In this document: positions 1 to 64,000 of the stretch, piece by piece
Layout of the letters: each line of letters starts with the position of its first letter
How positions within the stretch are numbered: position 1 is the stretch's first letter
From: an uncultured virus (IMG/VR IMGVR_UViG_3300027917_000045)
Taxonomy: Duplodnaviria > Heunggongvirae > Uroviricota > Caudoviricetes
Virus record (IMG/VR): IMGVR_UViG_3300027917_000045
Length of the DNA: 64,000 bases
Reading direction: 5' to 3' (one strand)
Notes under the pieces: generated by a model
The model's input: the letters and a program-made list of their open reading frames with translations, nothing else
Databases searched by the model: none
Told to the model about the DNA's origin: nothing
Made by a program: the position numbers and the translations under genes

Positions 1-1530
1 TCCCGCGTCTATGCCGAGCGACAACTCTATGCGAACAATTGGAGTTTTGGCGGCGGGGCGCGGAATGGCTTTCTGAGCGGCGACACGGTAATTCGGACTC
101 ACTCTGTTATCTGGAATTGGGCGGGACATAGCGGGCAACCTTCGGGCTATCGTGGTGCTGGCCGTAGACAGATCATCGATGTGATGGCGAAGCCGGGGCC
201 GAGTGAAGCCGCCGACAACGATCACCGCAAAACGGGGATGGGCTGGTCGCAGGTTTGGGAGCCTACCGGAACGCCGCCAGCATACAACGACAGTACGCTC
301 GACAAGATTATGGCTGCCGGTTATCGGACCTATTGGAGTCGAGGCGGCAGCCCGGGCGGTGATCCGTACACGACTGCCACGCACAATGAGACGTGGCGAG
401 GCTTAGATGCCGACTCTATCAATACCGACGAACAACTCGGAGGGCCGATGGTCTATTGTGCTCAGACGCTGAGTCCCGAGTGCGTGGCGGCTGGAGATAC
501 GATCTCGTGGGGCTGGATCGAGACTGACACGTTGCCGACATCTGGCACACCGGGAAGCGATTGGGGGCCAGCCGGAGGCCCGCTCTATGGTGATGGCCTG
601 ACCGACGCCGAGATCGACTCTATTGCTGCATGGGTCGGCGCGAGCTGGGGGCTGACCTGTGACGGAAAGATCGCCAAAGTCATTGATGGCGTTCGTCGCC
701 GCATCCCATTCGACAGCCTGCGAATTAGGGAATATTACGACTCTGCGACGAGTGCGCCGGATAGGGGGATCAGTGGTGAGTTTCCGGGCGGCGATCATCA
801 AGTACAGGATTCCATCTGGCCGACGATCACGGCTGGGGGCACGCGCTGTACGGACACCGATGGCGATGGATTGTGGGATAACTACGAGTCAGCTCTAACC
901 AACGGTGTGTCTACAACCAGTGTGAATCCTACTGATACTGTTACTCGGTATAATCACTTCGCGTTTGAGGGCCAAGATTGGGCCTTCTTCTCTGACTGGT
1001 TCACTGTGTGGTTTAATATTGGTGCTGCTGGTAGAGATTCTATACAGCTTTTCAATGGTTCTACACACCTAGCCGTATATATTACTCCACCTACTGGTGT
1101 ACTTGCATGGACTCCAGAGGAATCATACGAAGCGTGGGGTATTGGAGATACTATCCATGCGAAAGTGTGGGATGCCGGTGCGATCACCGACTCTTCCGGT
1201 ATGATTGTAGCGTTGGATACGACAGCCACATCTCTGTACCGTTGGTCTGAGCCTGCGGCTGGTTGCTTCTCTAGTTGGACGATAACGTGGAATCAGTTGA
1301 ATGATCCTGCTGGTGTCGATGGATACTATGTCTATTGGGACTCTGCCGGTCTAAATAACTATATCAAGCTGGACTCCACACTAGCTCAGAACGATACGAC
1401 TAAGACACTCAACAACCGTGACTTAGGTGGTAGGATGTGGGGTGGAGACTTCGTGTATATCAAGCCGTTCAACTCTGAAGGGGAGGGTACAGCTACCCCG
1501 ACAGATACCGTTGATGTAGTGTGCTCATAG
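1..1530 (+). CDS. Tailspike-like protein with pectate lyase-like domain and C-terminal FN3-like domain (5'-partial)
   Basis: Frame 1 is open from base 1. Motifs VIWNWAG, VGASW..., and DTDGDGLWDNYE resemble PL1-like pectate lyase C-termini. C-terminal ITWNQ...GYYVYW...YIKPFNSEGEG is FN3-like. Confidence 0.55.
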   Translation, partial: SRVYAERQLYANNWSFGGGARNGFLSGDTVIRTHSVIWNWAGHSGQPSGYRGAGRRQIIDVMAKPGPSEAADNDHRKTGMGWSQVWEPTGTPPAYNDSTLDKIMAAGYRTYWSRGGSPGGDPYTTATHNETWRGLDADSINTDEQLGGPMVYCAQTLSPECVAAGDTISWGWIETDTLPTSGTPGSDWGPAGGPLYGDGLTDAEIDSIAAWVGASWGLTCDGKIAKVIDGVRRRIPFDSLRIREYYDSATSAPDRGISGEFPGGDHQVQDSIWPTITAGGTRCTDTDGDGLWDNYESALTNGVSTTSVNPTDTVTRYNHFAFEGQDWAFFSDWFTVWFNIGAAGRDSIQLFNGSTHLAVYITPPTGVLAWTPEESYEAWGIGDTIHAKVWDAGAITDSSGMIVALDTTATSLYRWSEPAAGCFSSWTITWNQLNDPAGVDGYYVYWDSAGLNNYIKLDSTLAQNDTTKTLNNRDLGGRMWGGDFVYIKPFNSEGEGTATPTDTVDVVCS

Positions 1531-1749
1531 ATGTGTAAGTGTGCGAAGAGGTTAAGGGAGATTTTGAGGGCTGAGGCGTATGTTCTACAGGATGGAACGT
1601 GGAGCAAGGGCGATGATCGTATAGTTGACAGTAGCATTGAGAACCACCACTTCAGGATCATAGCCATGCGACCTGAGATGTGGGGGGAGGCTGCTAAGTC
1701 AGTGGCTAAAGATGTAACTAGACAACTAGGGAACTCAGGTTTAGTATAG
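1531..1749 (+). CDS. Hypothetical protein
   Basis: ORF abutting the upstream stop codon. Confidence 0.5.
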   Translation: MCKCAKRLREILRAEAYVLQDGTWSKGDDRIVDSSIENHHFRIIAMRPEMWGEAAKSVAKDVTRQLGNSGLV

Positions 1750-1770
1750 CTTAGACCTTAATTAGGAGTA

Positions 1771-2409
1771 TTGTACATGGCATTATCAGAAGGAATCTTC
1801 GGGAGATTGCAGGAGAGACTCCGTGGACGGCAACGAGCCAAGGAAGGCGAGATCGCTGGTTCTAGTGACTTCCTTGAGACCCTACGTAGGGGACGAGAGG
1901 CCGGAGTATCTGACTTCCGCTCTATCTTGCAAGGGTACTTTGACCCCGAGTATAGGCGTCTGCATGAGAGACAGCCGGGGCTAGAGGAACAGTTCTTGGA
2001 GCAGGTCTCTGACCCAGAGGCGGCTACCAGAGCAGCTTCAGAGGCCGCATCGGTGGCTACTGAACGGTTGTTTGATCCACGTTTAGGTACTGCTACTCAA
2101 GCTTACCGTGGCGCTACAGGCAGAGCACAGAAATCTGGCTTCGGCGCTGGTGGGTCAGGACAGGAGGAACAAGAGTACAATATAATTTCAGAGGCCGCTG
2201 GTAGAGAGATCGGCAGATCTGCTAGAGAGGCTGCGGCTGGAGAGCGACAGTTCCAGACTCAGATGTTCGGTGGGTTCACACAGGCTCAACAGGCCGCGAT
2301 GTTCGATGCGATGGAGTCGTTGTTTACAGGACTGTTCGGAGAGAGGCAGCTAGATGTCGCTGAGGAAGCTGCTAAGGGTCCACGTCAAAAAATCTTAGGG
2401 ATATTCTAA
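1771..2409 (+). CDS. Putative internal virion/ejection protein
   Basis: AGGAG SD; Ala/Gly/Gln-rich helical protein placed after tail genes, as for podovirus ejection proteins. Confidence 0.5.
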   Translation: MYMALSEGIFGRLQERLRGRQRAKEGEIAGSSDFLETLRRGREAGVSDFRSILQGYFDPEYRRLHERQPGLEEQFLEQVSDPEAATRAASEAASVATERLFDPRLGTATQAYRGATGRAQKSGFGAGGSGQEEQEYNIISEAAGREIGRSAREAAAGERQFQTQMFGGFTQAQQAAMFDAMESLFTGLFGERQLDVAEEAAKGPRQKILGIF

Positions 2410-2663
2410 TGCCCATGCATCCTTTGGCTATAGCTGCAATAGCTCAGGCTGGTTCACAGGTAGCCGGTAGTTTCTTCGGTGAGCCTCACCAGCCTCAGAC
2501 AATAGACACCGAGTTGGACAAGGACAGGGTGAATAAGAGACGTAGAGCGCAGACGTTTGCTGATCGCAGTATCCCTCGTGTAAGAGGTACTATGACTCAG
2601 GCTAGACCCGATGCTGACATAGCCTTTGCCCAGAACCCTATCATGCAAGCGTTTCTGGTCTAA
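2409..2663 (+). CDS. Small putative virion/ejection protein
   Basis: TAATG coupling; N-terminus LAIAAIAQAGSQVAGSFFG resembles pilot proteins. Confidence 0.45.
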   Translation: MPMHPLAIAAIAQAGSQVAGSFFGEPHQPQTIDTELDKDRVNKRRRAQTFADRSIPRVRGTMTQARPDADIAFAQNPIMQAFLV

Positions 2664-2899
2664 TGGCACAGTTAAGCATCCTTGCCCAGATGGTGAGAAA
2701 GGCAGAGAACAAGAAGCATGACCCCAATCGACCACAAAAGAAAGGGGCTCAGCCTTCGTTAGGTTCTGTCTTGCTCCAGACTAGAGACTCGGATGCTGGA
2801 CTGAAGAAAGAAATGGAGTACTTGAGTAACCCAGTCTTCCAGTCGTTTCTTGAGGGCTTGGTTCCACAAAACAGATTTGCACAATATCGGAGAACATAG
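2663..2899 (+). CDS. Hypothetical protein
   Basis: TAATG translational coupling. Confidence 0.5.
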   Translation: MAQLSILAQMVRKAENKKHDPNRPQKKGAQPSLGSVLLQTRDSDAGLKKEMEYLSNPVFQSFLEGLVPQNRFAQYRRT

Positions 2900-4672
2900 A
2901 TGGCGATTCCACTGCTACCAGTAAATATTCCTCCTCGCAGAATAGAGAGGTCTCCTATTGAGGACGCCTTCCGGTTAGGACTATCTAAGCTTTTTGTTGA
3001 GGCCGCTACTGCACCCTTCGATAAGAAGAAGTTCCAGAGGGAAGATGAGGCACGGCGAAGAGATAGGATACTGACAGATGAATTGGCTAGAGAAAGACAG
3101 CAACATCAGTTCGACCTAGAGATTGAGAGGTTAAAACAAGCTGAAGACATCCAAACGCAGGGTATGGTAGATCGCAGAGAGCTGGTGGAGGTAGACGACA
3201 CATTCAAAAGCTCAGTCAAGGAGAACTATGGTTATCCCTTAACTACGGTTTCTTTCGGTGGTAGAGAGTATATCCCACAGCGGCAGCATGATGTATACAC
3301 ACAAGGTCTCAGACCGATAGGTGGGTATGAATCCAATGTTTTGGAGAGAATAGAACAGTTGGGTGGGATCACGGTCAGTGCACCAGAGAGAGAACGTATA
3401 GATACAGCGCATGAATACAGGACTGCGCTTGAGGGTGCTGGAGTGGTAGCTGATCTAACTAGAGCAGGAGCTACTGCTGCCCAAGCTAGATACGGTCGCC
3501 AAACTGTTATGAATGACTTGATGAGGCAGGTGCAGGGGGGCATAGGTGACTATACAAGAACGCACAGTATAGTTGACCCAAAGACCGGGGAGCGGCGTAG
3601 CCCTACCGATCAGGAAGCTATGGCTCTGCTTCTGCACCCACTATTGATAGGTATGCCCAAGGAGTTTATTAGTGCCAACCCTCAAAGTGTCTATTTCTAC
3701 AATATGGCTGAAGAGATCCTAGCAGGTGGACAGCCGCAGGAATATGTACGCATGAATCTGGCTGCTGTACGGGAGATGACGGAGAAATTGTATGATGAGG
3801 AACGTCAAGTAGAGAATCAAGATCAGATAGACAGAGATGTAGCTGAGTTAGAAACCGCAGTACCTCACGATGGTAGAGGAACTCTTCTACGAGATGAAGA
3901 AGGTAAAGTAATCGAAGACATTAATGATCAACGGACGTGGATGAGACGGCATCAAGGGGCTAGTACAGCCGTCTTCTTGGCCAACAATCACTTCCCGACA
4001 GCGGAAGAGTATGTTGAGTCAGTGCATAATTTTAGAGGACCTATGTTGGAGCCACAGGTAGAAGGGTATTTGGAGGCTATCTGGAGGTCTCGTTATGGTG
4101 CTGATGTTGATCGTCCTTGGTTGTACGACATCAATGAAGCTACGAAAAAGATAAACCCCAATCGTCCTATGAGTTCGTTTCCAAGGAACGATGACGGCAC
4201 TGGTGGTGTGAGTAACGCTTTAATGCGCTCGGCTGGTACGTCTGTAACAGGACTCAATCCTGACGGTACGTTTGATCTGCCTACTCCCGGGTACGAAGAA
4301 GACTATGATCTCGTACCGGGACTGACGAACTGGGTCTATGGTACGTTGAAGACTTACAGTGGAGAGAACTTCGCTGAGTACGAGAGAGCTGCGAGACAGT
4401 ACCACCTTTTGAAGGATGAGGTAGACTCGTTCGAGGAGCCGGAGGATATGAAGCGTTTCTTCCGCTCTGCTAACCATGTACGCAGGACTAACAATCTGCC
4501 TGTTACTTTTAGTGATGAAGAGATAGATGAGTTAAGTGGTGGGGTATTCAATCTTGTACTAGGTCAGTTGAAGGAAGCTATTGACCTAGGTAACAAAAGA
4601 CTAGGCAAAGAGTACGACGAGTATCAAAAGAGACAAGCTGAGTTAGGGAGTATCCCAACTCAGGTGCCATAA
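2900..4672 (+). CDS. Putative internal virion protein
   Basis: 590-aa helical ORF directly before the giant protein. Confidence 0.5.
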   Translation: MAIPLLPVNIPPRRIERSPIEDAFRLGLSKLFVEAATAPFDKKKFQREDEARRRDRILTDELARERQQHQFDLEIERLKQAEDIQTQGMVDRRELVEVDDTFKSSVKENYGYPLTTVSFGGREYIPQRQHDVYTQGLRPIGGYESNVLERIEQLGGITVSAPERERIDTAHEYRTALEGAGVVADLTRAGATAAQARYGRQTVMNDLMRQVQGGIGDYTRTHSIVDPKTGERRSPTDQEAMALLLHPLLIGMPKEFISANPQSVYFYNMAEEILAGGQPQEYVRMNLAAVREMTEKLYDEERQVENQDQIDRDVAELETAVPHDGRGTLLRDEEGKVIEDINDQRTWMRRHQGASTAVFLANNHFPTAEEYVESVHNFRGPMLEPQVEGYLEAIWRSRYGADVDRPWLYDINEATKKINPNRPMSSFPRNDDGTGGVSNALMRSAGTSVTGLNPDGTFDLPTPGYEEDYDLVPGLTNWVYGTLKTYSGENFAEYERAARQYHLLKDEVDSFEEPEDMKRFFRSANHVRRTNNLPVTFSDEEIDELSGGVFNLVLGQLKEAIDLGNKRLGKEYDEYQKRQAELGSIPTQVP

Positions 4673-4694
4673 CTGGAACGCAAAAGGAAAGAAC

Positions 4695-7600
4695 ATGTCT
4701 AACGGTCAAGATGACCGTGGGGATAATACCCTACGGCCCTACCCTAATATCAACCTATCCGCAGCTGAGATCATAGCCCTCGAAGGTGAGAGACTAAGGC
4801 GTGAGGGTGAAGAGCCTACTGACACCGAGGGCGAGGGTAAAGAGAAGCTTAGCGGTAAAGCCCTTGAGTACAGGCACCAAGCAAACAGGTTCTTGCAAGC
4901 CTTTGTTGATGCCCACGAAACTATCAACCCTACAGGTAGAGCCGTCCGTAGGTATAAAGGTGTGGTTCCTGTCATCAAGAAGGGTGGTATCTTGTCTACC
5001 ACAGGGCCGATGCCAGCCATTACCGGAGCCTTCAATGCTACCATCGGTAACTTGTTTGGTTGGGAGATAGAACCAGAGCAGGTCACGCTCTCGCCAGATG
5101 AGGTTATCAACGCTGTCGGTGGTTTGGTCAATAAGCTATTCGGCCTCATCGGTATCGGTACAGATGTAGAGATCATTGGTGGCCCAGTCCCCAAGGACCC
5201 ACATGTATGGAATATCACTGATCCTCGTATCATTCCGCAGAGAGAGCTGACACCAGAAGAGAAACAGATCCGTTACATCAACAGGCTTGCCGCAGCTATC
5301 AGCTCCGGCGCACAGACCCTAGGTAACGTCGAGATGGATGTGGTCTCTGGTGAACTAGCTCCTCCTCTAGACAACACTGAGAAAATCCTTGATATGGTGG
5401 GTGGTGAGATTCCCTTGATCCTCGCTACTGTCGGTCTGGCCGGTCCTATGCAGAAAGTTGCAGGTAGAGCTGTTACAGGAATGCTGGGTGCTGAGTCTAT
5501 CGCTGCCAAAGGTGAGGCGATGATCGGTAAACAACTTGCCCGTGCTGGCTCACGAGGTAGAGTGCTCAACACCATCATGCAGGGACGGAGGTTTACTGGT
5601 CTAGCTGAGACTGAGGCTGGAGTCGAATTGCTCAAGGCTCGTGCCGGTGAGGCGTATGTTAAACAGATGGGTCAATGGTTGGGGTTGGACTTCCCTATCA
5701 CAGTCGGTTTTGCTGCCTCTGAGATACTGGGCGAAGACACGCTACACAGAATCACAGAAGGTCATGGTATTCCTGCCTCTGATGCACTGAAGACTATGGC
5801 CTTGTTCGGTGCCTTTGGCGCTGGTTTTGGTCTGGCCTTCCGTCCCGGCTCACCGCGACATCTAGCTCGTTTTGCTACTGAACTGTCGTCTGAAATCAGT
5901 GCGGGCTCTTTCAGGAATGTACCTAAAGGGTTCCGTATGGCTGGCAGAGTGTTCGAGGGAACTAGCCCCAAGGGTACTCCTATGTGGAGATGGCAGAAAG
6001 GCGTCGAGGTTGGTGGTAAGAAGGTAGGCGGGAAGAAAGCTCCTTCTCCCGCCGTGGAAGAGATCGGTGCATACTTCGATGATCTATTCAACCGCGCCTC
6101 TACTGCTTACAAGACAGGCACAGAAGAGGCAGTACAGGAAGCCACGGAGAAGAGTGCTAGTTACAAACAGGTGTTAGAACAGTTCGATTCAGAGGCCAAC
6201 GCCATCCATTTCTCTGCTGCCAAGTACGCTACCACAGCTAGGAATAATTTCTTACGGCCCGCATCGCCTCATAAAAGAGTACCGTGGGAAGAGGTAGATG
6301 CTCGTATCAATGATCTGCATAATATCTATGCAGACCAGCGCCTACCTATCGGTGAAAGAACCGAAGCTATGGGAGAGATCATCGCTTTACGTAAGGCATA
6401 CAATATGCCGTATGAAGAGATGGCTAACGGCATCCCTCTCAGTGCAGAAGAAGCTGCTTACCGTTATGTAGTCAATGAGAACAATCCTACACAGTTGGCG
6501 AAGATAGCTGACGGGTTGGCTTCCAGCGACCCTGTAGTTGCCGCTCGTATCAGGCAGTTTCTTGCTGAGGGCTTTCCTGAGACTGAGACTAAAGCCGTTG
6601 CTGCTAGGTTGAAGAAGAGTGTAGGTCTAAACAGTAGAGGTGTCTCTCGTGACGTGGGGTATCTATGGGATGCAGAAGGTAATCGCATGGTACCTATCAC
6701 TGACTCTAAGTTTGGTATGGTTCGGGCTAGGGTAGTCTCTGGTCCTAAAGAAGGCAAGATCGTATCGGTTAATCTCAACGAGGTAAGCATTGAGCCACCC
6801 GCTGGACATACAGTTACATTGAAAGACAGGGAGGGGTTCTTCATAGCAGAGAGTATGCCTGCTGGAAAGAACACGGCTGTCGTTCGTAATATGAACAACC
6901 CTGATGAGGTCTTCGAGATTCCTTACTCTGCAATAGAGGAGATAAGTCCTCCTCCTACTAGTAACCCAATCGCTGAAGCGCAGATGGAATCGCAGGCTAA
7001 GATGGTCATGGAAGCATCTGAAACTGCTCCCGTACCTGCACAGGAAGTATCATTAAGAGGTGAGCCTGTTGAGTTAGTTGAGGCTGGTAGTGCTACTGCT
7101 AAAGTAAAGACTAAGAGAGGTCAGGAGACTGTACCTCTCGAAGACGTGAAGCGGTCTACCCGCAACAAGCCCAAGACCAAAGCGCAGAACGAGCAGGACA
7201 TGGGCAGGACCGATGTTGGTTCTGAGGTGGTTGACTTCGTTCCAGCTACACGTCCTGACACTAACCACCGTATTCTGTTTACTGTCATGCCTAACGAGGA
7301 AGCAGCTACATTCAGAGCCGCATGGGAGGCCGGTGATGTAGAGGCAGTCAAGACTCTTATGGCCAAGTGGAACGCTCACGTAGTCCCGCCTATGGGTCTG
7401 CGTGATGACTGGAAGATGTTTGGCATCGAGATTCCTTCTGCTGAACTGAATAGCAAGATGTACACCAAGAAGGCCAGAGCTATGCTTGCCAAGTTGAATG
7501 ACGCAGAAGGTAAAATTGACTGGCAAGGTAAACTTGGTTCTCCTGTCAACATCGGTGAGAATGCAGAGAACGTGTATCGTACTGGCAAGCTGTACGACAT

Positions 7601-10600
7601 CACCTATGATATGTGGGGCAAGACTGTCCGTAACACGTTGGATGTAAACACGATGGACCCAGCCGTGCAGACAGAGTATCTACGCAAGACCTTGGACATG
7701 TCAGAGAGCCTACATACCCCCCTTGAAAAGCAGGCCACTGCTGTACGTGGCGCTAAGAAAGCCAAACGTGCATCTCGCAAGAATGACCAACGAGCACAGG
7801 AACGTACAGCTCGCAGGATGGAACACGCTGCCGAGGAGAACTACCATAGAGAGAGAGCCGCTATTGCTGCTGATGAGGTTGAAGAGGTACAGAACCGTAT
7901 CCTCTCTGACCTTGAGGTTGAAGAGGCTAGATTCGATGCTCTTGCTGCTGAGGGTATTGGGGTTGAAGCTGAAGGTGCTGCTATCGTCGCAAGAACTAGA
8001 AAGCCGGGACCTCCACCTACTGCTGCTGAAATAGAGCAGGCAAGAGCAGATATGCTCACCGCTCAGGGTATCGGAGTGGAAGCTGAGGCTCCTATCGCCG
8101 GTACTGGTAGAGCACGTAGAGCTGCTATTGAACGTGTCGAGAAGGAAGAGAGTTGGGCTGATTGGGGTGACATCATCAAGTCTCAGGGAGTAGATGACAA
8201 CCCAATGGTTCTCCTACATGAGGATACAGTAGAGCGTCTGTTCATACACCGTGCTAGTAGGAACACCTTCCGTACAGAGTTGGTAGGTGAGAGTGGTAAT
8301 GTACTCTCTACCAAAGAGATGGACCTAACTGGTTTGATCGACTTCGCTCAGGGTAGAGGATTCAAGCCTACCTTATTCCGTACTGACAAGACTAGCGGGC
8401 TGTGGGTACATACTACACAGAGTGGTAGAGCAAACAGGACTACAGCTACGATTACTGAGGTTGATGGTGGTTTCAAGGCACAACAAGTAGAGACCATTGA
8501 AGTTCCCCGTGCTGTAAAGGTGCCACCTAGCGGAGAGATAGTCCCTGTCAAAGAGACGAGGATAGCTCAACATACTCTATCTAGAGAAGGTGTGGAGGTT
8601 GTAGGTGCCAATAAAGCTGGTGACAGGTACTTTGTTCGTGTACGTGATCCAGCGGTGAGAAATAAGTTTGCTACCCCTAGTGAGGGATTGCAGCTATTGA
8701 AGCGTGGTGGCCCTACCAAGGCTAGGGTAGCTCGTGACAAGCTGAGCGTGCCTGTCGAGGAGTTTGAGCCCGGGGTGCCTAGAGAAGGATTCCTCCGTAC
8801 AGAAGGTAGGCTACAGATAGTTGAGGGTCCGTTGCAGGGCATGACTCCCGAGGTTAAAGCTCAGCAACTTCGTGTGTTCACCACCGGAGAGTTGCTACCA
8901 GCCGGTACAGTGGTACAGAGAGAGGTTGGTGGTGCTGTGTTCCAGACAAGAGAGGCTGCCGAGAAGTGGCTTGTCAAAGAGGGATTCAAGTACGAGAAGG
9001 GTCCATACATGGTCCGTCAGCGTGAGTCTTCGTATGGTAGGCAGTGGACTGATGACCTTGAGGGTTGGTGGGAAGACCTGCCGATCGCCTTCAAAGACCC
9101 TGCTGTACTTAGTGACAAGATGGCTCTCAGGGCTATGTTGAAAGACAACGAGAACTCATTTACTGAGCTACTGCGTGGGTATATATGGAGAGACGGACGT
9201 ATCCCGCCTGAGTTGTCTGATGACGCTGCTCAATTCGTAGACCTATGGATTAAAGAGTTCGGTGACGTTGACCTGCCGTTCACTGCCGACTTGCGTAGAG
9301 CTATCGGTACACCGGGGATCAAGGACATTGGGCCTGCTTCAATGAGAACCGTAGCTCCAGAGGATGAGTTACAAGACTGGATCGTGGAGACTACTAGCAA
9401 CCTGTTGGAGGCTAACCCTCAATACAAGTGGTTCCAGACTGGTAAGGCTGGAGCTAAGAAGCATGGTGCTACAGCGGCTAGAGTACCTCATCAAGGTACA
9501 TACTATGGCTCTGTTAGGTACGCCAAGACCAACCCCAAGCTTGGCATCCTACGCTCTGCCCGTAAGCACGAGGAAATGTTGGGAGACATCACCGCTGGTA
9601 CAGGTTACCATGCTGCTGCTCCTAACCCTACTTACCCAGATGAGATGGCTTCTAGTCTTATGGGTGGTCAGAGGTTTGGTAGGCTCAAGACAGAAGGTGG
9701 TAGAGCTGTTGAGGTAGTACACTACCCGATGGAGGGTACCGAGGCTGTCGTTCGTATACCGTCTAGTGGCAGGACTAAGACTGTACCTAAGAGCGCATTG
9801 GACGAAGCTGAGTTCGGTATGAAATGGGGTCCCAATATGAAGGGTAGAGCTTTGGCTGTTGAAGGCGCTCCTGCTCGTGAGTTCTTCGAGAGACCTGACC
9901 CTATCGGGTTCGGTGCTGTAGAGGCCAAGATCGGGTTGGAAGGTGTGGAAGATCCAGTTCAGGTGGCAGTTGGTATAGCTAACCACGTTAAGGAGCTAGC
10001 CAAGAACATCAGAGTACGAAAGAACGGCGCTTTCATCACTGACCCCAAGAACACAGATGCTCTGATTGAGGCGTACTCTCGCACTCAAGAGCTGCCTCTA
10101 TTTTGGGACCAGACTACAAAGGCATGGAAACACCCGCTGGAAGTACTCGACGCTTCTATGCCTAAACGCCTACGTAAGCCGCTAAAGATGGCCACATACT
10201 ACCGTGAATTAGCCAAGGCCAAAGAACACCCTCACGCTGAGTTAATAGCTCTGTCTAAAGCTGGTGCTCTCAGCCCACAACAGAGGGAGCTGCTACATGC
10301 GTGGACTAAAGATATGCGGAATATGATAGCCTCTCCGTCCAAGAGGAAGCTGACAGACTACGAGGCTATGCAGTTCCTTATCGAACACGAAGCTATAGAC
10401 CCTGTTGCTACCGCCTACGTCCGTGAGATGAGAGAAGCTGGTGCTATCGGTAAGTGGTTGGATGAGGCAGGTATTGGTAATGATATGCTACTGTGCACCA
10501 GCCCGTGTAAGAGTATCAGATTCTCTCGCTCTAAACTGATCGACATCAACTGGTTCGATAAGTGGATGGGTGTGAGTTGGAAGGTGTTCAATAAACATCC

Positions 10601-13600
10601 AGTGTCAAAGTACTTCGATGATATGGTACGGGAGTTTGCTGATACAGAGCGTAGGGAGTTGATGAACAACCTACAAGTGAGTGCTCTGTTAACTCAGAGA
10701 GGTTATACAACCAAAGACTTACGGACTGTAAAGAAGTTGATACAGAAGCACGGCTTCGATTGGGACGCGGCTGAGGCTGGTGGTGCTAACACCAAGTACC
10801 AAGGAGCTTTCGAGCTGCTCAATACGGAGTTTGACAACAAGCTGAAAAGGATCAAGACGTTCTTGATTAAGCGTGAAGCGGAGCCTATACGGTGGGACCC
10901 AGCAGCCGAGAAGGCTGCGGAGCAGAGGACAGTACTAGAAGCTCAAGGTATAAACTTCGACAAGATAGGCGATGACTTTCTCATCATGCCCGGGCACTCT
11001 AGGCCCGATATAGGCTTCAATCTACCAAAGATGGGTAGACGTAGTGAGGAGAGGATTCACCAGTTCCTCGATATGCAGGAGACTTTTGGTAAGGACATAA
11101 CAAAGGTACCGCAACATGTGAAGGATGAGATTATCGCTCTCGGTGATGACTGGATGCTGGATCAGTGGGATTTCTGGGGACGTTGGGGTAGAGATAACTT
11201 CTGGCCTTTGGTCCACAGTGGACAGTTCGCGGTTGAGTACGAAGGTACTTTGGTGGCATGGACCCAGAGCTATGATGACGCCTTTGCTGCTATTCGTCAC
11301 CTGATCAAGCAGTCCGGTGCGGGGGAGACAATAGGTGAGTACTCTGCTATGGGTAACTGGAACATTAACCTATCTCAGTGGGTGCCAGACGAGATCTATG
11401 CTCGTCACATGAAAGGGAAAGACTTCCAGAAGTTTGCTAAGTTGATGGGCGAACACCTTGAGACTGGTCCCGACGAGATCAGAGCTGTTATTACTAGGCA
11501 GGATAAGCTGCCTCCCGGTATGAAACCCGGGAGTATAGTCCATGCCTTTGAACGTAAGGCTAACCTAGAGCCGCTGTTCGATGACCCCATGACCGAGTAT
11601 CTAGTGTACAGTGCTCGTGTTGAACGTGCTCTATTCAAACAGCGTGTGGGTGAGGCATACGAGAGGGCTGTGGCTGACAAGGCATTTGACCACGCACTCT
11701 CTGCTCGTGCAGAACTGCCTCCACTCCACAGGATGACTAACCTAAAGAAGGCTGTAGGTGAGGCTTACCTACGTGCTATTGGTGAGTACACAGGCGGAGA
11801 CGCCTTTGCTGACGGTGTAGTTGGGTACTTTGAGTGGCTCAGGATCACACCGCAAGAGCTGGCAAGACGCGGTGGTAAGGCTGTAGGTATAGGCACCGAA
11901 GCTGCGTACCCAGAGATGGCTCTAGGTGACATCCTCAATCCAATGAGAGGATCGAAGGTCTTCCAACAGAAGTACCTTGCAAGGAAGAGAGCGTCTGAGG
12001 CAATTGCCTTCCAGTCTAACTTCAGATTGTTTGGCTCGTTATCCTCTGCCTTCGCCAATGCCTCTCAGTTCTGGGTCAACGTACCCAGTGTGTTGGTGAG
12101 AGATGGGCAGTGGGGCATGACTAAGGCTATGCAAGAGTCGATTAAAGCGTACAAGGACGCCAACGAGGTGTTCTTCCGTACAGCATTCAAAGCTGGACCT
12201 AATCTTGAGGCTTCCATCAAGAAGCTACCAGAGGACCTACAGCAGTTTGCTGCGATGGCAGATGAGTTGGGTATCGCTGCCATGCCCGGGAAGCACATGG
12301 TAGGTGCTGACTATGCTGGTATCGGTGACTTGTACAACATGGTACCTAACGCTTTGCTTACTGATACTAAGAGAGACTTGATGTGGAAATGGACCAAAAC
12401 CCTTGGTATGACTCCGTTTAATGGAGCTGAACGCACCAACCGCATGGCTACCATGATCGTGGGTTACCGTAAAGGTTTAGCTCATGGTCTGGATGACAAC
12501 GCAGCCAGACAGTACGCTAAGAACATGGTGCGTGAGACTCAGTTCCAATACGATGAGATCTCCATGCCACTAGGGTTCACGAAACTGGGTCCTGCTGGGC
12601 GTATGCTCTTGCAGTTTAAGCCTTTCGTAGCTAACCAGTTGGGCTTCGAGAAGGACCTAGTGATGAAAGCGTTCATCAATCCAGCTACAGGTAAGGCAGG
12701 GATTGATGCTAAAGCTGTACAAGCTCTAGCTACACACTGGGCTATGTATTCAGTATGGGGTGGTATACGTGGTATAGCCGCCAGCCCTGCTATCGCTGCT
12801 CTGGGCCTGCCTTACTTCCTTATGACAGGTAAGAGACCTGACCAGCTGCTTATGGGTATGTTGAGGAAGAGCAGGAACTCTAAGCGTGAGCCTTGGGAGA
12901 AGTTCACTGATAGCCACAAGGCTCTGTCCAGTGACATTCTTTGGTATGGGTTACCTGCACTTGGTAGGATGTCTCTAGGCAACAGGGTAGGTGTGAGTGG
13001 TCAGGAGTTGATGAACTTCTGGGAGATCCCGGGCATATTCGGTCCTCATGGTTCTATTTTTGCTGACGTTTTCTCGGCCTACAAAGGCTACGCTAGAACT
13101 AAAGGTTCATGGCTGGGAGTAGGTGGCGGTATAGCCGGTGCTGTTGCGCCTTCATTACTACCCTCTGTTGGTGGTGGGTTCGTGAAGAAGGTAATGCCAC
13201 TGGGGCGTGTAGGTGGTGGTTTGCTTGGTGCCAGTGCTGCCACAGGTAAACTCCCCGGCGTTGATCTGTTTCACTACCCTAACCCTTTCTACGAGTTCTT
13301 AGAAAAGGAACCACAAGGTAAGGCTCTGTCACGTAGAGCTGTACCTACACTACTCCGTAACTTTATACGGTCAGTAGAGATAATGAACACTGGAGCAGTA
13401 AGAGATATGGAGTTCCGTCCTAACTATATAACTGCCGACGATAAGACTGAGGCTATGGTTGCTGCGTTGTTCGGTGTGCAGACAGTGAGTGCGGAGGAAC
13501 GTAACGCTGCGCTGGGTCTGTTGTTTAGTGAGGCTGCGTTGTATGACAATACGAAGAAGACGTTGGTAGAACGTATAGCCAGAGCTACAGCGGAGGGAGA

Positions 13601-13772
13601 CAAAGAGGGTGTCGCTGAAGCGTGGCGCTCTGCCCATGAACAAGGCATTGTAATTGGTAACGAAGAGATTAACCGCCAGCTCAAGAACATCCAACAGGAT
13701 GCTGAGCGTACACTACGCCAGAACGTGACATCCGAAATACGGCACCGAGAGTGGCGTAGAGGCGGCATTTGA
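4695..13772 (+). CDS. Giant (3025 aa) internal virion/DNA ejection protein, large polyvalent protein-like
   Basis: Very long ORF at the end of the virion module. C-terminal ...VRETQFQY...LLQFKPF... region resembles podovirus ejection proteins. Confidence 0.6.
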   Translation: MSNGQDDRGDNTLRPYPNINLSAAEIIALEGERLRREGEEPTDTEGEGKEKLSGKALEYRHQANRFLQAFVDAHETINPTGRAVRRYKGVVPVIKKGGILSTTGPMPAITGAFNATIGNLFGWEIEPEQVTLSPDEVINAVGGLVNKLFGLIGIGTDVEIIGGPVPKDPHVWNITDPRIIPQRELTPEEKQIRYINRLAAAISSGAQTLGNVEMDVVSGELAPPLDNTEKILDMVGGEIPLILATVGLAGPMQKVAGRAVTGMLGAESIAAKGEAMIGKQLARAGSRGRVLNTIMQGRRFTGLAETEAGVELLKARAGEAYVKQMGQWLGLDFPITVGFAASEILGEDTLHRITEGHGIPASDALKTMALFGAFGAGFGLAFRPGSPRHLARFATELSSEISAGSFRNVPKGFRMAGRVFEGTSPKGTPMWRWQKGVEVGGKKVGGKKAPSPAVEEIGAYFDDLFNRASTAYKTGTEEAVQEATEKSASYKQVLEQFDSEANAIHFSAAKYATTARNNFLRPASPHKRVPWEEVDARINDLHNIYADQRLPIGERTEAMGEIIALRKAYNMPYEEMANGIPLSAEEAAYRYVVNENNPTQLAKIADGLASSDPVVAARIRQFLAEGFPETETKAVAARLKKSVGLNSRGVSRDVGYLWDAEGNRMVPITDSKFGMVRARVVSGPKEGKIVSVNLNEVSIEPPAGHTVTLKDREGFFIAESMPAGKNTAVVRNMNNPDEVFEIPYSAIEEISPPPTSNPIAEAQMESQAKMVMEASETAPVPAQEVSLRGEPVELVEAGSATAKVKTKRGQETVPLEDVKRSTRNKPKTKAQNEQDMGRTDVGSEVVDFVPATRPDTNHRILFTVMPNEEAATFRAAWEAGDVEAVKTLMAKWNAHVVPPMGLRDDWKMFGIEIPSAELNSKMYTKKARAMLAKLNDAEGKIDWQGKLGSPVNIGENAENVYRTGKLYDITYDMWGKTVRNTLDVNTMDPAVQTEYLRKTLDMSESLHTPLEKQATAVRGAKKAKRASRKNDQRAQERTARRMEHAAEENYHRERAAIAADEVEEVQNRILSDLEVEEARFDALAAEGIGVEAEGAAIVARTRKPGPPPTAAEIEQARADMLTAQGIGVEAEAPIAGTGRARRAAIERVEKEESWADWGDIIKSQGVDDNPMVLLHEDTVERLFIHRASRNTFRTELVGESGNVLSTKEMDLTGLIDFAQGRGFKPTLFRTDKTSGLWVHTTQSGRANRTTATITEVDGGFKAQQVETIEVPRAVKVPPSGEIVPVKETRIAQHTLSREGVEVVGANKAGDRYFVRVRDPAVRNKFATPSEGLQLLKRGGPTKARVARDKLSVPVEEFEPGVPREGFLRTEGRLQIVEGPLQGMTPEVKAQQLRVFTTGELLPAGTVVQREVGGAVFQTREAAEKWLVKEGFKYEKGPYMVRQRESSYGRQWTDDLEGWWEDLPIAFKDPAVLSDKMALRAMLKDNENSFTELLRGYIWRDGRIPPELSDDAAQFVDLWIKEFGDVDLPFTADLRRAIGTPGIKDIGPASMRTVAPEDELQDWIVETTSNLLEANPQYKWFQTGKAGAKKHGATAARVPHQGTYYGSVRYAKTNPKLGILRSARKHEEMLGDITAGTGYHAAAPNPTYPDEMASSLMGGQRFGRLKTEGGRAVEVVHYPMEGTEAVVRIPSSGRTKTVPKSALDEAEFGMKWGPNMKGRALAVEGAPAREFFERPDPIGFGAVEAKIGLEGVEDPVQVAVGIANHVKELAKNIRVRKNGAFITDPKNTDALIEAYSRTQELPLFWDQTTKAWKHPLEVLDASMPKRLRKPLKMATYYRELAKAKEHPHAELIALSKAGALSPQQRELLHAWTKDMRNMIASPSKRKLTDYEAMQFLIEHEAIDPVATAYVREMREAGAIGKWLDEAGIGNDMLLCTSPCKSIRFSRSKLIDINWFDKWMGVSWKVFNKHPVSKYFDDMVREFADTERRELMNNLQVSALLTQRGYTTKDLRTVKKLIQKHGFDWDAAEAGGANTKYQGAFELLNTEFDNKLKRIKTFLIKREAEPIRWDPAAEKAAEQRTVLEAQGINFDKIGDDFLIMPGHSRPDIGFNLPKMGRRSEERIHQFLDMQETFGKDITKVPQHVKDEIIALGDDWMLDQWDFWGRWGRDNFWPLVHSGQFAVEYEGTLVAWTQSYDDAFAAIRHLIKQSGAGETIGEYSAMGNWNINLSQWVPDEIYARHMKGKDFQKFAKLMGEHLETGPDEIRAVITRQDKLPPGMKPGSIVHAFERKANLEPLFDDPMTEYLVYSARVERALFKQRVGEAYERAVADKAFDHALSARAELPPLHRMTNLKKAVGEAYLRAIGEYTGGDAFADGVVGYFEWLRITPQELARRGGKAVGIGTEAAYPEMALGDILNPMRGSKVFQQKYLARKRASEAIAFQSNFRLFGSLSSAFANASQFWVNVPSVLVRDGQWGMTKAMQESIKAYKDANEVFFRTAFKAGPNLEASIKKLPEDLQQFAAMADELGIAAMPGKHMVGADYAGIGDLYNMVPNALLTDTKRDLMWKWTKTLGMTPFNGAERTNRMATMIVGYRKGLAHGLDDNAARQYAKNMVRETQFQYDEISMPLGFTKLGPAGRMLLQFKPFVANQLGFEKDLVMKAFINPATGKAGIDAKAVQALATHWAMYSVWGGIRGIAASPAIAALGLPYFLMTGKRPDQLLMGMLRKSRNSKREPWEKFTDSHKALSSDILWYGLPALGRMSLGNRVGVSGQELMNFWEIPGIFGPHGSIFADVFSAYKGYARTKGSWLGVGGGIAGAVAPSLLPSVGGGFVKKVMPLGRVGGGLLGASAATGKLPGVDLFHYPNPFYEFLEKEPQGKALSRRAVPTLLRNFIRSVEIMNTGAVRDMEFRPNYITADDKTEAMVAALFGVQTVSAEERNAALGLLFSEAALYDNTKKTLVERIARATAEGDKEGVAEAWRSAHEQGIVIGNEEINRQLKNIQQDAERTLRQNVTSEIRHREWRRGGI

Positions 13773-13797
13773 CGAACGGCGAATTAGCCGATAGGTT
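13769..13797 (+). promoter_or_regulatory. Sigma70-type promoter for the lysis genes
   Basis: TTGACG-17 nt-TAGGTT; the -10 hexamer is identical to that of the promoter at 27264. Confidence 0.55.
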
Positions 13798-13865
13798 GTT
13801 GCGAGTCGGGGGCGCATCCGTGCCCCCAGACGAGCACATAACTCTTTACGTAAAGGAGATTTAGG

Positions 13866-14360
13866 ATGGATTACCCGAGTGTGTTGGACACCGCTGAAGA
13901 TTATGTTGTAGCGGTGACAATTGCGACAGAAGTAGGGCCTGACTCAACCAAGGAAGAGAGGATGGCGGTGGCCTCGGTGATCTGGAACCGAGCGCGGCAC
14001 AGTCATATCTCACCCTTGAGGGTTGTGATGGCACCCAAGCAGTTCTCAGGTGTGCTCAAGGAGTACTGGGGTAGGTACCTCAGTGGGGAGAGCATGGAGC
14101 TATTGACGCAACAGTGCTACAACGAGTGGCGTCACCTGAAGGAGAGCGGTGGTGCGGCTGCTACTCTACCCAGACATATCCGTTGGTACTACTCCCCTAT
14201 CTCTATGACGCCCAAGAACAGAGCCCCGGGCTGGACCAAGGAGCTAACGTACCACGAGACTCCCGACATTGATAACTCACGGTTCCGTTTCTATGGTGAC
14301 CCCTCTGCTGAGCTAGCAGACTCACCGAAGGACTGGAAGACAGAGACCAATGTTTTCTAA
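13866..14360 (+). CDS. Cell wall hydrolase, SleB/Hydrolase_2 family
   Basis: IATEVG...MAVASVIWNR...VVMAPKQFS...FY motif pattern; AAGGAG SD. Confidence 0.8.
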   Translation: MDYPSVLDTAEDYVVAVTIATEVGPDSTKEERMAVASVIWNRARHSHISPLRVVMAPKQFSGVLKEYWGRYLSGESMELLTQQCYNEWRHLKESGGAAATLPRHIRWYYSPISMTPKNRAPGWTKELTYHETPDIDNSRFRFYGDPSAELADSPKDWKTETNVF

Positions 14361-14997
14361 CATCAAGACTATTACAGTCGTAGCTATAGTGGCCCTGATC
14401 GTCGGGATCGGGACCACTTACCTACAGGGTAGAGATGAACGTGTTAGGCGTGAGGCATTGATCGAACAGCAGCAAGAGGAGATCCTTGACCTCCAATTGA
14501 ATATCGGACGATTAAAAGGAGAGAAGATTTATGCAGACAGTACACACACAGTCGAGCGAGACTCACTCGAACGGGTCATCAAAGCCAGCCTCGTCGTTGC
14601 TGACCGCACGGGAGAGGATGTGGACTCTATATTTGGGCTACTGCGAGAAACGGTGTCTGTCTCCATCAGACCAACTATTCAGGCGGTGGAGGAGCGTCAT
14701 AGAGCGCAGGTTGGGGCGTTACGAAGCGTCATCAAGGCCCAAGAGCGTGAGATCTCTTTACTTACCACGAGGCTACAGGTCTCGGAGCTATTGATCGCGG
14801 CACAGGATTCAGTGATTGACCTACAGGAACAGGTCAACGAGACTCTTGTTGCAGGTCCGAGCTTCACAGAGAAGCTGGCTGTAGACTTCGGGCCTCCCTT
14901 GGCGGCGGGTGTGATGACCTACGCCTTCACCGAAGACTTTGTAGCGGCGGGAGTAACCGCTGTTGTGGCATACGGAGTCAAGAAACTACTAGACTAA
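14350..14997 (+). CDS. Membrane-anchored coiled-coil protein (spanin-like)
   Basis: N-terminal TM segment plus coiled coil, located between two muralytic enzymes. Confidence 0.45.
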   Translation: MFSNIKTITVVAIVALIVGIGTTYLQGRDERVRREALIEQQQEEILDLQLNIGRLKGEKIYADSTHTVERDSLERVIKASLVVADRTGEDVDSIFGLLRETVSVSIRPTIQAVEERHRAQVGALRSVIKAQEREISLLTTRLQVSELLIAAQDSVIDLQEQVNETLVAGPSFTEKLAVDFGPPLAAGVMTYAFTEDFVAAGVTAVVAYGVKKLLD

Positions 14998-14998
14998 C

Positions 14999-15559
14999 AT
15001 GCTAGAACGGCTGATCTGGGCCGTGAGCAGCTTCATTGTGGGGCTGTCTCTGGCCCTCTCGCTTATTGGAAACCCACCTCGGGCTTATTGGAAACATGAC
15101 CCTAGGTTGGGTATCGTTATGACTATGTATGATAGTGTACAGTATGAGAACAAGGTACTACGTTTGGCTGTCGAGTACGGGGCACCCTCATTTGAGGTCG
15201 CAAAGCTGGTCTACGATGCCTCAGTTTCGCGCAGAATCAGCCCTGAATTGGCTTTCTCCTTAATCAGAGTAGAGAGTGCTTGGAAAGAGGAGATAGTCTC
15301 TTATGCGGGGGCTGTGGGCCTAACTCAGGTTATGCCTGCGACTGGTATGGAGACCTGCGGTGCTGCCCGAGATGACCTGTTTGTGGCAGCTATTAACGTG
15401 CCCTGCGGGTTGGACTATCTTGGACAAATGCTGGACAGATTCGACGGGGATACGGTACGTGCCCTGCTGGCCTACAACGCTGGCCCTTCCAAGGCACGCC
15501 GCCCTGATTACTGGAACCCTTACCCTGATAAGGTACTAGGAGGAATAGCTAATGACTGA
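14999..15559 (+). CDS. Lytic transglycosylase (SLT domain) with N-terminal TM/signal
   Basis: LIRVESAW, GAVGLTQVMPATG and ALLAYNAGP motifs. Confidence 0.9.
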   Translation: MLERLIWAVSSFIVGLSLALSLIGNPPRAYWKHDPRLGIVMTMYDSVQYENKVLRLAVEYGAPSFEVAKLVYDASVSRRISPELAFSLIRVESAWKEEIVSYAGAVGLTQVMPATGMETCGAARDDLFVAAINVPCGLDYLGQMLDRFDGDTVRALLAYNAGPSKARRPDYWNPYPDKVLGGIAND

Positions 15560-15842
15560 GTGGTGTATCGTATTTATTGCGCTGTTCTGCGTGCTAGTTA
15601 TTGCTAGTCTGTTTTATGCGAGCTTCACTAACGCAGAGATCGAAGAGTTGAAGGAGCGTAACGAGTGGTTGAGTACTAACAACCAACAATGCGCCAAGAG
15701 AAACAACGAACTGTATCACATGCTACAAAACAGAGAGGTTCAGATAACTAGTCTGGAACACAGTCTTGCAGATGCTAACAGCAGGGAAGTGGAGTTGTCT
15801 CGGAAGTTGCTCGCAGCTACTCCGACACCTGACCAGTTATAA
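15552..15842 (+). CDS. Membrane-anchored coiled-coil protein
   Basis: N-terminal hydrophobic segment; GGAGG SD. Confidence 0.55.
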   Translation: MTEWCIVFIALFCVLVIASLFYASFTNAEIEELKERNEWLSTNNQQCAKRNNELYHMLQNREVQITSLEHSLADANSREVELSRKLLAATPTPDQL

Positions 15843-15880
15843 TTAATTAATATTAATATATAATATATATAATAAGAATA
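15837..15880. other. Almost pure A/T tract (candidate origin/unwinding element)
   Basis: ttataattaattaatattaatatataatatatataataagaata, located between the lysis and replication modules. Confidence 0.4.
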
Positions 15881-15896
15881 GAGAGATGAGAGTACT

Positions 15897-16646
15897 GTGG
15901 TATTACCAAGAACAACCAAGGCCGTCTGGGCTGAGATAGAACGATATGAACAAGACAACTCCGACCTCCCCGAGAGGACGAGGAGGATTATGGCCTTGGC
16001 TGTTGTGGCTCCGAAGTTTCCCAAGGCCCTCATGGCTGAGGCTATGGGAGAGACTGGTACGCTCGGATACAGGGACAAGGCATGGAGATGGTGGAATGTC
16101 TTACAATTGGCAGGTATTGAGCAGCATTGGGATGGCTTTCGAGAGCGTGCGTCACAAGTTGGCGGCAGCATTTGGCAGGCATCTCGTTGGCTACGGTCTC
16201 AAGTGTCACCTGAACAATACGACTTGTTCCTACGTAGAGCCGGATCTAATCCGTATCACTCTCACAATAAGTCTAAAGGAACTAAAGTATGGACGAAGGG
16301 TGGAACATGGGACAGAAGATCAGGTGCTACCAAAATACTCGTCCTTGGAGAATCTTTGGGGGCACGGCACCCCGATGCGTATCGTTCCGTGGTACGGTAT
16401 GTGGGACGTTTGGAGACAGAGCTATATCGGCTGGCCAAGCCAGATGAGGTAGGGCGAGTAGCTTGTCTGTACATAGCAGTCAACTACTTACACGCTAGGA
16501 CACTGGAGCTGCTAGGTTGGGAGAAGAGAGGACTGGACCGTTGGTCACTGGCTGCATGGTTCTTCATGGAGCCTATACGTAACTACCAACCTGACGGTAC
16601 CATAACGAAAAGAGGAAACAGAAGATGGGAGAAGTGGGCGCAGTAG
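15897..16646 (+). CDS. Hypothetical protein (first gene of the replication block)
   Basis: 249-aa Trp/Arg-rich ORF; no recognised motif. Confidence 0.55.
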   Translation: MVLPRTTKAVWAEIERYEQDNSDLPERTRRIMALAVVAPKFPKALMAEAMGETGTLGYRDKAWRWWNVLQLAGIEQHWDGFRERASQVGGSIWQASRWLRSQVSPEQYDLFLRRAGSNPYHSHNKSKGTKVWTKGGTWDRRSGATKILVLGESLGARHPDAYRSVVRYVGRLETELYRLAKPDEVGRVACLYIAVNYLHARTLELLGWEKRGLDRWSLAAWFFMEPIRNYQPDGTITKRGNRRWEKWAQ

Positions 16647-17197
16647 ACCTCGTTGAGGAGACGATGGGGTTACTACAAAACAAACCACCTGTACTGATAG
16701 GGTGTGTACGCCGTAATGAGTGGCATGGGTGGGACAACATCTGGAAACTGATTCGAGGGAATGCAATATTACAATGTATAGGGGAGCGAGTGGCGGTGAA
16801 GTACCCACTCGGCGTGTTCGTTGTATGGCTACGTGAAAACCGTGAAGACGCTTACGATGTTCTACAGTTTCGTGGTGGTCCTTACAGGTATTGGTGGGAT
16901 CAGGACTGCCGTAATCTAGCTTCTCTTGTAAGCGTTTATACATCGTTGAATATCACCGGGACCGTGCTGTTCCACGAGTTTGACAACGTACTTCGCACAC
17001 GTTATTATCCGCGCCCCGCTGATTCAAAAGCGGTGGTGGAAGCACTCATGCTTCATTACCACAGTGGAACTGAGGAAAGTCCGATTCGTCTCAAGAAGGA
17101 TACACAACAAGGCAGAGTATACTGCTACAACTGTCCAGTGAAACAACGCTGTGACGCTAAGGACATGGAACTCGGTGAGACTACAGACTGGCCATAG
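16625..17197 (+). CDS. Degenerate PD-(D/E)XK/Cas4-like protein
   Basis: C-terminal CYNCPVKQRC (CxxC-x5-C) as in Cas4/AddB-type Fe-S nucleases; catalytic motif not evident. Confidence 0.45.
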   Translation: MGEVGAVDLVEETMGLLQNKPPVLIGCVRRNEWHGWDNIWKLIRGNAILQCIGERVAVKYPLGVFVVWLRENREDAYDVLQFRGGPYRYWWDQDCRNLASLVSVYTSLNITGTVLFHEFDNVLRTRYYPRPADSKAVVEALMLHYHSGTEESPIRLKKDTQQGRVYCYNCPVKQRCDAKDMELGETTDWP

Positions 17198-17206
17198 GAG
17201 ATAGGG

Positions 17207-18235
17207 ATGATTACCGAACACGCAGTAGTCGATGGGGAAACGTACCAAGACATATCAGAGTTTGACGCAGACGCAGACAGGTGGAGTTCGAGCAAGTCAG
17301 GGCTGTGGGGTAAGTGCCCTACCGCTGGCTACTACGGACACACACTCAACCTCACAAGTGAGGAAGAGTCACCACCTCTGTATTCAGGTAAGGCACTTCA
17401 CGTAGGACTTGAGACTTACTACGTCTCAGGAGACAGAGACTTGGCGCTGGCACAGATGGCTGAATCGTTCGGTGAACGTGACCAGCTGCCTCCCGGCCAC
17501 AAGTATTCACACCTCAACCTTGGTCACTTGGAGGTGGTATTTCAGAACTACATGGACTGGGCTGATCGTAGAGATCACTTCGAGGTAATCGCTGCCTCAC
17601 TAGAAGACCTCTCACTTGAGGGTGAGGGTTGGCGTGTGTGTGGTGCTCGCTTCAAGGTCTATGAGGAGACAGGGGAGATCCTCTTCGGTGAGTCCAAGGT
17701 TGTGTTTGGAGTGGAGCCAGACCCAGCGTGGGGTATGCAGGGTGACGACAAGTTGTTCAAGATCACGGTGATCCCTGATATGCCTATCGACTTGGGTGGT
17801 GGCTTCTACGTGCTCGACCACAAGAGCACCAACGGTTACTTGAGCGACTGGTACTTCTCACAGTACAAGCTCTCTAATCAACTTCGTATCTACTGCTGGT
17901 CTGTCCAGAAGTTGATCGAAGCGATGGATATTCGAGTCAACGGCGCATTGATCAACGGGCTGTACATGGGTGATCGGGCCAGCCTCAGCGAGTTCAAGGG
18001 TACACGCTTTGCTCGCTTCGGTCCCATGCTGTTCCAGCCTGCACACCTCACTGAGTCACTCATTAATCACTACTACTGGTCCAAGACCAAAGAGTACTAT
18101 GATAGTATCAAGTACTACCCACAGAATGCAGGCCGCTCGTGCCAAGGGTGCAGTTACGCACCGCTATGCACAGCAGCCCCAAAGATGCGTAAGGGCATTA
18201 TTTCACAACAGTATAAAGTAGAGGAGAGACATTGA
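17207..18235 (+). CDS. PD-(D/E)XK Cas4/RecB-like exonuclease
   Basis: SSS..W.KCP, GKALH, PD...VLDHKST, QLRIY and C-terminal CQGCSYAPLC. Confidence 0.85.
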   Translation: MITEHAVVDGETYQDISEFDADADRWSSSKSGLWGKCPTAGYYGHTLNLTSEEESPPLYSGKALHVGLETYYVSGDRDLALAQMAESFGERDQLPPGHKYSHLNLGHLEVVFQNYMDWADRRDHFEVIAASLEDLSLEGEGWRVCGARFKVYEETGEILFGESKVVFGVEPDPAWGMQGDDKLFKITVIPDMPIDLGGGFYVLDHKSTNGYLSDWYFSQYKLSNQLRIYCWSVQKLIEAMDIRVNGALINGLYMGDRASLSEFKGTRFARFGPMLFQPAHLTESLINHYYWSKTKEYYDSIKYYPQNAGRSCQGCSYAPLCTAAPKMRKGIISQQYKVEERH

Positions 18236-18236
18236 G

Positions 18237-19241
18237 ATGGTTGAGATTAGGAAGGCTAATGACCTTTCACCTCACTCTGGCCTTAGCTTGGTGGTGGCTG
18301 GCCCCCCGGGTACCGGTAAAAGCTGGTTCCTTGGAACGATGGCAGAAACGGGTCCGACGCTACTCATCGCTACGTTGTCGAGGGAAGTGAACTCGGTAAA
18401 CTACCAGAGAAACAACGTGGATGTTGTGCTGTTGGAGGACCTAGGTTGGATGCCCAGCCTTGATCCACCCAGATACGAGGCTACGGCATTCGCTGACTTC
18501 TTGCAGTTGATCAACGATCTATACGATGATGATTACTACAAGAATGTCATCATTGACTCTGGCACAGAGCTGGCTGAGGCTGCGTGGCATGAGGCGTTGA
18601 AGCCTCACGGTGTCGCTAGCCCTGCCGACATGGAAGACAAACGGTCTCGTTGGCTACCATACGAGACGCTGGACATCCTGCTAGATCAAGCGATCAAGTC
18701 GGCTGTCTCGCTGACTAAGCTAAGCGTGAAGCCCAAAAACGTGGGTATTGCTTGGCACGTACAACCCCCGAAGGACGACACCTACGACTCAAGTACCAGC
18801 ACTACCAAGAAGTCCGCTGATCACAAGTCTGAGGGTGTAGAGTACGAGGGGAAGGTCCTACCCATGATTCGTGGTAGGTTTCGTAGGCGTCTGGCTGCAC
18901 AGGTGGACGCTTACATTTACACGGACATAAAATGGGAGGTTGAGGAAGGAAAGAAAGCAGGAAAGAAGGAGCGCAGTGCAAACTTCGTGGTGCAGGTTTC
19001 ACCCCATCAGGACAGACACACTAAACTGCCGGGGCCACTACCTGCAAAGAAATTCATACCCAACGACTTCTCTACTTTTATGGGGTTGATTGAGGAGATC
19101 ATCCACCATCCTGAAGGGATAGTCGTACCAGAGGAGAAACCAGTAAGTGAACCCAGTACAACTAAGCCTGCCGCTAGGAAACCTAGTACCTCCAAGAAAA
19201 AGGGAGGGACAACCAGAAAGCGCAGGCTCAAGGGCTCCTAG
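18237..19241 (+). CDS. AAA_24/Sak4-like ATPase (recombinase)
   Basis: Walker A GPPGTGKS, Walker B VIIDSGT, IAWH motif; lies between the exonuclease and SSB-like genes. Confidence 0.8.
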   Translation: MVEIRKANDLSPHSGLSLVVAGPPGTGKSWFLGTMAETGPTLLIATLSREVNSVNYQRNNVDVVLLEDLGWMPSLDPPRYEATAFADFLQLINDLYDDDYYKNVIIDSGTELAEAAWHEALKPHGVASPADMEDKRSRWLPYETLDILLDQAIKSAVSLTKLSVKPKNVGIAWHVQPPKDDTYDSSTSTTKKSADHKSEGVEYEGKVLPMIRGRFRRRLAAQVDAYIYTDIKWEVEEGKKAGKKERSANFVVQVSPHQDRHTKLPGPLPAKKFIPNDFSTFMGLIEEIIHHPEGIVVPEEKPVSEPSTTKPAARKPSTSKKKGGTTRKRRLKGS

Positions 19242-19291
19242 CGCCCAGTTGGAGTTGTTTAAAGAACCTAACTACCATCAATTCAAGGAGA

Positions 19292-19909
19292 TTGAGGATG
19301 AGAGTACCAAACGCAGTAGTCCAGAATCGCCCTAGCCCGTTCCCGGCAGGCACTTACTTCGGTAAGATTCAGGAAGTAAATGACCGTAGGAACGAGGACG
19401 AGACATGGATCATGTTGACTATCGTGTTCAACGAGGTCACACCCGCAGATGACGACTCCCCCGAAGTGGGAGCGCGTCCGTATCGTTTCCGTCCCACCAT
19501 CGTCAACAACGGTGTTGCGATTTGGGACATTGAGGAGTTCACGGAAGACACTGACTTCCGGCTCCGTCAGTCGGCTGGCCTGTTGGCGCAGTTGGCACTC
19601 GCACTAGGCGCAGCCAAAGTTCTGAGTAATCAGGACGTTGACTTCGACGCAGAGTCCTTCTGCGATGACCTAATTGGAGAGGTGTTCGTAGGTGAAGAAG
19701 TCATGGTGACCGTCAACAACCGCCCGTACAAGGCGAGAGACGGTTCTGATCGTGTGGATGACGGACCCTCTGCTTTTGCCGCACTCGATGAGGGTGAGGA
19801 AGAGGTGGAAGAGGTGGATGAGGTCGAAGACGAGGACACTGAAGAAGAGGAAGAGGAAGAGGAAGAGTCACCGAAGCCTCGTCCTCGTAAGATCACTAAA
19901 CGTAAATAA
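19292..19909 (+). CDS. Putative single-stranded DNA-binding protein
   Basis: PFPAGTY start, OB-like beta pattern and long acidic tail; follows the Sak4-like gene. Confidence 0.65.
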   Translation: MRMRVPNAVVQNRPSPFPAGTYFGKIQEVNDRRNEDETWIMLTIVFNEVTPADDDSPEVGARPYRFRPTIVNNGVAIWDIEEFTEDTDFRLRQSAGLLAQLALALGAAKVLSNQDVDFDAESFCDDLIGEVFVGEEVMVTVNNRPYKARDGSDRVDDGPSAFAALDEGEEEVEEVDEVEDEDTEEEEEEEEESPKPRPRKITKRK

Positions 19910-19922
19910 CGTCGAGAACCCC

Positions 19923-20009
19923 CCCGTGTCTTACTGGGAACGCGGGATACAACACCAGTAAGTCTGTTCACTCTTCTTGTAACACAGGTTCGGCACGGGA
20001 CCCGCACCA
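19923..20009 (+). ncRNA. Candidate structured intergenic RNA with pseudoknot
   Basis: P1 CCCGTGTC/GGCACGGG; P2 TTACTGG/CCAGTAA; loop GCGGG is complementary to CCCGC just 3' of P1. Confidence 0.4.
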
Positions 20010-20027
20010 CTTTAACCGGAGAGCACA

Positions 20028-20486
20028 ATGCTAGGTAATGGCCCTAGAGTTATTGTTTATATAGCAGGACCAATCAGTAAAGGACTGATGTTCAAGAACC
20101 TAGAGCAGGCGTTTGTTGCAGCTAACGAACTCCTGCTCGCTGGGTTCTCGCCTTACGTACCACACCTCACGGTGTTCTGGAACTGGATCTACCCACCCCG
20201 CAAACAGAAGTCTCCCTACTTTGGAGACCATGACCTGTGGTTGCCGTATGACCGTGCGTTCCTCGACGCCTCCGACTGCCTGCTCAGACTAGATGGGTAC
20301 TCGTTAGGTGCAGACCTAGAGGTAGAGTACATGATTAAGGAAGGGAAGCCTGTATTTAGCAAGGTGCAGGACTTGATAGACTATTACGAACCTTATAGAG
20401 AGAAGGAGAGCAAGGATGTCGGTAAGCATGGAGTGGATGAGCAAGAAGATGAACGAGGTCTTCGGAGAGTGCAGGAAGCTTCGTGA
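20028..20486 (+). CDS. DUF4406/nucleoside 2-deoxyribosyltransferase-like protein
   Basis: VYIAGPIS...SPYVPH...CDCLLRL-like...SLGADLE pattern. Confidence 0.75.
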   Translation: MLGNGPRVIVYIAGPISKGLMFKNLEQAFVAANELLLAGFSPYVPHLTVFWNWIYPPRKQKSPYFGDHDLWLPYDRAFLDASDCLLRLDGYSLGADLEVEYMIKEGKPVFSKVQDLIDYYEPYREKESKDVGKHGVDEQEDERGLRRVQEAS

Positions 20487-20787
20487 ACAAGGACAGAAAG
20501 AATACGCCCATAAGGTTGACAACTCGTTCCGTAACTTTGAGGCGCTTGCGTCGGAACTAGAGCTAGACCGTAAGTTTGTACTCTGGATCTACTTCCGTAA
20601 GCATGTAGACGGGATCAAGGCGTACATCACAGGGCACAAGTCTCAGCGTGAAGATGTACGTGGTAGGATCAATGATGCTATCGTGTACCTGTGTCTGCTT
20701 AGGGGTATGCTTGATGAAGAGGAGTCACCACCACAGGCCAAGTTTACTCCCGATGTGTACCTTAATAACGAGTCTTGGGTTGGTTAA
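20416..20787 (+). CDS. Nucleotide modification-associated domain (Nmad1/DUF1599-like) protein
   Basis: KEYA...FRNF...KH...RINDAIVYLCLL pattern. Confidence 0.6.
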   Translation: MSVSMEWMSKKMNEVFGECRKLREQGQKEYAHKVDNSFRNFEALASELELDRKFVLWIYFRKHVDGIKAYITGHKSQREDVRGRINDAIVYLCLLRGMLDEEESPPQAKFTPDVYLNNESWVG

Positions 20788-20793
20788 ACGGTA

Positions 20794-22476
20794 ATGATCA
20801 AGGTCGAGCCGGAGATCAACGTACCTGAGCCGGGGAAGGCTATACTCCTAGTCGGCAGGGACCCGGGAGAGGATGAGCTAAAGGTAGGCCGTCCCTTCGT
20901 AGGCCGTGCGGGTGAGGAGTTAGACTATGTATTGGCTGACGCCGGAGTACGCAGGCAGGACGTGAACATAACCAATGTAGTCCCTTGGCGTCCTGCTGCT
21001 AACGACTTCAAGAAGCACAACACTGAACAGGTAGAACAGGGTTTGCGGCAATTGTATCTTTTGATCGACCAGCTCAAACCCACGTTGATCATAGCTATGG
21101 GGAACGAGGCGAGCTATGCTCTCGTCCCCGATTGGCCTACAGGAGGGCGCGGTATCTTCGGCGCTAAGGGGATCAATGACAGGAGAGGTTACTTTTGGGA
21201 GACTGCGTTAGGCAACGTGTTGACCACCCTTCACCCTGCGACGATCACCCGACAGGCCGTTCCGAACCGTGCCCTCATTACCAACGATATGATCAGGGCA
21301 AGGCAGTGGTTGAGAGGTAAGCTACCTCGACATGAAATGCCTGACCCTATCTACATACCGTTATCCTCAGAGAAACAGGTGCAAGCTTTGGCTGGCTCAC
21401 AGTACCTCGCGGCTGACATTGAGACTAGATGGGAGAGCACCGAGCTACTGTGCTGTGGCTTCTGTGGTGACGATATGCAGCCATACGTAGCTAAGTACGG
21501 CAAGGGGTTCAAGATGATGGAGAAGGTATTAACGTCTCCCGTTATCAAGGTCTTCCACAACGGTTGGGGGTTCGACATCCCCTTCCTTCTGTATGACTAC
21601 GACATGGACATGATCGTGGGGTACGAGGAGGACACACAGAACATGTGGCACGCACTGGAACCAGAGCTAGCAGGTAAGGATATACAAGCAGACGAGAAAG
21701 CAGAGAGCAAACTCACTCGCAAGGGACTCGCGTTCCTTGCCACACTATCAGAGCCTTACTCGTACAACATAGAGTGGTGGAAGAACTACCCAGACGACGA
21801 CGATCCAGAGCACAACGAGAAGATGTACGTACTCAACGCCATCGACGCTTACGTAACTAGACTAATAACAGGCCCACTCCTCTCAGCTATAGAGAAAGAA
21901 GGAGTGGAGGATCAGTACCGACTCACGTTCGACACAGGCTACGGTTGTATGATCATGCAGAAGAGAGGCATCGTAATCAACGACAGCGAGAGACGAACAC
22001 GAATCAAGAGACTGGCGATACGTGGTAAGGCACTCATGCAAGAGTCATCACAGGCTGCACTCGACTTCATAGAGAAGAATGAGCTAGACTTTTTCAGGGT
22101 GGACAAACAGTGTAAGTGCTGTGGTGGTGGCAAGATAGCGAGGCAGAGGTGTTGGCGGTGTGCGGGGTTTGAGAAGAAGCCGGGGAAGAAAGACCTGTTG
22201 GAGTTGGCGAGCAAGCACGACAGGTTTGAGGAGCATGACCTCAGTATGTTGAAAAAGGAGCAACTAGAGGAACTAGTTCTTGCTCCTTGTTCTACATGTG
22301 AAGGTAGAGGTAAGAACTCAGTCTATCACTTCAACCCCGGGTCATGGCAGCAGATGCAAGAGTTGTTGTATCACCAACTAGCAACCCCCAAGAGTACTTG
22401 GAAGGGTAAGACTACAACTAATGAACAAGCATTGATGAAGGTGTTACGATGGGCGCAGGGCGGGAAAATTCTGTAG
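20794..22476 (+). CDS. DNA polymerase A, N-terminal part: family-4 UDG-like domain + 3'-5' exonuclease + Cys-rich insert
   Basis: LVGRDPG..E...GRPFVGRAG, ITNVV, MGNEA, TLHPA (UDG); ADIET, FHNG..FD, NAIDA (Exo I-III); FNPGSWQQMQELLY (thumb). Confidence 0.85.
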   Translation: MIKVEPEINVPEPGKAILLVGRDPGEDELKVGRPFVGRAGEELDYVLADAGVRRQDVNITNVVPWRPAANDFKKHNTEQVEQGLRQLYLLIDQLKPTLIIAMGNEASYALVPDWPTGGRGIFGAKGINDRRGYFWETALGNVLTTLHPATITRQAVPNRALITNDMIRARQWLRGKLPRHEMPDPIYIPLSSEKQVQALAGSQYLAADIETRWESTELLCCGFCGDDMQPYVAKYGKGFKMMEKVLTSPVIKVFHNGWGFDIPFLLYDYDMDMIVGYEEDTQNMWHALEPELAGKDIQADEKAESKLTRKGLAFLATLSEPYSYNIEWWKNYPDDDDPEHNEKMYVLNAIDAYVTRLITGPLLSAIEKEGVEDQYRLTFDTGYGCMIMQKRGIVINDSERRTRIKRLAIRGKALMQESSQAALDFIEKNELDFFRVDKQCKCCGGGKIARQRCWRCAGFEKKPGKKDLLELASKHDRFEEHDLSMLKKEQLEELVLAPCSTCEGRGKNSVYHFNPGSWQQMQELLYHQLATPKSTWKGKTTTNEQALMKVLRWAQGGKIL

Positions 22477-23534
22477 GCTTCAAAGGTTTAAGAGAACGTA
22501 AGGCTGTAGCTCGTGCTGTTATTGAGCCCATGTTAGTGGGTAAGCGTGACGGTACTGTGATTGCTGCATACAAGAGAATAGAACCCGGGACTGACGGCAG
22601 GATACATACGCTGCTCAACACTACCGGCACCACAACCATGCGTCTATCTAGTTCAGAGACTATACTGGAAGAGAAGAGCACCAACCTTCAGAACATGGTG
22701 AACAAGATCGCTGCTCTTGATCCACTGTACCGAGTGAGAGACGTATTTGTTCCTGATCCCGGCATGGTATTGGTAGCGGGTGATTACAAACAAGCCGAGG
22801 CTATCACTACAGCGGCGTATATCAGAGACCTAGTGTGGTTGAACAAGATGCTGGAAGGGTTCGACACTCACAAGGAACACGCTATGTACTCGTTCGATAC
22901 TGGTGCGATGGATGCAGTGACAGGAGTGCAACGCAAGACAGCCAAGAACGTAACTTACGCTTCCCTTTACAGAGCCCAAGTACCTACCATTGTCAATACG
23001 ATTAACAGAGACGAACACATCACTAGTATTAGAGTAACTAGACAAGAGGTTGAGAAGATCCGCAACATACTCTTGCAGATGCACCCACTAGAGCAGTGGT
23101 GGCATGACCTAGAACAAGAGATAGTCGAGCAACACGGTGCTGTGCGTAACTGTTTCGGTCAGCGGCGTAAGCTATACGATCCTGACCTAGACTTCAGAGT
23201 GAAGGACGCTGCCTCCTTCAAGTCACAGTCCACGGTAGCATACAAGATGAATCAGAACATCAACCGAGTCATGGATGAGAGGGTAGACCAGCCGGGGAAG
23301 ATAGAGCTGCTGCTTCAGATCCACGACGAGTTGCTGTTCCAGTGCAAACCCGATAGGTTGGACGAACTTCAAGAACGAGTCACTGAGATCATGGAAGTAA
23401 AGTTTGTTGTCGAAGAAACCGAACTGTTCATTCCTGTAGAGTGGAAGATAGGCAAGGCATGGGGCGCAGGGATGATAGAACCAGAGGGTACCGATACCCT
23501 CACAGATATAGCGAGGAGAGAAGGATGGCTATAA
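22449..23534 (+). CDS. DNA polymerase A, C-terminal catalytic part
   Basis: DGRIH, TGTTTMRLSS, NLQN, motif A DYKQAE, motif B RKTAKNVTYASLY, motif C QIHDEL. Confidence 0.9.
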   Translation: MGAGRENSVGFKGLRERKAVARAVIEPMLVGKRDGTVIAAYKRIEPGTDGRIHTLLNTTGTTTMRLSSSETILEEKSTNLQNMVNKIAALDPLYRVRDVFVPDPGMVLVAGDYKQAEAITTAAYIRDLVWLNKMLEGFDTHKEHAMYSFDTGAMDAVTGVQRKTAKNVTYASLYRAQVPTIVNTINRDEHITSIRVTRQEVEKIRNILLQMHPLEQWWHDLEQEIVEQHGAVRNCFGQRRKLYDPDLDFRVKDAASFKSQSTVAYKMNQNINRVMDERVDQPGKIELLLQIHDELLFQCKPDRLDELQERVTEIMEVKFVVEETELFIPVEWKIGKAWGAGMIEPEGTDTLTDIARREGWL

Positions 23535-23926
23535 AAAAGAAGATTCTCTTCTGTGGTAGCAGGATTTGGAGTGACCCGTACCTCGTTAGTGATACGATGT
23601 GTGAGATACTGGTTGCACTCGCAGAGAAGGGAATCAAAGCACACGAAGTTGCAGCTATCCACGGCAACGCTAACGGTGCCGACAAGATGGCTGGTAGTAC
23701 TGCTGCTATCCACGGTATGTGGGAGGTAATCGTACCTGCTAACTGGAACGTGTACCACAAAGCAGCAGGACCTATGCGTAACAACGTCATGCTAGACCTA
23801 CAACCAGACATAGTATACGCTTTTCATAACGACATTGAGAAATCTAAAGGTACCAAGCACTGCATTACTGAGGCTAAGAAGCGAGGGATAGAGGTAGTGG
23901 TGGTGCATGATGACCACCCAGAATAA
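23525..23926 (+). CDS. YspA/DUF2493-like SLOG family protein
   Basis: ILFCGSR, IHGNANGAD, AAGPMRN, SKGTKHC; start re-set to ATG 23525. Confidence 0.85.
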   Translation: MAIKKKILFCGSRIWSDPYLVSDTMCEILVALAEKGIKAHEVAAIHGNANGADKMAGSTAAIHGMWEVIVPANWNVYHKAAGPMRNNVMLDLQPDIVYAFHNDIEKSKGTKHCITEAKKRGIEVVVVHDDHPE

Positions 23927-24146
23927 AGATCCGTCACGAGTCTTCCTCACCATGTTCAACCAGATAGTGGTGAGAGTGTGGAAGGCACACCCTGACAACA
24001 GAGTGGATGTCGCCTACTCGAACGTGAGGAAGATCTTCAGACCAGTCAACTCTGATGTGCTGCAACGTATTGCTAATACAGCACTTAGAGTAGTGGCATT
24101 TGCAGAGGCATGGCATGACCAGATGAAGGATAAACATGTCCCGTAA
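23907..24146 (+). CDS. Hypothetical protein
   Basis: Overlaps both neighbouring genes. Confidence 0.5.
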   Translation: MMTTQNKDPSRVFLTMFNQIVVRVWKAHPDNRVDVAYSNVRKIFRPVNSDVLQRIANTALRVVAFAEAWHDQMKDKHVP

Positions 24147-25077
24147 GTATATCTGGCTAGCCGACGACTTCCTTGAAGAGGACTATACTCAGGCATGGAT
24201 TTCGTATCCTATCATGCCCCGAGGGGGACACGTCCTTTTACACGGGAAGAGGAACATCGGTAAGACTGCATTGGTGATGAGTATGATCACTGGCCTAGTA
24301 CACGGTGCCAAGCTGTATGGTAGGTACCAGACTGAGCCTTGCAAAGTCGCACTGGTAGAGTCAGACATGCCTGACGTGATGTTACACGAGAGACTGTGGG
24401 TAGGGTACCACCACTTTGACTACCCGGGGCTGATGATCTGTACTGCACCAGCCATGAATATGTTACAACTAGACAGAGCAGACTACTATGAAGAGATCTA
24501 TGACACACTCCAAAAGCACAACCCAGATGTCATGGTCTGGGACACGCTACGGAAAGTACAACCGCTTGAGGAAAATGATAACGCATCACCTGCTGTGGTG
24601 TATGGAAAAGCACGAGTCATGTTCCCTGATGCTTGTCATGTCTGGGTCCACCACAACAAGAAGACTATCAAGGACCAAGATTTCTTGGACAATGAGGAAC
24701 TGTTCGCTGGCGCAGGAGCATGGATTGATAACGCGGATACTGGAATACACCTTGTTGAAGCTCAAGAAGGACGGTGTACGCTACATTTTACTAAGGTTCG
24801 GGGAGGACCACCTCAACGACCTGTTGCTGTCCAGTTAGACATCGACACCATGATGTTCTATCGGTACATGCCACGGGCTGTACTGTACGCCAATCAAGCT
24901 ATGAAGCTGCACCCTAGTTGGGATGAAGAGGAACTCGCGTTCTGGTTGGCGGCAAGTTTGATTTATCCACCGAAACAAGCTAAATTGTTTGCCGTGCGTT
25001 ACTTTGAGAACAGGAGAGATCCCCACTCCGATAAGTACGGCCAGAAGAACCTAGAACTAAACGGAGAACAGACATGA
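24136..25077 (+). CDS. AAA_25/RepA-like (SF4) helicase
   Basis: Walker A GKRNIGKT, Walker B VMVWDT, VHHNKK, FAGAGAW, FTKVRG. Confidence 0.8.
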   Translation: MSRKYIWLADDFLEEDYTQAWISYPIMPRGGHVLLHGKRNIGKTALVMSMITGLVHGAKLYGRYQTEPCKVALVESDMPDVMLHERLWVGYHHFDYPGLMICTAPAMNMLQLDRADYYEEIYDTLQKHNPDVMVWDTLRKVQPLEENDNASPAVVYGKARVMFPDACHVWVHHNKKTIKDQDFLDNEELFAGAGAWIDNADTGIHLVEAQEGRCTLHFTKVRGGPPQRPVAVQLDIDTMMFYRYMPRAVLYANQAMKLHPSWDEEELAFWLAASLIYPPKQAKLFAVRYFENRRDPHSDKYGQKNLELNGEQT

Positions 25078-25457
25078 GGATAAGTATAGTCTTCGCGCTA
25101 CTGCTTCTCTTCAACACCGCAGTATTCGCACAAGAAGACAAGAGTGATTACCATTGGGAGGCTACGTGTTTCTATAAGACCACCCAACTACTGCTCACGT
25201 TCGAGCCGAATACGGCATACAAGGCTGCAATAGAGATGGCAGGGATGGAACCAGCAGAGATGGACACAGTGATTTCCACCATCATGCGTGCTGTAGGTAG
25301 GAAGAATGGAGCACACTGTAAGGAGTTCAGGAGACACGAGAGCAACACGCACATGCGTATGTTGGGCACTGAGTTCGTGTTGTTGGGGGAAGACTCTGAC
25401 CCAAGGATAGGTAGGTTTGCGTTGTGGTTGACATCGTATACGCCGGGGACCGCGTAG
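25074..25457 (+). CDS. Hypothetical secreted protein
   Basis: Signal peptide-like MRISIVFALLLLFNTAVFA-Q; ATGA overlap. Confidence 0.55.
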   Translation: MRISIVFALLLLFNTAVFAQEDKSDYHWEATCFYKTTQLLLTFEPNTAYKAAIEMAGMEPAEMDTVISTIMRAVGRKNGAHCKEFRRHESNTHMRMLGTEFVLLGEDSDPRIGRFALWLTSYTPGTA

Positions 25458-25909
25458 AGGAGTATATGGGTATGGCCACTATAGCAGCCACGAAAGAACA
25501 ACTGGATCACAAGACGGAGACGATGAAGGAACTGTCTGCCCTTCTTGGGGATCATACTATGCTGCCGACTATGCACCCTATGACTGCGGTGTTCGGTAAT
25601 ACTGTGGTGTTCTACACCCATAGAGAAGCACAGTACTCTCAAGCAGAGAGTGTCTTCATCAACGCCGGTAAGGTCAATGAGTTCTTTGATCACTACCCTT
25701 TACACAGGAAGTTGTTCGTAGTGCGCTGGGGTGATGGTCCTCTGTACACAGTGGATATGGATGACATAGTTGACCCAGACTCCATGCGTATGAAGCGGGT
25801 GAAGCCTAGACCTAACAAGGTGGTGACCGATAGAGATACAGAGAAGGGGTGGTATATACCCAAGGGACTATTCAAACTAGTGGAGGAGATGCGATGGCGA
25901 CTGACCTGA
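25424..25909 (+). CDS. Hypothetical protein (start probably near 25466)
   Basis: GAGGAG SD before the internal ATG. Confidence 0.55.
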   Translation: MVDIVYAGDRVEEYMGMATIAATKEQLDHKTETMKELSALLGDHTMLPTMHPMTAVFGNTVVFYTHREAQYSQAESVFINAGKVNEFFDHYPLHRKLFVVRWGDGPLYTVDMDDIVDPDSMRMKRVKPRPNKVVTDRDTEKGWYIPKGLFKLVEEMRWRLT

Positions 25910-26136
25910 CAATCGAGCAGCAGCTGCGAAGGTGGGCATTGAATTGGGAAATAGACGACAACGACTGGACAATACAGGCATTAAAGCAGCTATGCGAAGC
26001 GGTGGCGCTGGAACACGGGCGCAACGTGTCAAGGTTTTTGCATGACCAACAGTGTATGTCGTCTGCGCCATCTGTCGTTGCAGCCATCAACGCAGCCTTG
26101 GACCGTATCCAGCAGGAGGACAGAGATGGCGACTGA
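25894..26136 (+). CDS. Small hypothetical protein (MATD...)
   Basis: GGAGGAG SD; start embedded in a 14-bp repeat. Confidence 0.55.
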   Translation: MATDLTIEQQLRRWALNWEIDDNDWTIQALKQLCEAVALEHGRNVSRFLHDQQCMSSAPSVVAAINAALDRIQQEDRDGD

Positions 26137-26350
26137 CCGGGAAAGGATAGCGGAGGTAATAGCCGGTATCTTTGTGCCGTGGAGATGGAATAGACCTGTG
26201 GCGCGTTCTACCGCACAGAGATGCGAGAGAGAATTAGCCGAGCGTATAGAGGCTGCGCTCTACGCGGCGGCCAACTGTCCCAGCCCGCACATCCAAGCGT
26301 GTGTTGATGCGGGCGTAGCAGCACTGGAGGGTAGCGACGATGACGGATAA
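26126..26350 (+). CDS. Small hypothetical protein (MATD...)
   Basis: AGGAGG SD; start embedded in the same 14-bp repeat. Confidence 0.55.
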   Translation: MATDRERIAEVIAGIFVPWRWNRPVARSTAQRCERELAERIEAALYAAANCPSPHIQACVDAGVAALEGSDDDG

Positions 26351-26432
26351 GCATATCGACTACGGGTCCATCTTGGTGATAGCGTTGCTGGTGGCCGTTA
26401 TCTTGTTCGGTATGTTTTGTTATGGGACATAA
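26340..26432 (+). CDS. 30-aa membrane peptide
   Basis: MTDKHIDYGSILVIALLVAVILFGMFCYGT; GGAGG SD. Confidence 0.45.
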   Translation: MTDKHIDYGSILVIALLVAVILFGMFCYGT

Positions 26433-26447
26433 CCGGGGAGCAGGACG

Positions 26448-26684
26448 ATGGATAAGCGACTGGACCCCGAGATAATGCGGACAGGTAGTGCCTGTTTTGA
26501 GTATTGGGAGGATATGTACGAAGACGGCGAAATAGAACTGGACGAACTACTCGCAGCCATCGAAGCCTACGGGCGGCGGTGTGCAGAGGCTACCACACAC
26601 TATGTGGCTTACGATGACGCGCCACCGTTTGACGAGATTGCCCACGCAGAACTATGGGAGCAGGACGACCATGAGCGAGAGTAA
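26448..26684 (+). CDS. Small acidic hypothetical protein
   Basis: GGAG SD; ORF track. Confidence 0.5.
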   Translation: MDKRLDPEIMRTGSACFEYWEDMYEDGEIELDELLAAIEAYGRRCAEATTHYVAYDDAPPFDEIAHAELWEQDDHERE

Positions 26685-26925
26685 GGCAACGATTCGAGTG
26701 GTAATGGCCCTGAGTGGTGTTGTCTTTAAGTACGAGATCACCGCATCAGATGAACAAAGTTTACAAGCAAAGGCACGGGAACACTGTGCCATGATCGTCG
26801 CAACCGGCTATCGCAACCAGCGGGGCGACACCTATACGCATTGGCCACCGCACCTATTAGCGAAGGTGCAAGCTATCGGCGTTAAGGTGCCGACCGATTA
26901 CCCCGACGAGATTGAAGGCACATGA
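26671..26925 (+). CDS. Small hypothetical protein (MSESKA...)
   Basis: Start within a 19-bp repeat. Confidence 0.55.
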   Translation: MSESKATIRVVMALSGVVFKYEITASDEQSLQAKAREHCAMIVATGYRNQRGDTYTHWPPHLLAKVQAIGVKVPTDYPDEIEGT

Positions 26926-27170
26926 GCGAGAGTAAGGCAGTAGCCGAGTACCGAGAGGCGCTAATGGAACTAGAGTGGGCGGTACGCCGCCATCAGTCGT
27001 CTACTGCCATTGATGATGACGGTCGGGCACGGAATATCGTTGAAGCCGAAGCCCGACTGGACGAGGCCGTTGTGGGGCTTATGGTAGAGTGTGCGTCTTG
27101 GTATGGGCCGATGGACTTAGCGGAGCGTAAAGCCCGATCCCTACTAAGAGGAAAGGAGAAAGGAGAATGA
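26922..27170 (+). CDS. Small hypothetical protein (MSESKA...)
   Basis: ATGA overlap; start within the same 19-bp repeat. Confidence 0.55.
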   Translation: MSESKAVAEYREALMELEWAVRRHQSSTAIDDDGRARNIVEAEARLDEAVVGLMVECASWYGPMDLAERKARSLLRGKEKGE

Positions 27171-27286
27171 GCACACTCGCAATTGTGCTGGCAATAATAA
27201 CGCTTGCGTTCCCTCTCTGGGCTATTAGCGGACACCTATCACGCATAGCCGAACACAAGCGATTTGACAAAACAAACGAACCATGA
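27167..27286 (+). CDS. 39-aa membrane peptide
   Basis: MSTLAIVLAIITLAFPLWAISGHLSRIAEHKRFDKTNEP; AAGGAG SD; ATGA overlap. Confidence 0.5.
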   Translation: MSTLAIVLAIITLAFPLWAISGHLSRIAEHKRFDKTNEP

Positions 27287-27292
27287 TAGGTT
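27264..27292 (+). promoter_or_regulatory. Sigma70-type promoter driving the ncRNA array/Ro60 operon
   Basis: Perfect TTGACA, 17-nt spacer, extended -10 TGn-TAGGTT. Confidence 0.75.
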
Positions 27293-27350
27293 GCGCGTGC
27301 CGTTGAACTCTACCGTTAAGCGGCACACCTCCTTTCGGTTGGGCCAAGAA

Positions 27351-27424
27351 GTAGAGGGCCGGAGTAGATAGGTTATCGTTGATAAGGGATTCAAGCTGAC
27401 TCCTACTACACCCCTAGCCCCTAC
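27351..27424 (+). ncRNA. Y RNA-like element 1 (short insert)
   Basis: GTAG-A-GGGC/GCCCCTAC terminal stem, GGGCCGGA motif, GTAG-A-TAGG/CCTACTAC second stem, AGGTTATCG...ACTCCT junction. Confidence 0.7.
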
Positions 27425-27441
27425 GGCCTATAGAGGGGGAC

Positions 27442-27458
27442 GCTGTTTGAAAACTGAA
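27442..27458 (+). promoter_or_regulatory. rrn-type boxA-like antitermination element
   Basis: GCTGTTTGAAAACTGAA resembles the rRNA operon boxA (GTTCTTTGAAAACT type). Confidence 0.55.
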
Positions 27459-27463
27459 GGTAT

Positions 27464-27595
27464 GTTGGTTGGGACGGAGTGCTTAAGGTTATCGACTATT
27501 AATCGTGTGATATAGGTTCGAGTCCTATCGCTCCTTCGGGAGTGTAGCTCAATGGTAGAGCACAAAACACCTTAGCCGAGACTATTCTAATCAAC
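27464..27595 (+). ncRNA. yrlA: YrlA-type Y RNA (circularly permuted tRNA-like domain on a Ro-binding stem)
   Basis: 11-bp terminal stem GTTGGTTGGGA/TTCTAATCAAC; GCTTAAGG/CCTTAGC stem; T arm ATAGG-TTCGAGT-CCTAT; acceptor stem CGCTCC/GGAGTG closed by TTCG; D arm GCTC-AATGGTA-GAGC. Confidence 0.85.
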
Positions 27596-27603
27596 TTTGT
27601 ATA

Positions 27604-27790
27604 TGGGTGAGTACGGGGGACACTGAGGTTGTTCATCATTAACCTTGACTTATGGAGTAGTGTGAGGACAAAGAATCCAACCAGCTAGTTGGGACAGACC
27701 CTCGATCAAGCAAGACATAGTAACTATACAGCAGTAGTTCCGTTTCACCGTGCATTATCGTACTCAGTGTTAGACAGAGGTACTCACCCA
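27604..27790 (+). ncRNA. Y RNA-like element 3 (187 nt, large non-tRNA insert)
   Basis: Perfect 11-bp TGGGTGAGTAC/GTACTCACCCA, then GACACTGAG/CTCAGTGTT, variant junction AGGTTGTTC; internal stems CTTGA/TCAAG, GAGG/CCTC, CCAAC/GTTGG, AACTA/TAGTT. Confidence 0.65.
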
Positions 27791-27798
27791 AGAAAACT

Positions 27799-27903
27799 AT
27801 CGGGCCGTTGTGACTAGGTTATCGTTAATGGATAACACTTTCTTTTGAACAGAAAACTTGTGGGTTCGAGTCCCACGCCACACCTACCACGCTTTCGCCC
27901 GAT
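27799..27903 (+). ncRNA. Y RNA-like element 4 (normal-order tRNA body)
   Basis: ATCGGGC(C bulge)G/CGCCCGAT; TGTG..TAGG/CCTA.CACG; D arm GTTA-ATGGA-TAAC; TTTCT-TTTGAAC-AGAAA arm; T arm GTGGG-TTCGAGT-CCCAC. Confidence 0.75.
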
Positions 27904-27914
27904 TACATAGAAGA

Positions 27915-27993
27915 GGACGTGGGCCGGAGAGATAAGGTTACCGCTGACGCACAGACATCGACTCCTTATTTCAACCACTTGCCTTTATCGTCC
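27915..27993 (+). ncRNA. Y RNA-like element 5 (short insert)
   Basis: GGACG/CGTCC, GGGC(C bulge)GG/TTGCCT (compare vertebrate Y RNA GGUCCGA/CUUGACU), GAGATAAGG/CCTTATTTC, AGGTTACCG...ACTCCT. Confidence 0.7.
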
Positions 27994-28031
27994 GAAGAGG
28001 AGAGACCTTCACAAGGAGAGGAGTTCTGAAC

Positions 28032-29690
28032 ATGCGTTACCAACAGCACTATTCCACTCGTCACACCCCACAGACCCAGCCCATCCCCGGTAAGAAGATG
28101 GTTGAGATGGAGTCTGGGGGTTTTGCGTATAAGGTAGACAAGTGGACACAGCTGGATCGTTTCCTCATCCTAGGTACGCAGGGTGGAACCTACTATATAG
28201 GGGAGAGGGAGCTCACCGTAAAGAACTGTGATGCAGTAGTGGCCTGTATCAAGGAGGATGGAGTACGTCTGGTCAACAGGGTAGTAGAGGTATCCGATCA
28301 GGGCCTCGCACCCAAGAATGACCCTGCTCTATTCGTCTTGGCTATGGCCTCTGCGTTCGGTGACGAGAAGACTAGAGCGTATGCGTTCGAGGCACTAGAT
28401 CGTGTCGCTCGTATCGGCACCCACCTGTTCCAGTTCTGCGACTTTCGTGAGGCGTTCGCTGGTTGGGGCAGGGGTATGCGCTCTGCTGTATCCAACTGGT
28501 ACACTCGTAAGGAAGAGAGCAGACTGGCTTACCAACTGCTCAAGTACAAGCAGCGTAATGGTTGGAGCCACCGTGATGTGCTACGACTGGCACACCCCAA
28601 GCCTCAGAACGAAACGCAGAATGCCCTGTTCAAGTACACGACTCAGGGTATAGAGAAGATGGAGGTTGAAGAGAGACAGTTCCTACCTAATCAGGTGAAG
28701 GCGTATGAGGAGGTAGCTTACGCCCACCAGAATGATCAGATGAATGTAGAGAGCCTCATTCAGTACATCCAGAGGGACAGGCTCACTCGTGAGATGATCC
28801 CGACTGAGTACCTGAATGATCGCAACGTCATGGCTGCGATGTTGAACGACATGCCCATGCACGCACTGATCAGGAACCTAGGGAACCTGACTCGCATTGG
28901 TGTATTGGCTCCACTGTCTGATAACAGCAAGTACGTAGCAGACAAGCTGGTTGTGGCTGAAGCTATCCACCGCTCTCGACTGCACCCGTTCAGTATCCTT
29001 GCAGCTTCCAGTGTGTATGGACAGGGGCATGGTGCTAGAGGTAGAGGTGAGTGGACCCCTGATCAGCAGATTATGAACGCACTAGAAGCAGCGTTCTACC
29101 TGTCGTTCCAGAACGTGGTGCCTTCTGGTAAGAAGATCGTGTGTGGTATCGACTGGTCCGGTTCTATGGGTGGGCCTCGTAGTTACAGTGGGCGGTACTC
29201 TTACGGTGGGTACGGTATCAACGGTGTCCCCGGTATGAGCCCTGCCTATGGTGCTGCTGCTATGGCACTGATCACCAACGAGACAGAGGATCAGGTGCAT
29301 AACGTGGTGTTCGCAGGCACTATCAAGGACATTAGCCTGCGTAAGGGTATGAAGTTGAGTGAGGTAATGGAACTCACCGCCCGTGGTGTGGGTGAGGGTA
29401 CTGACTGTGCTCTGCCTCTGCGCTATGCCATGTCTTCGGGTATGCCTGCGGTGGATGCGTTCGTGCTTTACACCGACTCTCAATCTTGGCGTGGACCAAA
29501 GCATGTGAGTCAGGTCATAGATATGTACCGTCAGCACTACAGTCACCCGACCAAGCTGGTTGTCGTTCAGATGACGAGCAACGATTACAGTGTGGCTGAT
29601 GCTCAGGATGACCCGCTCAGTCTGAACGTGATCGGGTTCGATACCTCCGCACCTAAGATCATCAGTGACTTTGTTGCTGGGAGGTTCTAA
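28032..29690 (+). CDS. rsr: Ro60/Rsr TROVE + vWA domain RNA-binding protein
   Basis: GGFAYKVDKWTQLDRFLILGTQGGTYY, GWGRGMR, KYKQRNGWSHRDVLRLAHP, ALIRNLG, MIDAS DWSGSM, GTDCALP, YTD, GFD. Confidence 0.95.
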   Translation: MRYQQHYSTRHTPQTQPIPGKKMVEMESGGFAYKVDKWTQLDRFLILGTQGGTYYIGERELTVKNCDAVVACIKEDGVRLVNRVVEVSDQGLAPKNDPALFVLAMASAFGDEKTRAYAFEALDRVARIGTHLFQFCDFREAFAGWGRGMRSAVSNWYTRKEESRLAYQLLKYKQRNGWSHRDVLRLAHPKPQNETQNALFKYTTQGIEKMEVEERQFLPNQVKAYEEVAYAHQNDQMNVESLIQYIQRDRLTREMIPTEYLNDRNVMAAMLNDMPMHALIRNLGNLTRIGVLAPLSDNSKYVADKLVVAEAIHRSRLHPFSILAASSVYGQGHGARGRGEWTPDQQIMNALEAAFYLSFQNVVPSGKKIVCGIDWSGSMGGPRSYSGRYSYGGYGINGVPGMSPAYGAAAMALITNETEDQVHNVVFAGTIKDISLRKGMKLSEVMELTARGVGEGTDCALPLRYAMSSGMPAVDAFVLYTDSQSWRGPKHVSQVIDMYRQHYSHPTKLVVVQMTSNDYSVADAQDDPLSLNVIGFDTSAPKIISDFVAGRF

Positions 29691-30023
29691 ATGCCATACA
29701 TAAACAGAGAAGCTAGGAAGAGATGGGAGAACTCATTGACTAGGATGCAGTATGTGTTCAACGATGAGGGTCCTGTCTATGCAGGAGAACTGAACTATCT
29801 AATTACTAAGATCATTACCTTCTACCTAGAGAAATACGGACTAACCTACGCATCTATTAACAACGTGATGGGAGTTCTCTCTTGTATACCACACGAGATG
29901 TACAATAGGTTGTTCTATCCCTATGAGGTGTACAAGAGACAAGAACACGGGGATGTACTACCCCAGTTCATCGACCTACAAATCAAGGGAAGGGAGAAGC
30001 AAGCCGTTGGATCGCCTGACTAG
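29691..30023 (+). CDS. Conserved phage protein (MPYI...GELNY...; DUF6899-like)
   Basis: MPYI, AGELNYLITKI, PYE..K...GDV pattern. Confidence 0.65.
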   Translation: MPYINREARKRWENSLTRMQYVFNDEGPVYAGELNYLITKIITFYLEKYGLTYASINNVMGVLSCIPHEMYNRLFYPYEVYKRQEHGDVLPQFIDLQIKGREKQAVGSPD

Positions 30024-30243
30024 AGAACAAGACGATCAACTGATCATGGCTGCGGGTGTACGAGTAGGGTGCCCGTGGTTAGACGAGAAGACAGGAGAAC
30101 CAGAGATCTTACTGTTAGTACAGTTGAACGAAGAGGATGGAGTAGAAGACTGGGTGTATTGTGTGTTTGACCCTATAGGTGCAGTAGCATTAGCTAAGAA
30201 AGTGTTGTCCTTTGCTGATCAGATACACAAGAGCATGAACTAA
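29923..30243 (+). CDS. Hypothetical protein (start uncertain)
   Basis: ORF track; true start probably further downstream. Confidence 0.45.
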   Translation: MRCTRDKNTGMYYPSSSTYKSREGRSKPLDRLTREQDDQLIMAAGVRVGCPWLDEKTGEPEILLLVQLNEEDGVEDWVYCVFDPIGAVALAKKVLSFADQIHKSMN

Positions 30244-30250
30244 TGAAGGT

Positions 30251-30285
30251 GGGCGCTCCCCTTTACACACGGAGCGCCCCCCTTT
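30251..30285 (+). terminator. Probable intrinsic terminator ending the Ro60 operon
   Basis: GGGCGCTCC...GGAGCGCCC stem followed by CCTTT. Confidence 0.5.
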
Positions 30286-30306
30286 ACACAACGAAAGGAG
30301 CTAGAG

Positions 30307-30504
30307 ATGTGGGTTGCAGAGATACTTGTACTAGTGGTAGTGTTCCTAGCAGGGGTCTCAATAGGTCTTGCAATAAACAGTGAGCCCTCGTACTCAGGCA
30401 AGCAACAGAGTTTGCCGCTGTCGGATATTGCCGACGAGATGGTTCGCCTTATCACCGACGAGTTTATCCTGATACCTAGAACGAAAGGAGAGCAAGATGA
30501 CTGA
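30307..30504 (+). CDS. Small membrane protein
   Basis: AAGGAG SD; TM segment. Confidence 0.55.
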   Translation: MWVAEILVLVVVFLAGVSIGLAINSEPSYSGKQQSLPLSDIADEMVRLITDEFILIPRTKGEQDD

Positions 30505-31039
30505 CCAAGACCATCCTCACTTCGAGGACTTCAAGGACCAACTGAAAGACGGCTCGGACAAGATACAGGAGTACGTCAAGGGGGAGCTGGAGAGGGTTGG
30601 GATGAAGAGTACGAATGTCAGCAAGAGGGATTACATCGCAGCCATTGACTCTTTCATGCGAGTGATTGGTGGTAAGGAGGAGGTATGGAACCCTACCGAC
30701 AGAGCCTTGCACATGGTTATTGATCTAGCAACCGTGGCAAACCTGCGTATACAGTCCCCATTAGTAGCCATACTAACAGCTGCCGAGATCATACGCACTG
30801 CAAAGGCCAGCCTAAAGAAAGAGCTTGCTAAGTGGAAGTCCCTTGGTCTGGCGGATGACATGACTATTAACTGGGAGGAGCAGTTGGACAGAGCGTTTAA
30901 GGATGTGTCTCTTGTTGCTGGGGACATGATGGTGATCTTTGCAGCAGGGATAGAGGCGGGTGTTTATGATGACCTTAGCATAGAGGATGTACTGAGAAAT
31001 GGCCTCACCGACAGAGGCAGCGACAGCAAACCTGCGTAG
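30497..31039 (+). CDS. Hypothetical protein
   Basis: AAGGAG SD; ORF. Confidence 0.6.
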   Translation: MTDQDHPHFEDFKDQLKDGSDKIQEYVKGELERVGMKSTNVSKRDYIAAIDSFMRVIGGKEEVWNPTDRALHMVIDLATVANLRIQSPLVAILTAAEIIRTAKASLKKELAKWKSLGLADDMTINWEEQLDRAFKDVSLVAGDMMVIFAAGIEAGVYDDLSIEDVLRNGLTDRGSDSKPA

Positions 31040-31442
31040 GTGGATTGCAAGTGAACCTGATGAGACTGACGCCAACTGGTTGAAGGAGCTAAGCAAGCTA
31101 GGGTTCATTGGTGATGAGGCGAAGGAGATTCTTTGGCAAGCACAGTGGTCAGTTGAGATGCTCGGGTTCAACTGGGTGGTCAGGTATAGAGGCAAGGTGA
31201 TGGGATCGTATATCACAGCAGACGTAGCACAACGCAGACTACCTGAGTTACAGGAGAAGTACAACGGCGGTGTGCCCTCTAGCAGTAAGCGTAAGCTAGA
31301 GTGGTACGTTGATATGCCTGATGGTGAGAAGCTGGGTCCCTATCTAGCCTCTAAAGAGTTCGTCAGGGATCACATCATGCGTAAGCAGGGCAGGAACAAG
31401 CGCCTTGCTAATGGTACTAAGATCTACAGAAAGGAGAGGTAG
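30999..31442 (+). CDS. Hypothetical protein
   Basis: ORF overlapping the upstream gene. Confidence 0.55.
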   Translation: MASPTEAATANLRRWIASEPDETDANWLKELSKLGFIGDEAKEILWQAQWSVEMLGFNWVVRYRGKVMGSYITADVAQRRLPELQEKYNGGVPSSSKRKLEWYVDMPDGEKLGPYLASKEFVRDHIMRKQGRNKRLANGTKIYRKER

Positions 31443-31688
31443 ATGGGAGATAACAGGGGCGGTGTGTGGCACGCTAGGTTAGGGTTCGGCCACGATGGCA
31501 CTGGCAATCAGTCACGGAGACACCCTGACAGATACGCCAAGACAGTGAACAGTCTGATCAAGCGTGGTATTCTACAGCCCCTAGCACTAGAGACAATGCG
31601 TCCTTGCGAGGATGCCGTGCTAATGTCAGTAGATGCTGACTACGCACGGGAAACCAATCACCGAACACTAACAAGAGGAGAAGTACCC

Positions 31689-31901
31689 ATGCAGAACATC
31701 AGACTCAACGTCACTGATGACGACAGGCTGATCATCGAAGTGCAGTTGAAAGAGGGCGGCAAAGGCAAGGACAAGATCAAGTTCACGCCTAGTGCGTCTG
31801 GTAAGACCATCGTTGGTGCTAGCACGAGGGGCAACGTGGCTATCCCTGACACCGACTGGTTTCTAGGACTCAATCTGTACAAGTACCCCGATGCCGATTG
31901 A
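31689..31901 (+). CDS. Small conserved protein (PSASGKT...ASTRGN motif)
   Basis: AGGAG SD before ATG 31689; recognisable small-protein pattern of unknown function. Confidence 0.6.
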   Translation: MQNIRLNVTDDDRLIIEVQLKEGGKGKDKIKFTPSASGKTIVGASTRGNVAIPDTDWFLGLNLYKYPDAD

Positions 31902-32006
31902 GGCGCAGCAAGCGGGGCACTCGGGCTGGGGCATAGTTGTCCTAGCCCTACTGCTCTGGCAAGTGGTTCGTAGTGTCTTTCACTCTAACAAGAAAGGATA
32001 CTAACC

Positions 32007-32492
32007 TTGGCTGGGAAAGAGAGAGATGGTGGGTGGGCAGTCTTGAAGCTGGAAAGATTGGCAGAGAGAGTAGTCAATGCCATTCGTAATTGTCCCTATG
32101 TCTACGATGGGGATGCAGAGTTGTATAGATTCCTACTCAACCACGGTGGATGCGAGTCTTGCGGTAGATATGTGAGTATAGAGGAGTTGTTTCACGGTGA
32201 GGATAAGGGCATCTCTTGCTGTACATACTGTCTAGAAGAGAAGCCAAAGGACGAAGCGAGAGAACTACCGACAGGCTCACTGTACGGTGAACATGCTGCT
32301 GCTAGGGTAGACGCTATAAGGACAGCTGTAGCCAACCACACCGCAGATATAGCTACTCTAGAGAAACTGTATAACAAGATGCGTAGCTCTAACATAGAGG
32401 CTCACGCTTTCTTAGGGGGCAGGATCAACGCACTAGCAGCGCAAGTGGAATATCTACAGTCCAGAGTAAAGGAGATACCTAATGATTCTTGA
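32007..32492 (+). CDS. Zn-finger plus coiled-coil hypothetical protein
   Basis: CESCG...CCTYC. Confidence 0.5.
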   Translation: MAGKERDGGWAVLKLERLAERVVNAIRNCPYVYDGDAELYRFLLNHGGCESCGRYVSIEELFHGEDKGISCCTYCLEEKPKDEARELPTGSLYGEHAAARVDAIRTAVANHTADIATLEKLYNKMRSSNIEAHAFLGGRINALAAQVEYLQSRVKEIPNDS

Positions 32493-32745
32493 GTATCGGA
32501 AGGATGAAGAAGGCTGTGAGGTACAGGTCATACTGTCTAGAGAAGAAGCTCTGGTACTGATCGAAGACCTAGACAACATACACTGTTACTGCGAAGACGA
32601 CTACGATCAAACGTACAACATGCCTGTACTACACGGTATGTTCGAGGAGATGAAACCTAAGCTAGAGGAAGATCAACATGCCCAAGGCAGCGAAGACAAA
32701 CGACAAGAAGAAAGAGAAGAAGGCACCAAAGAAACTTCGCATTGA
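32482..32745 (+). CDS. Hypothetical protein
   Basis: AAGGAG SD. Confidence 0.5.
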   Translation: MILEYRKDEEGCEVQVILSREEALVLIEDLDNIHCYCEDDYDQTYNMPVLHGMFEEMKPKLEEDQHAQGSEDKRQEEREEGTKETSH

Positions 32746-32989
32746 TGTCAAGCCGACTGTCACTATCACCAACGGTCCGAAGATCAAGAGCTATGATGGG
32801 TACGGCTTCTACAGTGGTACTCAAACATTGAACGGCACTATCAAAGACGGTAAGTTCAAAGCAGAGCTTGGTTGTTATCACCCAACCTTCACCCGTGCTG
32901 ACATCAAGGCGATGATCAAGTTCTGGACTCAGCTTGACGAGGCGATGGACATCAAGTTCGTCATCGCTAAGAAGGGAGCGAAGAAGTAA
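32678..32989 (+). CDS. Basic hypothetical protein
   Basis: Lys-rich; GAGG SD. Confidence 0.55.
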   Translation: MPKAAKTNDKKKEKKAPKKLRIDVKPTVTITNGPKIKSYDGYGFYSGTQTLNGTIKDGKFKAELGCYHPTFTRADIKAMIKFWTQLDEAMDIKFVIAKKGAKK

Positions 32990-33023
32990 TGCAAGACCTA
33001 ATGCATCAGGAGGTGGCCCATAG

Positions 33024-33260
33024 ATGACTAGAAAAGACTACATCAAGACCGCTGAGATGATAGCGTATGAGCCTCGTAATCATGCGGGGCTTACGTTGTT
33101 CATCTGTAAGCTGTACTCACAGTACGAGAACTTTGATGAGTACAAGTTCAGGAAGTACGTAGCTAAGTTGTTACATGGCAGGGGGTTAGGGTTTGCAGCA
33201 TACGCTGTTACACCCGAGCCTACTGACGATACGCAACTGCACCTAGAGGAGAAACCGTGA
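33024..33260 (+). CDS. Small phage protein (MTRKDY... type)
   Basis: AGGAGG SD; MTRKDY...NFDEYKF pattern. Confidence 0.6.
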   Translation: MTRKDYIKTAEMIAYEPRNHAGLTLFICKLYSQYENFDEYKFRKYVAKLLHGRGLGFAAYAVTPEPTDDTQLHLEEKP

Positions 33261-34093
33261 TGGCAGAGAAAGAGAACCCAGTAGAGGAGACACTGGAGTT
33301 AGTACCATCGTCAGAGAAAGAGAACGGCAAGTCTACTCTCCCTCTAGAGTGGCCGGAGATGGTGTCCGAACACGCATCACTTGATACCGTTCTCAAGGTA
33401 GCGTTCAACTCCATACTCAAGGAGTTTTACAAGAGCATCTCTGATAAGTTCATGGATGAGATGCTAACGAGAGCGAAGAACATGCTTGGTGATGAGGTGA
33501 ACAGACACATCAATCGTATCTCTAGGGGTGGAGACTACCCTCAAGAATGGGATGATCTATGTGGCAGACTATCCTATCTAGAGGACGAAACACCAAGCTT
33601 GGATACGGTGCGGGAAACAGCCGCCGATGTCGCTACTGATGCAGCGTATGAGGCTGCTAGGGATGCGATACAGGAGATAGACTTCGAGCGTGAGTGTGAT
33701 GATCTCATCGAAGCCAAGGTAGACAGTGCCAAGGATGATCTATTCTATGACCTGTCTAGAGACCTTGAGAAGTTCGTGCTTGATAAGCTAGGTAAGCACA
33801 ACACTGACGATGGTGCTGACTTGAAGCGCATGAGTGATGACATAGCTCAGTTACAGCGTGATAAGCAGACCATCGTTGACAGTTATAACCTACTCAAGAC
33901 CAGAGTAGAGGGGTTGGAGAACACCACTGATCTAGGACGCCTGAAGAAGCAGGTTGATGCTGTGATAGAAGACATCAATCACATCACATCCACTACAGAA
34001 GAAGCCAGTAACATGGTACGCGAGACATCAGATGCGTTGGATCGTGTAGGCAGGCACCTCTCTAGTGCCGGAGATGCAGCGCGTGGTTGTTGA
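33257..34093 (+). CDS. Coiled-coil hypothetical protein
   Basis: 278-aa acidic helical ORF; GAGGAG SD. Confidence 0.6.
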   Translation: MMAEKENPVEETLELVPSSEKENGKSTLPLEWPEMVSEHASLDTVLKVAFNSILKEFYKSISDKFMDEMLTRAKNMLGDEVNRHINRISRGGDYPQEWDDLCGRLSYLEDETPSLDTVRETAADVATDAAYEAARDAIQEIDFERECDDLIEAKVDSAKDDLFYDLSRDLEKFVLDKLGKHNTDDGADLKRMSDDIAQLQRDKQTIVDSYNLLKTRVEGLENTTDLGRLKKQVDAVIEDINHITSTTEEASNMVRETSDALDRVGRHLSSAGDAARGC

Positions 34094-34253
34094 TGCTTTG
34101 TGTTACACGCTTTGTGTTACACTGAGAGGGCAGCTGGCCCTATCTTAGCTAGTAGAAACGTCATCCTTTCTAGTACACTTTTGCAGTACCCCTTGAAGCA
34201 GGTACTCTCCAGTACCCTACTAGTTAGCCAGCTACCCCTCAGTTCTACAAGTA

Positions 34254-34282
34254 ACAGTGTTTGCGGCCACCGTAGATTGGGG
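34254..34282 (+). promoter_or_regulatory. Repeated motif copy A (putative phage promoter/operator)
   Basis: ACAGTGTTTGCGGCCACCGTAGATTGGGG; related copies at 37582, 38869 and 39330. Confidence 0.5.
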
Positions 34283-34325
34283 TGTCGGTCGGTCGCACTA
34301 CTCACTTAGCTAGAAGGAGAGTTGT

Positions 34326-34541
34326 ATGAACTGGTACATGGCAGCACTAGCGATTGCGCTAGGGATCTTCGTAGCCAACCTAGCTAACATGCTAGTCATG
34401 GCTGGGGTCAGACAGTGGACCCTGAAGAAGATGCAGAGGCAGATGGCAGAGCAGGCACAAGCCCTGCAAGACGAGTTTGAACAGAAGCACGGCGGTCTCG
34501 GGGATGAACTGGAATCCTTGAGAGACGAGGGGGTGATCTAG
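34326..34541 (+). CDS. Small membrane protein
   Basis: AAGGAG SD; N-terminal TM. Confidence 0.6.
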   Translation: MNWYMAALAIALGIFVANLANMLVMAGVRQWTLKKMQRQMAEQAQALQDEFEQKHGGLGDELESLRDEGVI

Positions 34542-34784
34542 ATGAAAGCCAAGTTCCTCAAATGGCTGGAGCGCAAGCTGTTCGAGTGGTTCACTTGGAG
34601 AGTCGTTACCAAGACTGAATGGACACACATCGACAACGCCATTCAAGAGCTGAACCGCTACTACCATACCAGTGGGTACCTGAGCAGCACTGGCAAGCAC
34701 ATCAAGAAGAAGCTCCGGCGCAAGATAGGGAACATCAATCGTGCAGTATACAGAGACATAGCTGGGAAGTACCAACCCAAGTGA
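34542..34784 (+). CDS. Hypothetical protein
   Basis: Abuts the upstream stop. Confidence 0.55.
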   Translation: MKAKFLKWLERKLFEWFTWRVVTKTEWTHIDNAIQELNRYYHTSGYLSSTGKHIKKKLRRKIGNINRAVYRDIAGKYQPK

Positions 34785-34793
34785 GGTGAGACT

Positions 34794-36200
34794 GTGGCTA
34801 CTGACAAGCAAGAGGATATGTTCGAGGGAACAGAGTTCGATGCTGATGTTCTTATCCAGTCTGAGGTAGAAAGAGTGGATAGGATCTATAGTACTGGAAG
34901 ACCACGTATACACCCAAGGCTCTATGGTACAGAGCGTTGGGTCAAGTACTTGCTAGAGAAACACATAGATCTCGTTAGTCAGTGGGGTGGATGGCGTTGG
35001 CATGGTCCTTGGACCAAGATGAACGGCATCACTGAGGAGCAGGTAGGTGCATCACTGAGAAGCATGAACTGCCAGTGGAGTAGGGTGAAGAAGCAGATAA
35101 TTGATCTTCACTGGCTAGAGCTAGACCAGAAGTATGGATTCTCAGACCCCATTCAGCCTCTAGCGTTCGATAGTTGGTCTGGTAGAGTGGTAAACAACGA
35201 GTACACACCGAGAGAACGGGAAAGGATGGATGAGCAGTCTCTTGTGCAGATGGCGCTATCTTTCTTTGAGCCGAGTCTGGAGTGTTCATGGCTCAGTCAT
35301 CGTACTGCACAGACAGAGCATGAAGTATATCTCACTTATCACAGACACCGTTGGTCTTTCCTAGATGCACGAGAGCTGCTGGTGAGAACGAGGATTGAGG
35401 GAGAACTGCCCGACGACAGCGAGCCTATACTCATCAAGAAAGGTCAACGTGTGTCTGCTGCTGCTCTGCGTAAGGTTAGACAGACAGCCAAGCACCCATT
35501 TGTGAATAAGGTGCTCACTAAAGAGCAGATCAATGACTGTATAGGTGTGTGGGAGCATCTCTTTGAGAACATTGGTCATCAGTGGTCTAACACCACAGCG
35601 TATTCAGCAGTCACGTTCTCCTGTGCCCCGTCCACGTTTCTCAAGTTGGGGGAGATGGGCGATGGCTCTTGCTTCCGTGCCGGTGGAGAGTACGAGATCT
35701 CCAGAATGGTGATAGCAGAGGCTAAGAACTCCATAGTCTCAATGGTCTATCGTAATGATACTGGCGTGACTCCCAATGCTCTGCCTAAACCGGAGTCACT
35801 GTTAGTAGGTAGGGCACACCCTGTATCTGGCAGAGCGTGGGGTATAGGAGTACCCTCACTTGGCTGCTCGTTGACCAACTTCTATACACTACCAAGAGCG
35901 ACACAGATACCACTCTTGAAAGCCGCAGCATCAACAGCTTTCAAGTGTACTCAGCCAGTCACGGACGAACACTCGGACGGGAGTCCTCTTAGTAGTCTTG
36001 GCCGTGGTGATCTGGTGTATCACAATGGAGACTCTATAGATCTCGTCAGCAGAGTGAACATCAACCTGTATACAACCAAACTCATCGAGTGTGTTAGGGA
36101 TGGAAGCACTATCTCTGACTATTACGAGAACGTTAGACCAGACGAGGAGGACGAATACTATGAACCAGCCGACCCTGAAGATGATAGAGAGTGGATCTGA
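34794..36200 (+). CDS. Hypothetical protein with GSCF motif
   Basis: 468-aa ORF; LKLGEMGDGSCF...GRAW. Confidence 0.6.
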   Translation: MATDKQEDMFEGTEFDADVLIQSEVERVDRIYSTGRPRIHPRLYGTERWVKYLLEKHIDLVSQWGGWRWHGPWTKMNGITEEQVGASLRSMNCQWSRVKKQIIDLHWLELDQKYGFSDPIQPLAFDSWSGRVVNNEYTPRERERMDEQSLVQMALSFFEPSLECSWLSHRTAQTEHEVYLTYHRHRWSFLDARELLVRTRIEGELPDDSEPILIKKGQRVSAAALRKVRQTAKHPFVNKVLTKEQINDCIGVWEHLFENIGHQWSNTTAYSAVTFSCAPSTFLKLGEMGDGSCFRAGGEYEISRMVIAEAKNSIVSMVYRNDTGVTPNALPKPESLLVGRAHPVSGRAWGIGVPSLGCSLTNFYTLPRATQIPLLKAAASTAFKCTQPVTDEHSDGSPLSSLGRGDLVYHNGDSIDLVSRVNINLYTTKLIECVRDGSTISDYYENVRPDEEDEYYEPADPEDDREWI

Positions 36201-37341
36201 GGAGACTGTCAGTCCACTGATGGCGCAGTATGTGGAGGAGATGCGCTTCAGGACACAGCTTACAGAGTTCATGCAGATGGATGAGAGAGAGGTACTGAAA
36301 AGGTTCCACTCTCTAGACAGGGATAAAGGCATCAACACCGAGCTGTACTGCTATATCGAAGGGACAAGAGAGGACAAGGTTCTGTTAGTAGCACACGCAG
36401 ACACCGTGTTCCCTTCGCCGCCGTCCTCTATCAACTGGACTGGTAACACAGCAGTCAACGGTGCACCCCGTATCACTGTTATTGAGAAGGGTGTAACCAA
36501 GTACATCAACAACCCCAACGGCATCGGCGCAGATGACAGAGCAGGGTGCGCTATGTTGTGGAATCTCAAGCACTTAGGGCACTCCATTCTAATCACTACT
36601 GGTGAGGAGAGTGGGTGTGTCGGTGCTATGGCTGCGGCCCATGATCTCAAGGACAGACTGGGCAAGCATCAGTTTGCAGTAGAGATAGACAGACGGGGTG
36701 ACAGAGAGTACGTGTTCTATGACGTCAGTACCGACGAGTTCGAGGACTGGACAAGAGCGCAGACTCATGGTTTCTGGCATGAAGGGTTCGGTACCTACAC
36801 TGACATCACCTTCATTTGTGAGAGAGTAGGTATCTGCGGAGTGAACTTCAGTGCGGGCTACCAGTTTGAACACACCCAATACGAGAGCCTGAATCTGGAT
36901 GCGTGGATGAGAACCCACGCCATGCTGACAGAGATACTCAGTAAGGAGGAGATACCCAAGTTCCCTTTAACTATAAGGGCATCTACAAGTGGGGTGTGGC
37001 ACGGAGGCTGGGACGAAAGATGGCTAGACTGGTCGGGAGATCCAGAGGAGTGGGCTCGTACAAAGAAGTCTGGCGATCACCGGATGAGAAGAAGGTCTGA
37101 TACATACTACTGTGACACCTGTGGTTGGCCTGAAGAAGACTGTGCTTGTGATGAAAACGCAGACGGTGAGATCCTTTGTCTATACTGTGGCTCACTGATA
37201 AACAACTGCCTGTGTCGCATGGCAATAGAGTCGTCACCGGATAGCTGCCCTTCTTGCGGTAGTGTCACTGATTACGACAAGCATGACGAGATCTGCTTGA
37301 GATGTGACGTAGACAGGGTAGTAGATTTGGGGAGTGACTAA
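36160..37341 (+). CDS. M20/M28-like zinc peptidase with Cys-rich C-terminus
   Basis: LVAHADTV, GADDRAG, GEESG, EIDRRG, YTD, GY..EHT; GAGGAGG SD before ATG 36160. Confidence 0.8.
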   Translation: MNQPTLKMIESGSEETVSPLMAQYVEEMRFRTQLTEFMQMDEREVLKRFHSLDRDKGINTELYCYIEGTREDKVLLVAHADTVFPSPPSSINWTGNTAVNGAPRITVIEKGVTKYINNPNGIGADDRAGCAMLWNLKHLGHSILITTGEESGCVGAMAAAHDLKDRLGKHQFAVEIDRRGDREYVFYDVSTDEFEDWTRAQTHGFWHEGFGTYTDITFICERVGICGVNFSAGYQFEHTQYESLNLDAWMRTHAMLTEILSKEEIPKFPLTIRASTSGVWHGGWDERWLDWSGDPEEWARTKKSGDHRMRRRSDTYYCDTCGWPEEDCACDENADGEILCLYCGSLINNCLCRMAIESSPDSCPSCGSVTDYDKHDEICLRCDVDRVVDLGSD

Positions 37342-37407
37342 TGGAAGCAGCCTGCCTAGTATGTCTAGTAGTGCTGCTGTTTAGTTCATCTCTCAGAAAG
37401 GAATGAC

Positions 37408-37680
37408 ATGGCTAGACGTACAGCAACGAAACGCATCAGCCTCAGCTTTACACTATCTGATCTGGTGCTCTTGCTAGGAGGACTGTACTCCTTGCCTCCT
37501 GATTCTCTAGGTCTGAAGACATTGAAGCTCTACCTAGAGATAAACACTGAGGAGTTGAAGGAAGCTCTAGAGTCTACAGGTACAGAGTTTGCGGCTGCCG
37601 TAACTTTGGGGCGGGAGTTGGCGGCGGCTGAAGTCAGTTTGCCTGAGTGTACTGAGCTAAAGGTATACAAAGATGACTAG
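37408..37680 (+). CDS. Hypothetical protein
   Basis: ORF; contains motif copy B. Confidence 0.4.
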   Translation: MARRTATKRISLSFTLSDLVLLLGGLYSLPPDSLGLKTLKLYLEINTEELKEALESTGTEFAAAVTLGRELAAAEVSLPECTELKVYKDD

Positions 37681-37909
37681 AGTAATCGCACTGAGTACAG
37701 TCTTGGTTCTCGCAGGCTTACTAGTAGATATGATACCTACCAGTGTGGTGCTGATAGGTGTCTTCCTAGTAACCATCTGGTTCTACAAGGTAGTATGGAA
37801 GGAGGTACTACAGTACCCTTGGAAGTGTGCTAAGTGTAAGTACGGACTGCACTTAGACGAGAAGGATCTGGACGAGTGCCCAATCTGTGGCACTATCATA
37901 CCTCACTAA
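37673..37909 (+). CDS. Membrane protein with Zn ribbon
   Basis: TM segments; CAKC...CPICG. Confidence 0.55.
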   Translation: MTRVIALSTVLVLAGLLVDMIPTSVVLIGVFLVTIWFYKVVWKEVLQYPWKCAKCKYGLHLDEKDLDECPICGTIIPH

Positions 37910-37922
37910 GGAGGTGGTTAGC

Positions 37923-38189
37923 ATGACGCTTTATCAGCATTTTAGCAAGCCACTGTACAGGAAGCTGGAGAAGGCTGACAATCTAGCCTTCGCAGCATTC
38001 ATCATCATACTGATGATGTTACTGATAGTGGTCGCTATCGTGGTGTGGCCACTGTTAGTGATCTGGGCACTCAACACAGCGTTCGGGTTCACTATACCCT
38101 ACACTCTCAAGATGTGGGCGGCTGTGCTTCTCTTACTACACGCAGTCAAAGCACACTCGCAGACAGAAACAGAGAAGCAGTCTAGCTAG
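37923..38189 (+). CDS. Membrane protein
   Basis: AAGGAGGT SD; TM segments (IWALNTAFG). Confidence 0.6.
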   Translation: MTLYQHFSKPLYRKLEKADNLAFAAFIIILMMLLIVVAIVVWPLLVIWALNTAFGFTIPYTLKMWAAVLLLLHAVKAHSQTETEKQSS

Positions 38190-38212
38190 TTCTAGACTAC
38201 CTACTAACCCGC

Positions 38213-38285
38213 GCCCCTGTAGTTTAACAAGTAAAACGTCAGCCTTTCAAGCTGGAGTTCTCCTGTGCAAGTCAGGGCGGGGGCG
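38213..38285 (+). tRNA. tRNA-Glu (UUC), atypical
   Basis: Acceptor GCCCCTG/CGGGGGC; D stem GTTT/AAAC; anticodon arm TCAGC-CTTTCAA-GCTGG; T arm TCCTG-TGCAAGT-CAGGG; no encoded CCA. Confidence 0.75.
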
Positions 38286-38310
38286 TTCACTATCAAGAGG
38301 GAGGTGTAGT

Positions 38311-38454
38311 ATGCTGGTAGAAGTGATGCGCTGGGCGGCAGTGGTGTTCTACACAGGAGGTTTCCTGTGCTTACTGATTTACCTTGGGCTGTGTATCTGG
38401 AATCAGTACGATGGCTACTGTTTCAAGCACAGTAAAGGCAGGTTCAAACACTGA
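38311..38454 (+). CDS. 47-aa membrane peptide
   Basis: GGAGGTG SD; hydrophobic segment. Confidence 0.5.
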   Translation: MLVEVMRWAAVVFYTGGFLCLLIYLGLCIWNQYDGYCFKHSKGRFKH

Positions 38455-38461
38455 AGGAGAC

Positions 38462-38551
38462 AGGGCTAGAGTGGCTAGACCAAAATCCCAATTACCAAGG
38501 TCGCATCTTCTTAGAAGTGCAAGTTGGGTAGAAGAGGCCACTCTAGACCCT
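38462..38551 (+). ncRNA. Candidate rod-shaped structured RNA
   Basis: Nested stems AGGG-CTAGAGTGGCT/GGCCACTCTAG-A-CCCT, CCCAATT/AGTTGGG, GCA-T-CTTC/GAAGTGC, followed by a pyrimidine tract. Confidence 0.4.
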
Positions 38552-38594
38552 TCCCCTTTTTTACCTATAGATCACTAGCAAGGAGGTGATTAAC

Positions 38595-38753
38595 GTGGAT
38601 GAGGAGAGACTTACAGACATCATCGAAGACTGGCTAGACGGGATGCGGCTCATCATTCTCTGCGTTGCAGGGGTTCGCGAGTTCGAGAATAAGCAACGTA
38701 GTCTGGCCAGAGCACTAGCACAGTGGATTCTAGAGCGAGAAGAATCTGGCTAG
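38595..38753 (+). CDS. Small hypothetical protein
   Basis: AAGGAGGTG SD, GTG start, 52 aa. Confidence 0.5.
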   Translation: MDEERLTDIIEDWLDGMRLIILCVAGVREFENKQRSLARALAQWILEREESG

Positions 38754-38937
38754 ATGCTTCCTATTTACACTCTGAACAGCGCCTCTCTTTCTAGAGTAAG
38801 AACAGTGACGCCTCTAGATGCTAGTTTATGCTAGTTATGCTAGTATATATATACTAGTTAAGCTAGGTACAGTGTTTGCGGCTGTCATACCTTTGGGCAG
38901 AGGCGACACGGCGCACTACCACCAACTAGGAGGAGTC

Positions 38938-39183
38938 ATGGCTCGCAAAGTATTTAGCTATGTGTTCGTGGTTCTAGGCGAGGGGACGTTTCCCCTTGAC
39001 ATGCTACGCTATGATCGTTGCTGCCCAGTAACAGGCGACGATGTAGACTCACTGCTGTACAAGAAAGAGAGAGAGATCATACTGGTACACTACGACTGCA
39101 AGAACTGGGAACCCAGCGGAAGATGGGCGTCCTTCGGCTGGCGAGTAGTTTCTTGCACAGAGGGGAACACAATCAACGAATAG
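38938..39183 (+). CDS. Small phage protein (FPLDMLRYD motif)
   Basis: AGGAGG SD; G.FP.DMLRYD..P...RWASFGW pattern seen in phage early proteins. Confidence 0.65.
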   Translation: MARKVFSYVFVVLGEGTFPLDMLRYDRCCPVTGDDVDSLLYKKEREIILVHYDCKNWEPSGRWASFGWRVVSCTEGNTINE

Positions 39184-39199
39184 ATCCTCACTAGCAAGT

Positions 39200-39240
39200 C
39201 GATGCCCTCTAGCAAGACAGAGGGCATCGGCCTCCTCTTT
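39200..39240 (+). terminator. Stem-loop/terminator
   Basis: CGATGCCCTCT/AGAGGGCATCG 11-bp stem. Confidence 0.5.
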
Positions 39241-39274
39241 ACACTCTTAGAGGCAGCTCTCTTGCGAGTGCAGG

Positions 39275-39310
39275 CGCACGCACGCACGCACGCGCACGCA
39301 TACGCACGCG
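39275..39310. repeat. (CGCA)n simple repeat
   Basis: cgcacgcacgcacgcacgcgcacgcatacgcacgcg. Confidence 0.9.
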
Positions 39311-39410
39311 AGGCGTTTGTAAGCTGGCCCACAAGTTTGCGGCTGTCGTAGGTTTGTTCAGAGCGGCTCGCGGTGGGTCGCTCGTGGTGTTTCTCAAGCT
39401 AGGAGAGAAC

Positions 39411-39884
39411 ATGGCTGGAAAGAAGATCGGGATTCTGGATGCAATCTTGAAGGCAGTAGCTTTTGCTGCCAAGGTGAATACCGAGATTGCAAGAGACCAC
39501 GGCACACTGCCAGAGGATGAGCAGTATGTCTACGTGGCACCCCACTTCAAACTGCTGGACAAAAGCGCCTCTCTCAGGGATCGAGTCCTGATGGGAGTCC
39601 AGTCTGGCAAGATCTCTGGAGTCTTCAAGACCAAGGCTCAGATAGAGGCTCTGGAGGATGACTGGTATAAGAGCCGCGAAGCCATCAATGTCTTCATCGA
39701 TGCTTGCAAGAGTCTCGAAGAAGATGGGAAGCTCCAGAAGCGATGGATCACTCCGAGAGGGAACTATCCCGGCTACTTCGCTCTCAAGATCGCCGGAGCG
39801 ACTCGGAGCAAGTCTGGCAAGACCACTCGCCAGACTGGGAAACCCTCAGTCTCGCAAGAGGACGTTGACGAGATGCTAGCCTAG
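39411..39884 (+). CDS. Hypothetical protein
   Basis: AGGAG SD before ATG 39411. Confidence 0.6.
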   Translation: MAGKKIGILDAILKAVAFAAKVNTEIARDHGTLPEDEQYVYVAPHFKLLDKSASLRDRVLMGVQSGKISGVFKTKAQIEALEDDWYKSREAINVFIDACKSLEEDGKLQKRWITPRGNYPGYFALKIAGATRSKSGKTTRQTGKPSVSQEDVDEMLA

Positions 39885-39896
39885 CTAGCGAGAGGG

Positions 39897-39930
39897 ACTA
39901 GCAGGGGGCTCGCAAGAGCCCCTTGCTAGG
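39897..39930 (+). terminator. Stem-loop at the end of the + strand accessory region
   Basis: CTAGCAGGGGGCTC-GCAA-GAGCCCCTTGCTAG. Confidence 0.6.
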
Positions 39931-40186
39931 GTCCCATAGGCACTTGCAAGCTGCGCTTGCAAGGCCCCCCTTACCCCAATTGGGAGGGTCCTTCCGTCCC
40001 ACATGCTCGAAATGCTTCCTTTTACACATGGATAGAGGGGTGTTAATGTATGATTATGTTAGACTTTCTCTTGTTACTGTTTTGGGGAGTAGTGGTTCCT
40101 CTTGGTTTTGGTTGGTTATTCTGGGTAGTGACTACACCTAGAGATAAATATACCCGCTAGGGTATAGTACAGTTTACACTAACTGG

Positions 40187-40618
40187 TTACTGTAAAATAG
40201 AAGGGGGGTCTAGTTTCTTCTCGAACCAGATATACCCACTAGCAGTGTTCTCTGGGTAGAAGTACTCCCAGCCCTCACGGAGGAAGGATCTGGCAGAAGA
40301 GACGTTCTCAACCCAAGTGTAGGACACAATACGGGAATATCCGGCGTCACGAGCCCATTTTGTACACGTTCTTACCATTCTGCGCCCCAAACCGCGCCCA
40401 CGGGCACTTGCCAGTAGACCGATATATGACACAAAAGCGGCCTCTGGGGCCATATCTGTCTCATCTATGGAGCAGAACCCCACTGGCTCGCTGTTATTCC
40501 ATACTAGCCAGACCGCCTTGGCTTGATTTGGGTCCCAAGTCTCTGCCTCGAAGAGTAAATCGTGAATTGACCTAGCGTAGACCAGCTCCTCCTGTGTGGT
40601 CACACGCTTTAACTTCAT
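40187..40618 (-). CDS. GNAT family acetyltransferase
   Basis: VGFC, ARGRGLGRRM acetyl-CoA motif, N..SARSF...GW. Confidence 0.85.
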   Translation of the reverse strand: MKLKRVTTQEELVYARSIHDLLFEAETWDPNQAKAVWLVWNNSEPVGFCSIDETDMAPEAAFVSYIGLLASARGRGLGRRMVRTCTKWARDAGYSRIVSYTWVENVSSARSFLREGWEYFYPENTASGYIWFEKKLDPPSILQ

Positions 40619-40642
40619 GGAATACCTGTAATTTAGGTTACA

Positions 40643-40909
40643 TTACTGCATTTCTACGTACTTGTACACTAGCTCCCTGCCCTTCCATCTGTCCAGTCGG
40701 TATACGAGCTTGGGAAACTCCGGCATCAGGGGTATTTTGGGCTCATCCTTCAGCCACATGAGGTCATGTGTGGGTATATACACCGGAAATACGTACTCAG
40801 GGGGCGGCTCAGGCCCCGGGACAGCGATTACTTCCCCATCCTTGGGCCCTCCCACCAATTCTACGATGAAACCGCTCTCAGAGGGTTTAGGACTCGTCTT
40901 CTTGGTCAT
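40643..40909 (-). CDS. Small phage protein (GGPKDG motif)
   Basis: LVGGPKDG...YKY pattern. Confidence 0.6.
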   Translation of the reverse strand: MTKKTSPKPSESGFIVELVGGPKDGEVIAVPGPEPPPEYVFPVYIPTHDLMWLKDEPKIPLMPEFPKLVYRLDRWKGRELVYKYVEMQ

Positions 40910-41138
40910 CTTTCCACTCTGAGCTAGGGATTATATCTATTATGGGTCCCATTCCTGACTCTTTGGAGATCTGTTCTATTGCTTGTTCTATGTCCTCTAG
41001 AGTGAGGCATACCGAAGCTGGTCCTCCCGGTATAGTCTTACCGCACCACTGGCACTCAGTACCGGCCTTGTCGGGGTTAAACACCAACCATCTAGCCCCC
41101 AGACCACGATCATAGCATCTACACTCCTTTTTACTCAT
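40887..41138 (-). CDS. Small Zn-ribbon protein
   Basis: MSKKECRC...CQWCGK; start re-set to ATG 41138. Confidence 0.45.
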   Translation of the reverse strand: MSKKECRCYDRGLGARWLVFNPDKAGTECQWCGKTIPGGPASVCLTLEDIEQAIEQISKESGMGPIIDIIPSSEWKDDQEDES

Positions 41139-41553
41139 CAGGAGCCTCCTCCCACCCACATACAGTGCATATCTTGAAAGTACCCAGCTCGTTGGTGAAA
41201 GACTGCCATACAGGCTCATGGTACGACAGGTCTTCGTCATTGAACTCCTTGTACGCCTCTCTGTACTCCTCACTCTCGTACCCCGGGCACCCCTTCACCT
41301 CCTTGGTTTCCACTGTATACACTACCTGATCGTAGGACACCTGCCCCTGTATCTTCAGTGCACACCGCCTGAGAGCCCCCACGAAGGCATCCAACTGGTT
41401 CTCAAAGACCAGAATGTGATCCTTACCACCTTTTGCGTACCCATGAATCGTGAGGTACTTGCCAGTAGCAGTCTCCCCCATATTGAAGAAGAAGGTCTTC
41501 CCGTTGATGGATACCTTCTCCAGAGTCTTGTTATCGCGCTTCGAGTCAGCCAT
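41131..41553 (-). CDS. PUR/DUF3276-like nucleic acid-binding protein with C-terminal Zn ribbon
   Basis: KTFFFNM...GKYLTI...HILVF...DAFVGAL matches the PUR repeat pattern; CTVCG. Confidence 0.65.
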   Translation of the reverse strand: MADSKRDNKTLEKVSINGKTFFFNMGETATGKYLTIHGYAKGGKDHILVFENQLDAFVGALRRCALKIQGQVSYDQVVYTVETKEVKGCPGYESEEYREAYKEFNDEDLSYHEPVWQSFTNELGTFKICTVCGWEEAPDE

Positions 41554-41828
41554 TAGTCCTCCCCTAGTCTCTTTTTGAGGTGGTGTATCAGCTCTCTCTG
41601 CTGTGATATAGCCCTTTCTTGATACTCAATGGTTTGTTTCCTACCCAACATCTTACTGATGTACTGTGCGGACTCGCTAGGGCTCAGGTACTTCCACTTC
41701 TTCCCCCCTTCGGACTCTACGAACAGGTCTTCGTTCTCACCTCTTGCAACCACTTGTTCTTGGGTCCTTACAAACGGCATAGCTGCCATCAATGCACCCA
41801 GCCTACCTAGAAACTTCCTTCTCTCCAT
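41553..41828 (-). CDS. Small protein with twin-arginine-like N-terminus
   Basis: MERRKFLGRLGALMAAMPF; GAGG SD. Confidence 0.5.
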   Translation of the reverse strand: MERRKFLGRLGALMAAMPFVRTQEQVVARGENEDLFVESEGGKKWKYLSPSESAQYISKMLGRKQTIEYQERAISQQRELIHHLKKRLGED

Positions 41829-42065
41829 CTTCTTTTCTCTCCTCTGTACTCTATAACGTATATATAATGTATTACAATACATTAGTATTATAATACGTAT
41901 GCGAACGCAGCAATCTAACTCTTCAGCTTTCATGGCGCAAATTTGACGAGTACTAGAGCCTCCCCGTATTCTACCCATGCCTAGCGCACATCCCCATCTC
42001 CTTTCCTCTTCGCAGCTGGCCCCCGCTTGGGGGTTGGCTGCTTAGAGGGTATATTGCGAGGCATT

Positions 42066-42422
42066 ATGGACATTGTAGACATTCTCAACGACTTGATGAA
42101 GGAGGGGGGAACTCCCCAACAGATAGACCAACTGCATGACACTCTACGCCTGCTAGGTGTAGTACTCGGTCAGATGGCTCTCCTAGACGTAGTAACAGAC
42201 CCCAACGCTAAAGATGCACCCAAAGTTGCAGCCGCTCGTGCGCTCATGGACTTGAAAGAGAAGCCAGAGCATATCGCAGAGAGGCTGAAGGCGGCTCCAT
42301 TTGCCGGATTGACACTTGAGGAGATTCAGGACATTCTACAGGAGATGAAAGAGGGAGACTACGACTTGCAGTCTCTCATAAACAAAAAGAAACTCGCTAA
42401 GGGACGGTTGGAGGCAAAATAG
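42066..42422 (+). CDS. Putative terminase small subunit
   Basis: First gene of the late module; KVAAARALMD helix motif. Confidence 0.4.
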   Translation: MDIVDILNDLMKEGGTPQQIDQLHDTLRLLGVVLGQMALLDVVTDPNAKDAPKVAAARALMDLKEKPEHIAERLKAAPFAGLTLEEIQDILQEMKEGDYDLQSLINKKKLAKGRLEAK

Positions 42423-44320
42423 TGAGTACATATTACATGCGTGCAGATGGTACTGCTGCTGATAAGGAAACTGCAACAGGACCAACCACAGATGCTACCA
42501 AGTGCATGAATGTCACCGTTCATAACGCTGAGTCGTTTGATCCCGGTGACGTTATCGTTTTATCACACCGGGGCGGTGATTATGACACCTCGGGTATCTT
42601 TTTCGGTCTCACTATCCCTTCTAGCGGTGATGCTTCTGATGACATCGTGTATCGCGGGGAAGACCGGGACAACAGACCAGTACTTAACCACAGCGTAGAA
42701 AGAACGGGCTGGACCTACGAGAACCCTCTCTGGTACGTTACAGTCGGTGCTGAGCCTAGCTGTGTCATCTTCGACGGTGCTCGACTGGTGGAGGAGCTGG
42801 TCAAAGGCAACACGGGTACTGGAGAGTACTATTGGGACAGCGGGAACTCCCGTGTTTATGTAGCCGATGATCCTTCCAGTGCTACTGTAGAGACCACATC
42901 AGGAGGTAACGGGGTACGTATTGCGAGTAAGTCCTACATCACCTTCCGAGACATAATTGTAGAGAAAGCTGGTGCTGGAATCAATCTTGTAGGTAATTCT
43001 TCTAATATTACTATACGTAGAGTACTGGCACAGTTGAATGATGGCGTAGGGATCTTCTCGTGGGATGCTGCTTTGGATCGCACCGATATTATCGTGGATG
43101 ACTGTGAGGCGTATCGTAACTGGGAGAGCGGAATCCTGCTCACTGGTAAATCTACTGACTCGCAGATCATCAACTGTCATTCCCACGAGAACTGCCAGAA
43201 CCACCCGACTACACAATTCGCTGCCGGAATCAAGGTAATCAGCGACAGTGGCGATCCTGTAACTGGTGTGATCTTTGAAGACAACGTAGCCCACGATAAC
43301 GGTACTGGGTCTTCTCACTTCGGTACTGGGCAGGGTATCTGGATGGATACAGTGGGTAGCGATTGTATTATGCGGCGTAACTTGTCCTACGACAATAAAG
43401 AAGTCGGTATCTACATGGAGTGGGCTGGTAATAACTCTGGTGTTATTGTGGCCTACAACATCTCCCACGACAACGAAGATGGCGTGAGATTAGGCCGTCG
43501 CAGCCAGAATGTTCTGGTAGCTAACAACGCCGCATACAACAACACTACTTACGGTTTGGTTGTTGCCGGTGAGTCTCCCGGTGATCCTCTTGGTATGGAT
43601 AACAACATCATCAGAAATAACATCGCCAGCGGCAACGGCACGGAGTTTGGTGCTATCTACGGTGGTGAGAACGATGGTACTTTCGGTACTGGGAACGTCT
43701 ACGATCACAACTGCTTCGGCGCTGAAGCCGCTAGCTTTATTGAGTGGGGGCTCAGTACTTACCACAGTACTTACGATGCTTGGGAAGCGGTGTACGGTGA
43801 GTGGGCTGAATGTGTAGAAGCTGACCCGCTGTGGACTGATCCCGGTAACGGAGACTTCACTCTGCAAGATACCTCACCTTGCGTCAAGAGTGGTATAGAT
43901 GTGGGGCTAACAGAAGATTTCATTGGTAACTCAATCAGTCACCCCCCTGACTTGGGTGCTTACACATTAGAATTGGAGACAACAGGAATGAGACGTATCA
44001 GTGCAGCCCACTTTGAGGGCATGATGGCTATGCTGAACCTTGCTGGTCTCCGTATCTTGGTCGAGGATTCGGTATCTATCAACACTGCATCAGCGAACTC
44101 GTATACGGTAGCTAACCAAGCGACACGCAGACTTGTCTGTATACACGAGAGAACCACATTCGGTGATATTCGTGTTTCAGTGTTAGGTACAGCTGGTGCC
44201 ACAGACTTCCCTGTACTGGGAGAAAGGTACTTCACTTTAGACGTTGAGAAGGGCGATGATATATCGTTCTACAACGCCAATGCTAGTACCACCGTAGTTT
44301 ATGTGCTGGAGACAGACTAA
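42422..44320 (+). CDS. Right-handed beta-helix (pectin lyase fold) protein, putative spike
   Basis: Repeated N..HDN/G I.. PbH1 pattern; ADPLWTDP..GDFTLQ..SPC...G...PDLGAY C-terminal motif. Confidence 0.75.
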   Translation: MSTYYMRADGTAADKETATGPTTDATKCMNVTVHNAESFDPGDVIVLSHRGGDYDTSGIFFGLTIPSSGDASDDIVYRGEDRDNRPVLNHSVERTGWTYENPLWYVTVGAEPSCVIFDGARLVEELVKGNTGTGEYYWDSGNSRVYVADDPSSATVETTSGGNGVRIASKSYITFRDIIVEKAGAGINLVGNSSNITIRRVLAQLNDGVGIFSWDAALDRTDIIVDDCEAYRNWESGILLTGKSTDSQIINCHSHENCQNHPTTQFAAGIKVISDSGDPVTGVIFEDNVAHDNGTGSSHFGTGQGIWMDTVGSDCIMRRNLSYDNKEVGIYMEWAGNNSGVIVAYNISHDNEDGVRLGRRSQNVLVANNAAYNNTTYGLVVAGESPGDPLGMDNNIIRNNIASGNGTEFGAIYGGENDGTFGTGNVYDHNCFGAEAASFIEWGLSTYHSTYDAWEAVYGEWAECVEADPLWTDPGNGDFTLQDTSPCVKSGIDVGLTEDFIGNSISHPPDLGAYTLELETTGMRRISAAHFEGMMAMLNLAGLRILVEDSVSINTASANSYTVANQATRRLVCIHERTTFGDIRVSVLGTAGATDFPVLGERYFTLDVEKGDDISFYNANASTTVVYVLETD

Positions 44321-44664
44321 TGCTGGCAAGAATCTGGGCTTGGATCAAGCGCCAGTGGCATAAGTTTTGGGACTGGGTTCATGGCCGGAAGCTGCGTAGG
44401 ATAACGCAGTCTGTAAAAGGTACTCGTATTGTACCTATGGCTATGGCTGCTCGTGATGCTGGCAAGCTGCCTCGACCTGTGCAGAAGCTAGAACAGATGC
44501 AAGCTAAGCTGTCGGGCTCCAAGTACGAGCTGAAGAGACGAGGTGGAGGTCTGTATCTCGCTGAGTTTCACTGGAAGGGTATGAAGTTCTACTCTCATGG
44601 TGGGACTCCCGGTATCGCAGTCCGTAACCTGTTGAATCGCATCGAAGCACTGGATAATGACTAG
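44320..44664 (+). CDS. Hypothetical basic protein
   Basis: TAATG coupling. Confidence 0.55.
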   Translation: MLARIWAWIKRQWHKFWDWVHGRKLRRITQSVKGTRIVPMAMAARDAGKLPRPVQKLEQMQAKLSGSKYELKRRGGGLYLAEFHWKGMKFYSHGGTPGIAVRNLLNRIEALDND

Positions 44665-45070
44665 GAGAGTACTTACTAGAGAATGTGGTGGTTGTACAGC
44701 TTGTTGTTACGTGATAAAAGTAGAACAGCTGTCTAAACCGTTCAGGTCTGTTTGCCCTTTTGTGGTGATAGGTCAAGGTTGTGGTATATGGGGTGGTCCC
44801 GGTGGACCCGGGGGACAGCCAGAGGTTTGCGCTAAATACCGTTGTGCGTGGCTCTCTGGGTACGGCGATGAGGAAGACAGGCCAGATGTGTCTGGTATAC
44901 TGGTGGATAGACGTGATCTGGGGTTGGCTGCGATAGGAGTAAGAGAAGGTTACGAGAAGACACCGAAAGCAAGATTGGCTATGGAACGTATTTCTAGGGA
45001 TGCGGGTGAGCTAGTTACGCTGACAGATAGAATGTTGGAACCTGTTGAGGTAATAGAATGGCAGTCGTAG
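44657..45070 (+). CDS. YkgJ-like CxxCxxCC cysteine cluster protein
   Basis: CGGCTACC...CPF...CGIW...PEVCAKYRCAWL. Confidence 0.75.
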   Translation: MTRRVLTRECGGCTACCYVIKVEQLSKPFRSVCPFVVIGQGCGIWGGPGGPGGQPEVCAKYRCAWLSGYGDEEDRPDVSGILVDRRDLGLAAIGVREGYEKTPKARLAMERISRDAGELVTLTDRMLEPVEVIEWQS

Positions 45071-47214
45071 CAATTGACATTACGGGTATTCAACGCCTCG
45101 ATACTGCTGAGGCAACAACTAACTGGACTAAGATCACGCAGGCTGTGGCTCAAGAGCCCGATATTGTTTGGCAAGGGACCTACAGTGTGAGTGGTAAGAT
45201 TGGTACGTCTCTGGCTGGCCATTACCTGTCTGGTGGTACGGGAATGCCACTCAACATGACAACGGATACTCAAGATGTTGTTATGATGAAGCAGATTTGG
45301 ACCAACTATGCGGTATTACAGTCGGTTGAGTCTGCCTCAGCTCGTATAGGATCTGGCACAGGTGCTTACTATGCTTACTACATCGCTGACGATGGTACGC
45401 AAGGCGACATTGACTACCCAGCCAAAGGTGGGTGGTTGATCTCTCCGATAGACCCAAACATTACTGCGTGGCGTGATGGGGTGGTTGGTAGCCCGAGTCT
45501 TACGGCTGTAGACTATATCGCAACGCTCGGTTATTTCACCGCAACGTCTAAGTCTGAGAATGTTTGTACGGACTCGGTGGATGTAGGTGACGGTATGTTT
45601 CTTACAGGTGGCGATACGGCTCCAGCAGGTGCGTGGCAGGACTTTGTGGATAAGGACGAGAACCAACCGAGTACGGGGCGTTTTGGGTATTTCACGACTA
45701 TCGAAGGTATTATCTATGTTTTCGGTACCCACTGGATCGGTCGAACCAGCACCCCGACAACTACTCTCACTGAGTTCTTCGATGAGCTACAGACTCTCGT
45801 ATTCCCGGGTGGCCGTGTAGGTGCTGGTTGGAATGCTATCAAGCTGGATCTCGGTAACGCTTCAACCGACATCGACTTTTTTAACGTCACTCATAAGGGC
45901 GTAGGACGCTCTGAACATAAGAAGTATTTTGATACGGAGTATGAAGTAGATGGCACCAATGAAGAGCTAGACATCACAGCTCACGGATTTCTTACTGGTG
46001 ATGCGGTTATCTACAGTAAGGAAGGTGGTACAGAAGCTATCGGTCTGACTGACACCAACGAGTACTTTGTCGAGTACATGACTGCTGATACTATTGCTCT
46101 CCACACTACGCGACAGGGAGCTTACACAGCCGGTACACCAGTAGGTCTAACAGCCTCTACCTCTACTAACGCAGAGAACCATAGCCTGACTCGTACACCG
46201 GATACTAGACCTGACCTGACAGCCACAGGGACCGCTGGAGACTTCTTAGCCGATGGCTGTGCGTTTCTTGGTTGGAGACAGATTGTCTTAACTAGTGCTT
46301 GTGAGCTGAATGGTTGCACTATCGTTGAGGCTCACTTCATAGACATTAACACCTCTACTGGAGCTACAATCGACGGGTGTGTTATAGACTCCCCGACTAC
46401 GGCTCCCGGTGAGACGTTCCTCAAGACCAACACTGTAGCCAACATCCAGAACAACGAGTTCATAGCTGGAGACAATGGTGGTCACGCGATTGAACTGACT
46501 TCTGCCGCTGGTAGCCCTTACAGCCTTGCAGGTAACACCTTCACAGGTTGGGGTCCCACGCACAAGACTTTCAACGCTCAGGATATTGGTAGCGGCGGTG
46601 ACGTGGATGACGCGAACGATGAAGTGGACATTACAGGGCATGGCTTTACGTCTGGAGACCCTGTATACTACTCCGACGAAGGCGGTACACAGCTTAGTGG
46701 TCTAGTTGACCAGACTATGTACTACGTGAGAGCTGTAACAGCTAACGCTATCAGTTTCCATGATACTGAGTATGGAGCCCTCAACAACACCAACAAGATC
46801 GCAATTACGGCTGGTTCAGACGAAGATCATGCGATCTACAGCGCCAATGCGGCTCTATACAACAGCTCTGGTGGAGCGGTCACGATCAATGTGTCTGACG
46901 GCAACGTGCCCACGATACGCAACTCTGCTGGCTCTAGCACGACAATCGTGGCTAGTGTGAGCGTGACTTTCACTAATCTAATCAATGGGACAGAAGTGAG
47001 AGTCTTTGATGCTGGGGATAACAGTGACATCGCAGGAACAGAGAGTGTAACAGGTAACCAGTTCCAATTCTCAGATGAGGCTGCTAACGTGGTGCATGTA
47101 CACTTTATTAAGAAGGACTATGTGTTTATCCGATTGGACAACTATACAATACCCGCTACTGCGGTGTCGTTCCCTGTTGTCCAACAGTTCGACCGTAACT
47201 ACTCTAATCCATAA
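45058..47214 (+). CDS. Virion structural/tail-fibre-like protein with two HGF-GD (FCCH-like) repeats
   Basis: ITAHGFLTGDAVIYS and ITGHGFTSGDPVYYS repeats; ends in RNYSNP. Confidence 0.6.
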   Translation: MAVVAIDITGIQRLDTAEATTNWTKITQAVAQEPDIVWQGTYSVSGKIGTSLAGHYLSGGTGMPLNMTTDTQDVVMMKQIWTNYAVLQSVESASARIGSGTGAYYAYYIADDGTQGDIDYPAKGGWLISPIDPNITAWRDGVVGSPSLTAVDYIATLGYFTATSKSENVCTDSVDVGDGMFLTGGDTAPAGAWQDFVDKDENQPSTGRFGYFTTIEGIIYVFGTHWIGRTSTPTTTLTEFFDELQTLVFPGGRVGAGWNAIKLDLGNASTDIDFFNVTHKGVGRSEHKKYFDTEYEVDGTNEELDITAHGFLTGDAVIYSKEGGTEAIGLTDTNEYFVEYMTADTIALHTTRQGAYTAGTPVGLTASTSTNAENHSLTRTPDTRPDLTATGTAGDFLADGCAFLGWRQIVLTSACELNGCTIVEAHFIDINTSTGATIDGCVIDSPTTAPGETFLKTNTVANIQNNEFIAGDNGGHAIELTSAAGSPYSLAGNTFTGWGPTHKTFNAQDIGSGGDVDDANDEVDITGHGFTSGDPVYYSDEGGTQLSGLVDQTMYYVRAVTANAISFHDTEYGALNNTNKIAITAGSDEDHAIYSANAALYNSSGGAVTINVSDGNVPTIRNSAGSSTTIVASVSVTFTNLINGTEVRVFDAGDNSDIAGTESVTGNQFQFSDEAANVVHVHFIKKDYVFIRLDNYTIPATAVSFPVVQQFDRNYSNP

Positions 47215-47225
47215 GGACTAGACAT

Positions 47226-47444
47226 TTGGACACGAAATTCCCTACAGTTATACACGGAGACGAGACTCCAACTCGGTGCATCAACCCGATTTGTGAGATC
47301 GAACTCGCTCGTGGGGATACATACAAAATCAGCCCCGAGGGTCCGCTCTGCGTGCCCTGCGGACAAGTGCGGGAGTTCGAGCTAAATAGGGCTCGACTAC
47401 GCGCAGAGAAAGCAAGCAACGTCAACCAGTTTGAGGTACTGTAA
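47226..47444 (+). CDS. Small Zn-finger protein
   Basis: CINPIC...CVPC. Confidence 0.45.
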   Translation: MDTKFPTVIHGDETPTRCINPICEIELARGDTYKISPEGPLCVPCGQVREFELNRARLRAEKASNVNQFEVL

Positions 47445-49951
47445 TGGCAATCGTAACGGACCCGGATAGCCTTGATAGACAACAGGTTATCTTCAATATT
47501 GATCAGAAGCTCTTGTACGTAAAAGGAGTCGGTACTGCAACTGACTCTGGTACAAACGGGAGCTTCGATGCAGACAACCCCGGGGCAGGTGAACACCGAT
47601 TCACTGCTTCTGGAGAGAACTTTGATGTCTCTGGAGCTGCGGTAGGAGATATTGTATGCATTGAGACTATGCGTAATGCGGGAGCTGGTCCCGCGAAGAA
47701 CGCTGGTCACTGGAAAATCAAGAGCGTTGATTCTGCTACTCAGCTTACTCTGGAGGAGTACGATACAGGAGAAGAGGCTACTCCAGTAGACGAGATTACA
47801 GGCGACTATGTGTATAGTGTCAGACCTCCTACTGGCGGCACTATTGAGGCAGGCGGTGCTGTCTTGTTCATAGATACAGGAGTTACCTTGCAGTGTCTCT
47901 ACTCTTTCAGTAAAGAGGAGTGGAAGGACGATAACTACCTGAACAAGATCCAATTCCCCTTTGAGCTGATCACAAGAGAACAGGGTGAGATCGGTGGTGG
48001 TAACGAGAACAGTGATTGGGACTTCGGTAACGATGCTACTCGGGAGCTGATCCGTACTGGTGGGTTTGACGACAAGAACACAGCCGGTACGAGCCAGCGG
48101 CTCTACGCCGGTATTGTCACCTTGGGTAGCTTGGATACTGATACTCAGGTGTACTACCAACAGGTTGATGAAGACGAACCGCCTGCGGACTTCGCCCGTA
48201 CAGGAGCGGTGAATACACCTTTGCTGGTGTACACTAACCCTACACCAGACAACCGCACGTACCTGAAGCTGTTTGCTAGGAAGAAGGCCAGAACCTACGA
48301 CAGTTCAGAGATCGCTGACATTGATGTGACCTCGATTGAGGGTATCGTAAACCGATTCCCTCTAGCTCATATTGAGGACCCAGCTATCACAGCTCAAGAC
48401 GCGCAGATAGATGGCGCTCCAGACTACTTCACCTCGATCAGTATTGATACTGTAACTGCTGCGGATGTTACAGCGTCTACACGCACTATCACTAAGACGG
48501 GTGAGAACTTCACGACTACAGTGACAGTGGGTGATATTCTCTACTTTACTGCTGGAACAAACAGCGGTAATTACTATGAAGTTGAGACTGTCACTGACGA
48601 TACTAACCTTGTTGTGACAGCAGCTTCAGCAACGGAAGGTAGTTTGTCTGATGCTACTGGTACTGAGTCCTTCACGGTCTATACACCTTGGGTGCGTGTG
48701 ACTGCTGGTACAGGTGCTATCGCTGACGTTGACGGCGCGACTGGTACGTTGATTGACTCTACAGTGGCTAACTTCAACACTACGGACTCCCGAGGGGCTA
48801 GGGCTGTTGCTGCTAACGACATTGTGGTGATCACGGAGGCTGCTTCTAACCATCGTGGAGCTTACAAGGTTGTGAGTCAAGACTCAGCTACACAGCTAAC
48901 TTTGAACACTAGTGACCGTATCTTTACGTCTCAGAGTGCCTACGATTACGAGATCTTCGTTCCTTCGATGCACATTGAGTACAAGAGCGAGACTCGCAGC
49001 ACAGTGACTCACAGTACCGACAATATGACATTCAACGATGATGGTGGCTCTGGTTACAGCACCATGACTCGTAGCTCTGGTTCGTGGATCACGGATGGTT
49101 ACGAAGATGGAGACCTGATCGTAGTCGCTGGTACTTCTAGCAACAACGGTACCTTCTCTATCCAAAGCGTGGATAACGCGACTGTAATCACACTGAACAG
49201 CATCCATACACTGACCGATGAAGGGCCTACTTCTAGTGGTACAACGAACGGCACAGGACACTTCGCTAGGTCTGGTTTCGCGCCTGATACTGCTGATGTG
49301 TTCCCGTTCGAGTGGCGTATGTTCGGCAACGATCAGTCTCTTGCAGAATGCTTCCAGTTTATTCAGAGGCAGCTGCGAATCGACGCTGATATTGACCGAG
49401 GCCCGGGCACCAGTAACGGCAAGGTTACTGACCCGTTGATGTCATTCGTTGATCCTAACGGTGTAGGTCTGAATATGTTCATTGATGACCTACTCTCGAC
49501 AGACATCAATAACAGTGCCTTTTTAACGGCGTGGCACTCTGCAACTGGTGGTTCTAACATTACGTTGCCGTTTACTTCTGGTGTCACGATTACTGTATCA
49601 CAGACTCTTATCGACGCTGCACCCAACAACAGGGTGACTGCATACTTTGACGATCCAGATGGTACTCCGTCTTCGGGCGATGAATACGGTACGGCTGGTG
49701 CAATCGTTGTGGACGATAAGGACGGTGTGGACATTGACTATACCAACGTCACCACGGACATCAGTACTACGTTCGCGTATGACACTAACGCACAGGGGGG
49801 CAGAACACCCGGGACCAATGCTGATGTAACGGTGGTTGGTATAGGTACAACAGATGCTCAGTTCGCTCTCTCTACTCGAACGATTACGAGGACGAACGAA
49901 AACCCGGTTACCCTGACGGCTGCTCTTGAACGTAACTACAGTAACCCGTAA
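47444..49951 (+). CDS. Thr-rich virion structural/tail protein
   Basis: Repeated GD.....G..N.G.Y.V..V beta modules; ends in RNYSNP. Confidence 0.6.
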   Translation: MAIVTDPDSLDRQQVIFNIDQKLLYVKGVGTATDSGTNGSFDADNPGAGEHRFTASGENFDVSGAAVGDIVCIETMRNAGAGPAKNAGHWKIKSVDSATQLTLEEYDTGEEATPVDEITGDYVYSVRPPTGGTIEAGGAVLFIDTGVTLQCLYSFSKEEWKDDNYLNKIQFPFELITREQGEIGGGNENSDWDFGNDATRELIRTGGFDDKNTAGTSQRLYAGIVTLGSLDTDTQVYYQQVDEDEPPADFARTGAVNTPLLVYTNPTPDNRTYLKLFARKKARTYDSSEIADIDVTSIEGIVNRFPLAHIEDPAITAQDAQIDGAPDYFTSISIDTVTAADVTASTRTITKTGENFTTTVTVGDILYFTAGTNSGNYYEVETVTDDTNLVVTAASATEGSLSDATGTESFTVYTPWVRVTAGTGAIADVDGATGTLIDSTVANFNTTDSRGARAVAANDIVVITEAASNHRGAYKVVSQDSATQLTLNTSDRIFTSQSAYDYEIFVPSMHIEYKSETRSTVTHSTDNMTFNDDGGSGYSTMTRSSGSWITDGYEDGDLIVVAGTSSNNGTFSIQSVDNATVITLNSIHTLTDEGPTSSGTTNGTGHFARSGFAPDTADVFPFEWRMFGNDQSLAECFQFIQRQLRIDADIDRGPGTSNGKVTDPLMSFVDPNGVGLNMFIDDLLSTDINNSAFLTAWHSATGGSNITLPFTSGVTITVSQTLIDAAPNNRVTAYFDDPDGTPSSGDEYGTAGAIVVDDKDGVDIDYTNVTTDISTTFAYDTNAQGGRTPGTNADVTVVGIGTTDAQFALSTRTITRTNENPVTLTAALERNYSNP

Positions 49952-49971
49952 GCCGATTAGGGGTTACGCTC

Positions 49972-50637
49972 ATGGCGGTCAAAGTGACCTACGACTACAC
50001 GAACAAGCTCTTCATAGCTAAGGCTGGCGTGACAGAGATTGATGTTCAGGTAGATCTATATTCAGACTGGAAAGAAGACTGTCTTGATGACACGTTCTTC
50101 TTCGGTATGGTACAACCTTTGAGAACTACGGGGGGCGATGACCTCGGTGGTGGCAAGATCATCGCTCCCTATTTCTTCTTTCTCAACGGTTGGAAGTTGA
50201 GACCAGACGAAGCTAATCATACACTCACGATTAGTGGTAACTGGTATGATGACCCAGCCGGGGCTGGACTAATTGTGCCTACGGTTGGTGCGTATACAGT
50301 AAATGTTATTCTAGAGAGAGGTGTTGACGTGCTTGGTGTAGACTCGGCCAACGTCACTTCAATTTGGGGTAGCACTGAAGCTGCTGAGAAGTTGTCTATC
50401 TCAGCTACGGGGATAGTGAAAGGTACTGTGGTAGGAGCAGGTACAGTCGTTAGTTGTGTAACTGACCTGACAGAGGCCACGAATGACCACTACAATAACC
50501 GTGTCATTCTTTGGACAACAGGTAACCTGACGGACCAAATAGCCAAGGTCACTGACTACATTGGTGGTTCCAAGACTCTAGTATACAGTCAGGTGACTGA
50601 AGGTCCTGCCGATGGTGACGAGTTCATTCTGATCTAA
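49972..50637 (+). CDS. Putative virion structural protein
   Basis: DLYSDWKE, TTGGDDLGGG, NGWKLRP pattern. Confidence 0.55.
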   Translation: MAVKVTYDYTNKLFIAKAGVTEIDVQVDLYSDWKEDCLDDTFFFGMVQPLRTTGGDDLGGGKIIAPYFFFLNGWKLRPDEANHTLTISGNWYDDPAGAGLIVPTVGAYTVNVILERGVDVLGVDSANVTSIWGSTEAAEKLSISATGIVKGTVVGAGTVVSCVTDLTEATNDHYNNRVILWTTGNLTDQIAKVTDYIGGSKTLVYSQVTEGPADGDEFILI

Positions 50638-50789
50638 TGGCTAAGGAAGACTTCTTCACGTTCGTAAGGCTGGGGCTCTCTGGGGTGCCGAGGGCCAACC
50701 TTGCTTTTGAGATAGAAGAGGAAGAGCCTGAAGAGAAGAGATGGTGGAAGAGAGTGCCTGAGATATGGAGAACGAAGACGGATGACTAG
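50637..50789 (+). CDS. 50-aa hypothetical protein
   Basis: TAATG coupling; overlaps the terL start. Confidence 0.4.
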   Translation: MAKEDFFTFVRLGLSGVPRANLAFEIEEEEPEEKRWWKRVPEIWRTKTDD

Positions 50790-52293
50790 GATAGTATCCC
50801 TTGAGGACATCGAACAAGAGATTAAGAGGCGACAATACGAGGACCCACTTAAGACGGTCTATACACCACATGCGATTCAATTATTGATACACGCTTCTCG
50901 TGCGGTATTGACTCTTGTGATTGGTGGTAACCGCAGTGGTAAGACTTTTTCTGCTGTGGCTGAAGCGTTGTACTACTGTTTAGGGCGCTCTGTGTACGCC
51001 GAGGTACCTGATCCACCCGTTACGGTTTGGTACGTCATGCCCTCGTTTGGTATGTTCGAGAAGACTATCTATCCGATCTTCAAGCAACTCGTGCCGTGGA
51101 AAGAAGTGAAGAGCTTTTCTGAGCGTGATCACTACGTCAAGTTCAATAATGGCTCTATGCTGTACTTCATCTCTGCTGACCAGAGACAGATGCGTATTCA
51201 GGGCGCTTCTGTTGACTTCATTGTGATGGACGAGTCTCCCAACGAGAGTATCTATGGAGAGCTGATCGCTCGTCTAATCGACCGTGGGGGCCGGATGTTG
51301 ATGGTCCTCGCCCCGGTGGATGCGAAGTCGTTCTGGATTCGTGACAAGATCTATGTTCCTCACCTTGCAGATGAGAGTGAGGGCACAGAGGTCATCAACA
51401 TGCCTACGATTGATGATGAAGGTAACCCTCTCGTGCCCACGTATACGCGAGAGGAGATTGAACGTATGGCTAGCAAGTGGACTGACCCTGCTGAGCGTAG
51501 TGCTCGGTTGTATGGTGAGTTCATTGTTCGCTCTGGTCTCGTGTTCAAGTCATTCGACAGAGACGTTCACTTCATCAAACCTTTCAAGATACCTGACAAT
51601 TACGTTCGGTGGGCGTGTGTAGATCCGCAGTATCACAGGTTTGCGTGTTTGTTCTTTACAGCTGATGAGCACGGGAACTATTATATCACCGACGAGTATT
51701 TCTCTCAGGATGAAACACTCGCCGCTCGCGCAGAGCGGATGGCAGTGATTGCAGGTGAAGTAGAACAATCAATACCAGTTTATGTGGATTCTGCGAACCC
51801 ACAAGACATAGCAGAGCTTAACTATCACTTCGACCGGATTGCTGCCCCGTTAGGCGCGATTAGCCTGCCCATGAAGAAGGAGATCCACAAGATGGTTCTC
51901 CGAGTTCATTCGTACTTAGAGCCAGACATCGAAAGGAAGTTTCCTAAGATCACTAATATGGGAGACATGTTAGGAGCTCCTCGCCTCTTTGTGTTCGACT
52001 CTATAATCTCTACGTGGAGATGGAACGAGCAGAAGATGACTGTCTCTCGCTTGATTTGGGAACTGGAACGGTTATCGTGGGGGCAGAACGGTAAACCAGA
52101 TAAGCAGTCTGCTGATGGCGCTGATGCTTGTGACTGTTTGATCTACGGTACCGCTATCCAAGCTTCTGGTGTTAGGCAACCGGAGAGAGAGAAGTGGAAA
52201 GATGGATTATCCTCTGGTGACATCGCTATTTGGAAGGCGATTGAGAGGCAAGATAAGAGGGGTATAGACTACTTGGATTACTTGGATTACTAG
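50782..52293 (+). CDS. terL: Terminase large subunit
   Basis: GGNRSGKT Walker A, FIVMDE Walker B, ARLYGEF, nuclease-domain Asp residues (CVD, YVDSA, DACDCL). Confidence 0.9.
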   Translation: MTRIVSLEDIEQEIKRRQYEDPLKTVYTPHAIQLLIHASRAVLTLVIGGNRSGKTFSAVAEALYYCLGRSVYAEVPDPPVTVWYVMPSFGMFEKTIYPIFKQLVPWKEVKSFSERDHYVKFNNGSMLYFISADQRQMRIQGASVDFIVMDESPNESIYGELIARLIDRGGRMLMVLAPVDAKSFWIRDKIYVPHLADESEGTEVINMPTIDDEGNPLVPTYTREEIERMASKWTDPAERSARLYGEFIVRSGLVFKSFDRDVHFIKPFKIPDNYVRWACVDPQYHRFACLFFTADEHGNYYITDEYFSQDETLAARAERMAVIAGEVEQSIPVYVDSANPQDIAELNYHFDRIAAPLGAISLPMKKEIHKMVLRVHSYLEPDIERKFPKITNMGDMLGAPRLFVFDSIISTWRWNEQKMTVSRLIWELERLSWGQNGKPDKQSADGADACDCLIYGTAIQASGVRQPEREKWKDGLSSGDIAIWKAIERQDKRGIDYLDYLDY

Positions 52294-52303
52294 GAGAAGA
52301 GAC

Positions 52304-52501
52304 ATGGATGTGCTACTATTGGTGTTAGCTGGAGGTACCGGAGTCGGTATAGGGATGCTAGTTCTCTATTTGACTGCTGTACTTCCATTAGTTAAAACTC
52401 TGGAGGCTATGCGATACAGAGGCTTCGAGCCTGAACGTGAACTACCGGCTGAACCAGACGTGCCGAAGGTATCGCCACTTTGGGAAACCATACGAGAGTA
52501 A
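52304..52501 (+). CDS. Small membrane protein
   Basis: AGGAG SD; TM segment. Confidence 0.5.
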   Translation: MDVLLLVLAGGTGVGIGMLVLYLTAVLPLVKTLEAMRYRGFEPERELPAEPDVPKVSPLWETIRE

Positions 52502-52504
52502 AGA

Positions 52505-54565
52505 ATGCCTAGACACACAACAAACACGATTCCCGATCTGGGTAACCCTGACGATTTCGCTCGTTACTCTAAGCGACAGTGGGAGAGGTTGGACGGCTTC
52601 TACGGCTTTTGGGTAGAGCGTTGGCGCAGGGTTATAGACTTCATCAGATCCCAACATTGGCGTACCCTTCAAGAGATAGACGAGAAGAATATCCCCAAAT
52701 GGAAGCAGTACCCAATTATCGACATGGTACTGGCCTCCTATATTGACTATATGACGCAGTGGTTGCAGTCAGACGTTCGTTTCTCTGCTATGCCTGCGTC
52801 TCCTTCCCATGACGATATTGTGGCCTCTAATCTAGCTGAAGGTGTACTGTCGTATCTCTGGGACAGTCTCGAAATGGACATTAACCGCATCGAACTGGGG
52901 GCATGGTTACTCGCCACCGGTAACGGTGCGTTAAGAGTGTACTGGGACACTAATACAGGGAACCTCTTACCACTAGCTAAGGAAGAGAATGGGGAGCTTA
53001 TCCCAGTCTATCCAGATGGCTCCCCACTACCCCCCGGCATTGACCCGATCATGCTCGACGCTGGAGAGATCAACGTCGAACCTGTCTCTCCTCAGATGGT
53101 CCGTTGGATCACTGGTGGCCGCAAGGTCAAGGGAGTCATGGTTGGCTTCCTTCTAGATTACGATGAGGTGACTGAGAGATACGGCAGAGACAAGGCCGAT
53201 ACGTTGGGTTACAGTACGGACTGGGTTGGTGTCTCGTTAGATCTTATGGACATCCACGCTCCCTCTCTTGACCTAATGAAGACCGACAGAGCGTTGGTGA
53301 TAGAGCACTACCTGCCAGCGTCTTATCGTCATCCAGAGGGGCTATGGTGGACGACTAGTGATACGAACGTCATTGTTCCTCCCTACCCGCTACCGGCTGG
53401 TAAGGTACCCATAGTCCCGTTCCGTTGGGCTCCACTCCCGGGCCACCCCACGATGGGTATGACCCCGCTGTACAGCATGAGTCACACTAACAAGCTGTAT
53501 GATCGCGTGCTCGCTAAACAGCTAGAGTGGATGGAGAAGATCGTGCCTAAGACCCTACTAAAGTCAGGCGGTGGTGTGAAACCGGGAGACTTTAACAAGG
53601 AACCCGGGCAGGAGATTCCTGTTCACTCTGGAGCTGAGCCAGACTTTCTCTCGCCACCTGAGATGCCAGCTACCTACCGTGAGACTCGTGAAGAGATTAA
53701 GGACGCTCACTCTTATGTCGGACTCTACCAGTTCAATAACGAGAAAGAGCCTCTGCCGGGACAAGTAGAGAAGCGTCTCAGGCTTCCTTCTCGTGTCGGT
53801 AGACAGGGAGAGCAGACCCAACTCGCTGTAATCAATTCTCGTGCCTCATGGAAACAGATGGGTGAGGTACTGTTAGCCTACGTGGGTAGATTCTATACAG
53901 AACCTAGGGCTATTCAGATCATAGGACCTGATCGTGCATACCAGTGGAAGGAGTTCACCGGAACCGATTTGCGTAATCTTGAAGCAACGATTAAAGTTGA
54001 CGAGATTTCGCTGTACCCGTGGGCGAAGCAGGAAATCCGTGATGCTGTGATTGCTGTACTGAGTACAGATGCGGGACAGATCCTCTTCGCTGACAAGACT
54101 GGTCAGTTGGATATGGGGAAGGTATCTAAAGCTATGCAGGCCACAGGGTTAGAGGCTGCCTTTGATACTCTGGATGAGGATATTCTAGAGGCTAGGAACG
54201 AGCATTCCCTGTTTGAGAACCTGCCGGAAGAGACAGAGACTCCCCCGATTCAGCCGTGGAACGATCACTCTACTCATGTATCTGAGCATACTAGCTTAGC
54301 GAAGAGTAGGATCTTTAAGGCGTGGCCTCAGCACGCACAGAAGGCGTTGCTTGACCACATGGGTCAGCACGAGGAACAGTTGAACAAGGCGCAAGAAGCG
54401 CAACAGCAGGCTCAGTTGGAGATGGAACAGTCACTTAGGAGTATCAGAGCCGACACTGAGACACAGGCAGCTATCAAGGAGAAACTCGGTGAAGAGACCA
54501 TTGAGATGATCATGGGTCTCATGCGTAACGCGCTTGGCTCTATTGGAGAAGAACCTAAAGACTAG
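52505..54565 (+). CDS. Portal protein
   Basis: 686 aa, follows terL, with a C-terminal Gln-rich coiled coil (P22-like barrel). Confidence 0.8.
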   Translation: MPRHTTNTIPDLGNPDDFARYSKRQWERLDGFYGFWVERWRRVIDFIRSQHWRTLQEIDEKNIPKWKQYPIIDMVLASYIDYMTQWLQSDVRFSAMPASPSHDDIVASNLAEGVLSYLWDSLEMDINRIELGAWLLATGNGALRVYWDTNTGNLLPLAKEENGELIPVYPDGSPLPPGIDPIMLDAGEINVEPVSPQMVRWITGGRKVKGVMVGFLLDYDEVTERYGRDKADTLGYSTDWVGVSLDLMDIHAPSLDLMKTDRALVIEHYLPASYRHPEGLWWTTSDTNVIVPPYPLPAGKVPIVPFRWAPLPGHPTMGMTPLYSMSHTNKLYDRVLAKQLEWMEKIVPKTLLKSGGGVKPGDFNKEPGQEIPVHSGAEPDFLSPPEMPATYRETREEIKDAHSYVGLYQFNNEKEPLPGQVEKRLRLPSRVGRQGEQTQLAVINSRASWKQMGEVLLAYVGRFYTEPRAIQIIGPDRAYQWKEFTGTDLRNLEATIKVDEISLYPWAKQEIRDAVIAVLSTDAGQILFADKTGQLDMGKVSKAMQATGLEAAFDTLDEDILEARNEHSLFENLPEETETPPIQPWNDHSTHVSEHTSLAKSRIFKAWPQHAQKALLDHMGQHEEQLNKAQEAQQQAQLEMEQSLRSIRADTETQAAIKEKLGEETIEMIMGLMRNALGSIGEEPKD

Positions 54566-54577
54566 GAGTCCTAGGAG

Positions 54578-55612
54578 ATGGGAAGAAAGCCTTGGTCTGA
54601 TGAAGACAAAGAGCTAGTGAAAGAGGTCTACCCTGAGTTAGGGGACATCGCACTAGCTAAAATACTAAACAGGACGCAGGGATCTATACGTGATATGGCT
54701 CGGCGTCTTGGAGTGAAAAGGAAAGGGGGCAGCGGTACTATAGGGGGAGTTACCCCAAACGTCATAGACGATATTCCCGTGGTTAGTCCCCTTTCTATTC
54801 ACATACCAGATACGTTAGTGAAACCAATACTAGACGATATGCCTATATGCTCACTCGTCTATGGAGACGTTCACATTCCGTTTCAAGATGATGCTGCTTT
54901 GAGTATCATGTATCAGGTGTGTGAGATTGTGGACTTTACAGAGGTAATGAACATAGGAGATCTGACCGACAACTGGCAGATCTCTTCTTACATCCCTCCC
55001 GACGAACGACAGTTAGACCGTACACAACAAAGCTTGCAAGAGCAATTTACAATGGCTGCTCAACACGTCGGGAAGATGGAATACTTGAACCCTAACGCTG
55101 ACCTGTATTTCCTTGAGGGTAACCACGAGGAGAGGTGGTCACGTATGTTTCGCAAGGCGCAAGAGGATTACAAGTGGCGTCACATACTCTCTCTACCTCA
55201 TGTACAAGAAGCTCTCTCTGTCCGTTACATGATAGGGTTCAGTGAGCGTTGGAAGTACCGTGAGTACAACGATGAGTTGGTTCACCATGACAGGATAGTG
55301 TTCACCCACGGTGACCGTACAACTATCTGGGTGACTCGTGGTATGTTGGAGAGGTACGGTAAGAGTTCTATGTTTGGACACACTCACCGTATCCAGAACT
55401 TTACTAAGACTGATTTAGTAGGCACCATAGCAGCGTGGAATATTGGCTGTATGTGTGACCTGCATCCCCACTACAAGTACTCTAACGCCACGAACTGGGC
55501 TCAGGGTTTCGCAGTGGTCTATTGGTCTGACGATAGGAAATGGTTCCATGTTGAGCAGATCAGGATACATGACGGTAAGGCTATGACTCCGTGGGGGTTG
55601 TTGACAGCTTAG
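54578..55612 (+). CDS. Metallophosphoesterase with N-terminal HTH
   Basis: GDVH, GDLTD, GNHE, THG, GHTHR; N-terminal WSDEDKELV...RT..SIR..ARRLG. Confidence 0.85.
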   Translation: MGRKPWSDEDKELVKEVYPELGDIALAKILNRTQGSIRDMARRLGVKRKGGSGTIGGVTPNVIDDIPVVSPLSIHIPDTLVKPILDDMPICSLVYGDVHIPFQDDAALSIMYQVCEIVDFTEVMNIGDLTDNWQISSYIPPDERQLDRTQQSLQEQFTMAAQHVGKMEYLNPNADLYFLEGNHEERWSRMFRKAQEDYKWRHILSLPHVQEALSVRYMIGFSERWKYREYNDELVHHDRIVFTHGDRTTIWVTRGMLERYGKSSMFGHTHRIQNFTKTDLVGTIAAWNIGCMCDLHPHYKYSNATNWAQGFAVVYWSDDRKWFHVEQIRIHDGKAMTPWGLLTA

Positions 55613-55677
55613 CGGTTGGTAGGAAGATTACAAGGACACTAGTGTAGTAATACTTAAACAGAACAAGGAGCATACGT

Positions 55678-55899
55678 ATGCCAAAAGGTTTCAGAAGCCC
55701 TAGCCCCAACACTGGCGGGATGAGAGTCCCCAGCAAGAATGCTGGTGCTAAGCCCAAGGCCAAAGGTTCGGCCTCTGCTGGTGACAAGGACCGTATGGGC
55801 AAATCTCAGGCTATTCCTACAGGTCAGACGCAGGTAAATAAGTTCCCGCCTAGCACCGGGAAGCACTCAAGGGCTGGCGAGAAGACTGGTAAGCCGTAA
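55678..55899 (+). CDS. Small basic low-complexity protein
   Basis: AAGGAG SD; K/G/P/S-rich. Confidence 0.5.
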   Translation: MPKGFRSPSPNTGGMRVPSKNAGAKPKAKGSASAGDKDRMGKSQAIPTGQTQVNKFPPSTGKHSRAGEKTGKP

Positions 55900-56042
55900 T
55901 GCCCGTCCAGAAGTCCGGTAGTGGTTATCGTTACGGCACCAAGGGTAAGACCTACCGTGGCAAAGGAGCAAAGGCGAAAGCGAAGAGGCAGGGCAGGGCT
56001 ATCAAAGCCAGTCAGGCCAGACAAGGTAAATCTAAGAAATAA
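55899..56042 (+). CDS. 47-aa basic peptide
   Basis: MPVQKSGSGYRYGTKGKTYRGKGAKAKAKRQGRAIKASQARQGKSKK; TAATG coupling. Confidence 0.55.
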   Translation: MPVQKSGSGYRYGTKGKTYRGKGAKAKAKRQGRAIKASQARQGKSKK

Positions 56043-56054
56043 CAGGAGATAGAG

Positions 56055-57164
56055 ATGGCTGGAGAGGATCTTACCCCTGATATTGGGGTATCGGCAACAG
56101 AAATGGATTCGGCTACTCGTGCTGGCGAGCGGCGACACACCAAAGCCACGGCCCGTAGCCTAGCTGGTATCGTAGCCACAAAGATGGAAGAGGCGGCAGC
56201 TGCGGAGGCTGAAGAGGCCCCTGCTGTAGAAGATGTAAGCCAAGTTACACCAAAGGGTACTAAAGAGGGTGTCGAGTACGTCACCGTCGAGGTTGACCCT
56301 GAAACTGGTGAGGAAACTGTAGTTAAGGCTACAGAAGCCCCCGCTGAGGAGGAGGGAGTACAGTATATTGAGGAGGAAGTGCCTCTAGCGGAGATCTCCC
56401 AAGCTCTCAGTGATGCAGGAATCGTTCTTGATATTGACCCTAATGAGCTGCCTGATGAGGCTCTGGGTGTCTATGAGAGCCTTACCTCTGCTATTCTACA
56501 AGCCGCTGGCAAGTCTCTTGAACGTGAGAGGGAAGCCAATGACCGGATGTTGGAGCTGAATGACTTCTCTGAGAGGCTACAGAACTCACCTGATAAGATC
56601 ATGTTGGCTCTAGCTATGGAGAAGCCAGAGGTCTTTGCTAAAGTGGCTGGTGTGGTTGAGAGAATGGCTGATGACCCTGCTCTCAAAGAGAGTGTGATTA
56701 GAGAGCTAGAGAGTGAAGTCAGGCTTCAAGAAGCGAACCGTATCAAGAGAGTAGCGGACGTTGAGACACGTACACTTCAGGGCCGCAGAGTCGCTCAGGA
56801 GACTCTTAGACAGGCCAAGAGGTACGGTGTCAGTCCAGAGGTAGCTAATGAGTACATCTCCTCACAAGTACGCGCTAACAGCAACTGGCTAGAGGTCAAC
56901 CAAGTTGAGCCTCTGATCCAGAAGCTTTCTGGTGGCCAGAAGAAGAAGATCGTTATTCGTAAGGTACGTCCCAAGAAAGTTACCCCAGAGCAGGCAAAGG
57001 CTGTAGCTGAAGCCAATACTGCCCCTGTGGGTGGAGCGCCTGCCCCGGGCGCTACTAGAGAAGCCTCACCGGGACTGCACCAAGACAATGTCCCGAAGAA
57101 CCGTGGTGGTATCTTCAGGGGTCTAGTCAAGCAGGCCGCTCGGAGAACTAGGACCACCGAGTAG
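56055..57164 (+). CDS. Putative scaffolding protein
   Basis: Acidic, helical protein immediately upstream of the major capsid gene. Confidence 0.65.
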   Translation: MAGEDLTPDIGVSATEMDSATRAGERRHTKATARSLAGIVATKMEEAAAAEAEEAPAVEDVSQVTPKGTKEGVEYVTVEVDPETGEETVVKATEAPAEEEGVQYIEEEVPLAEISQALSDAGIVLDIDPNELPDEALGVYESLTSAILQAAGKSLEREREANDRMLELNDFSERLQNSPDKIMLALAMEKPEVFAKVAGVVERMADDPALKESVIRELESEVRLQEANRIKRVADVETRTLQGRRVAQETLRQAKRYGVSPEVANEYISSQVRANSNWLEVNQVEPLIQKLSGGQKKKIVIRKVRPKKVTPEQAKAVAEANTAPVGGAPAPGATREASPGLHQDNVPKNRGGIFRGLVKQAARRTRTTE

Positions 57165-57182
57165 CCTCCTTCGTAGTACCCC

Positions 57183-57219
57183 GGCCCCTTGACTTGTAAG
57201 TTGAGGGGCCTTCTCTTTA
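57183..57219 (+). terminator. Stem-loop between scaffold and capsid genes
   Basis: GGCCCCTT...GAGGGGCC followed by TTCTCTTT. Confidence 0.45.
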
Positions 57220-57319
57220 GCCTAGATCTATCTTAGAGTAGGTCTTGGAGAGTTCTTGAGGAAAGCATTTCGTTCGTAGCAGTTTGTTACTAAAACAAGC
57301 AATACAGGAGTTTATCTAA

Positions 57320-58588
57320 ATGGCAGCCACACAGGCTGATCTGTCTCGTCTAGACGCGATCTTGAAAGACCGTGATCTGATTGACGGTGTACAGGAAGCT
57401 ATTAACAAGGCGACTCCCTTTGCCGAGAGCATCACTCAAGAACTAACGATGTCTGGGCGTAAGGGAATCTTCCCCGTTTCCTTCGGGGTAAACGAGGGTA
57501 TCTTTGCCCGTGCGGACAAGGGTTCCTTCGGTGATTCACAGGTTGACCAGCCCGATCTGGCAGAGGTCTACACGAAGTTTGTGTATGCCCTGTTTGAGAT
57601 CTCTGGCCCGACCATGAGCGCGACTAGGGATTCTGAGGGTGCGTTCGAGGACGCGCTGGCTCTCCAGCTAGAGCAGACCATTGACGGCGTGAAGCTGGAT
57701 ATGGCTCGGATGATCCTGAATGCGAACCACACCGCAGCTGGTGATGGTGTCATCGCGCTGGTGCAGTCCAAGACTGACACCGATACCATCATAATCGACA
57801 GTCCGTTTGGGCTGACGACTTATATGGGCAACGTCGATGTTAAGAACGTGATTCGTAAGACTCAGGCTCTTGACGTTATCGACACGACTTCCCCTCCGAC
57901 TACTAAGCACCACAATAATAACACTGTTGCTGGTGTTTCCCATTCTGGTACAGGTACCACGATTGATTTTGATGCTGTTGAGGCTACGGCCCCGGCTGAT
58001 GGCGACTACGTGACCCGTGCTGGTAACTGGGGTAATGAGCCTGATGGGTTCTTCTCTGCTGTAGCCACAGCGGCTCAGTCTGCAAACTACCTGAACATCC
58101 CGCGTGCTGGTAACGATGGGTGGGAAGGCCAGCTTGTTGACGCCACCGATGGTGGGAGCACTGCTGTTCCTCTTGATCCTGATATGCTTCGGGATTCGGT
58201 TGACCAGATCATGGAAATCTCTGGCCACGCGCCTGAGTTTATCGTGTGTAACTACAAGCAGCGTCGAAATATCTACAATCTGTATGCACCTCAGATTCGA
58301 TATGCCCCGATGGTTCTGCCCAGTGGTCTTCGTGAAGATACACTGAGGTTTGACGACATGCCCGTGATGGTTGAGCGGTTCTTCCCGCCTCAGCATATCG
58401 GCTTCGTCAATACGGCTTACTGGTACCACGCCATCGACAAGGATGTTGAATGGATTCAGGGCCTCAACGGCACTGTCCTTCACTTCGATGGTGATGCGGA
58501 CCTGTTTAAGGCCGTTCTTCGCACGTACCGGAACCTCGTGTGCTTCTATCCGGCTACGCAGGGTTATCTGTACGGCGTCGAAGAGTAG
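57320..58588 (+). CDS. Major capsid protein
   Basis: 422 aa, AGGAG SD, HK97-fold-like pattern, position after the scaffold gene. Confidence 0.8.
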   Translation: MAATQADLSRLDAILKDRDLIDGVQEAINKATPFAESITQELTMSGRKGIFPVSFGVNEGIFARADKGSFGDSQVDQPDLAEVYTKFVYALFEISGPTMSATRDSEGAFEDALALQLEQTIDGVKLDMARMILNANHTAAGDGVIALVQSKTDTDTIIIDSPFGLTTYMGNVDVKNVIRKTQALDVIDTTSPPTTKHHNNNTVAGVSHSGTGTTIDFDAVEATAPADGDYVTRAGNWGNEPDGFFSAVATAAQSANYLNIPRAGNDGWEGQLVDATDGGSTAVPLDPDMLRDSVDQIMEISGHAPEFIVCNYKQRRNIYNLYAPQIRYAPMVLPSGLREDTLRFDDMPVMVERFFPPQHIGFVNTAYWYHAIDKDVEWIQGLNGTVLHFDGDADLFKAVLRTYRNLVCFYPATQGYLYGVEE

Positions 58589-58600
58589 GAGGAGTAGATC

Positions 58601-59017
58601 ATGCCTAGTCCTAAGAGAAAGGCACATGCTGTTCTATTGAACCCGAACGTGGGTTCGTGGAGGCAGTTGCTCGGCTTCAGTTGTGAGCTGTTGACTACAA
58701 CCACCACGTTTCCTCTGCTCGTGTGTCCGTTCCGGCTTCGAGTCAAAGCGGCTAGCTACGGTCAGACGGCTGACGCAGCGGCTACTGCTATGGATCTGAA
58801 GTTGAGGAACGAAACGCAGTCCCAAGATCTTACAGCTGCACTGGATATTGCTGCGCTGGGTGCCCTCGCAGGCGCACAGTTCGTGATGGACAGTACAGGT
58901 GAGGATCTAATCTGTGAGGCCGGTGATGTGATCAACTTGGTCAATACAGTGGACACAGGTACCACCGCTCCCGGCGAAGTCCAAGTAGTTATGGACATTG
59001 AACGCTTAGATACATAG
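58601..59017 (+). CDS. Putative capsid decoration protein
   Basis: Small beta-rich ORF after the capsid gene; AGGAGG SD. Confidence 0.45.
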   Translation: MPSPKRKAHAVLLNPNVGSWRQLLGFSCELLTTTTTFPLLVCPFRLRVKAASYGQTADAAATAMDLKLRNETQSQDLTAALDIAALGALAGAQFVMDSTGEDLICEAGDVINLVNTVDTGTTAPGEVQVVMDIERLDT

Positions 59018-59027
59018 GAGTAAGATA

Positions 59028-59297
59028 ATGCCTGCTGGAGTTCTCGGACCCCAAAGCCCTATGGCACAAAACGCAAAGGCAGAGCAGGCTATCCCCGGCC
59101 CAGCGGCATCTATCGGTAACCCGATGGGTGCCGCCCCTGCGGGGGTAGAAGAGCTGTTACTAGCTCTGCGGTCTGGTAATATCAGTGCCGAAATGCTCCT
59201 ACAGTTCATCGCCCAACTTACAGGTGGTGGACCACAGATGCCCCCCGGTGGGGCGGGACAGGCCGGAGCCCCTGTAGAGTCTGCCTTTTTCGGGTAG
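59028..59297 (+). CDS. Hypothetical G/P/A-rich protein
   Basis: AGGAG SD. Confidence 0.5.
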   Translation: MPAGVLGPQSPMAQNAKAEQAIPGPAASIGNPMGAAPAGVEELLLALRSGNISAEMLLQFIAQLTGGGPQMPPGGAGQAGAPVESAFFG

Positions 59298-59303
59298 ACT
59301 ACG

Positions 59304-59591
59304 ATGAGTACACTAGAGGTAGTCGGTGTAATCACACTGGCCTTGCTGTTCACAACAGTATTAGGTCGGTTTGTATGGGTAGTCTGGCGAGCTGCGACTG
59401 TGACTCAAGAGATGAAGAGCAAGATAGCTGAGCTTACTCTGCATGTAACCAACCATATCCCTCACCGACTTGATGGATTAAGGAACGAGTTGCACGCTGT
59501 TGCGGAGCGGCTATCTTTGCATGAAGAACGAGAAGAAAAGCACTGGGAGTTACTAACTAAGGTGCTTACAACCAAAAACGACAAGAGGTAA
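59304..59591 (+). CDS. Membrane protein (holin/hemolysin-like)
   Basis: One TM segment plus coiled coil; NHIPH. Confidence 0.5.
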   Translation: MSTLEVVGVITLALLFTTVLGRFVWVVWRAATVTQEMKSKIAELTLHVTNHIPHRLDGLRNELHAVAERLSLHEEREEKHWELLTKVLTTKNDKR

Positions 59592-59595
59592 GAAT

Positions 59596-59802
59596 ATGAT
59601 GAAGGCACTTGCAAGGTTGGGTATCGCATTGGGTACTGGTCTTGCTACATGGGTACTGGCGTTTTTCAGTGGTGGAGATGCTATTCCGTTTCTGACTGAC
59701 GCTTTTGGTGATCCCGCGATTGCTGGGATCGTGGCTGGTGGCGTGTCTTGGGTGGTTGGCTATCTAGTCAAACTCATCCCTAAAGAAGATGCGACTTCGT
59801 AA
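59596..59802 (+). CDS. Two-TM protein (holin candidate)
   Basis: 68 aa, two hydrophobic segments, charged C-terminus. Confidence 0.5.
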   Translation: MMKALARLGIALGTGLATWVLAFFSGGDAIPFLTDAFGDPAIAGIVAGGVSWVVGYLVKLIPKEDATS

Positions 59803-59890
59803 TGAAGCCTTGGATAGCGTACTGTCTCGGTGTACTGACAGGTATAATCATTGTCTGTATAGTACTGTTCATTGAGTTTCTCAACGCAAG

Positions 59891-60184
59891 ATGGCCGAGC
59901 TAATGTTATCCAGATTCAATAAATGGTTAGCTGACCTACCAACGACCAATTGGATTCGCTTGGTAGGCAGCTTTCTCATTGTCGGTACTGGTATCGTGGT
60001 CTGGGTTCTTGCTTTGCGTGGTAACGAGTGGGACCACTTCGCGTTTGGGGAGTGGCTGATCTTTCTAGCAGCACTGGAAGGTATCAATTACCGCCAGTTC
60101 AAAGCTAAGCGTGAGTCTGACTACGGATACCTAGAACGTAAGAACGGTAACGGAGCAGAACATGCCGGACCCAAACCCGAATGA
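59891..60184 (+). CDS. Two-TM protein (holin candidate)
   Basis: Two hydrophobic segments. Confidence 0.5.
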   Translation: MAELMLSRFNKWLADLPTTNWIRLVGSFLIVGTGIVVWVLALRGNEWDHFAFGEWLIFLAALEGINYRQFKAKRESDYGYLERKNGNGAEHAGPKPE

Positions 60185-60515
60185 AGTAGACAATAGAACT
60201 CCACAGTTCGTTCAGGATGCTATTGGTCAGGGTGCATTCAATGCTATAGGTGATGATGTTACTAACATGGCCTTCCTTGGTGGGCTCCTAACCAATGCTC
60301 CTCTCATGCTGGGGCTGCTTGGTGGTACTTATGGCCTTAGAAAGCTGTTTGGGCTACTTGGTGGCCAGAGTAAAGAGGACAAGATAGAGTCGGCTTTTGA
60401 GGGTGTGACCGTCAGTCCTAAAGTAGAGGAACCTACACTAAGCACGGAACGTGAGGGTTTCATTCGTGTAAAGCCTGAGTTAGTAGAGACTTCTTTCATC
60501 AAGGGTGTACGCTAG
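60162..60515 (+). CDS. Hypothetical protein
   Basis: ORF with a hydrophobic core. Confidence 0.5.
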   Translation: MPDPNPNEVDNRTPQFVQDAIGQGAFNAIGDDVTNMAFLGGLLTNAPLMLGLLGGTYGLRKLFGLLGGQSKEDKIESAFEGVTVSPKVEEPTLSTEREGFIRVKPELVETSFIKGVR

Positions 60516-61183
60516 TGGCTAACGGACAAGACCCCCAAGACCCGGGTAAGCTCCATGATCGTCTAATCAAGAAGCTAACTGAAGGTGCCTTCGCTGATAC
60601 AGTTGAGTCTGTAACGGAAGGTCCGTTTCGTAAGGTAGAGTTCTTGGCAGAGAGTGATTACTACGCTGGTCGCTATGTCTCTCCATACGAAACGGAAGAG
60701 AGTCGCGGTGGCCGTACTGGTATGATCTCGTTGCATCCAGATCTAGCAGACACTAGTTTCTACAAAAGCATACCAGAGAGTGAGAGAAAAGAGTTTTCAG
60801 AAGATTTGATACGGGATATTTATTTGCATGAGGCAGGGCATGGTGCGTTTGTGCGTGGATTAGTACCTGAACCTGTTTTCACTTCCGCTTACAAGAAGTG
60901 GAATGAGGCTGACAGGCCGACACAAGGTTATATGTCTGCTCGTACATCGCATGAGTTTGCTGCTCAGCGGGTAGCTGACTCTATGACCTTTCTCTCTGCT
61001 ACAGCGGGACTACCAACTGAAGAAGCACGTAAGCGTTTGGATGTGTTAGAGGAAGGTTCTCCCGGCCTCACTGATTTTGTTGATCATTTTGTTAATGCAG
61101 CCGAGATCTACTCAGAACACCCATTGAGGGAGAACAAGCCTAGCGTGTTCAGTAGAATACTCGGCGTAATCAAGGGGAAGTAA
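60515..61183 (+). CDS. Zincin-like metallopeptidase (HExxH)
   Basis: YLHEAGH followed by Y.....HEFAA third-ligand motif. Confidence 0.6.
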   Translation: MANGQDPQDPGKLHDRLIKKLTEGAFADTVESVTEGPFRKVEFLAESDYYAGRYVSPYETEESRGGRTGMISLHPDLADTSFYKSIPESERKEFSEDLIRDIYLHEAGHGAFVRGLVPEPVFTSAYKKWNEADRPTQGYMSARTSHEFAAQRVADSMTFLSATAGLPTEEARKRLDVLEEGSPGLTDFVDHFVNAAEIYSEHPLRENKPSVFSRILGVIKGK

Positions 61184-61725
61184 TGGAGACTGTGTGGGTA
61201 GGCTTTGATGGCTGTGGCAGGGACCCTAGCTGGGACTTTGATTTGAAGCTAAAGGACTTCAACCATAGCCAAGGTACACCCCACGTTGCTTGTATATGGA
61301 ATCCTACATGTAGACTAGTTTCTATAGTACGAACGTCACGGGATGGTCTGGGCCGTAAAGGTCTAGTCGTGGATGGTATATACATGCCGGGGTGGGATGT
61401 AGGAGTGGTACTGGACGGGTTACCTCCGAGTTACTACTCTGAGGGAAAGTATCTGTCTAATGGGTTCTTTTTCTTTCGAGTGTTCGACTGGCTAGAACCT
61501 TTGGATGACAGAGTATTTGAGTTCCTACACCTAGCTGATACTGCTAACGGTAGGGGGATAGCTACTCCTATAGAGCGTATCGAAGCGAGGGAGAGACTCA
61601 AAGAACAGGAGCAGAAGAAGGACAATTTGATGCGTGCCTATGCTGTTACAGAGCATTTTGCAGGCTACGACAACCTGACAGTTGGACCGGGAACTCGTGG
61701 TAACTGGCGGCACAGGATACGCTAA
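61183..61725 (+). CDS. Hypothetical protein
   Basis: TAATG coupling; EPLDDRV. Confidence 0.55.
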   Translation: METVWVGFDGCGRDPSWDFDLKLKDFNHSQGTPHVACIWNPTCRLVSIVRTSRDGLGRKGLVVDGIYMPGWDVGVVLDGLPPSYYSEGKYLSNGFFFFRVFDWLEPLDDRVFEFLHLADTANGRGIATPIERIEARERLKEQEQKKDNLMRAYAVTEHFAGYDNLTVGPGTRGNWRHRIR

Positions 61726-61751
61726 CTCTAACGGAGATAAGGAGATACAAG

Positions 61752-62039
61752 ATGGGCCATTATGGGTTTCGGAAGAAAGGTGAGAACTCGCGGTTGGTAG
61801 TTAGGCCGATGAAGTCGAAGCCAGCCGCAGTCGTCGCACCTCTGGAGGGTCAGACTGTGAGCCTAGAGGGTAACACAAAGAAGGTTCATGCCTGCACTCT
61901 TTGCGAGGCTAAGATATTCCCCAAGCCGGGGCTTGTTGCTGCACATTTCGCTCGTATGCACAACGATCTGGTGGAGGACAAGAACACTTGGCGCAGATAC
62001 CACGAAGTCAGGGAGGTACAGATTGACGCTAACAGTTAG
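61752..62039 (+). CDS. C2H2 zinc-finger protein
   Basis: CTLC...HFARMH; AAGGAG SD. Confidence 0.6.
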   Translation: MGHYGFRKKGENSRLVVRPMKSKPAAVVAPLEGQTVSLEGNTKKVHACTLCEAKIFPKPGLVAAHFARMHNDLVEDKNTWRRYHEVREVQIDANS

Positions 62040-62694
62040 CGATCTAATTCAGGATGCTGAAACACTAGCATATCCACACGTTGGACCGCAGAAGCCTGCT
62101 CGGGGGCCGTTACTGCGTGCTTTGTCTGCTCTTGACGCGAGCTTCGCCCGAGAGATTGCCAACGCTCGTCCAGAACTACTCTCAACCCAAGCATCAGAGA
62201 TCACTGTAGGTGATAATGCTGCTAACCTAGCTGGGTACGCCCTTACATCTGCACTCAGCTGGACGGACTTCAAGTACGTAGACAAAGATGCTGCTGTGTA
62301 TGACCTGTATATCGTACCTGAGAGGTTCTACGATGAACCGCAACAGAATCCTAGCTGCATCATTCAGGGTACTACACTGTTGCCGTGTGATCCCAACGAG
62401 AAAAGGTGGGATGGTACGACTCAGCGTATATTCTTCATAGGGGATGGAGATAAGATTATGTACAACTATATTCCGTTCCCTGCTACATTGGATGGACTAA
62501 CCTCTACACTGGTGAGTCCTGATTTTGCTAGAGATTGGTTCGTTTGGTCGCTGGTTCTACAGATCGCTCTGGCAAACGGAGCAGATGAGATGAGCATTGG
62601 CAAGATCAAGGAAGAAGCAGATTTGATGGGGGCCAAGACTCAGTACCAGATCTACAAACAGGTGCCTATGAACTCTAGATTTGGAGAGAAGTAA
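62023..62694 (+). CDS. Putative head-tail adaptor protein
   Basis: GGAGGT SD with TTG start; similar layout to the next gene. Confidence 0.5.
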   Translation: MTLTVSDLIQDAETLAYPHVGPQKPARGPLLRALSALDASFAREIANARPELLSTQASEITVGDNAANLAGYALTSALSWTDFKYVDKDAAVYDLYIVPERFYDEPQQNPSCIIQGTTLLPCDPNEKRWDGTTQRIFFIGDGDKIMYNYIPFPATLDGLTSTLVSPDFARDWFVWSLVLQIALANGADEMSIGKIKEEADLMGAKTQYQIYKQVPMNSRFGEK

Positions 62695-63398
62695 TGGCTT
62701 ACACTGCTCAGGACGTGGTTGATTTGGCTGTACAGCGTTCGGCTTTGAACGATGCTGACTTAGTGCCAGACGCCCAGCTACTTGGCTACATAACCAACAG
62801 CGAACGCCGGATCTATCTATTAGGAGCAAGGTTGAATCCCAACTTCTTTGGCGCTGAAGGTAACACTGCTGTCCGTGCTGATGAGACAGAGCATTGGAAC
62901 CTAGCTGCGACTCCCGGCAACATAGCTGCTATCGCAAAGCTAGAAGCTGCTGCTCTTGTGGGAACACCTACTAACCCTACAGTTTCGGTTGGTGACGAGA
63001 TCAACTTGGTTGATTTCAGGTACCCTAACCTGCAAATATCCCCCCGCGCTTATGTGCGCGGTAGAAGGTTGTACGACTGGAACAATGAGCTAAGTACTAA
63101 TGGTTCTAACTACGTTAGTCAGGTTAAGGTTTATTACAGCCAGCTACCAGCAGCCATCACGACTATGACTCAGAGCATAAATCTACCAGATGAGTGGATT
63201 GACCTCTTAATTGTGCCGCTAGCTCGTATTCTCTCTCTACGCGATAAGCGAGAGGAAGAAGCTCAGTTCTTCGACCAAGAGTACCAGCTCTTGATAGGTC
63301 AGTTCCAAGAAGAGATGCTGGTCTACGAGTACGGTGCTACTAGAGCTTTAGGTGCCGTACCAGCTATTCCTTTCGCTCCACCGTCTGCAAGGGAGTAA
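62694..63398 (+). CDS. Head-tail adaptor/tail tubular protein A-like
   Basis: YTAQDVVD...YIT...VYY..LP...LPDEW..LLIV..A pattern. Confidence 0.6.
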   Translation: MAYTAQDVVDLAVQRSALNDADLVPDAQLLGYITNSERRIYLLGARLNPNFFGAEGNTAVRADETEHWNLAATPGNIAAIAKLEAAALVGTPTNPTVSVGDEINLVDFRYPNLQISPRAYVRGRRLYDWNNELSTNGSNYVSQVKVYYSQLPAAITTMTQSINLPDEWIDLLIVPLARILSLRDKREEEAQFFDQEYQLLIGQFQEEMLVYEYGATRALGAVPAIPFAPPSARE

Positions 63399-63401
63399 CC
63401 C

Positions 63402-64000
63402 ATGCCTCGTTTACGAGCTTATCCTATTGCGATGGAAGGAGGGCTTCAGGATTCTAAGCCTATTCCAGAAGTCGGTGACCTCTCTAAACTAGAGAACTTC
63501 GCTCTGTTCAGGGGTAGGTTTGCCTTGAGGGCTCCGTTTGTGGAGACCTGTCAGTTGGTGGATGAGGTAGGTACTCCTGTAGATCAGGTTATGACTGCCA
63601 CGTTCTTTCAAGGGAAAATGTACGTGGTTGCGTACTCTGATGGGCAGAATGATGTATACATATACAGACTGGAGCCTGATGGCACGGCTGAGACTGGTGA
63701 TTCTGAATACCCCAACGCTAGCCCTATCGGTACTGCTGTTTGGACTAGTGTCACCACCAATGTACCTATCCCTATCGTAACTGGGTTTCAGGGTGGCGCT
63801 CTTGGGGCTCAGGTTAACAGACTCTACATCGCAGATTACGACCAGAACTATGTGACCAGAATTGTTACTGACCCTGCTGGTACTCCAGCCCTTACTGACC
63901 TGACTGCCGATCTCAATGCTGATGGTGGTAGCACAGACAAAGTGTTCTTCCATTATGTCATACCTTACCAGTTTCATTTATGGGGAGCAGGGATATACAC
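63402..64000 (+). CDS. Tail nozzle/tubular protein B-like (3'-partial)
   Basis: ATG 63402 with GGAG SD, open to the window end; GGL...LENF...G...R start typical of nozzle proteins. Confidence 0.55.
   Translation, partial: MPRLRAYPIAMEGGLQDSKPIPEVGDLSKLENFALFRGRFALRAPFVETCQLVDEVGTPVDQVMTATFFQGKMYVVAYSDGQNDVYIYRLEPDGTAETGDSEYPNASPIGTAVWTSVTTNVPIPIVTGFQGGALGAQVNRLYIADYDQNYVTRIVTDPAGTPALTDLTADLNADGGSTDKVFFHYVIPYQFHLWGAGIY

Follow-up and report, generated by a model that had tools for sequence, protein, structure and literature searches.

A probable YrlA-class Y RNA with a complete, permuted tRNA-like head upstream of a viral Ro60 gene

Results

The Y RNA and its locus

The plus-strand element at 27464–27596 of a 64,000-nt stretch of uncultured viral DNA (IMG/VR IMGVR_UViG_3300027917_000045, hereafter the window) is very probably a YrlA-class Y RNA with a complete permuted tRNA head, built as is usual for GGUUAYC-type YrlAs and, by analogy, suited to docking Ro60 and a partner. 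The RNA belongs to a tandem array of four Y-RNA-like modules that lies just upstream of a phage Ro60 gene (Table 1). A gap of 436 nt separates the RNA, ending at about 27596, from the start of the Ro60/TROVE ORF on the same strand, within the ~4 kb given for YrlA in section 5 of Chen et al. 2014 (PMC4201824). The ORF was also assigned to PHROG 850 (RNA-binding protein), and its product shared 36–38% identity with Ro-like proteins of Gordonia and Mycobacterium phages. A Ro60 protein search of viral contigs returned no confirmed relative, and a blastn comparison of named phages with the intergenic gap carrying the Y-RNA modules gave no match. In the nearest record (G001) this gap was identical, so that there was no variation to learn from, and contigs from three DNA runs showed no differences over 27300–28040 and no joints relevant to the RNA. 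Scanning of 26900–28100 found no sigma-70 promoter, and terminator-like sites only on the minus strand.

Table 1. Coordinates of the Y RNA, its parts and the neighbouring features in the window.
Feature	Position	Strand	Content or pairing	Basis
YrlA-class Y RNA (module 2 of 4)	27464..27596	+	ends predicted	Rfam YrlA, model R1, terminal stem pairing
Y-RNA-like stem (module 1)	27340..27430	+	GGGCCGGAG 27356-27364, AGGUUAUCG 27370-27378; without tRNA-like domain	
Module 3	27799..27903	+	GGGCCGUUG 27802-27810, AGGUUAUCG 27816-27824	MFE fold, z-score -2.0
Stem-bulge-stem fold (module 4)	27915..27993	+	GGGCCGGAG 27921-27929, AGGUUACCG 27935-27943	
Terminal stem, 5' strand GUUGGUUGGGA	27464..27474	+	pairs with 27585-27595	MFE fold; pair probabilities 0.90-0.999
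Likely Ro60-binding motif GGGACGGAG	27471..27479	+	variant of GNCGAAN0-1G	motif match (putative binding)
Helix A, 5' strand AAGGU	27485..27489	+	enters three-way junction; pairs with ACCUU 27569-27573	pair probabilities 0.67-0.77
Family motif GGUUAYC as AGGUUAUCG	27486..27494	+	UAU = junction linker; C27493 = nt 29	
Anticodon-type arm	27493..27507	+		read from sequence; R1 fit; family statistics
Arm 5' strand CGA	27493-27495	+	nt 29-31	
Arm loop CUAUUAA	27496-27502	+	nt 32-38, triplet AUU	
Arm 3' strand UCGUG	27503-27507	+	nt 39-43	
Variable loop UGAU	27508..27511	+	4 nt; U27511 = nt 48	one-position deletion relative to family consensus AGGUC
T arm	27512..27528	+	AUAGG/UUCGAGU/CCUAU	Rfam YrlA and R1 alignment
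Acceptor-type stem	27529..27544	+	CGCUCC-UUCG-GGAGUG, 6 bp including one G-U	Rfam YrlA, R1
U8-A9	27545-27546	+		Rfam YrlA, R1
D arm	27547-27561	+	GCUC/AAUGGUA/GAGC	Rfam YrlA, R1
A26	27562	+		R1
C27-A28	27563-27564	+	pair in trans with G27507 and U27506	R1
Helix A, 3' strand	27569-27573	+		MFE fold, pair probabilities
Terminal stem, 3' strand	27585-27595	+		MFE fold, pair probabilities
Ro60 orthologue (552 aa)	28032..29690	+	presumed protein partner	Pfam TROVE 8.8e-49, vWA_Ro60 4.2e-37

The GGUUAYC motif, which also occurs in the 2014 seed rows, had four matches in the window against 0.68 expected, all of them in the Y-RNA gap, and a GG/CC helix equivalent to helix A was present in related elements and in all four window modules. 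Module 1 had a fold z-score of 0.2 and its structure is therefore not energy-supported. Module 3 has a terminal stem (AUCGGGC/GCCCGAU) and an MFE fold resembling a cloverleaf in normal order, with D-like, anticodon-like and T arms; the ARAGORN call of a tRNA-Ser (tga) at 27807–27885 within it was rejected as a tRNA gene, the Rfam tRNA score being 25.8 bits against a cut-off of 29.

Anatomy of the RNA and comparison with tRNA genes

At the base of the RNA, GACGGAG inside GGGACGGAG corresponds to the GNCGAAN0-1G-type 5' motif as defined in section 6 of Chen et al. 2014 (PMC4201824) and is the presumed Ro60 contact; its fifth-position G is also found in the Mycobacterium smegmatis seed row. In the head, both the Rfam YrlA model and a covariance model of our own (R1, described below) recovered the T arm, the closed acceptor stem-loop and the D arm in this order, and A15 (27552) and U48 (27511) form the Levitt-type pair looked for in YrlA. 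Together with the R1 score of 71.1 bits and the Ro60 gene downstream, the Rfam YrlA arms uphold the original prediction of a YrlA-type circularly permuted tRNA mimic, every element of which, including CGA/CUAUUAA/UCG and the UG paired in trans with C27563–A27564, was recovered at the same position.

A full set of tRNA parts would also be expected of a permuted tRNA gene, the transcript of which matures by cleavage and religation into a functional tRNA. The paired ends, 7-bp acceptor stem, discriminator and CCA of a functional tRNA are, however, replaced here by a 6-bp hairpin that is closed by a 4-nt UUCG loop, has no free ends and is accompanied by no leader. In addition, the triplets of the family include stop-reading ones, and bacteria do not normally decode with an A34 anticodon such as AUU, which counts against a working tRNA. 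The Rfam tRNA model gave 19.1 bits for the window RNA against the cut-off of 29, and the ARAGORN "tRNA-Asp atc" at 27458–27537 was a spurious call with a different fold. The YrlA of M. smegmatis, with its 7-bp acceptor stem, is described in the text of Wang et al. as cut by RNase P and extended with CCA, and the same text describes most YrlA acceptor stems as poor RNase P substrates (10.1101/312249). The original prediction had rated processing into a real tRNA as the less likely course, and the UUCG-closed 6-bp acceptor without CCA bears this out, making that course very unlikely, to the point of being negligible.

A split anticodon arm at this locus

The pairs C27563–G27507 and A27564–U27506 add to the three cis pairs of the hairpin and bring its stem to 5 bp, an extension of which the cis nucleotides A27491 and U27492 are incapable. 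The resulting arm has the 5-bp stem, 7-nt loop, U33 and purine 37 of a tRNA anticodon arm, with one discontinuous stem strand. Model R1, built on the split-arm structure from 150 related sequences, matched 27487–27564 from end to end with 71.1 bits (E 5e-18), and all 20 pairs in the alignment were standard in the window. The Rfam YrlA model matched 27479–27597 with only 39 bits against its gathering score of 69; this alignment required a 3-nt insertion and left the model's inner 4-bp stem wholly unpaired. Published phage YrlAs bearing the hairpin scored 30–42 bits, and none of five viral records and none of 20 bacterial loci passed the threshold. All tested hairpin-bearing members thus fell below 69 bits, and the failure therefore reflects an Rfam model without the hairpin.

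The same cmscan alignment at 39 bits is what speaks for the consensus fold of Rfam YrlA, in which the hairpin is absent and the stems UGCUUA/UAAUCA and UCGACUA/UAGCCGA take its place, 6/7 and 5/6 pairs being possible. However, the pairing of 27492–27498 with 27573–27579 that this fold demands was rejected at an ensemble probability of 0.0 and -18.2 kcal/mol, and a close relative (L127/L133) keeps the hairpin while its UCGA segment is left without a partner, so that we regard the consensus fold as highly improbable for this RNA.

Single-sequence folding gave -27.2 kcal/mol for the split-arm structure versus -37.7 kcal/mol for the MFE, with pair probabilities of 0.05–0.08 for the hairpin and 0.004–0.005 for the trans pairs, and the fold z-score of the whole module was only -1.4. 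The MFE uses a different hairpin register (UAUCGAC/GU-UGAUA), which was rejected because its 3' strand is absent in relatives. Support for the split anticodon arm comes from sequence comparison, above chance at the family level, and not from single-sequence thermodynamics.

Conservation and covariation of the arm in the YrlA family

Two pattern scans gave 237 unique elements among the matches listed; this sample is biased in that it required exact GGTTAYC, GGTTCGA and GTAGCTCA together with hairpin-suited spacing, and its counts are uncorrected for relatedness. A 5-bp stem (at least 2 bp in cis plus the trans pairs) with a 7-nt loop and a 4–5-nt variable loop was present in 174/237 of the matches listed; shuffling the upstream sequence without regard to the tree left 15.2 such elements on average and never more than 27. 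Among the same listed matches, loops of 5, 6, 8 and 9 nt gave only 29, 28, 32 and 11 elements, respectively. The make-up of the 7-nt loop was that of an anticodon loop (Y32 in 156/174, U33 in 161/174, R37 in 162/174 and A38 in 147/174 of the matches listed), and a purine was found at position 26 in 172/174 of them. Positions 27:43 and 28:42 were both paired in 161/173 of the matches listed; permutation, which likewise ignored the tree, gave 58 on average and 74 at most, and cis nucleotides could have replaced the trans pairs in only 4/173 of these.

This was further examined in an unfitted MAFFT alignment of 150 of 236 unique segments, chosen without regard to structure. Here the trans helix was 90.7% paired, using all six standard pair types, and the full structure was 94.1% paired versus 70.4% after shuffling and at most 48.4% when slid. 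With the cis stem held constant as CGA/UCG, 36 elements carried 16 different triplets and retained the trans pairs in 34/36, through five or more pair combinations. The claim that an anticodon-type hairpin is completed in trans by nt 27–28 is therefore supported, the pairing being kept in relatives through two-sided changes.

The 5-nt segment linking hairpin and T stem follows the variable-loop consensus of class-I tRNAs, A-G-G-U-C; the 4-nt form seen in the window is a minority (25/174 of the matches listed). Among the matches listed, positions 15:48 held G:C 167 times and A:U 50 times, giving 217/237 covarying elements. The A-G-G-U-C loop and the 15:48 covariation place the hairpin end at nt 39–43 and therefore not within the variable region.

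These data also bear on the reading of the hairpin as a peripheral, variable-arm-like stem-loop, which would leave the Ro60-side stem beneath the D stem and give the loop neither an anticodon-like fold nor a corresponding role. The hairpin upstream of the T arm bears the name "V stem-loop" in the text of Chen et al. 2014 (PMC4201824), and in the S. Typhimurium crystal structure, as described in the text of 10.1101/312249, the Ro60-side stem takes the position of the anticodon stem. The 2-bp trans helix is not favored by energy models and the hairpin is dispensable in some copies, namely the YrlAs of S. Typhimurium and P. fulva, one CcrColossus copy and a second copy in record G018, so that the arm is not required in every YrlA. 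A class-II variable arm, however, would lie within nt 44–48 and abut the T stem; it would not precede a full 5-nt A-G-G-U-C variable loop, and the hairpin here is followed by a separate variable loop of 4–5 nt. Nor would such a stem-loop be expected to show a fixed 7-nt loop (174 elements against at most 32 for any other size among the matches listed) with U33 and R37, or a stem in which the two nucleotides following position 26 make up the length to precisely 5 bp, and the 7 nt (ACAAAAC) between the D stem and helix A in the window misfit a tRNA-like stack of the two. We consider a peripheral stem-loop quite improbable.

The arm was equally common in bacterial (94/130) and viral loci (79/106) among the matches listed, and hairpin-bearing elements adjoin Ro60 genes across bacterial phyla. 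A same-strand TROVE gene was found within ~2.2 kb at 18/20 sampled bacterial loci and a TROVE gene was present in 8/17 viral records.

The triplet and the anticodon-nuclease decoy proposal

The display of an Asn/Lys-like loop, to which the original prediction had attached importance, carries no conserved meaning, since AUU is one of 45 kinds of triplet and occurs in 4/174 of the matches listed. With it was proposed a decoy for anticodon nucleases. In a fuller form of this proposal, a decoy or sensor, the loop of an uncharged mimic would soak up or report tRNA-cutting enzymes of the PrrC/RloC type, and the Ro60 particle would either shield tRNAs or change its state when the loop is cleaved. Retention of the anticodon-loop framework (C32, U33, R37, A38) is in keeping with such a role, as are U36-A37 loops as the largest class (84/174 of the matches listed), NUU triplets in 31/174 of the matches listed (GUU 16, UUU 9, AUU 4, CUU 2) and a hypervariable triplet (entropy of 1.88 bits at position 34 and 1.86 bits at position 35), which an arms race could yield. 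Published work further groups Ro60 with RNA-repair systems in jumbo phages (PMC7824862), and Salmonella YrlA is reported to lie within an RNA-repair operon regulated by damaged tRNAs (PMC7790460). Neutral drift would, however, produce a similar picture, as the triplets include A34 forms and the stop-reading UCA (3) and UUA (1) and show no constraint even where the stem is the same (16 different triplets among 36 elements). The arm being as frequent in bacterial as in viral loci among the matches listed, a phage-specific counter-defense role is not favored. No RNA ligase, RtcB or polynucleotide kinase turned up in PHROG and Pfam scans of the larger ORFs of the window, and literature searches returned no paper proposing such a role. 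The decoy or sensor proposal is thus unlikely.

Discussion

The split-arm hairpin is the usual architecture of the GGUUAYC-type YrlA family and not a peculiarity of this locus. The original prediction had regarded retention of the anticodon arm as unusual, having set beforehand that a standard place in YrlA alignments would count against this. The hairpin is present in 5/7 rows of the Chen et al. 2014 seed alignment, in published YrlAs from phage G, Cali and CcrColossus (two of its three copies), which are arranged in the same way, and in 174/237 relatives among the matches listed; the arm is already standard in YrlA alignments and the novelty claim therefore fails. What may be new is the relabelling of "V" as a real anticodon arm, a description that was not found in print in literature searches covering text passages and supplements.

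For the mode of action, we infer Ro60 binding, tertiary stacking, a partner and a role by analogy. The base, consisting of the terminal stem and GGGACGGAG, would be the part that binds Ro60. The head would combine the T arm, UUCG-capped acceptor, D arm and anticodon-type arm in a permuted tRNA fold, the anticodon-arm 5' strand being broken after nt 28 so that the Ro60-binding stem may enter through a three-way junction with the linkers UAU and AAAC. The opening of the tRNA between nt 28 and 29 at the Ro-binding stem, as first predicted, agrees with this three-way junction and with C27493 as nt 29. With the RNA held on the Ro60 ring, the tRNA-shaped head could dock either a partner that recognizes tRNA or an exoribonuclease, for instance host PNPase. 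The anticodon arm would complete the long limb of the L; the triplet would not be read, because it is not conserved. Ro60–Y RNA–PNPase complexes are described in the text of PMC4201824 for D. radiodurans and S. Typhimurium, and a complex of a Thermus phage Ro60 with host PNPase in that of PMC12135203.

A further-reaching proposal is that the "V stem-loop" of most YrlAs is a true anticodon arm under tRNA-like selection, so that the Ro60 partner shows a complete tRNA, anticodon-loop enzymes engage the loop and the particle acts as sensor, decoy or repair platform. Its basis is the 7-nt loop, U33, R37, A38 and the tRNA rule linking G36 with G37 and U36 with A37; taken as a whole, it is possible, though in our view rather doubtful. 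If it were true, enzymes of t6A37 or m1G37 modification or anticodon nucleases would be candidates for engaging the loop, and the Ro60 particle could be a sensor, decoy or repair platform against tRNA attack.

At the level of the locus, a phage Ro60–Y RNA cassette is now annotated and two false tRNA calls are corrected. More generally, the Salmonella-based picture that "YrlA lacks the anticodon loop" seems not to hold for most members, which, judging by the comparison, look like whole tRNAs in permuted order whose anticodon stem is split. On this view the candidate effectors widen from binders of the tRNA elbow to readers of the anticodon arm. This is consistent with the proposed origin of YrlA from a dimeric tRNA transcript, the anticodon and T arms deriving from the first tRNA. 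It is also worth noting that the Rfam YrlA model at its curated threshold overlooks the hairpin-bearing class, and that the family-level comparison can be followed up directly by experiment in M. smegmatis and the phages that infect it.

Among known systems, permuted tRNA genes likewise encode the 3' half of the tRNA ahead of the 5' half, but they give rise through a circular intermediate to working tRNAs with a free CCA, whereas the acceptor end here is a 4-nt loop with no signs of processing. Canonical tRNA (RF00005) shares with the window RNA the 5-bp anticodon stem, the 7-nt loop with C32, U33, A37 and A38, A26, the 4-nt variable loop, the T loop UUCGAGU, U8-A9 and A15:U48, and differs in that the window RNA has its T arm before the D arm, a UUCG-sealed acceptor and an anticodon 5' strand broken after nt 28. 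S. Typhimurium YrlA (PDB 6CU1), as described in the text of 10.1101/312249, has the same permuted L shape with T, D and closed acceptor arms and a Ro60 module departing from the anticodon-stem side; it "lacks the anticodon loop" according to its authors, the hairpin being absent and its seed row gapped there, whereas the window RNA forms only 2 bp with the 3' strand, the remainder being a cis hairpin with a 7-nt loop. From the usual YrlA, the window RNA is set apart by a variable loop of 4 instead of 5 nt, a very short 6-bp UUCG-capped acceptor and the triplet AUU, and its Ro60 by an identity of only 36–38% to known phage Ro60s. The closest likeness is to YrlA as such (Rfam RF02553; actinobacteria, cyanobacteria and phages), with an upstream, same-strand position relative to a Ro60/TROVE gene, a GNCGRA-type 5' motif, GGUUAYC, near-invariant T and D arms, a closed acceptor stem-loop, a Levitt-type 15:48 pair and a hairpin upstream of the T arm, the latter being completed as a 3+2 or 4+2 split stem in Cali, CcrColossus, phage G and five seed rows.

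Locus and anatomy of the Y RNA

The Y RNA under study (27464-27596) is housed in an 860-nt ORF-free gap (27171-28031) flanked by small ORFs and by a 552-aa ORF with TROVE (8.8e-49) and Ro60 vWA (4.2e-37) domains, whose product shares 36-38% identity with Ro-like proteins of Gordonia, Mycobacterium and Sinorhizobium phages. The window is of phage nature, encoding a terminase, portal, major head protein, split family-A DNA polymerase and lytic tail protein; its closest record, an uncultured viral contig, shows no differences across the gap. A 3025-aa ORF (4695-13772, + strand) matched neither Pfam nor PHROG at the cut-offs applied; in size it may be reminiscent of the virion RNA polymerases encoded by N4-like phages. 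The sole genuine tRNA gene in the window is tRNA-Glu(UUC) (38212-38286, + strand; Rfam tRNA 56.3 bits), an ARAGORN call at 27458-27537 being a case of the tool misled by YrlA.

The gap carries four tandem Y-RNA-like modules (27340-27993), each with the pattern GGGNCG(GAG/UUG), 5-6 nt, AGGUUAYCG, the latter motif giving 4 matches vs 0.68 expected. Only module 2, the RNA under study, has a permuted tRNA head. Module 3 (27799-27903) combines a Y-type terminal stem (AUCGGGC/GCCCGAU) with a normal-order cloverleaf-like fold, whose canonical T arm is accompanied by arms of D-like and anticodon-like type (the latter UUUCU-UUUGAAC-AGAAA). ARAGORN called it tRNA-Ser(tga), but it scored 25.8 bits with the Rfam tRNA model (cut-off 29); this module may represent either a tRNA that has decayed or a tRNA-like Y RNA in which the order is not permuted.

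Features of the Y RNA and motif starts of the four modules
Feature	Position	Strand	Basis
Hairpin 5' strand CGA	27493-27495	+	sequence
Anticodon-type loop CUAUUAA	27496-27502	+	sequence
Hairpin 3' strand UCGUG	27503-27507	+	sequence
Variable loop UGAU	27508-27511	+	sequence
T arm	27512-27528	+	sequence
Acceptor CGCUCC-UUCG-GGAGUG	27529-27544	+	sequence
UA	27545-27546	+	sequence
D arm	27547-27561	+	sequence
A (nt 26)	27562	+	sequence
CA (nt 27-28)	27563-27564	+	sequence
GGGNCG motif starts	27356, 27471, 27802, 27921	+	pattern match
AGGUUAYCG motif starts	27370, 27486, 27816, 27935	+	pattern match

All elements listed in the original prediction were found in place, and joining CA to CGA extends the 3-bp hairpin to 5 bp as it proposed, through C27563-G27507 and A27564-U27506; in cis, A27491 and U27492 are unable to give these two pairs. 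The split-arm structure has an energy of -27.2 kcal/mol vs -37.7 for the MFE, with pair probabilities of 0.05-0.08 for the hairpin and 0.004-0.005 for the trans pairs. Values were 0.90-0.99 for the terminal stem (27464-27474 / 27585-27595) and 0.67-0.77 for AAGGU/ACCUU (27485-27489 / 27569-27573); the stems of the Rfam alignment had a probability of 0. Single-sequence thermodynamics does not single out the split-arm fold, so the case stands on comparison.

Conservation and covariation of the split arm

The Rfam YrlA model aligned to 27479-27597 with 39 bits (gathering score 69), the T arm, capped acceptor and D arm fitting well and the inner 4-bp stem being entirely unpaired, with a 3-nt insertion. 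A covariance model built with the split-arm structure gave the window 71.1 bits and zero non-standard pairs.

A scan of viral contigs for a T loop ... D arm pattern, with the 5' side left free, returned 121 unique matches, mostly tandem tRNA genes; 16 were permuted and had their acceptor stem capped, and in ten of these a 7-nt loop sat on a 5-bp arm that was either split or complete. One of the ten (locus L127 of viral record G018) has GGUUAUCGACU.UUAAUCG in common with the window, and the GC following its A26 pairs with GC at nt 42-43, the corresponding window pairing being CA with UG. Two more scans of genome and viral contigs, anchored on GGTTAYC ... GGTTCGA ... GTAGCTCA, yielded at least 257 matches and at least 237 unique elements, these patterns demanding exact motifs and hairpin-suited spacing. 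Among the matches listed, 174/237 elements carried a 7-nt loop on a 5-bp stem that combined 2-5 cis pairs with trans pairs, together with a variable loop of 4 or 5 nt: 94/130 bacterial, 79/106 viral and the window's own. Shuffling the 30 nt upstream (200x) reduced the 174 to a mean of 15.2 (max 27), and with U33 and R37 also demanded the 150 listed elements compared with a mean of 2.2 (max 8), statistics that ignore the tree of these mutually related sequences. Loops of 5, 6, 8 and 9 nt occurred in 29, 28, 32 and 11 listed elements, and variable loops of 5 nt in 150, of 4 nt in 25 and of other lengths in at most 19. Arm-bearing elements among the matches listed had Y32 (156/174), U33 (161/174), R37 (162/174), A38 (147/174) and a purine at position 26 (172/174).

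The trans pairs were assessed in 173 listed elements that were selected for at least 3 cis hairpin pairs, whatever their 3' side. In 161 of them, 27:43 and 28:42 were both paired, vs a mean of 58 (max 74) with permuted partners (1000 permutations), and cis nucleotides could pair instead in only four. A MAFFT alignment of a random 150 of the 236 unique segments listed, unfitted to structure, showed the trans helix 90.7% paired, with 42-28 as GC 64, AU 50, CG 15, GU 10, UA 2, UG 2 and 43-27 as GC 88, CG 24, AU 9, UA 6, GU 1, UG 1. In these segments the complete structure was 94.1% paired (shuffles 70.4%; slid ≤48.4%) and the covariation score was 0.583 vs 0.153, reached by 0/500 shuffles. Of 95 loci, 36 elements were parsed with the cis stem fixed as CGA/UCG; these carried 16 triplets and preserved the trans pairs in 34. 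The split-arm structure in the window is real and well supported.

Anticodon arm versus variable arm

The hairpin was already noticed by Chen et al. 2014 (PMC4201824), who named it the V stem-loop. Read as a variable arm, it would place helix A 7 nt away from the D stem in the window. The interval between hairpin and T stem forms a distinct variable loop whose consensus, A-G-G-U-C, is that of class-I tRNAs, positions 15:48 covary among the matches listed (G:C 167/237, A:U 50/237; A:U in the window), and the spacer between the D stem and the trans pairs is exactly one purine. For these reasons we favour reading the V hairpin as an anticodon arm. In the text passages and supplements covered by the literature search, the hairpin is nowhere termed an anticodon arm. 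Renaming it across the family as an anticodon arm with a split stem is a by-product of the comparison, modest but testable.

Loop triplets and putative function

Among the matches listed there were 45 distinct triplets, led by GUU (16), with entropies of 1.88 and 1.86 bits at positions 34 and 35, and stop-codon-reading forms occurred (UCA 3, UUA 1). The Asn/Lys-like loop originally proposed is therefore no conserved display: AUU, present in 4 of the 174 listed elements including the window, represents one version of the family's C-U-N-N-U-A-A loop. Positions 36 and 37, judged from the same sequences, are coupled as in tRNAs, drift being no explanation: the 174 listed elements include 84 with U36-A37, 32 with G36-G37 and 28 with C36-A37, G36 accompanies 32/37 listed G37 loops, and, with neighbours defined by the remainder of the molecule, G36-G37 members are dispersed among those with U36-A37. 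Enzymes acting on anticodon loops may have selected for the coupling, or it may stem from tetraloops closed by C32-G37; UNCG-like tetraloops of this kind could account for part of it, because 12/39 listed G36 loops are NCG.

By analogy with the Ro60 particles described in PMC4201824 and in PMC12135203, where a Thermus phage Ro60 is reported to bind host PNPase as well as two Y-like RNAs, the RNA would be expected to bind Ro60 via its 5' motif and stem, and its tRNA-shaped head would recruit a partner. It is possible that the arm is a decoy for anticodon nucleases, although its distribution lends this idea nothing, since the arm is equally frequent in the bacterial and viral loci among the matches listed, and the window's gene context offers no support.

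Relation to known YrlA RNAs

A same-strand TROVE gene lies within about 2.2 kb in 18/20 bacterial loci tested (in the other two, TROVE is 2.4 kb off on the opposite strand or none is nearby) and is present in 8/17 viral records. No hairpin-bearing YrlA among loci L129, L130 and L131, the 20 bacterial loci and viral records G001, G011, G015, G017 and G018 reached the Rfam RF02553 threshold (69 bits; top score 58.2); the split-arm model gave clear viral and phage copies 50-91 bits. At Rfam's curated threshold this class would escape annotation.

Tandem YrlAs (2-3 copies) often have one full 7-nt-loop arm and a neighbour with the hairpin shortened or missing (loci L141, L152, L159, L177, L192, L193, and L133 in G018). 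The family seems to keep two hairpin forms side by side. In the seed alignment of Chen et al. 2014 (PMC4201824), gaps occupy the hairpin site in the Salmonella and P. fulva rows. Wang et al. (10.1101/312249) describe AS, AC and VL regions of variable sizes and say of the YrlA from Salmonella that it 'lacks the anticodon loop'.

That the retained anticodon arm is unique to this RNA is not supported. The hairpin is standard in YrlA alignments, occurring in 5/7 seed rows of PMC4201824 (R. etli, phage ET08, S. roseum, G. polyisoprenivorans and M. smegmatis), in all five of which nt 27-28 can pair with nt 42-43. Published phage YrlAs have the same build: Cali, CU + CUC / GAGAG (loop AUUGCAA); phage G, CG + GAC / GUCCG; and CcrColossus, CU + CGA / UCGAG (loop CUGUUAA) in one copy and CC + CGC / GCGGG (loop AUCUGGA) in another, which overlaps an annotated 'tRNA-Gln'. 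That annotation (JX100810.1 109217-109284) falls within a YrlA copy published in 2014, tRNA finders probably being misled by the anticodon-type hairpin and T arm. The window RNA is a further member of the known YrlA family, and its arm is the family norm.

Follow-up and report, generated by a model that had tools for sequence, protein, structure and literature searches.

A 187-nt stem-closed element, here termed unit C, lies within a tandem array of Y RNA modules upstream of rsr, the gene for a Ro60 orthologue, in the genome of a tailed phage. It is a real feature of this genome and a divergent orphan module, probably derived from a Y RNA, which has the place and the shape of a Y module and lacks the letters by which Ro is contacted. 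The reading we prefer, to which we give a probability of about 0.42, is that unit C is Y-derived, would be co-transcribed with rsr and excised from the transcript, and would dock on Rsr while its large insert tethers a partner. Unit C is a lead rather than a result and is represented by one sequence.

Y RNAs are thought to be modular: Ro60 is bound by the stem, and the choice of effector falls to a variable module. To our knowledge, only a tRNA-like module and plain hairpins have been described as Y modules in bacteria and phages. Arrays of Y RNAs adjoining rsr have been published by Chen et al. 2014 (PMC4201824) and for the Thermus phage phiLo (PMC12135203); by the former account, several Y RNAs near rsr in bacteria and phages are processed from one precursor, and the latter describes a phage Ro60 that binds two upstream Y-like RNAs, Yrl1 and Yrl2, as well as the host PNPase.

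The array upstream of rsr

The window (the whole stretch of DNA that was analysed, 64,000 nt) belongs to a tailed phage, nearly all of whose genes lie on the + strand. Among their products are a DNA polymerase, an exonuclease, a Sak4-like annealing protein, a terminase, a portal protein and a major head protein. The rsr product, in addition to its Pfam domains (Table 1), matched PHROG 850, annotated as 'RNA-binding protein' (9.2e-65). The gene for a DUF6899 protein (29691-30023) is located directly 3' of rsr, and no relatives of this protein (tblastn, E<=1e-3) or of other neighbouring proteins were detected in the 240 other rsr loci considered below. Elsewhere in the window the DNA polymerase is encoded by two overlapping + strand ORFs (20794-22476 and 22449-23534), whose matches to PHROG 17 follow one another along the profile (positions 469-920 and 928-1233). 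The gene may be split or contain a frameshift, or the assembly may be at fault. A 3,025-aa ORF at 4695-13772 gave no PHROG match at E<=1e-5.

Between a 39-codon ORF (27167-27286) and rsr there is a non-coding gap of 745 bases that contains five tandem stem-closed units, forming an array of RNA modules on the + strand at about 27351-27984, directly upstream of rsr. The canonical Y RNA 5' strand is present in four of the five (A, B, D and E), and these four are ordinary Y RNAs. A fixed-spacing PWM of the 5' strand, applied to both strands of the window, returned units E (20.3), D (19.6) and A (18.8) as its top three matches, the next one scoring 12.3, and a gapped PWM reached 13 or more at just 7 of 127,940 window positions, with all four units passing this threshold (A, 20.8; E, 19.9; D, 19.3; B, 16.4). 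The best match of the scaffold covariance model R2 in the 64-kb window was unit E, and unit A was found by the same model at 27353-27422 (9.9 bits). Unit B matched the YrlA family RF02553 at 27479-27597 with 39 bits (E 9.5e-7), a score that does not reach the gathering score of 69, and its relatives adjoin rsr in at least 15 other loci identified by nhmmer (best E 9e-7). The tRNA-like body of unit D was matched by the Rfam tRNA model with 25.8 bits at 27824-27876.

No promoter-like site was found within 26800-30200. The five-module array would constitute the leader of the phage rsr gene, and we infer that it is transcribed on the + strand together with the surrounding phage genes and cut into single RNAs.

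Several side observations concern the ordinary units. ARAGORN labels 27458-27537 in unit B 'tRNA-Asp' (Asp-atc) and 27807-27885 in unit D 'tRNA-Ser' (Ser-tga); these 'tRNA genes' are the tRNA-like bodies of Y units, which automatic annotation would mislabel. Unit A gave a weak match (22 bits) to the nematode stem-bulge (Y-type) family RF01656. This family was matched by hairpin-type phage modules at L083:1831-1894 (38.5 bits, the family gathering score being 38), at L016:2387-2460 and at about 27350-27424 of the window, and the scaffold letters (GGxCCGRAG...GGUUAUC) are therefore common to phage and animal Y-type RNAs. Upstream of the array, where the non-coding gap begins, 27280-27345 folds as a stable hairpin region (z -1.91); a segment of 27 nt inside it (27303-27329) shows 74% complementarity to the part of unit B around its D arm (27539-27565), a degree of complementarity that may be due to chance.

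Table 1. Positions of rsr, the array modules and the parts of unit C in the window, and of large stem-closed modules in other viral rsr loci (locus:positions).
Feature	Position	Strand	Remarks
Unit A, short hairpin-type Y module	27351-27424	+	canonical 5' strand AGGGCCGGAG...AGGTTATC
Unit B, YrlA-type tRNA-like Y module	27464-27597	+	Rfam RF02553
Unit C, stem-closed element	27604-27790	+	187 nt; largest of the five modules
Unit C, lower stem	27604-27614 with 27780-27790	+	11 bp, 100% complementary; pair probabilities 0.54-1.0
Unit C, internal loop, 5' side	27614-27618	+	CGGGG; stands where canonical CGRAG does
Unit C, upper stem	27619-27627 with 27763-27771	+	pair probabilities 0.62-0.96
Unit C, insert	27628-27762	+	about 135 nt; begins GTTGTTC (canonical modules GTTATC)
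Unit C, inner hairpin 1	27677-27692	+	CCAAC-CAGCUA-GUUGG; pair probabilities 0.66-0.69
Unit C, inner hairpin 2	27722-27739	+	AACUAU-ACAGCA-GUAGUU; pair probabilities 0.82-0.95
Unit C, 3' strands	27763-27790	+	upper stem 27763-27771, loop 27772-27779, lower stem 27780-27790
Unit C, internal loop, 3' side	27772-27780	+	AGACAGAG(G); faces CGGGG
Unit D, Y stem with tRNA-like body	27799-27903	+	normal arm order; R2 12.4 bits
Unit E, hairpin-type Y module	27921-27984	+	R2 24.1 bits, E 6.7e-4
rsr, Ro60 orthologue	28032-29690	+	552 aa; Pfam TROVE 8.8e-49, vWA_Ro60 4.2e-37
L016 family member	L015:146-307		
L016 family member	L016:2215-2378		
L016 family member	L017:1064-1231		
L016 family member	L022:2081-2244		
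L016 family member	L024:543-703		
L016 family member	L025:393-557		
L016 family member	L026:27-187		
L016 family member	L027:2213-2377		
L016 family member	L032:2199-2362		
L016 family member	L035:2216-2379		
Y-type module, non-tRNA insert	L038:1877-2032		156 nt; stem-closed
Y-type module, non-tRNA insert	L039:1573-1783		211 nt; stem-closed
Y-type module, non-tRNA insert	L009:2057-2231 (= L091)		175 nt; stem-closed

Unit C and the Y scaffold

Unit C is the longest unit of the array, as the original prediction had it, and is separated by spacers of 6 nt from unit B and 8 nt from unit D; it ends about 240 nt upstream of the rsr start, on the + strand like rsr. It had been credited with perfect closing stems of 11 and 9 bp, which is accurate for the lower stem, while the upper one consists of 8 perfect pairs (27620-27627 with 27763-27770) and the pair G27619-U27771. 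Between the stems lies an internal loop of 5x9 (or 4x8) nucleotides whose 5' side begins with CG. Closing stems of this strength are not expected by chance: a scan of the sequences flanking rsr in 161 loci gave 14 nested stems of at least 20 bp with a CG-type junction, versus 0.67 in shuffles, an enrichment of about 20-fold obtained with criteria that were tightened after a looser set had given 583 versus 290 in shuffles. The whole element folds with -53.9 kcal/mol (z -1.46) on the + strand and with -47.9 kcal/mol (z -0.45) on the - strand.

For comparison, 25 aligned Rsr proteins served as the query to gather rsr loci, 80 each from viral contigs, metagenomes and genomes (Rsr 37-51% identical). 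Some of these are one contig filed twice, and the number of independent lineages is therefore below 240. Of 241 loci (the 240 and the window), 211 had one or more canonical Y 5' strands and 174 had at least two, duplicate contigs included. An alignment of 34 hairpin-type modules from the other rsr loci (A3) served as the source of the scaffold reference, with the consensus nnCGGGC-CGAAG-N7-8-GGGTTATC ... AACTT-GTCCGnn. The A3 scaffold covaries strongly, with 86% of cells paired versus 63.8% after shuffling and changes on both sides in 159 cells versus 62.9 (none of 500 shuffles as high in either measure), and the three pairs of an AAG/CUU mini-helix are possible in 31, 26 and 22 of the 34 modules.

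In shape, unit C agrees with this reference. Its loop sizes and the length of its upper stem are those of the A3 consensus, and it shares with the 34 hairpin-type modules the lower stem, the asymmetric loop that begins with CG, an upper stem of 8-9 bp and the GGUU (GGTT in DNA) at the top of that stem. Like the hairpin-type Y RNAs described by Chen et al. 2014 (PMC4201824), namely YrlB of Salmonella and M. smegmatis and Yrn2 of D. radiodurans, it adjoins rsr on the same strand in a tandem array. Two general features of Y RNAs are thus present in unit C, a location on the strand of rsr and no more than about 2 kb from it, and a stem that pairs the ends and is interrupted by a loop.

In letters, unit C departs from the reference. 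It reads GAGUA-CGGGG-GACACUGA-GGUUGUUC, so that CGGGG and GGUUGUUC stand against the CGRAG and GGUUAUC of hairpin-type Y RNAs, and 135 nt against their loop of 10-30 nt. The Ro-binding 5' strand (GGGY-CGRAG-N7-9-GGTTATC) is absent from unit C, which has UACGGGGG...GGTTGTTC instead, and compared with the motif GNCGAAN0-1G as worded in PMC4201824, UACGGGGG shows three deviations, versus one in units A, B and E and two in unit D. The gapped PWM gave unit C a score of -6.4, equalled or exceeded at 2,884 of 127,940 window positions, against 16.4-20.8 for its neighbours, and the best score with the fixed-spacing PWM was -11.8 (rank 1,742). Unit C lacks both a GGGY ahead of the CG and an ACUU in its 3' strand, so that the AAG/CUU mini-helix cannot form; in the purine-purine loop, GGG lies opposite AGAG, with which it cannot pair. 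The R2 model, which matched units E, D and A, did not match unit C; unit B and all of four large canonical modules escaped it as well, so that it is blind to modules with large inserts. CGGGG is tolerated elsewhere, in an otherwise canonical module at L092:664-723 (PWM 18.4), and the combination of scaffold changes in unit C is unique among the modules examined. The divergent junction AGGTTGTTC singled out by the original prediction is present at 27626-27634, in a scaffold that is far more divergent than was stated there, and the designation 'Y-like' holds for place and shape, not for the Ro-binding letters. Since the conserved contact letters are gone, binding of unit C by Rsr is doubtful.

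Unit C had also been called unrecognised, and the Rfam search proposed at the time bears this out: Rfam 15, whose families include 6S, tmRNA, SRP, RNase P and riboswitches, gave no match to unit C at gathering scores in the window and none at E<=10 in 26900-28200. YrlA (RF02553) is likewise an rsr neighbour and carries a large module (about 85-135 nt) on a Y-type stem, but it possesses a T arm, a D arm and an acceptor-like hairpin, none of which is found in unit C. Neither RF02553 nor RF00005 matched 27604-27790 at E<=10, ARAGORN made no call there and GTTCRA does not occur in the insert, in line with the expectation that this part has no T-loop or D-loop motif. As with Yrl1 and Yrl2 of phiLo (PMC12135203) and Yrn1 of D. 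radiodurans, which are reported to bind Ro60 and, together with it, the host PNPase, unit C is encoded upstream of the Ro60 gene; what led to the identification of those RNAs, by their published description, was a CGAA motif in the internal bulge, and this motif is absent from unit C.

The missing Ro-contact letters, which all four neighbours keep, and the absence of an Rfam match would also be expected if unit C were a separate non-coding RNA in the rsr leader and not a ligand of the Y-binding site of Rsr, either with a partner of its own or as a substrate or decoy for the Rsr machinery, and closed by a generic double stem. Arrays at other rsr genes do carry passengers, for example true tRNAs (L009, L038 and L039). 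However, the stem geometry, the CG and the GGTT all fit the Y scaffold, a coincidence that we put at roughly 1e-3 to 1e-4 by estimate rather than computation, and no homologue was found in the 240 rsr loci that would mark a family of such RNAs. We regard a separate RNA as unlikely, while taking it as the foremost alternative to a Y-derived module.

The insert and the search for relatives

The insert had been described as a structured domain of about 135 nt with three nested helices, a description that folding analysis did not support. On its own, the insert folds with -22.8 kcal/mol compared to a shuffle mean of -25.5 (z +0.92), and 159 of 200 shuffles fold as well, in a test of limited power in which the tRNA-like unit D likewise gives z +0.19. 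The words of the two outer helices, CTTGA/TCAAG and GAGG/CCTC, are present, with pair probabilities of about 0.001 and 0.07; imposing the proposed helices gives a fold of -47.0 kcal/mol, about 7 worse than the unconstrained -53.9, and nested Watson-Crick helices of 5, 4 and 5 bp occur in 127 of 200 insert shuffles. On account of the helix probabilities, the forced fold and the shuffles, a structured domain is without thermodynamic support. What stands of the proposed structure is the innermost helix CCAAC/GTTGG (27677-27681 with 27688-27692) and the separate hairpin AACTA/TAGTT (27722-27726 with 27735-27739), both at the probabilities given in Table 1, together with the A-richness of the insert (31% A versus 26% in the window). 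The single sequence offers no mark of a structured domain in the insert, which does not in itself prove the absence of structure.

Three further candidates were examined and rejected. The direct repeats GGGGGACRCTG/GTTGGGACRGA are of a kind (10 of 11 matching) of which about 1.5 are expected by chance according to our estimate; the best antisense target in the window comprised 13 nt (E 0.14); and CsrA-type GGA motifs numbered three, versus about 1.8 expected (hand count).

An insert that folds no better than its shuffles, nested helices at chance level and a divergent Ro-binding strand are features that a decaying or neutral Y module might show, in which the insert would be unselected filler and the element would have no function of its own; that no relatives of unit C were found points the same way. 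Against such a relic, all 20 closing pairs are intact, one of them as G-U, which is unexpected for a decaying element, and the spacing to the neighbours is as tight as that between working modules. Phage genomes, moreover, seldom retain 190 nt of filler. Neutral decay is in our view improbable.

The homologue collection suggested with the original prediction was carried out over the 240 rsr loci and yielded no diverged homologue of unit C. Neither unit C nor its insert was found by blastn-short in the 80 viral rsr loci or by nhmmer (no match at E<=10 in 160 loci and none at E<=100 in all 240, 1.24 Mb), the positive control being unit B, matched in at least 15 loci. A single-sequence covariance model of unit C (R1), run on the window and the 240 loci, found unit C alone (241.9 bits), followed by a 49-nt stem with 17.1 bits (E 0.038). 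Degenerate DNA patterns of unit C had no match in viral contigs, and gave 0 and 2 matches in genome contigs; the two are taken as chance matches because about 4 are expected (estimate) and R1 matches neither site. The phage itself is similarly isolated. No DNA match to the stretch was found in the phage collection, in which 357 records encode Ro-like proteins (best identity among the matches listed, 37.9%); a search with the single Rsr protein found no related loci in viral or in metagenome contigs, and one with the DNA polymerase found no relatives in viral contigs. The closest Rsr relative (P0002, 56% identity) lies outside the 240 loci searched. The other copies of unit C are letter-identical and come from an IMG/VR record (G001) and from contigs of three marine-sediment DNA runs in two studies, which show no difference from the stretch within the parts covered; one of these runs may be where the present DNA comes from. 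Among the sequencing runs that contain the stretch, no RNA run is listed.

Alternatively, the 11-bp and 9-bp helices with the asymmetric loop between them could be a processing or stabilising signal, for example of the RNase III type (two helices of roughly 10 bp around an internal loop), that sets the modules upstream of it apart from those downstream and from the rsr mRNA, the enclosed part being incidental. In this respect unit C would resemble the processing stems of phages and rRNA, and the array, in a region with no promoter-like site, must be cut. Yet every Y module has such a stem, which is the Ro-binding element there, the other modules manage without an extra site, and a 135-nt interior is not needed for a pure processing site, so that we hold a dedicated processing stem to be quite improbable.

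Least probable of all is an element that acts as DNA or as coding sequence (a miniature inverted-repeat element with the inverted repeats as its termini, a protein-binding inverted repeat, or a small ORF, two of which, at 27639-27791 on the - strand with 50 aa and at 27689-27817 on the + strand with 42 aa, overlap unit C), given that the element occurs once in the 64-kb window (<=3 mismatches; no second copy above chance by blastn-short) and is absent from the 240 other loci, that its flanks (TATA and AGAA) show no target-site duplication, that neither ORF has a PHROG match, and that the G-U in the stem and several G-U pairs in the inner helices fit an RNA from the + strand.

Large modules in other viral arrays and a possible role for unit C

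Large Y-type modules with non-tRNA inserts were also identified in other viral rsr arrays, in the L016 family and in L038, L039 and L009 (Table 1). Overall they measure 150-210 nt, with nested closing stems of 8-10 and 8-10 bp and inserts of 110-164 nt. The L016 family comprises ten loci from related viral contigs, in which a module of 161-168 nt with stems of 10 and 9 bp lies upstream of rsr; its 5' strand is near-canonical (GGGTCGGAG...GATTACC), and its non-tRNA insert of 112-119 nt hardly varies outside a single hairpin, which is variable and shows a compensatory change. Also present in the L009 array are two hairpin Y modules, a tRNA and a YrlA-type unit. Rfam gave no match at E<=0.1 to the large modules of L016, L038 and L039, and no description of large non-tRNA Y-type modules in viral rsr arrays was found in a literature search.

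Unit C resembles these modules in size class, nested stems, a non-tRNA insert and the lack of an Rfam match, and they occupy the same slot of the array, beside hairpin and YrlA-type units. In contrast to unit C, they keep the canonical 5' strand fully or partly (gapped PWM 24.2 for the L016 family, 18.4 for L038, 12.6 for L039 and 10.5 for L009). The inserts are unrelated to each other and have no detectable similarity to unit C in sequence or by model. With a different insert in each lineage, the large module therefore seems to be a recurrent slot in phage arrays that is filled differently from lineage to lineage.

In the preferred reading, that of a Y-derived module working with Rsr, unit C would fold in the manner of a Y RNA, with a lower stem of 10-11 bp, an asymmetric loop beginning with CG and an upper stem of 8-9 bp topped by GGUU, and would present a loosely folded, A-rich insert of 135 nt with two stable hairpins where other modules have a tRNA mimic or a small loop. 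On the model of Yrn1 from Deinococcus and of Yrl1 and Yrl2 from phiLo, the stem would dock on the ring of the phage Rsr. The insert could then tether a different partner from that of the tRNA-like neighbours, for example a host exoribonuclease that binds single-stranded RNA, again on that model, and the original proposal of a new effector-binding RNA domain is a reasonable guess. More speculatively, and with low confidence, viral rsr arrays may harbour an undescribed class of Y-type RNAs of 150-210 nt, each with a lineage-specific non-tRNA domain that recruits host factors beyond those that tRNA mimics reach; unit C would be the extreme case, with a changed loop (CGGGG/AGACAGAGG) that would confer a different mode of Rsr binding or a different partner.

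Should Rsr fail to bind it, unit C would be an orphan phage RNA. If it is a working partner of Rsr, further kinds of large, lineage-specific module occur on the Y-type scaffolds of phages, a conclusion also suggested by the large modules in the other viral arrays, and phages may redirect host RNA-decay enzymes to more than one class of targets.

Follow-up and report, generated by a model that had tools for sequence, protein, structure and literature searches.

Genomic Context of the Ro60 Gene and Layout of the Array

The window, that is, the whole 64-kb stretch of DNA that was analysed, is phage-like, and its nearest record, a 60-kb virus record (G001), carries an identical array and region. 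A Ro60 gene lies in the window whose product of 552 amino acids matches both TROVE (E 8.8e-49) and vWA_Ro60 (E 4.2e-37), and the 740 bases preceding this gene hold no convincing reading frame and are occupied instead by a row of structured units. At least four of these units, all upstream of Ro60 and on the same strand, are Y-like, and the array is laid out as follows.

27351..27424, + strand, unit 1: plain Y-like hairpin with GGGCCGGAG and GGUUAUC
27479..27597, + strand, unit 2: YrlA-type permuted tRNA mimic, whose 5' motif starts near 27472
27799..27904, + strand, unit 4, the feature under study: probable Y-type RNA with a normal-order tRNA-like module
27915..27993, + strand, unit 5: plain Y-like hairpin with GGGCCGGAG and GGUUACC
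28032..29690, + strand: Ro60 gene, 552 aa

The units start with GGGCCG (units 1, 4, and 5) or GGGACG (unit 2), and in all four of them GGUUAUC, which reads GGUUACC in unit 5, follows a dozen bases after the start motif; the start of Ro60 lies 130 nt downstream of unit 4. Unit 1 matches the Rfam model of nematode stem-bulge RNAs at 22 bits (E 0.077), while unit 2 matches Rfam YrlA (RF02553) at 39 bits (E 6.6e-7), under the gathering score of 69. The preliminary description of this DNA had placed two tRNA mimics of opposite topology in one array, and this is indeed the arrangement, with unit 2 being of the permuted YrlA type and unit 4 of normal order. ARAGORN reads unit 2 as tRNA-Asp(atc), since the 'V' hairpin of YrlA-type RNAs, which in many viral ones (L009, L022, L061, L074) carries a 7-nt loop CUNNNAA on a stem of 3-5 bp, resembles an anticodon arm. 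Moreover, an element of 187 nt with a closing stem of 11 bp (GGGUGAGUAC.../...GUACUCACCC) and several inner hairpins (folding z -1.5) occupies positions 27604-27790 (+), after unit 2 and before unit 4; neither GGGCCG nor GGUUAUC occurs in it, and no Rfam model matches it.

Neither a promoter-like site nor a + strand terminator-like site was found in 26900-28100, and the lack of both within the array suggests a single precursor, so that the units are probably transcribed together with Ro60. No RNA-repair gene adjoins Ro60 among the 17 neighbouring frames compared with PHROGs and Pfam. A gene for a DUF6899 protein (29691-30023, +, E 1.9e-20) starts at the base directly after the Ro60 stop codon, and an ordinary gene for tRNA-Glu(UUC) lies farther away, at 38212-38286 (+, 56.3 bits). 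The sequence of unit 4 is identical in contigs from a second sample and study (X3), and contigs of three DNA runs equal the window wherever they overlap it, so that they offer no natural variants for a test of covariation.

Architecture of Unit 4

The D, anticodon-like, and T arms of unit 4 follow one another in normal 5'-3' order, just where they had been described, and are enclosed by a scaffold made of a terminal stem and an inner helix.

27800..27805, + strand: 5' strand of the terminal stem, UCGGGC (pair probability at least 0.95)
27810..27818, + strand: 5' strand of the inner scaffold helix, with GUG at 27810-27812 and UAGG at 27815-27818 (helix 2 of the family)
27817..27823, + strand: GGUUAUC motif, common to the array units, viral YrlA-type RNAs, and the family
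27824..27836, + strand: D arm, GTTA-ATGGA-TAAC (alternatively 3 bp with a 7-nt loop AAUGGAU, as in the family)
27839..27855, + strand: anticodon-like arm, TTTCT-TTTGAAC-AGAAA, with a 5-bp stem and a 7-nt loop UUUGAAC
27856..27859, + strand: variable region, 4 nt
27860..27876, + strand: T arm, GTGGG-TTCGAGT-CCCAC (pair probability at least 0.97)
27877..27882, + strand: linker between T stem and scaffold helix, 6 nt (2-4 nt in the family)
27897..27902, + strand: 3' strand of the terminal stem, GCCCGA (pair probability at least 0.95)

The two ends run into a Y scaffold, as had been proposed: UCGGGC is predicted to pair with GCCCGA, beside the Ro60 gene, and this terminal stem of 6-7 bp, together with the inner helices, makes up the long stem from the 5' and 3' ends that is expected of a Y RNA. 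The GGGCCG at 27802-27807, which overlaps the 5' strand of the stem, is invariant in all 17 aligned relatives. In contrast to this constancy, the remainder of the 5' Ro motif of unit 4 is deviant; the form GNCGAAN0-1G, given for YrlA and YrlB in the available text of Chen et al. 2014 (PMC4201824), does not fit, because unit 4 reads GCCGUUG (CGUU), whereas units 1, 2, and 5 have CGGA. GGGCCG itself is retained despite this deviation.

Within the inner helix, GUG pairs with CAC at 27888-27890 and UAGG with CCUA at 27883-27886, at probabilities of 0.44-0.70, and a competing acceptor-like UGUG/CACA pairing beside the T stem is 0.8 kcal/mol above the optimum. A four-way junction, with its closing helix leading into the terminal stem, is retained in every alternative fold. 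The D loop contains the GG of tRNA positions 18-19; however, ViennaRNA prefers a hairpin of GUUAUC (27818-27823) with GAUAAC (27831-27836), at 0.47-0.82, over the D stem in tRNA register, which receives a probability of 0.04. The TTATCG stretch had been taken to serve as the entry to the D arm, and this is right in part: in the family, the place of positions 8-9 is filled by two further bases (UA) behind GGUUAUC, which are lacking in unit 4. The folding energy of unit 4 is weakly unusual (z -2.0), with 6 of 200 shuffles folding equally well.

Relatives in Viral, Metagenomic, and Bacterial DNA

A blastn comparison of the array with 50,697 phage records gave no match, and a scan of viral contigs with the single Ro60 protein yielded no relatives, the best phage Ro60 proteins being ~37% identical to that of the window. 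Given the lack of a DNA match in deposited phages and this level of protein identity, collections were scanned with a pattern taken from unit 4, in which GCCG, GGTTAYC, and the T loop follow one another, each separated from the next by a gap. The hits among viral contigs were of three kinds, namely many YrlA-type RNAs, several scaffolds with an anticodon-like hairpin and a T arm, and two contigs, L065 and L214, with the full normal-order body. L065 presents at 1483-1587 a full cloverleaf in which acceptor helix and stem are continuous, with a Ro60 gene ~300 nt downstream whose product is 46% identical to the window Ro60. L214 carries its copy at 1496-1600, which scores 65 bits with the covariance model R1 described below, and a further unit at 1277-1410.

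The unit 4 layout was found at 23 metagenome loci among the 120 matches listed and at five of 57 loci in the genome scan, four of the latter belonging to Verrucomicrobiota and one to a Ca. Acidoferrum assembly. These 28 loci (23 from metagenomes among the matches listed and five from genomes) gave 22 distinct full-length sequences once four that were truncated or without a 3' end and two duplicates had been left out. A set of 80 viral loci selected by Ro60 contained no T arm 30-45 nt after GGTTAYC, no Y-flanked ARAGORN call, and no full D-anticodon-T unit by R1, which makes the normal-order class rare in loci of phage Ro60. Over 121 sampled genomes of the phylum of G002, with 32 candidates considered per genome, R1 found G002 alone at E<=1e-10.

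Other arrangements were seen on the same kind of scaffold. At L142:2007-2095 and L142:2357-2460, a D-like hairpin with AUGG in its loop is directly followed by the T arm, with no anticodon arm between them, and in L203, L220, L233, and L028 an anticodon-like hairpin and a T arm occur without a D arm. L214 and L233, which are viral records of 164 kb, have their normal-order Y-type units inside a tRNA gene array. By eye, L065:1120-1300 holds a YrlA-type mimic apparently in tRNA order, with an open acceptor strand (GGGGCCC), a D arm, a loop-closed Ro-type stem at the position of the anticodon arm, a small hairpin, the T arm, and the 3' strand of the acceptor, which would be a third topology in the L065 array. 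The modules of the Y scaffold look combinatorial.

Conserved Structure and Covariation in the Family

The family is built of five helices, which are the terminal stem, the inner helix, the D arm, the anticodon-like arm, and the T arm. In its alignment, pairing holds in 93.2% of cells, whereas sliding the partners lowers this to 31-45%; without the added phage copies, both sides change in five pairs, one of them being the first D pair, which goes from A-U to G-C. When the family was folded de novo with RNAalifold, the stems and the T arm were recovered, but not the D and anticodon arms. The D loop conserves AAUGG.A, a U precedes the T stem, and a U follows GGUUAUC. In tRNA, contacts join positions 8-14, 15-48, and 18/19-55/56, and by analogy the conserved D-loop and U positions of the family would fit these contacts. 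The anticodon-like loop, instead, varies among relatives both in sequence and in length (5-8 nt), and such a lack of conservation means that the RNA does not decode.

For the covariance model R1, the 22 sequences of metagenomes and genomes served as the input, with the window excluded. Run over the 64-kb window with filters off, it matched 27799-27904 over model positions 1-106 of 106 (E 1.1e-8) with a score of 41.5 bits, which alone is unspecific, since a genuine tRNA-Lys (L129) reaches 44 bits with R1 as well. The next-best match in the window was the true tRNA-Glu, at 17.9 bits. The score of unit 4 is far under the 99-131 bits of family members, from which it differs in that its D arm is shorter and its 3' linker longer (6 versus 2-4 nt). 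Nevertheless, unit 4 has the GGGC/GCCC terminal stem of the family, its GGUUAUC, and then the D, anticodon-like, and T arms.

A joint alignment of 17 sequences, including the window, L065, and L214, was fitted to the R1 model. In this alignment 94.9% of cells pair, and compensatory changes are present in 17 of the 26 pairs, compared with 6-10 in slid controls and with none of 500 shuffles reaching this value. Since the family pattern was modelled on unit 4 (GCCG, GGTTAYC, and the T loop), ~21 positions match by construction. The terminal GCCCG and the GG of the D loop are outside the search pattern, invariant in the family, and present in the window, and it is the features of this kind (terminal GCCCG, D-loop GG, arm sizes, and spacing, all of them found in the window) that carry the argument for family membership.

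Relation to tRNA Genes

The Rfam tRNA model (RF00005) matches unit 4 locally, at 27824-27876, over positions 10-63 of its 71 and with no acceptor; the match scores 25.8 bits (E 0.0063 in a search of 901 bases), short of the gathering score of 29. ARAGORN, in turn, reads 27807-27885 as tRNA-Ser(tga), its anticodon falling at the unusual position 40; this reading uses an acceptor-like helix of eight positions with two mismatches, a 3-nt link to the D arm, and a D loop of 11 nt. Thus, the partial tRNA hit that had been expected was obtained with Rfam, whereas ARAGORN returned a full tRNA by way of its imperfect helix. The body of unit 4 is not followed by CCA. For the same reason, the statement that a 7-bp acceptor stem and CCA are missing is strictly correct, although an imperfect acceptor-like helix is possible.

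The ARAGORN call raises the possibility of a working phage tRNA, either tRNA-Ser(UGA) or a suppressor-like one, with an odd acceptor stem and excised by RNase P and RNase Z. The helix on which such a tRNA would depend has six standard pairs in its eight positions and is stacked on the T stem, the fold containing its core lies only the above-mentioned 0.8 kcal/mol over the optimum, and U33 and a purine at 37 are present in the anticodon-like loop. However, the two mismatches of the helix, the link of 3 rather than 2 nt to the D arm, and the 11-nt D loop are irregular, and the Rfam model covers positions 10-63 alone and stays below its gathering score. Bacterial tRNA-Ser carries a long variable arm, which unit 4 lacks together with CCA, and what the relatives conserve is the scaffold and the terminal stem, not the anticodon loop with its length of 5-8 nt. 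In addition, the window has an ordinary tRNA-Glu elsewhere, with 56.3 bits. A working tRNA is, for these reasons, highly improbable.

A tRNA gene in decay, lying by chance between Y RNA units and without a function of its own, would also explain a sub-threshold Rfam score, and it could account for the divergence of the copy (41.5 versus 99-131 bits) and for a Ro motif that is the most deviant in the array. Decay, nevertheless, should not have left three intact arms with zero mismatches in the anticodon and T stems, nor would chance have supplied flanks that are the terminal stem and the GGUUAUC motif of the family in correct register. The terminal stem (GGGCCG, GCCCG) that a decayed gene was expected to lack is invariant in the family, the helices covary among relatives, the layout is found again in bacteria and in two further viral contigs, beside or together with Ro60, and the sequence is identical in the contigs of the second sample and study (X3). 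Decay hence seems very unlikely too, and unit 4 is not a tRNA gene, intact or decayed.

Annotation of the relatives is affected by the same resemblance. Three bacterial members (L408:1515-1582, L401:1492-1560, and L393:1492-1560) exceed the Rfam tRNA gathering score, with 44.7-46.4 bits over model positions 1-71, and their 'acceptor' positions hardly pair. With bacterial members above this threshold and the phage copies labelled tRNA-Ser or tRNA-Phe by ARAGORN, genome and phage annotations will probably list such RNAs among the tRNA genes.

Linkage to Ro60 and Origin of the Two Topologies

A search for homologues near TROVE genes with a covariance model had been suggested, and Ro60 is located ~0.9-2 kb downstream and on the same strand in all five bacterial genomes with a family member. 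Ro60 is also present in the flanks of metagenome loci L252 and L258. Over the N-terminal 170-190 residues contained in the flank, the Ro60 of bacterial loci is 54-56% identical to that of the window, and the full-length proteins of two other bacterial loci are 43-46% identical to it. In phages, the distance between the units and Ro60 can be much larger, reaching 36 kb in L214 and L233 and ~300 kb in L203.

The bacterial loci also contain Yrn1-like, several YrlA-like, and further normal-order units. In L408:640-3074 (Verrucomicrobiia), upstream of Ro60, several tRNAs are accompanied by a Yrn1-like unit (RF01053, 50 bits), three normal-order tRNA-like units, one of which has a GCAA tetraloop at the anticodon position, and YrlA-like units. 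The RF01053 match of this locus (944-1078) is a different unit from the family member (1497-1602).

The preliminary description had further supposed that two independent tRNA captures were grafted onto one scaffold. As the family already stands beside Ro60 in bacteria, nothing was captured in this phage. Moreover, both unit types share one layout, with GGUUAUC, a hairpin with a 7-nt loop, a short linker, and a T arm, which makes rearrangement as possible as separate capture. Thus, whereas the architecture had been described correctly, the evolutionary inference drawn from it is unproven.

Proposed Function of the Unit 4 RNA

With the anatomy, family membership, helix covariation, and Ro60 linkage observed, unit 4 is probably the gene for a Y-type noncoding RNA of ~105 nt with a normal-order tRNA-shaped module, located in a phage Ro60 locus; some room is left for the other readings discussed here. 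The 5' and 3' ends of this RNA would pair into a bulged terminal stem with the conserved GGGCCG as its 5' strand. In characterised Y RNAs, Ro60 contacts the 5' strand of the terminal stem, and the ring of the phage Ro60 may likewise bind the stem of unit 4 through GGGCCG. The scaffold helix would then occupy the place of the acceptor stem in the normal-order module, and the GG of the D loop could join the T loop in a tRNA elbow, giving an L-shaped body. In this form, the module could present both elbow and anticodon arm to a partner protein that reads the shape of tRNA, while unit 2, being of the YrlA type, would present the opposite end, acceptor and T. The unit 4 RNA itself, as noted above, does not decode.

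The tRNA-shaped module could have another use, as a processing or stabilising element. It would then act as punctuation of the Y RNA-Ro60 transcript rather than as a tether for Ro60, guiding RNase P, RNase Z, or modification enzymes in the cleavage and protection of a polycistronic transcript. An array in which neither promoter nor + strand terminator was found is compatible with this, and there are precedents in the available text of Chen et al. (PMC4201824), according to which Yrn2, tRNA-Asp, and Yrn1 are made as one precursor, RNase P cuts the YrlA of M. smegmatis, and protection from nucleases is proposed as one role of the tRNA fold. However, punctuation would have no need of a conserved GGGCCG...GCCCG stem, nor of GGUUAUC, a motif that unit 4 has in common with Ro-bound RNAs, and the members in L214, at 36 kb from Ro60, cannot punctuate a Ro60 transcript there. 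A role limited to punctuation is, therefore, rather unlikely for unit 4, and a Y-type RNA that tethers Ro60 is preferred.

A broader proposal, which is a long shot, is that Ro60 loci of phages and bacteria carry a combinatorial toolkit of tRNA mimics, in which the observed modules, of D, anticodon, and T arms, of anticodon and T arms, of D and T arms, and of permuted T, acceptor, and D elements, would be mounted on one Ro60-binding scaffold. The normal-order RNAs would then represent a third, hitherto unrecognised family of Y RNAs, aiming Ro60 and a nuclease at a target or acting as a decoy. Y RNAs tether Ro60 to effector proteins, and, if the proposal is true, the free anticodon arm and the elbow would aim Ro60 with a nuclease (e.g., PNPase) at proteins that grip the anticodon arm, with the host anticodon nucleases of anti-phage defence as an example of proteins that could be targeted or decoyed. 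Apart from this proposal, a class that exposes the anticodon arm rather than the acceptor end makes, with the permuted YrlA beside it in one array, a natural pair of probes to learn which face of the tRNA shape matters.

Comparison with Known Systems

Yrn1 of Deinococcus radiodurans (RF01053) is like unit 4 in several respects. Its 5' and 3' ends form the Ro60-binding stem, as is predicted for unit 4, its gene is upstream of Ro60 on the same strand, and the Rfam consensus and the text available of PMC4201824 give it a normal order, with a D-loop-like stretch, a hairpin at the position of the anticodon arm, and a T arm. However, according to the same text, Yrn1 lacks a complete D stem and has 6 nt in its 'anticodon loop', whereas unit 4 has a paired D arm, an anticodon-like arm of 5 bp and 7 nt, and a variable region of 4 nt. 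The identity of unit 4 with Yrn1 itself was rejected, since 27200-28100 contains no RF01053 match at E<=10 (gathering score 80 bits). According to PMC4201824, the Rsr protein protects those bases of Yrn1 that match the GGGCCG 5' strand, and in Wang et al. 2018 (bioRxiv 10.1101/312249) the tRNA likeness of Yrn1 is called 'less evident'.

YrlA (RF02553), known from Salmonella, Mycobacterium, and mycobacteriophages, shares with unit 4 a scaffold with GGGCCG and GGUUAUC, the T loop, a hairpin with a 7-nt loop before the T arm, the tRNA shape, and the location beside Ro60. Unlike unit 4, YrlA is circularly permuted in the available part of bioRxiv 10.1101/312249, with the T arm followed by a closed acceptor hairpin and the D arm, and the Ro stem leaves it at the position of the anticodon stem, while in unit 4 it does so at that of the acceptor. 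RF02553 gave no match on 27799-27904 at E<=10, the sole YrlA match in the region being unit 2.

With canonical tRNA (RF00005), unit 4 has in common D, anticodon, and T arms of canonical size, U8, the GG of the D loop, a UUCGA T loop, U33, and a purine at 37; instead of a 7-bp acceptor stem and CCA, its ends extend into the 6-bp terminal stem. Among phage systems, Yrl1 and Yrl2 of the Thermus phage phiLo are Y-like RNAs encoded upstream of a phage Ro60, as in the window, and they bind this Ro60 and form complexes with host PNPase (PMC12135203, available portion). In contrast, they are stem-bulge-stem RNAs with a CGAA motif, for which no tRNA-like module is described in that portion of the report (PMC12135203).

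The concept of opposite topologies is already published for Yrn1 and YrlA (PMC4201824), so the novelty of the present array is smaller than the preliminary description had supposed. In the text of that paper available, the T and D arms are oriented differently in YrlA and in Yrn1, the stem-loop that lies between them corresponds to the acceptor stem in one RNA and to the anticodon arm in the other, and both RNAs are considered to be probably of independent origin. A published Y RNA with a complete normal-order tRNA body was not found in our literature search, which supports weakly the claim that none is in print. Subject to the same weak claim on the literature, three aspects may be new, that is, a complete D/anticodon/T body in the Yrn1-type orientation, a family distinct from both RF01053 and RF02553 and without an Rfam model of its own, and a normal-order unit beside a YrlA-type unit in one phage array. 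Unit 4, in this comparison, belongs with the known bacterial Y RNAs, as a subtype that has seldom been described.
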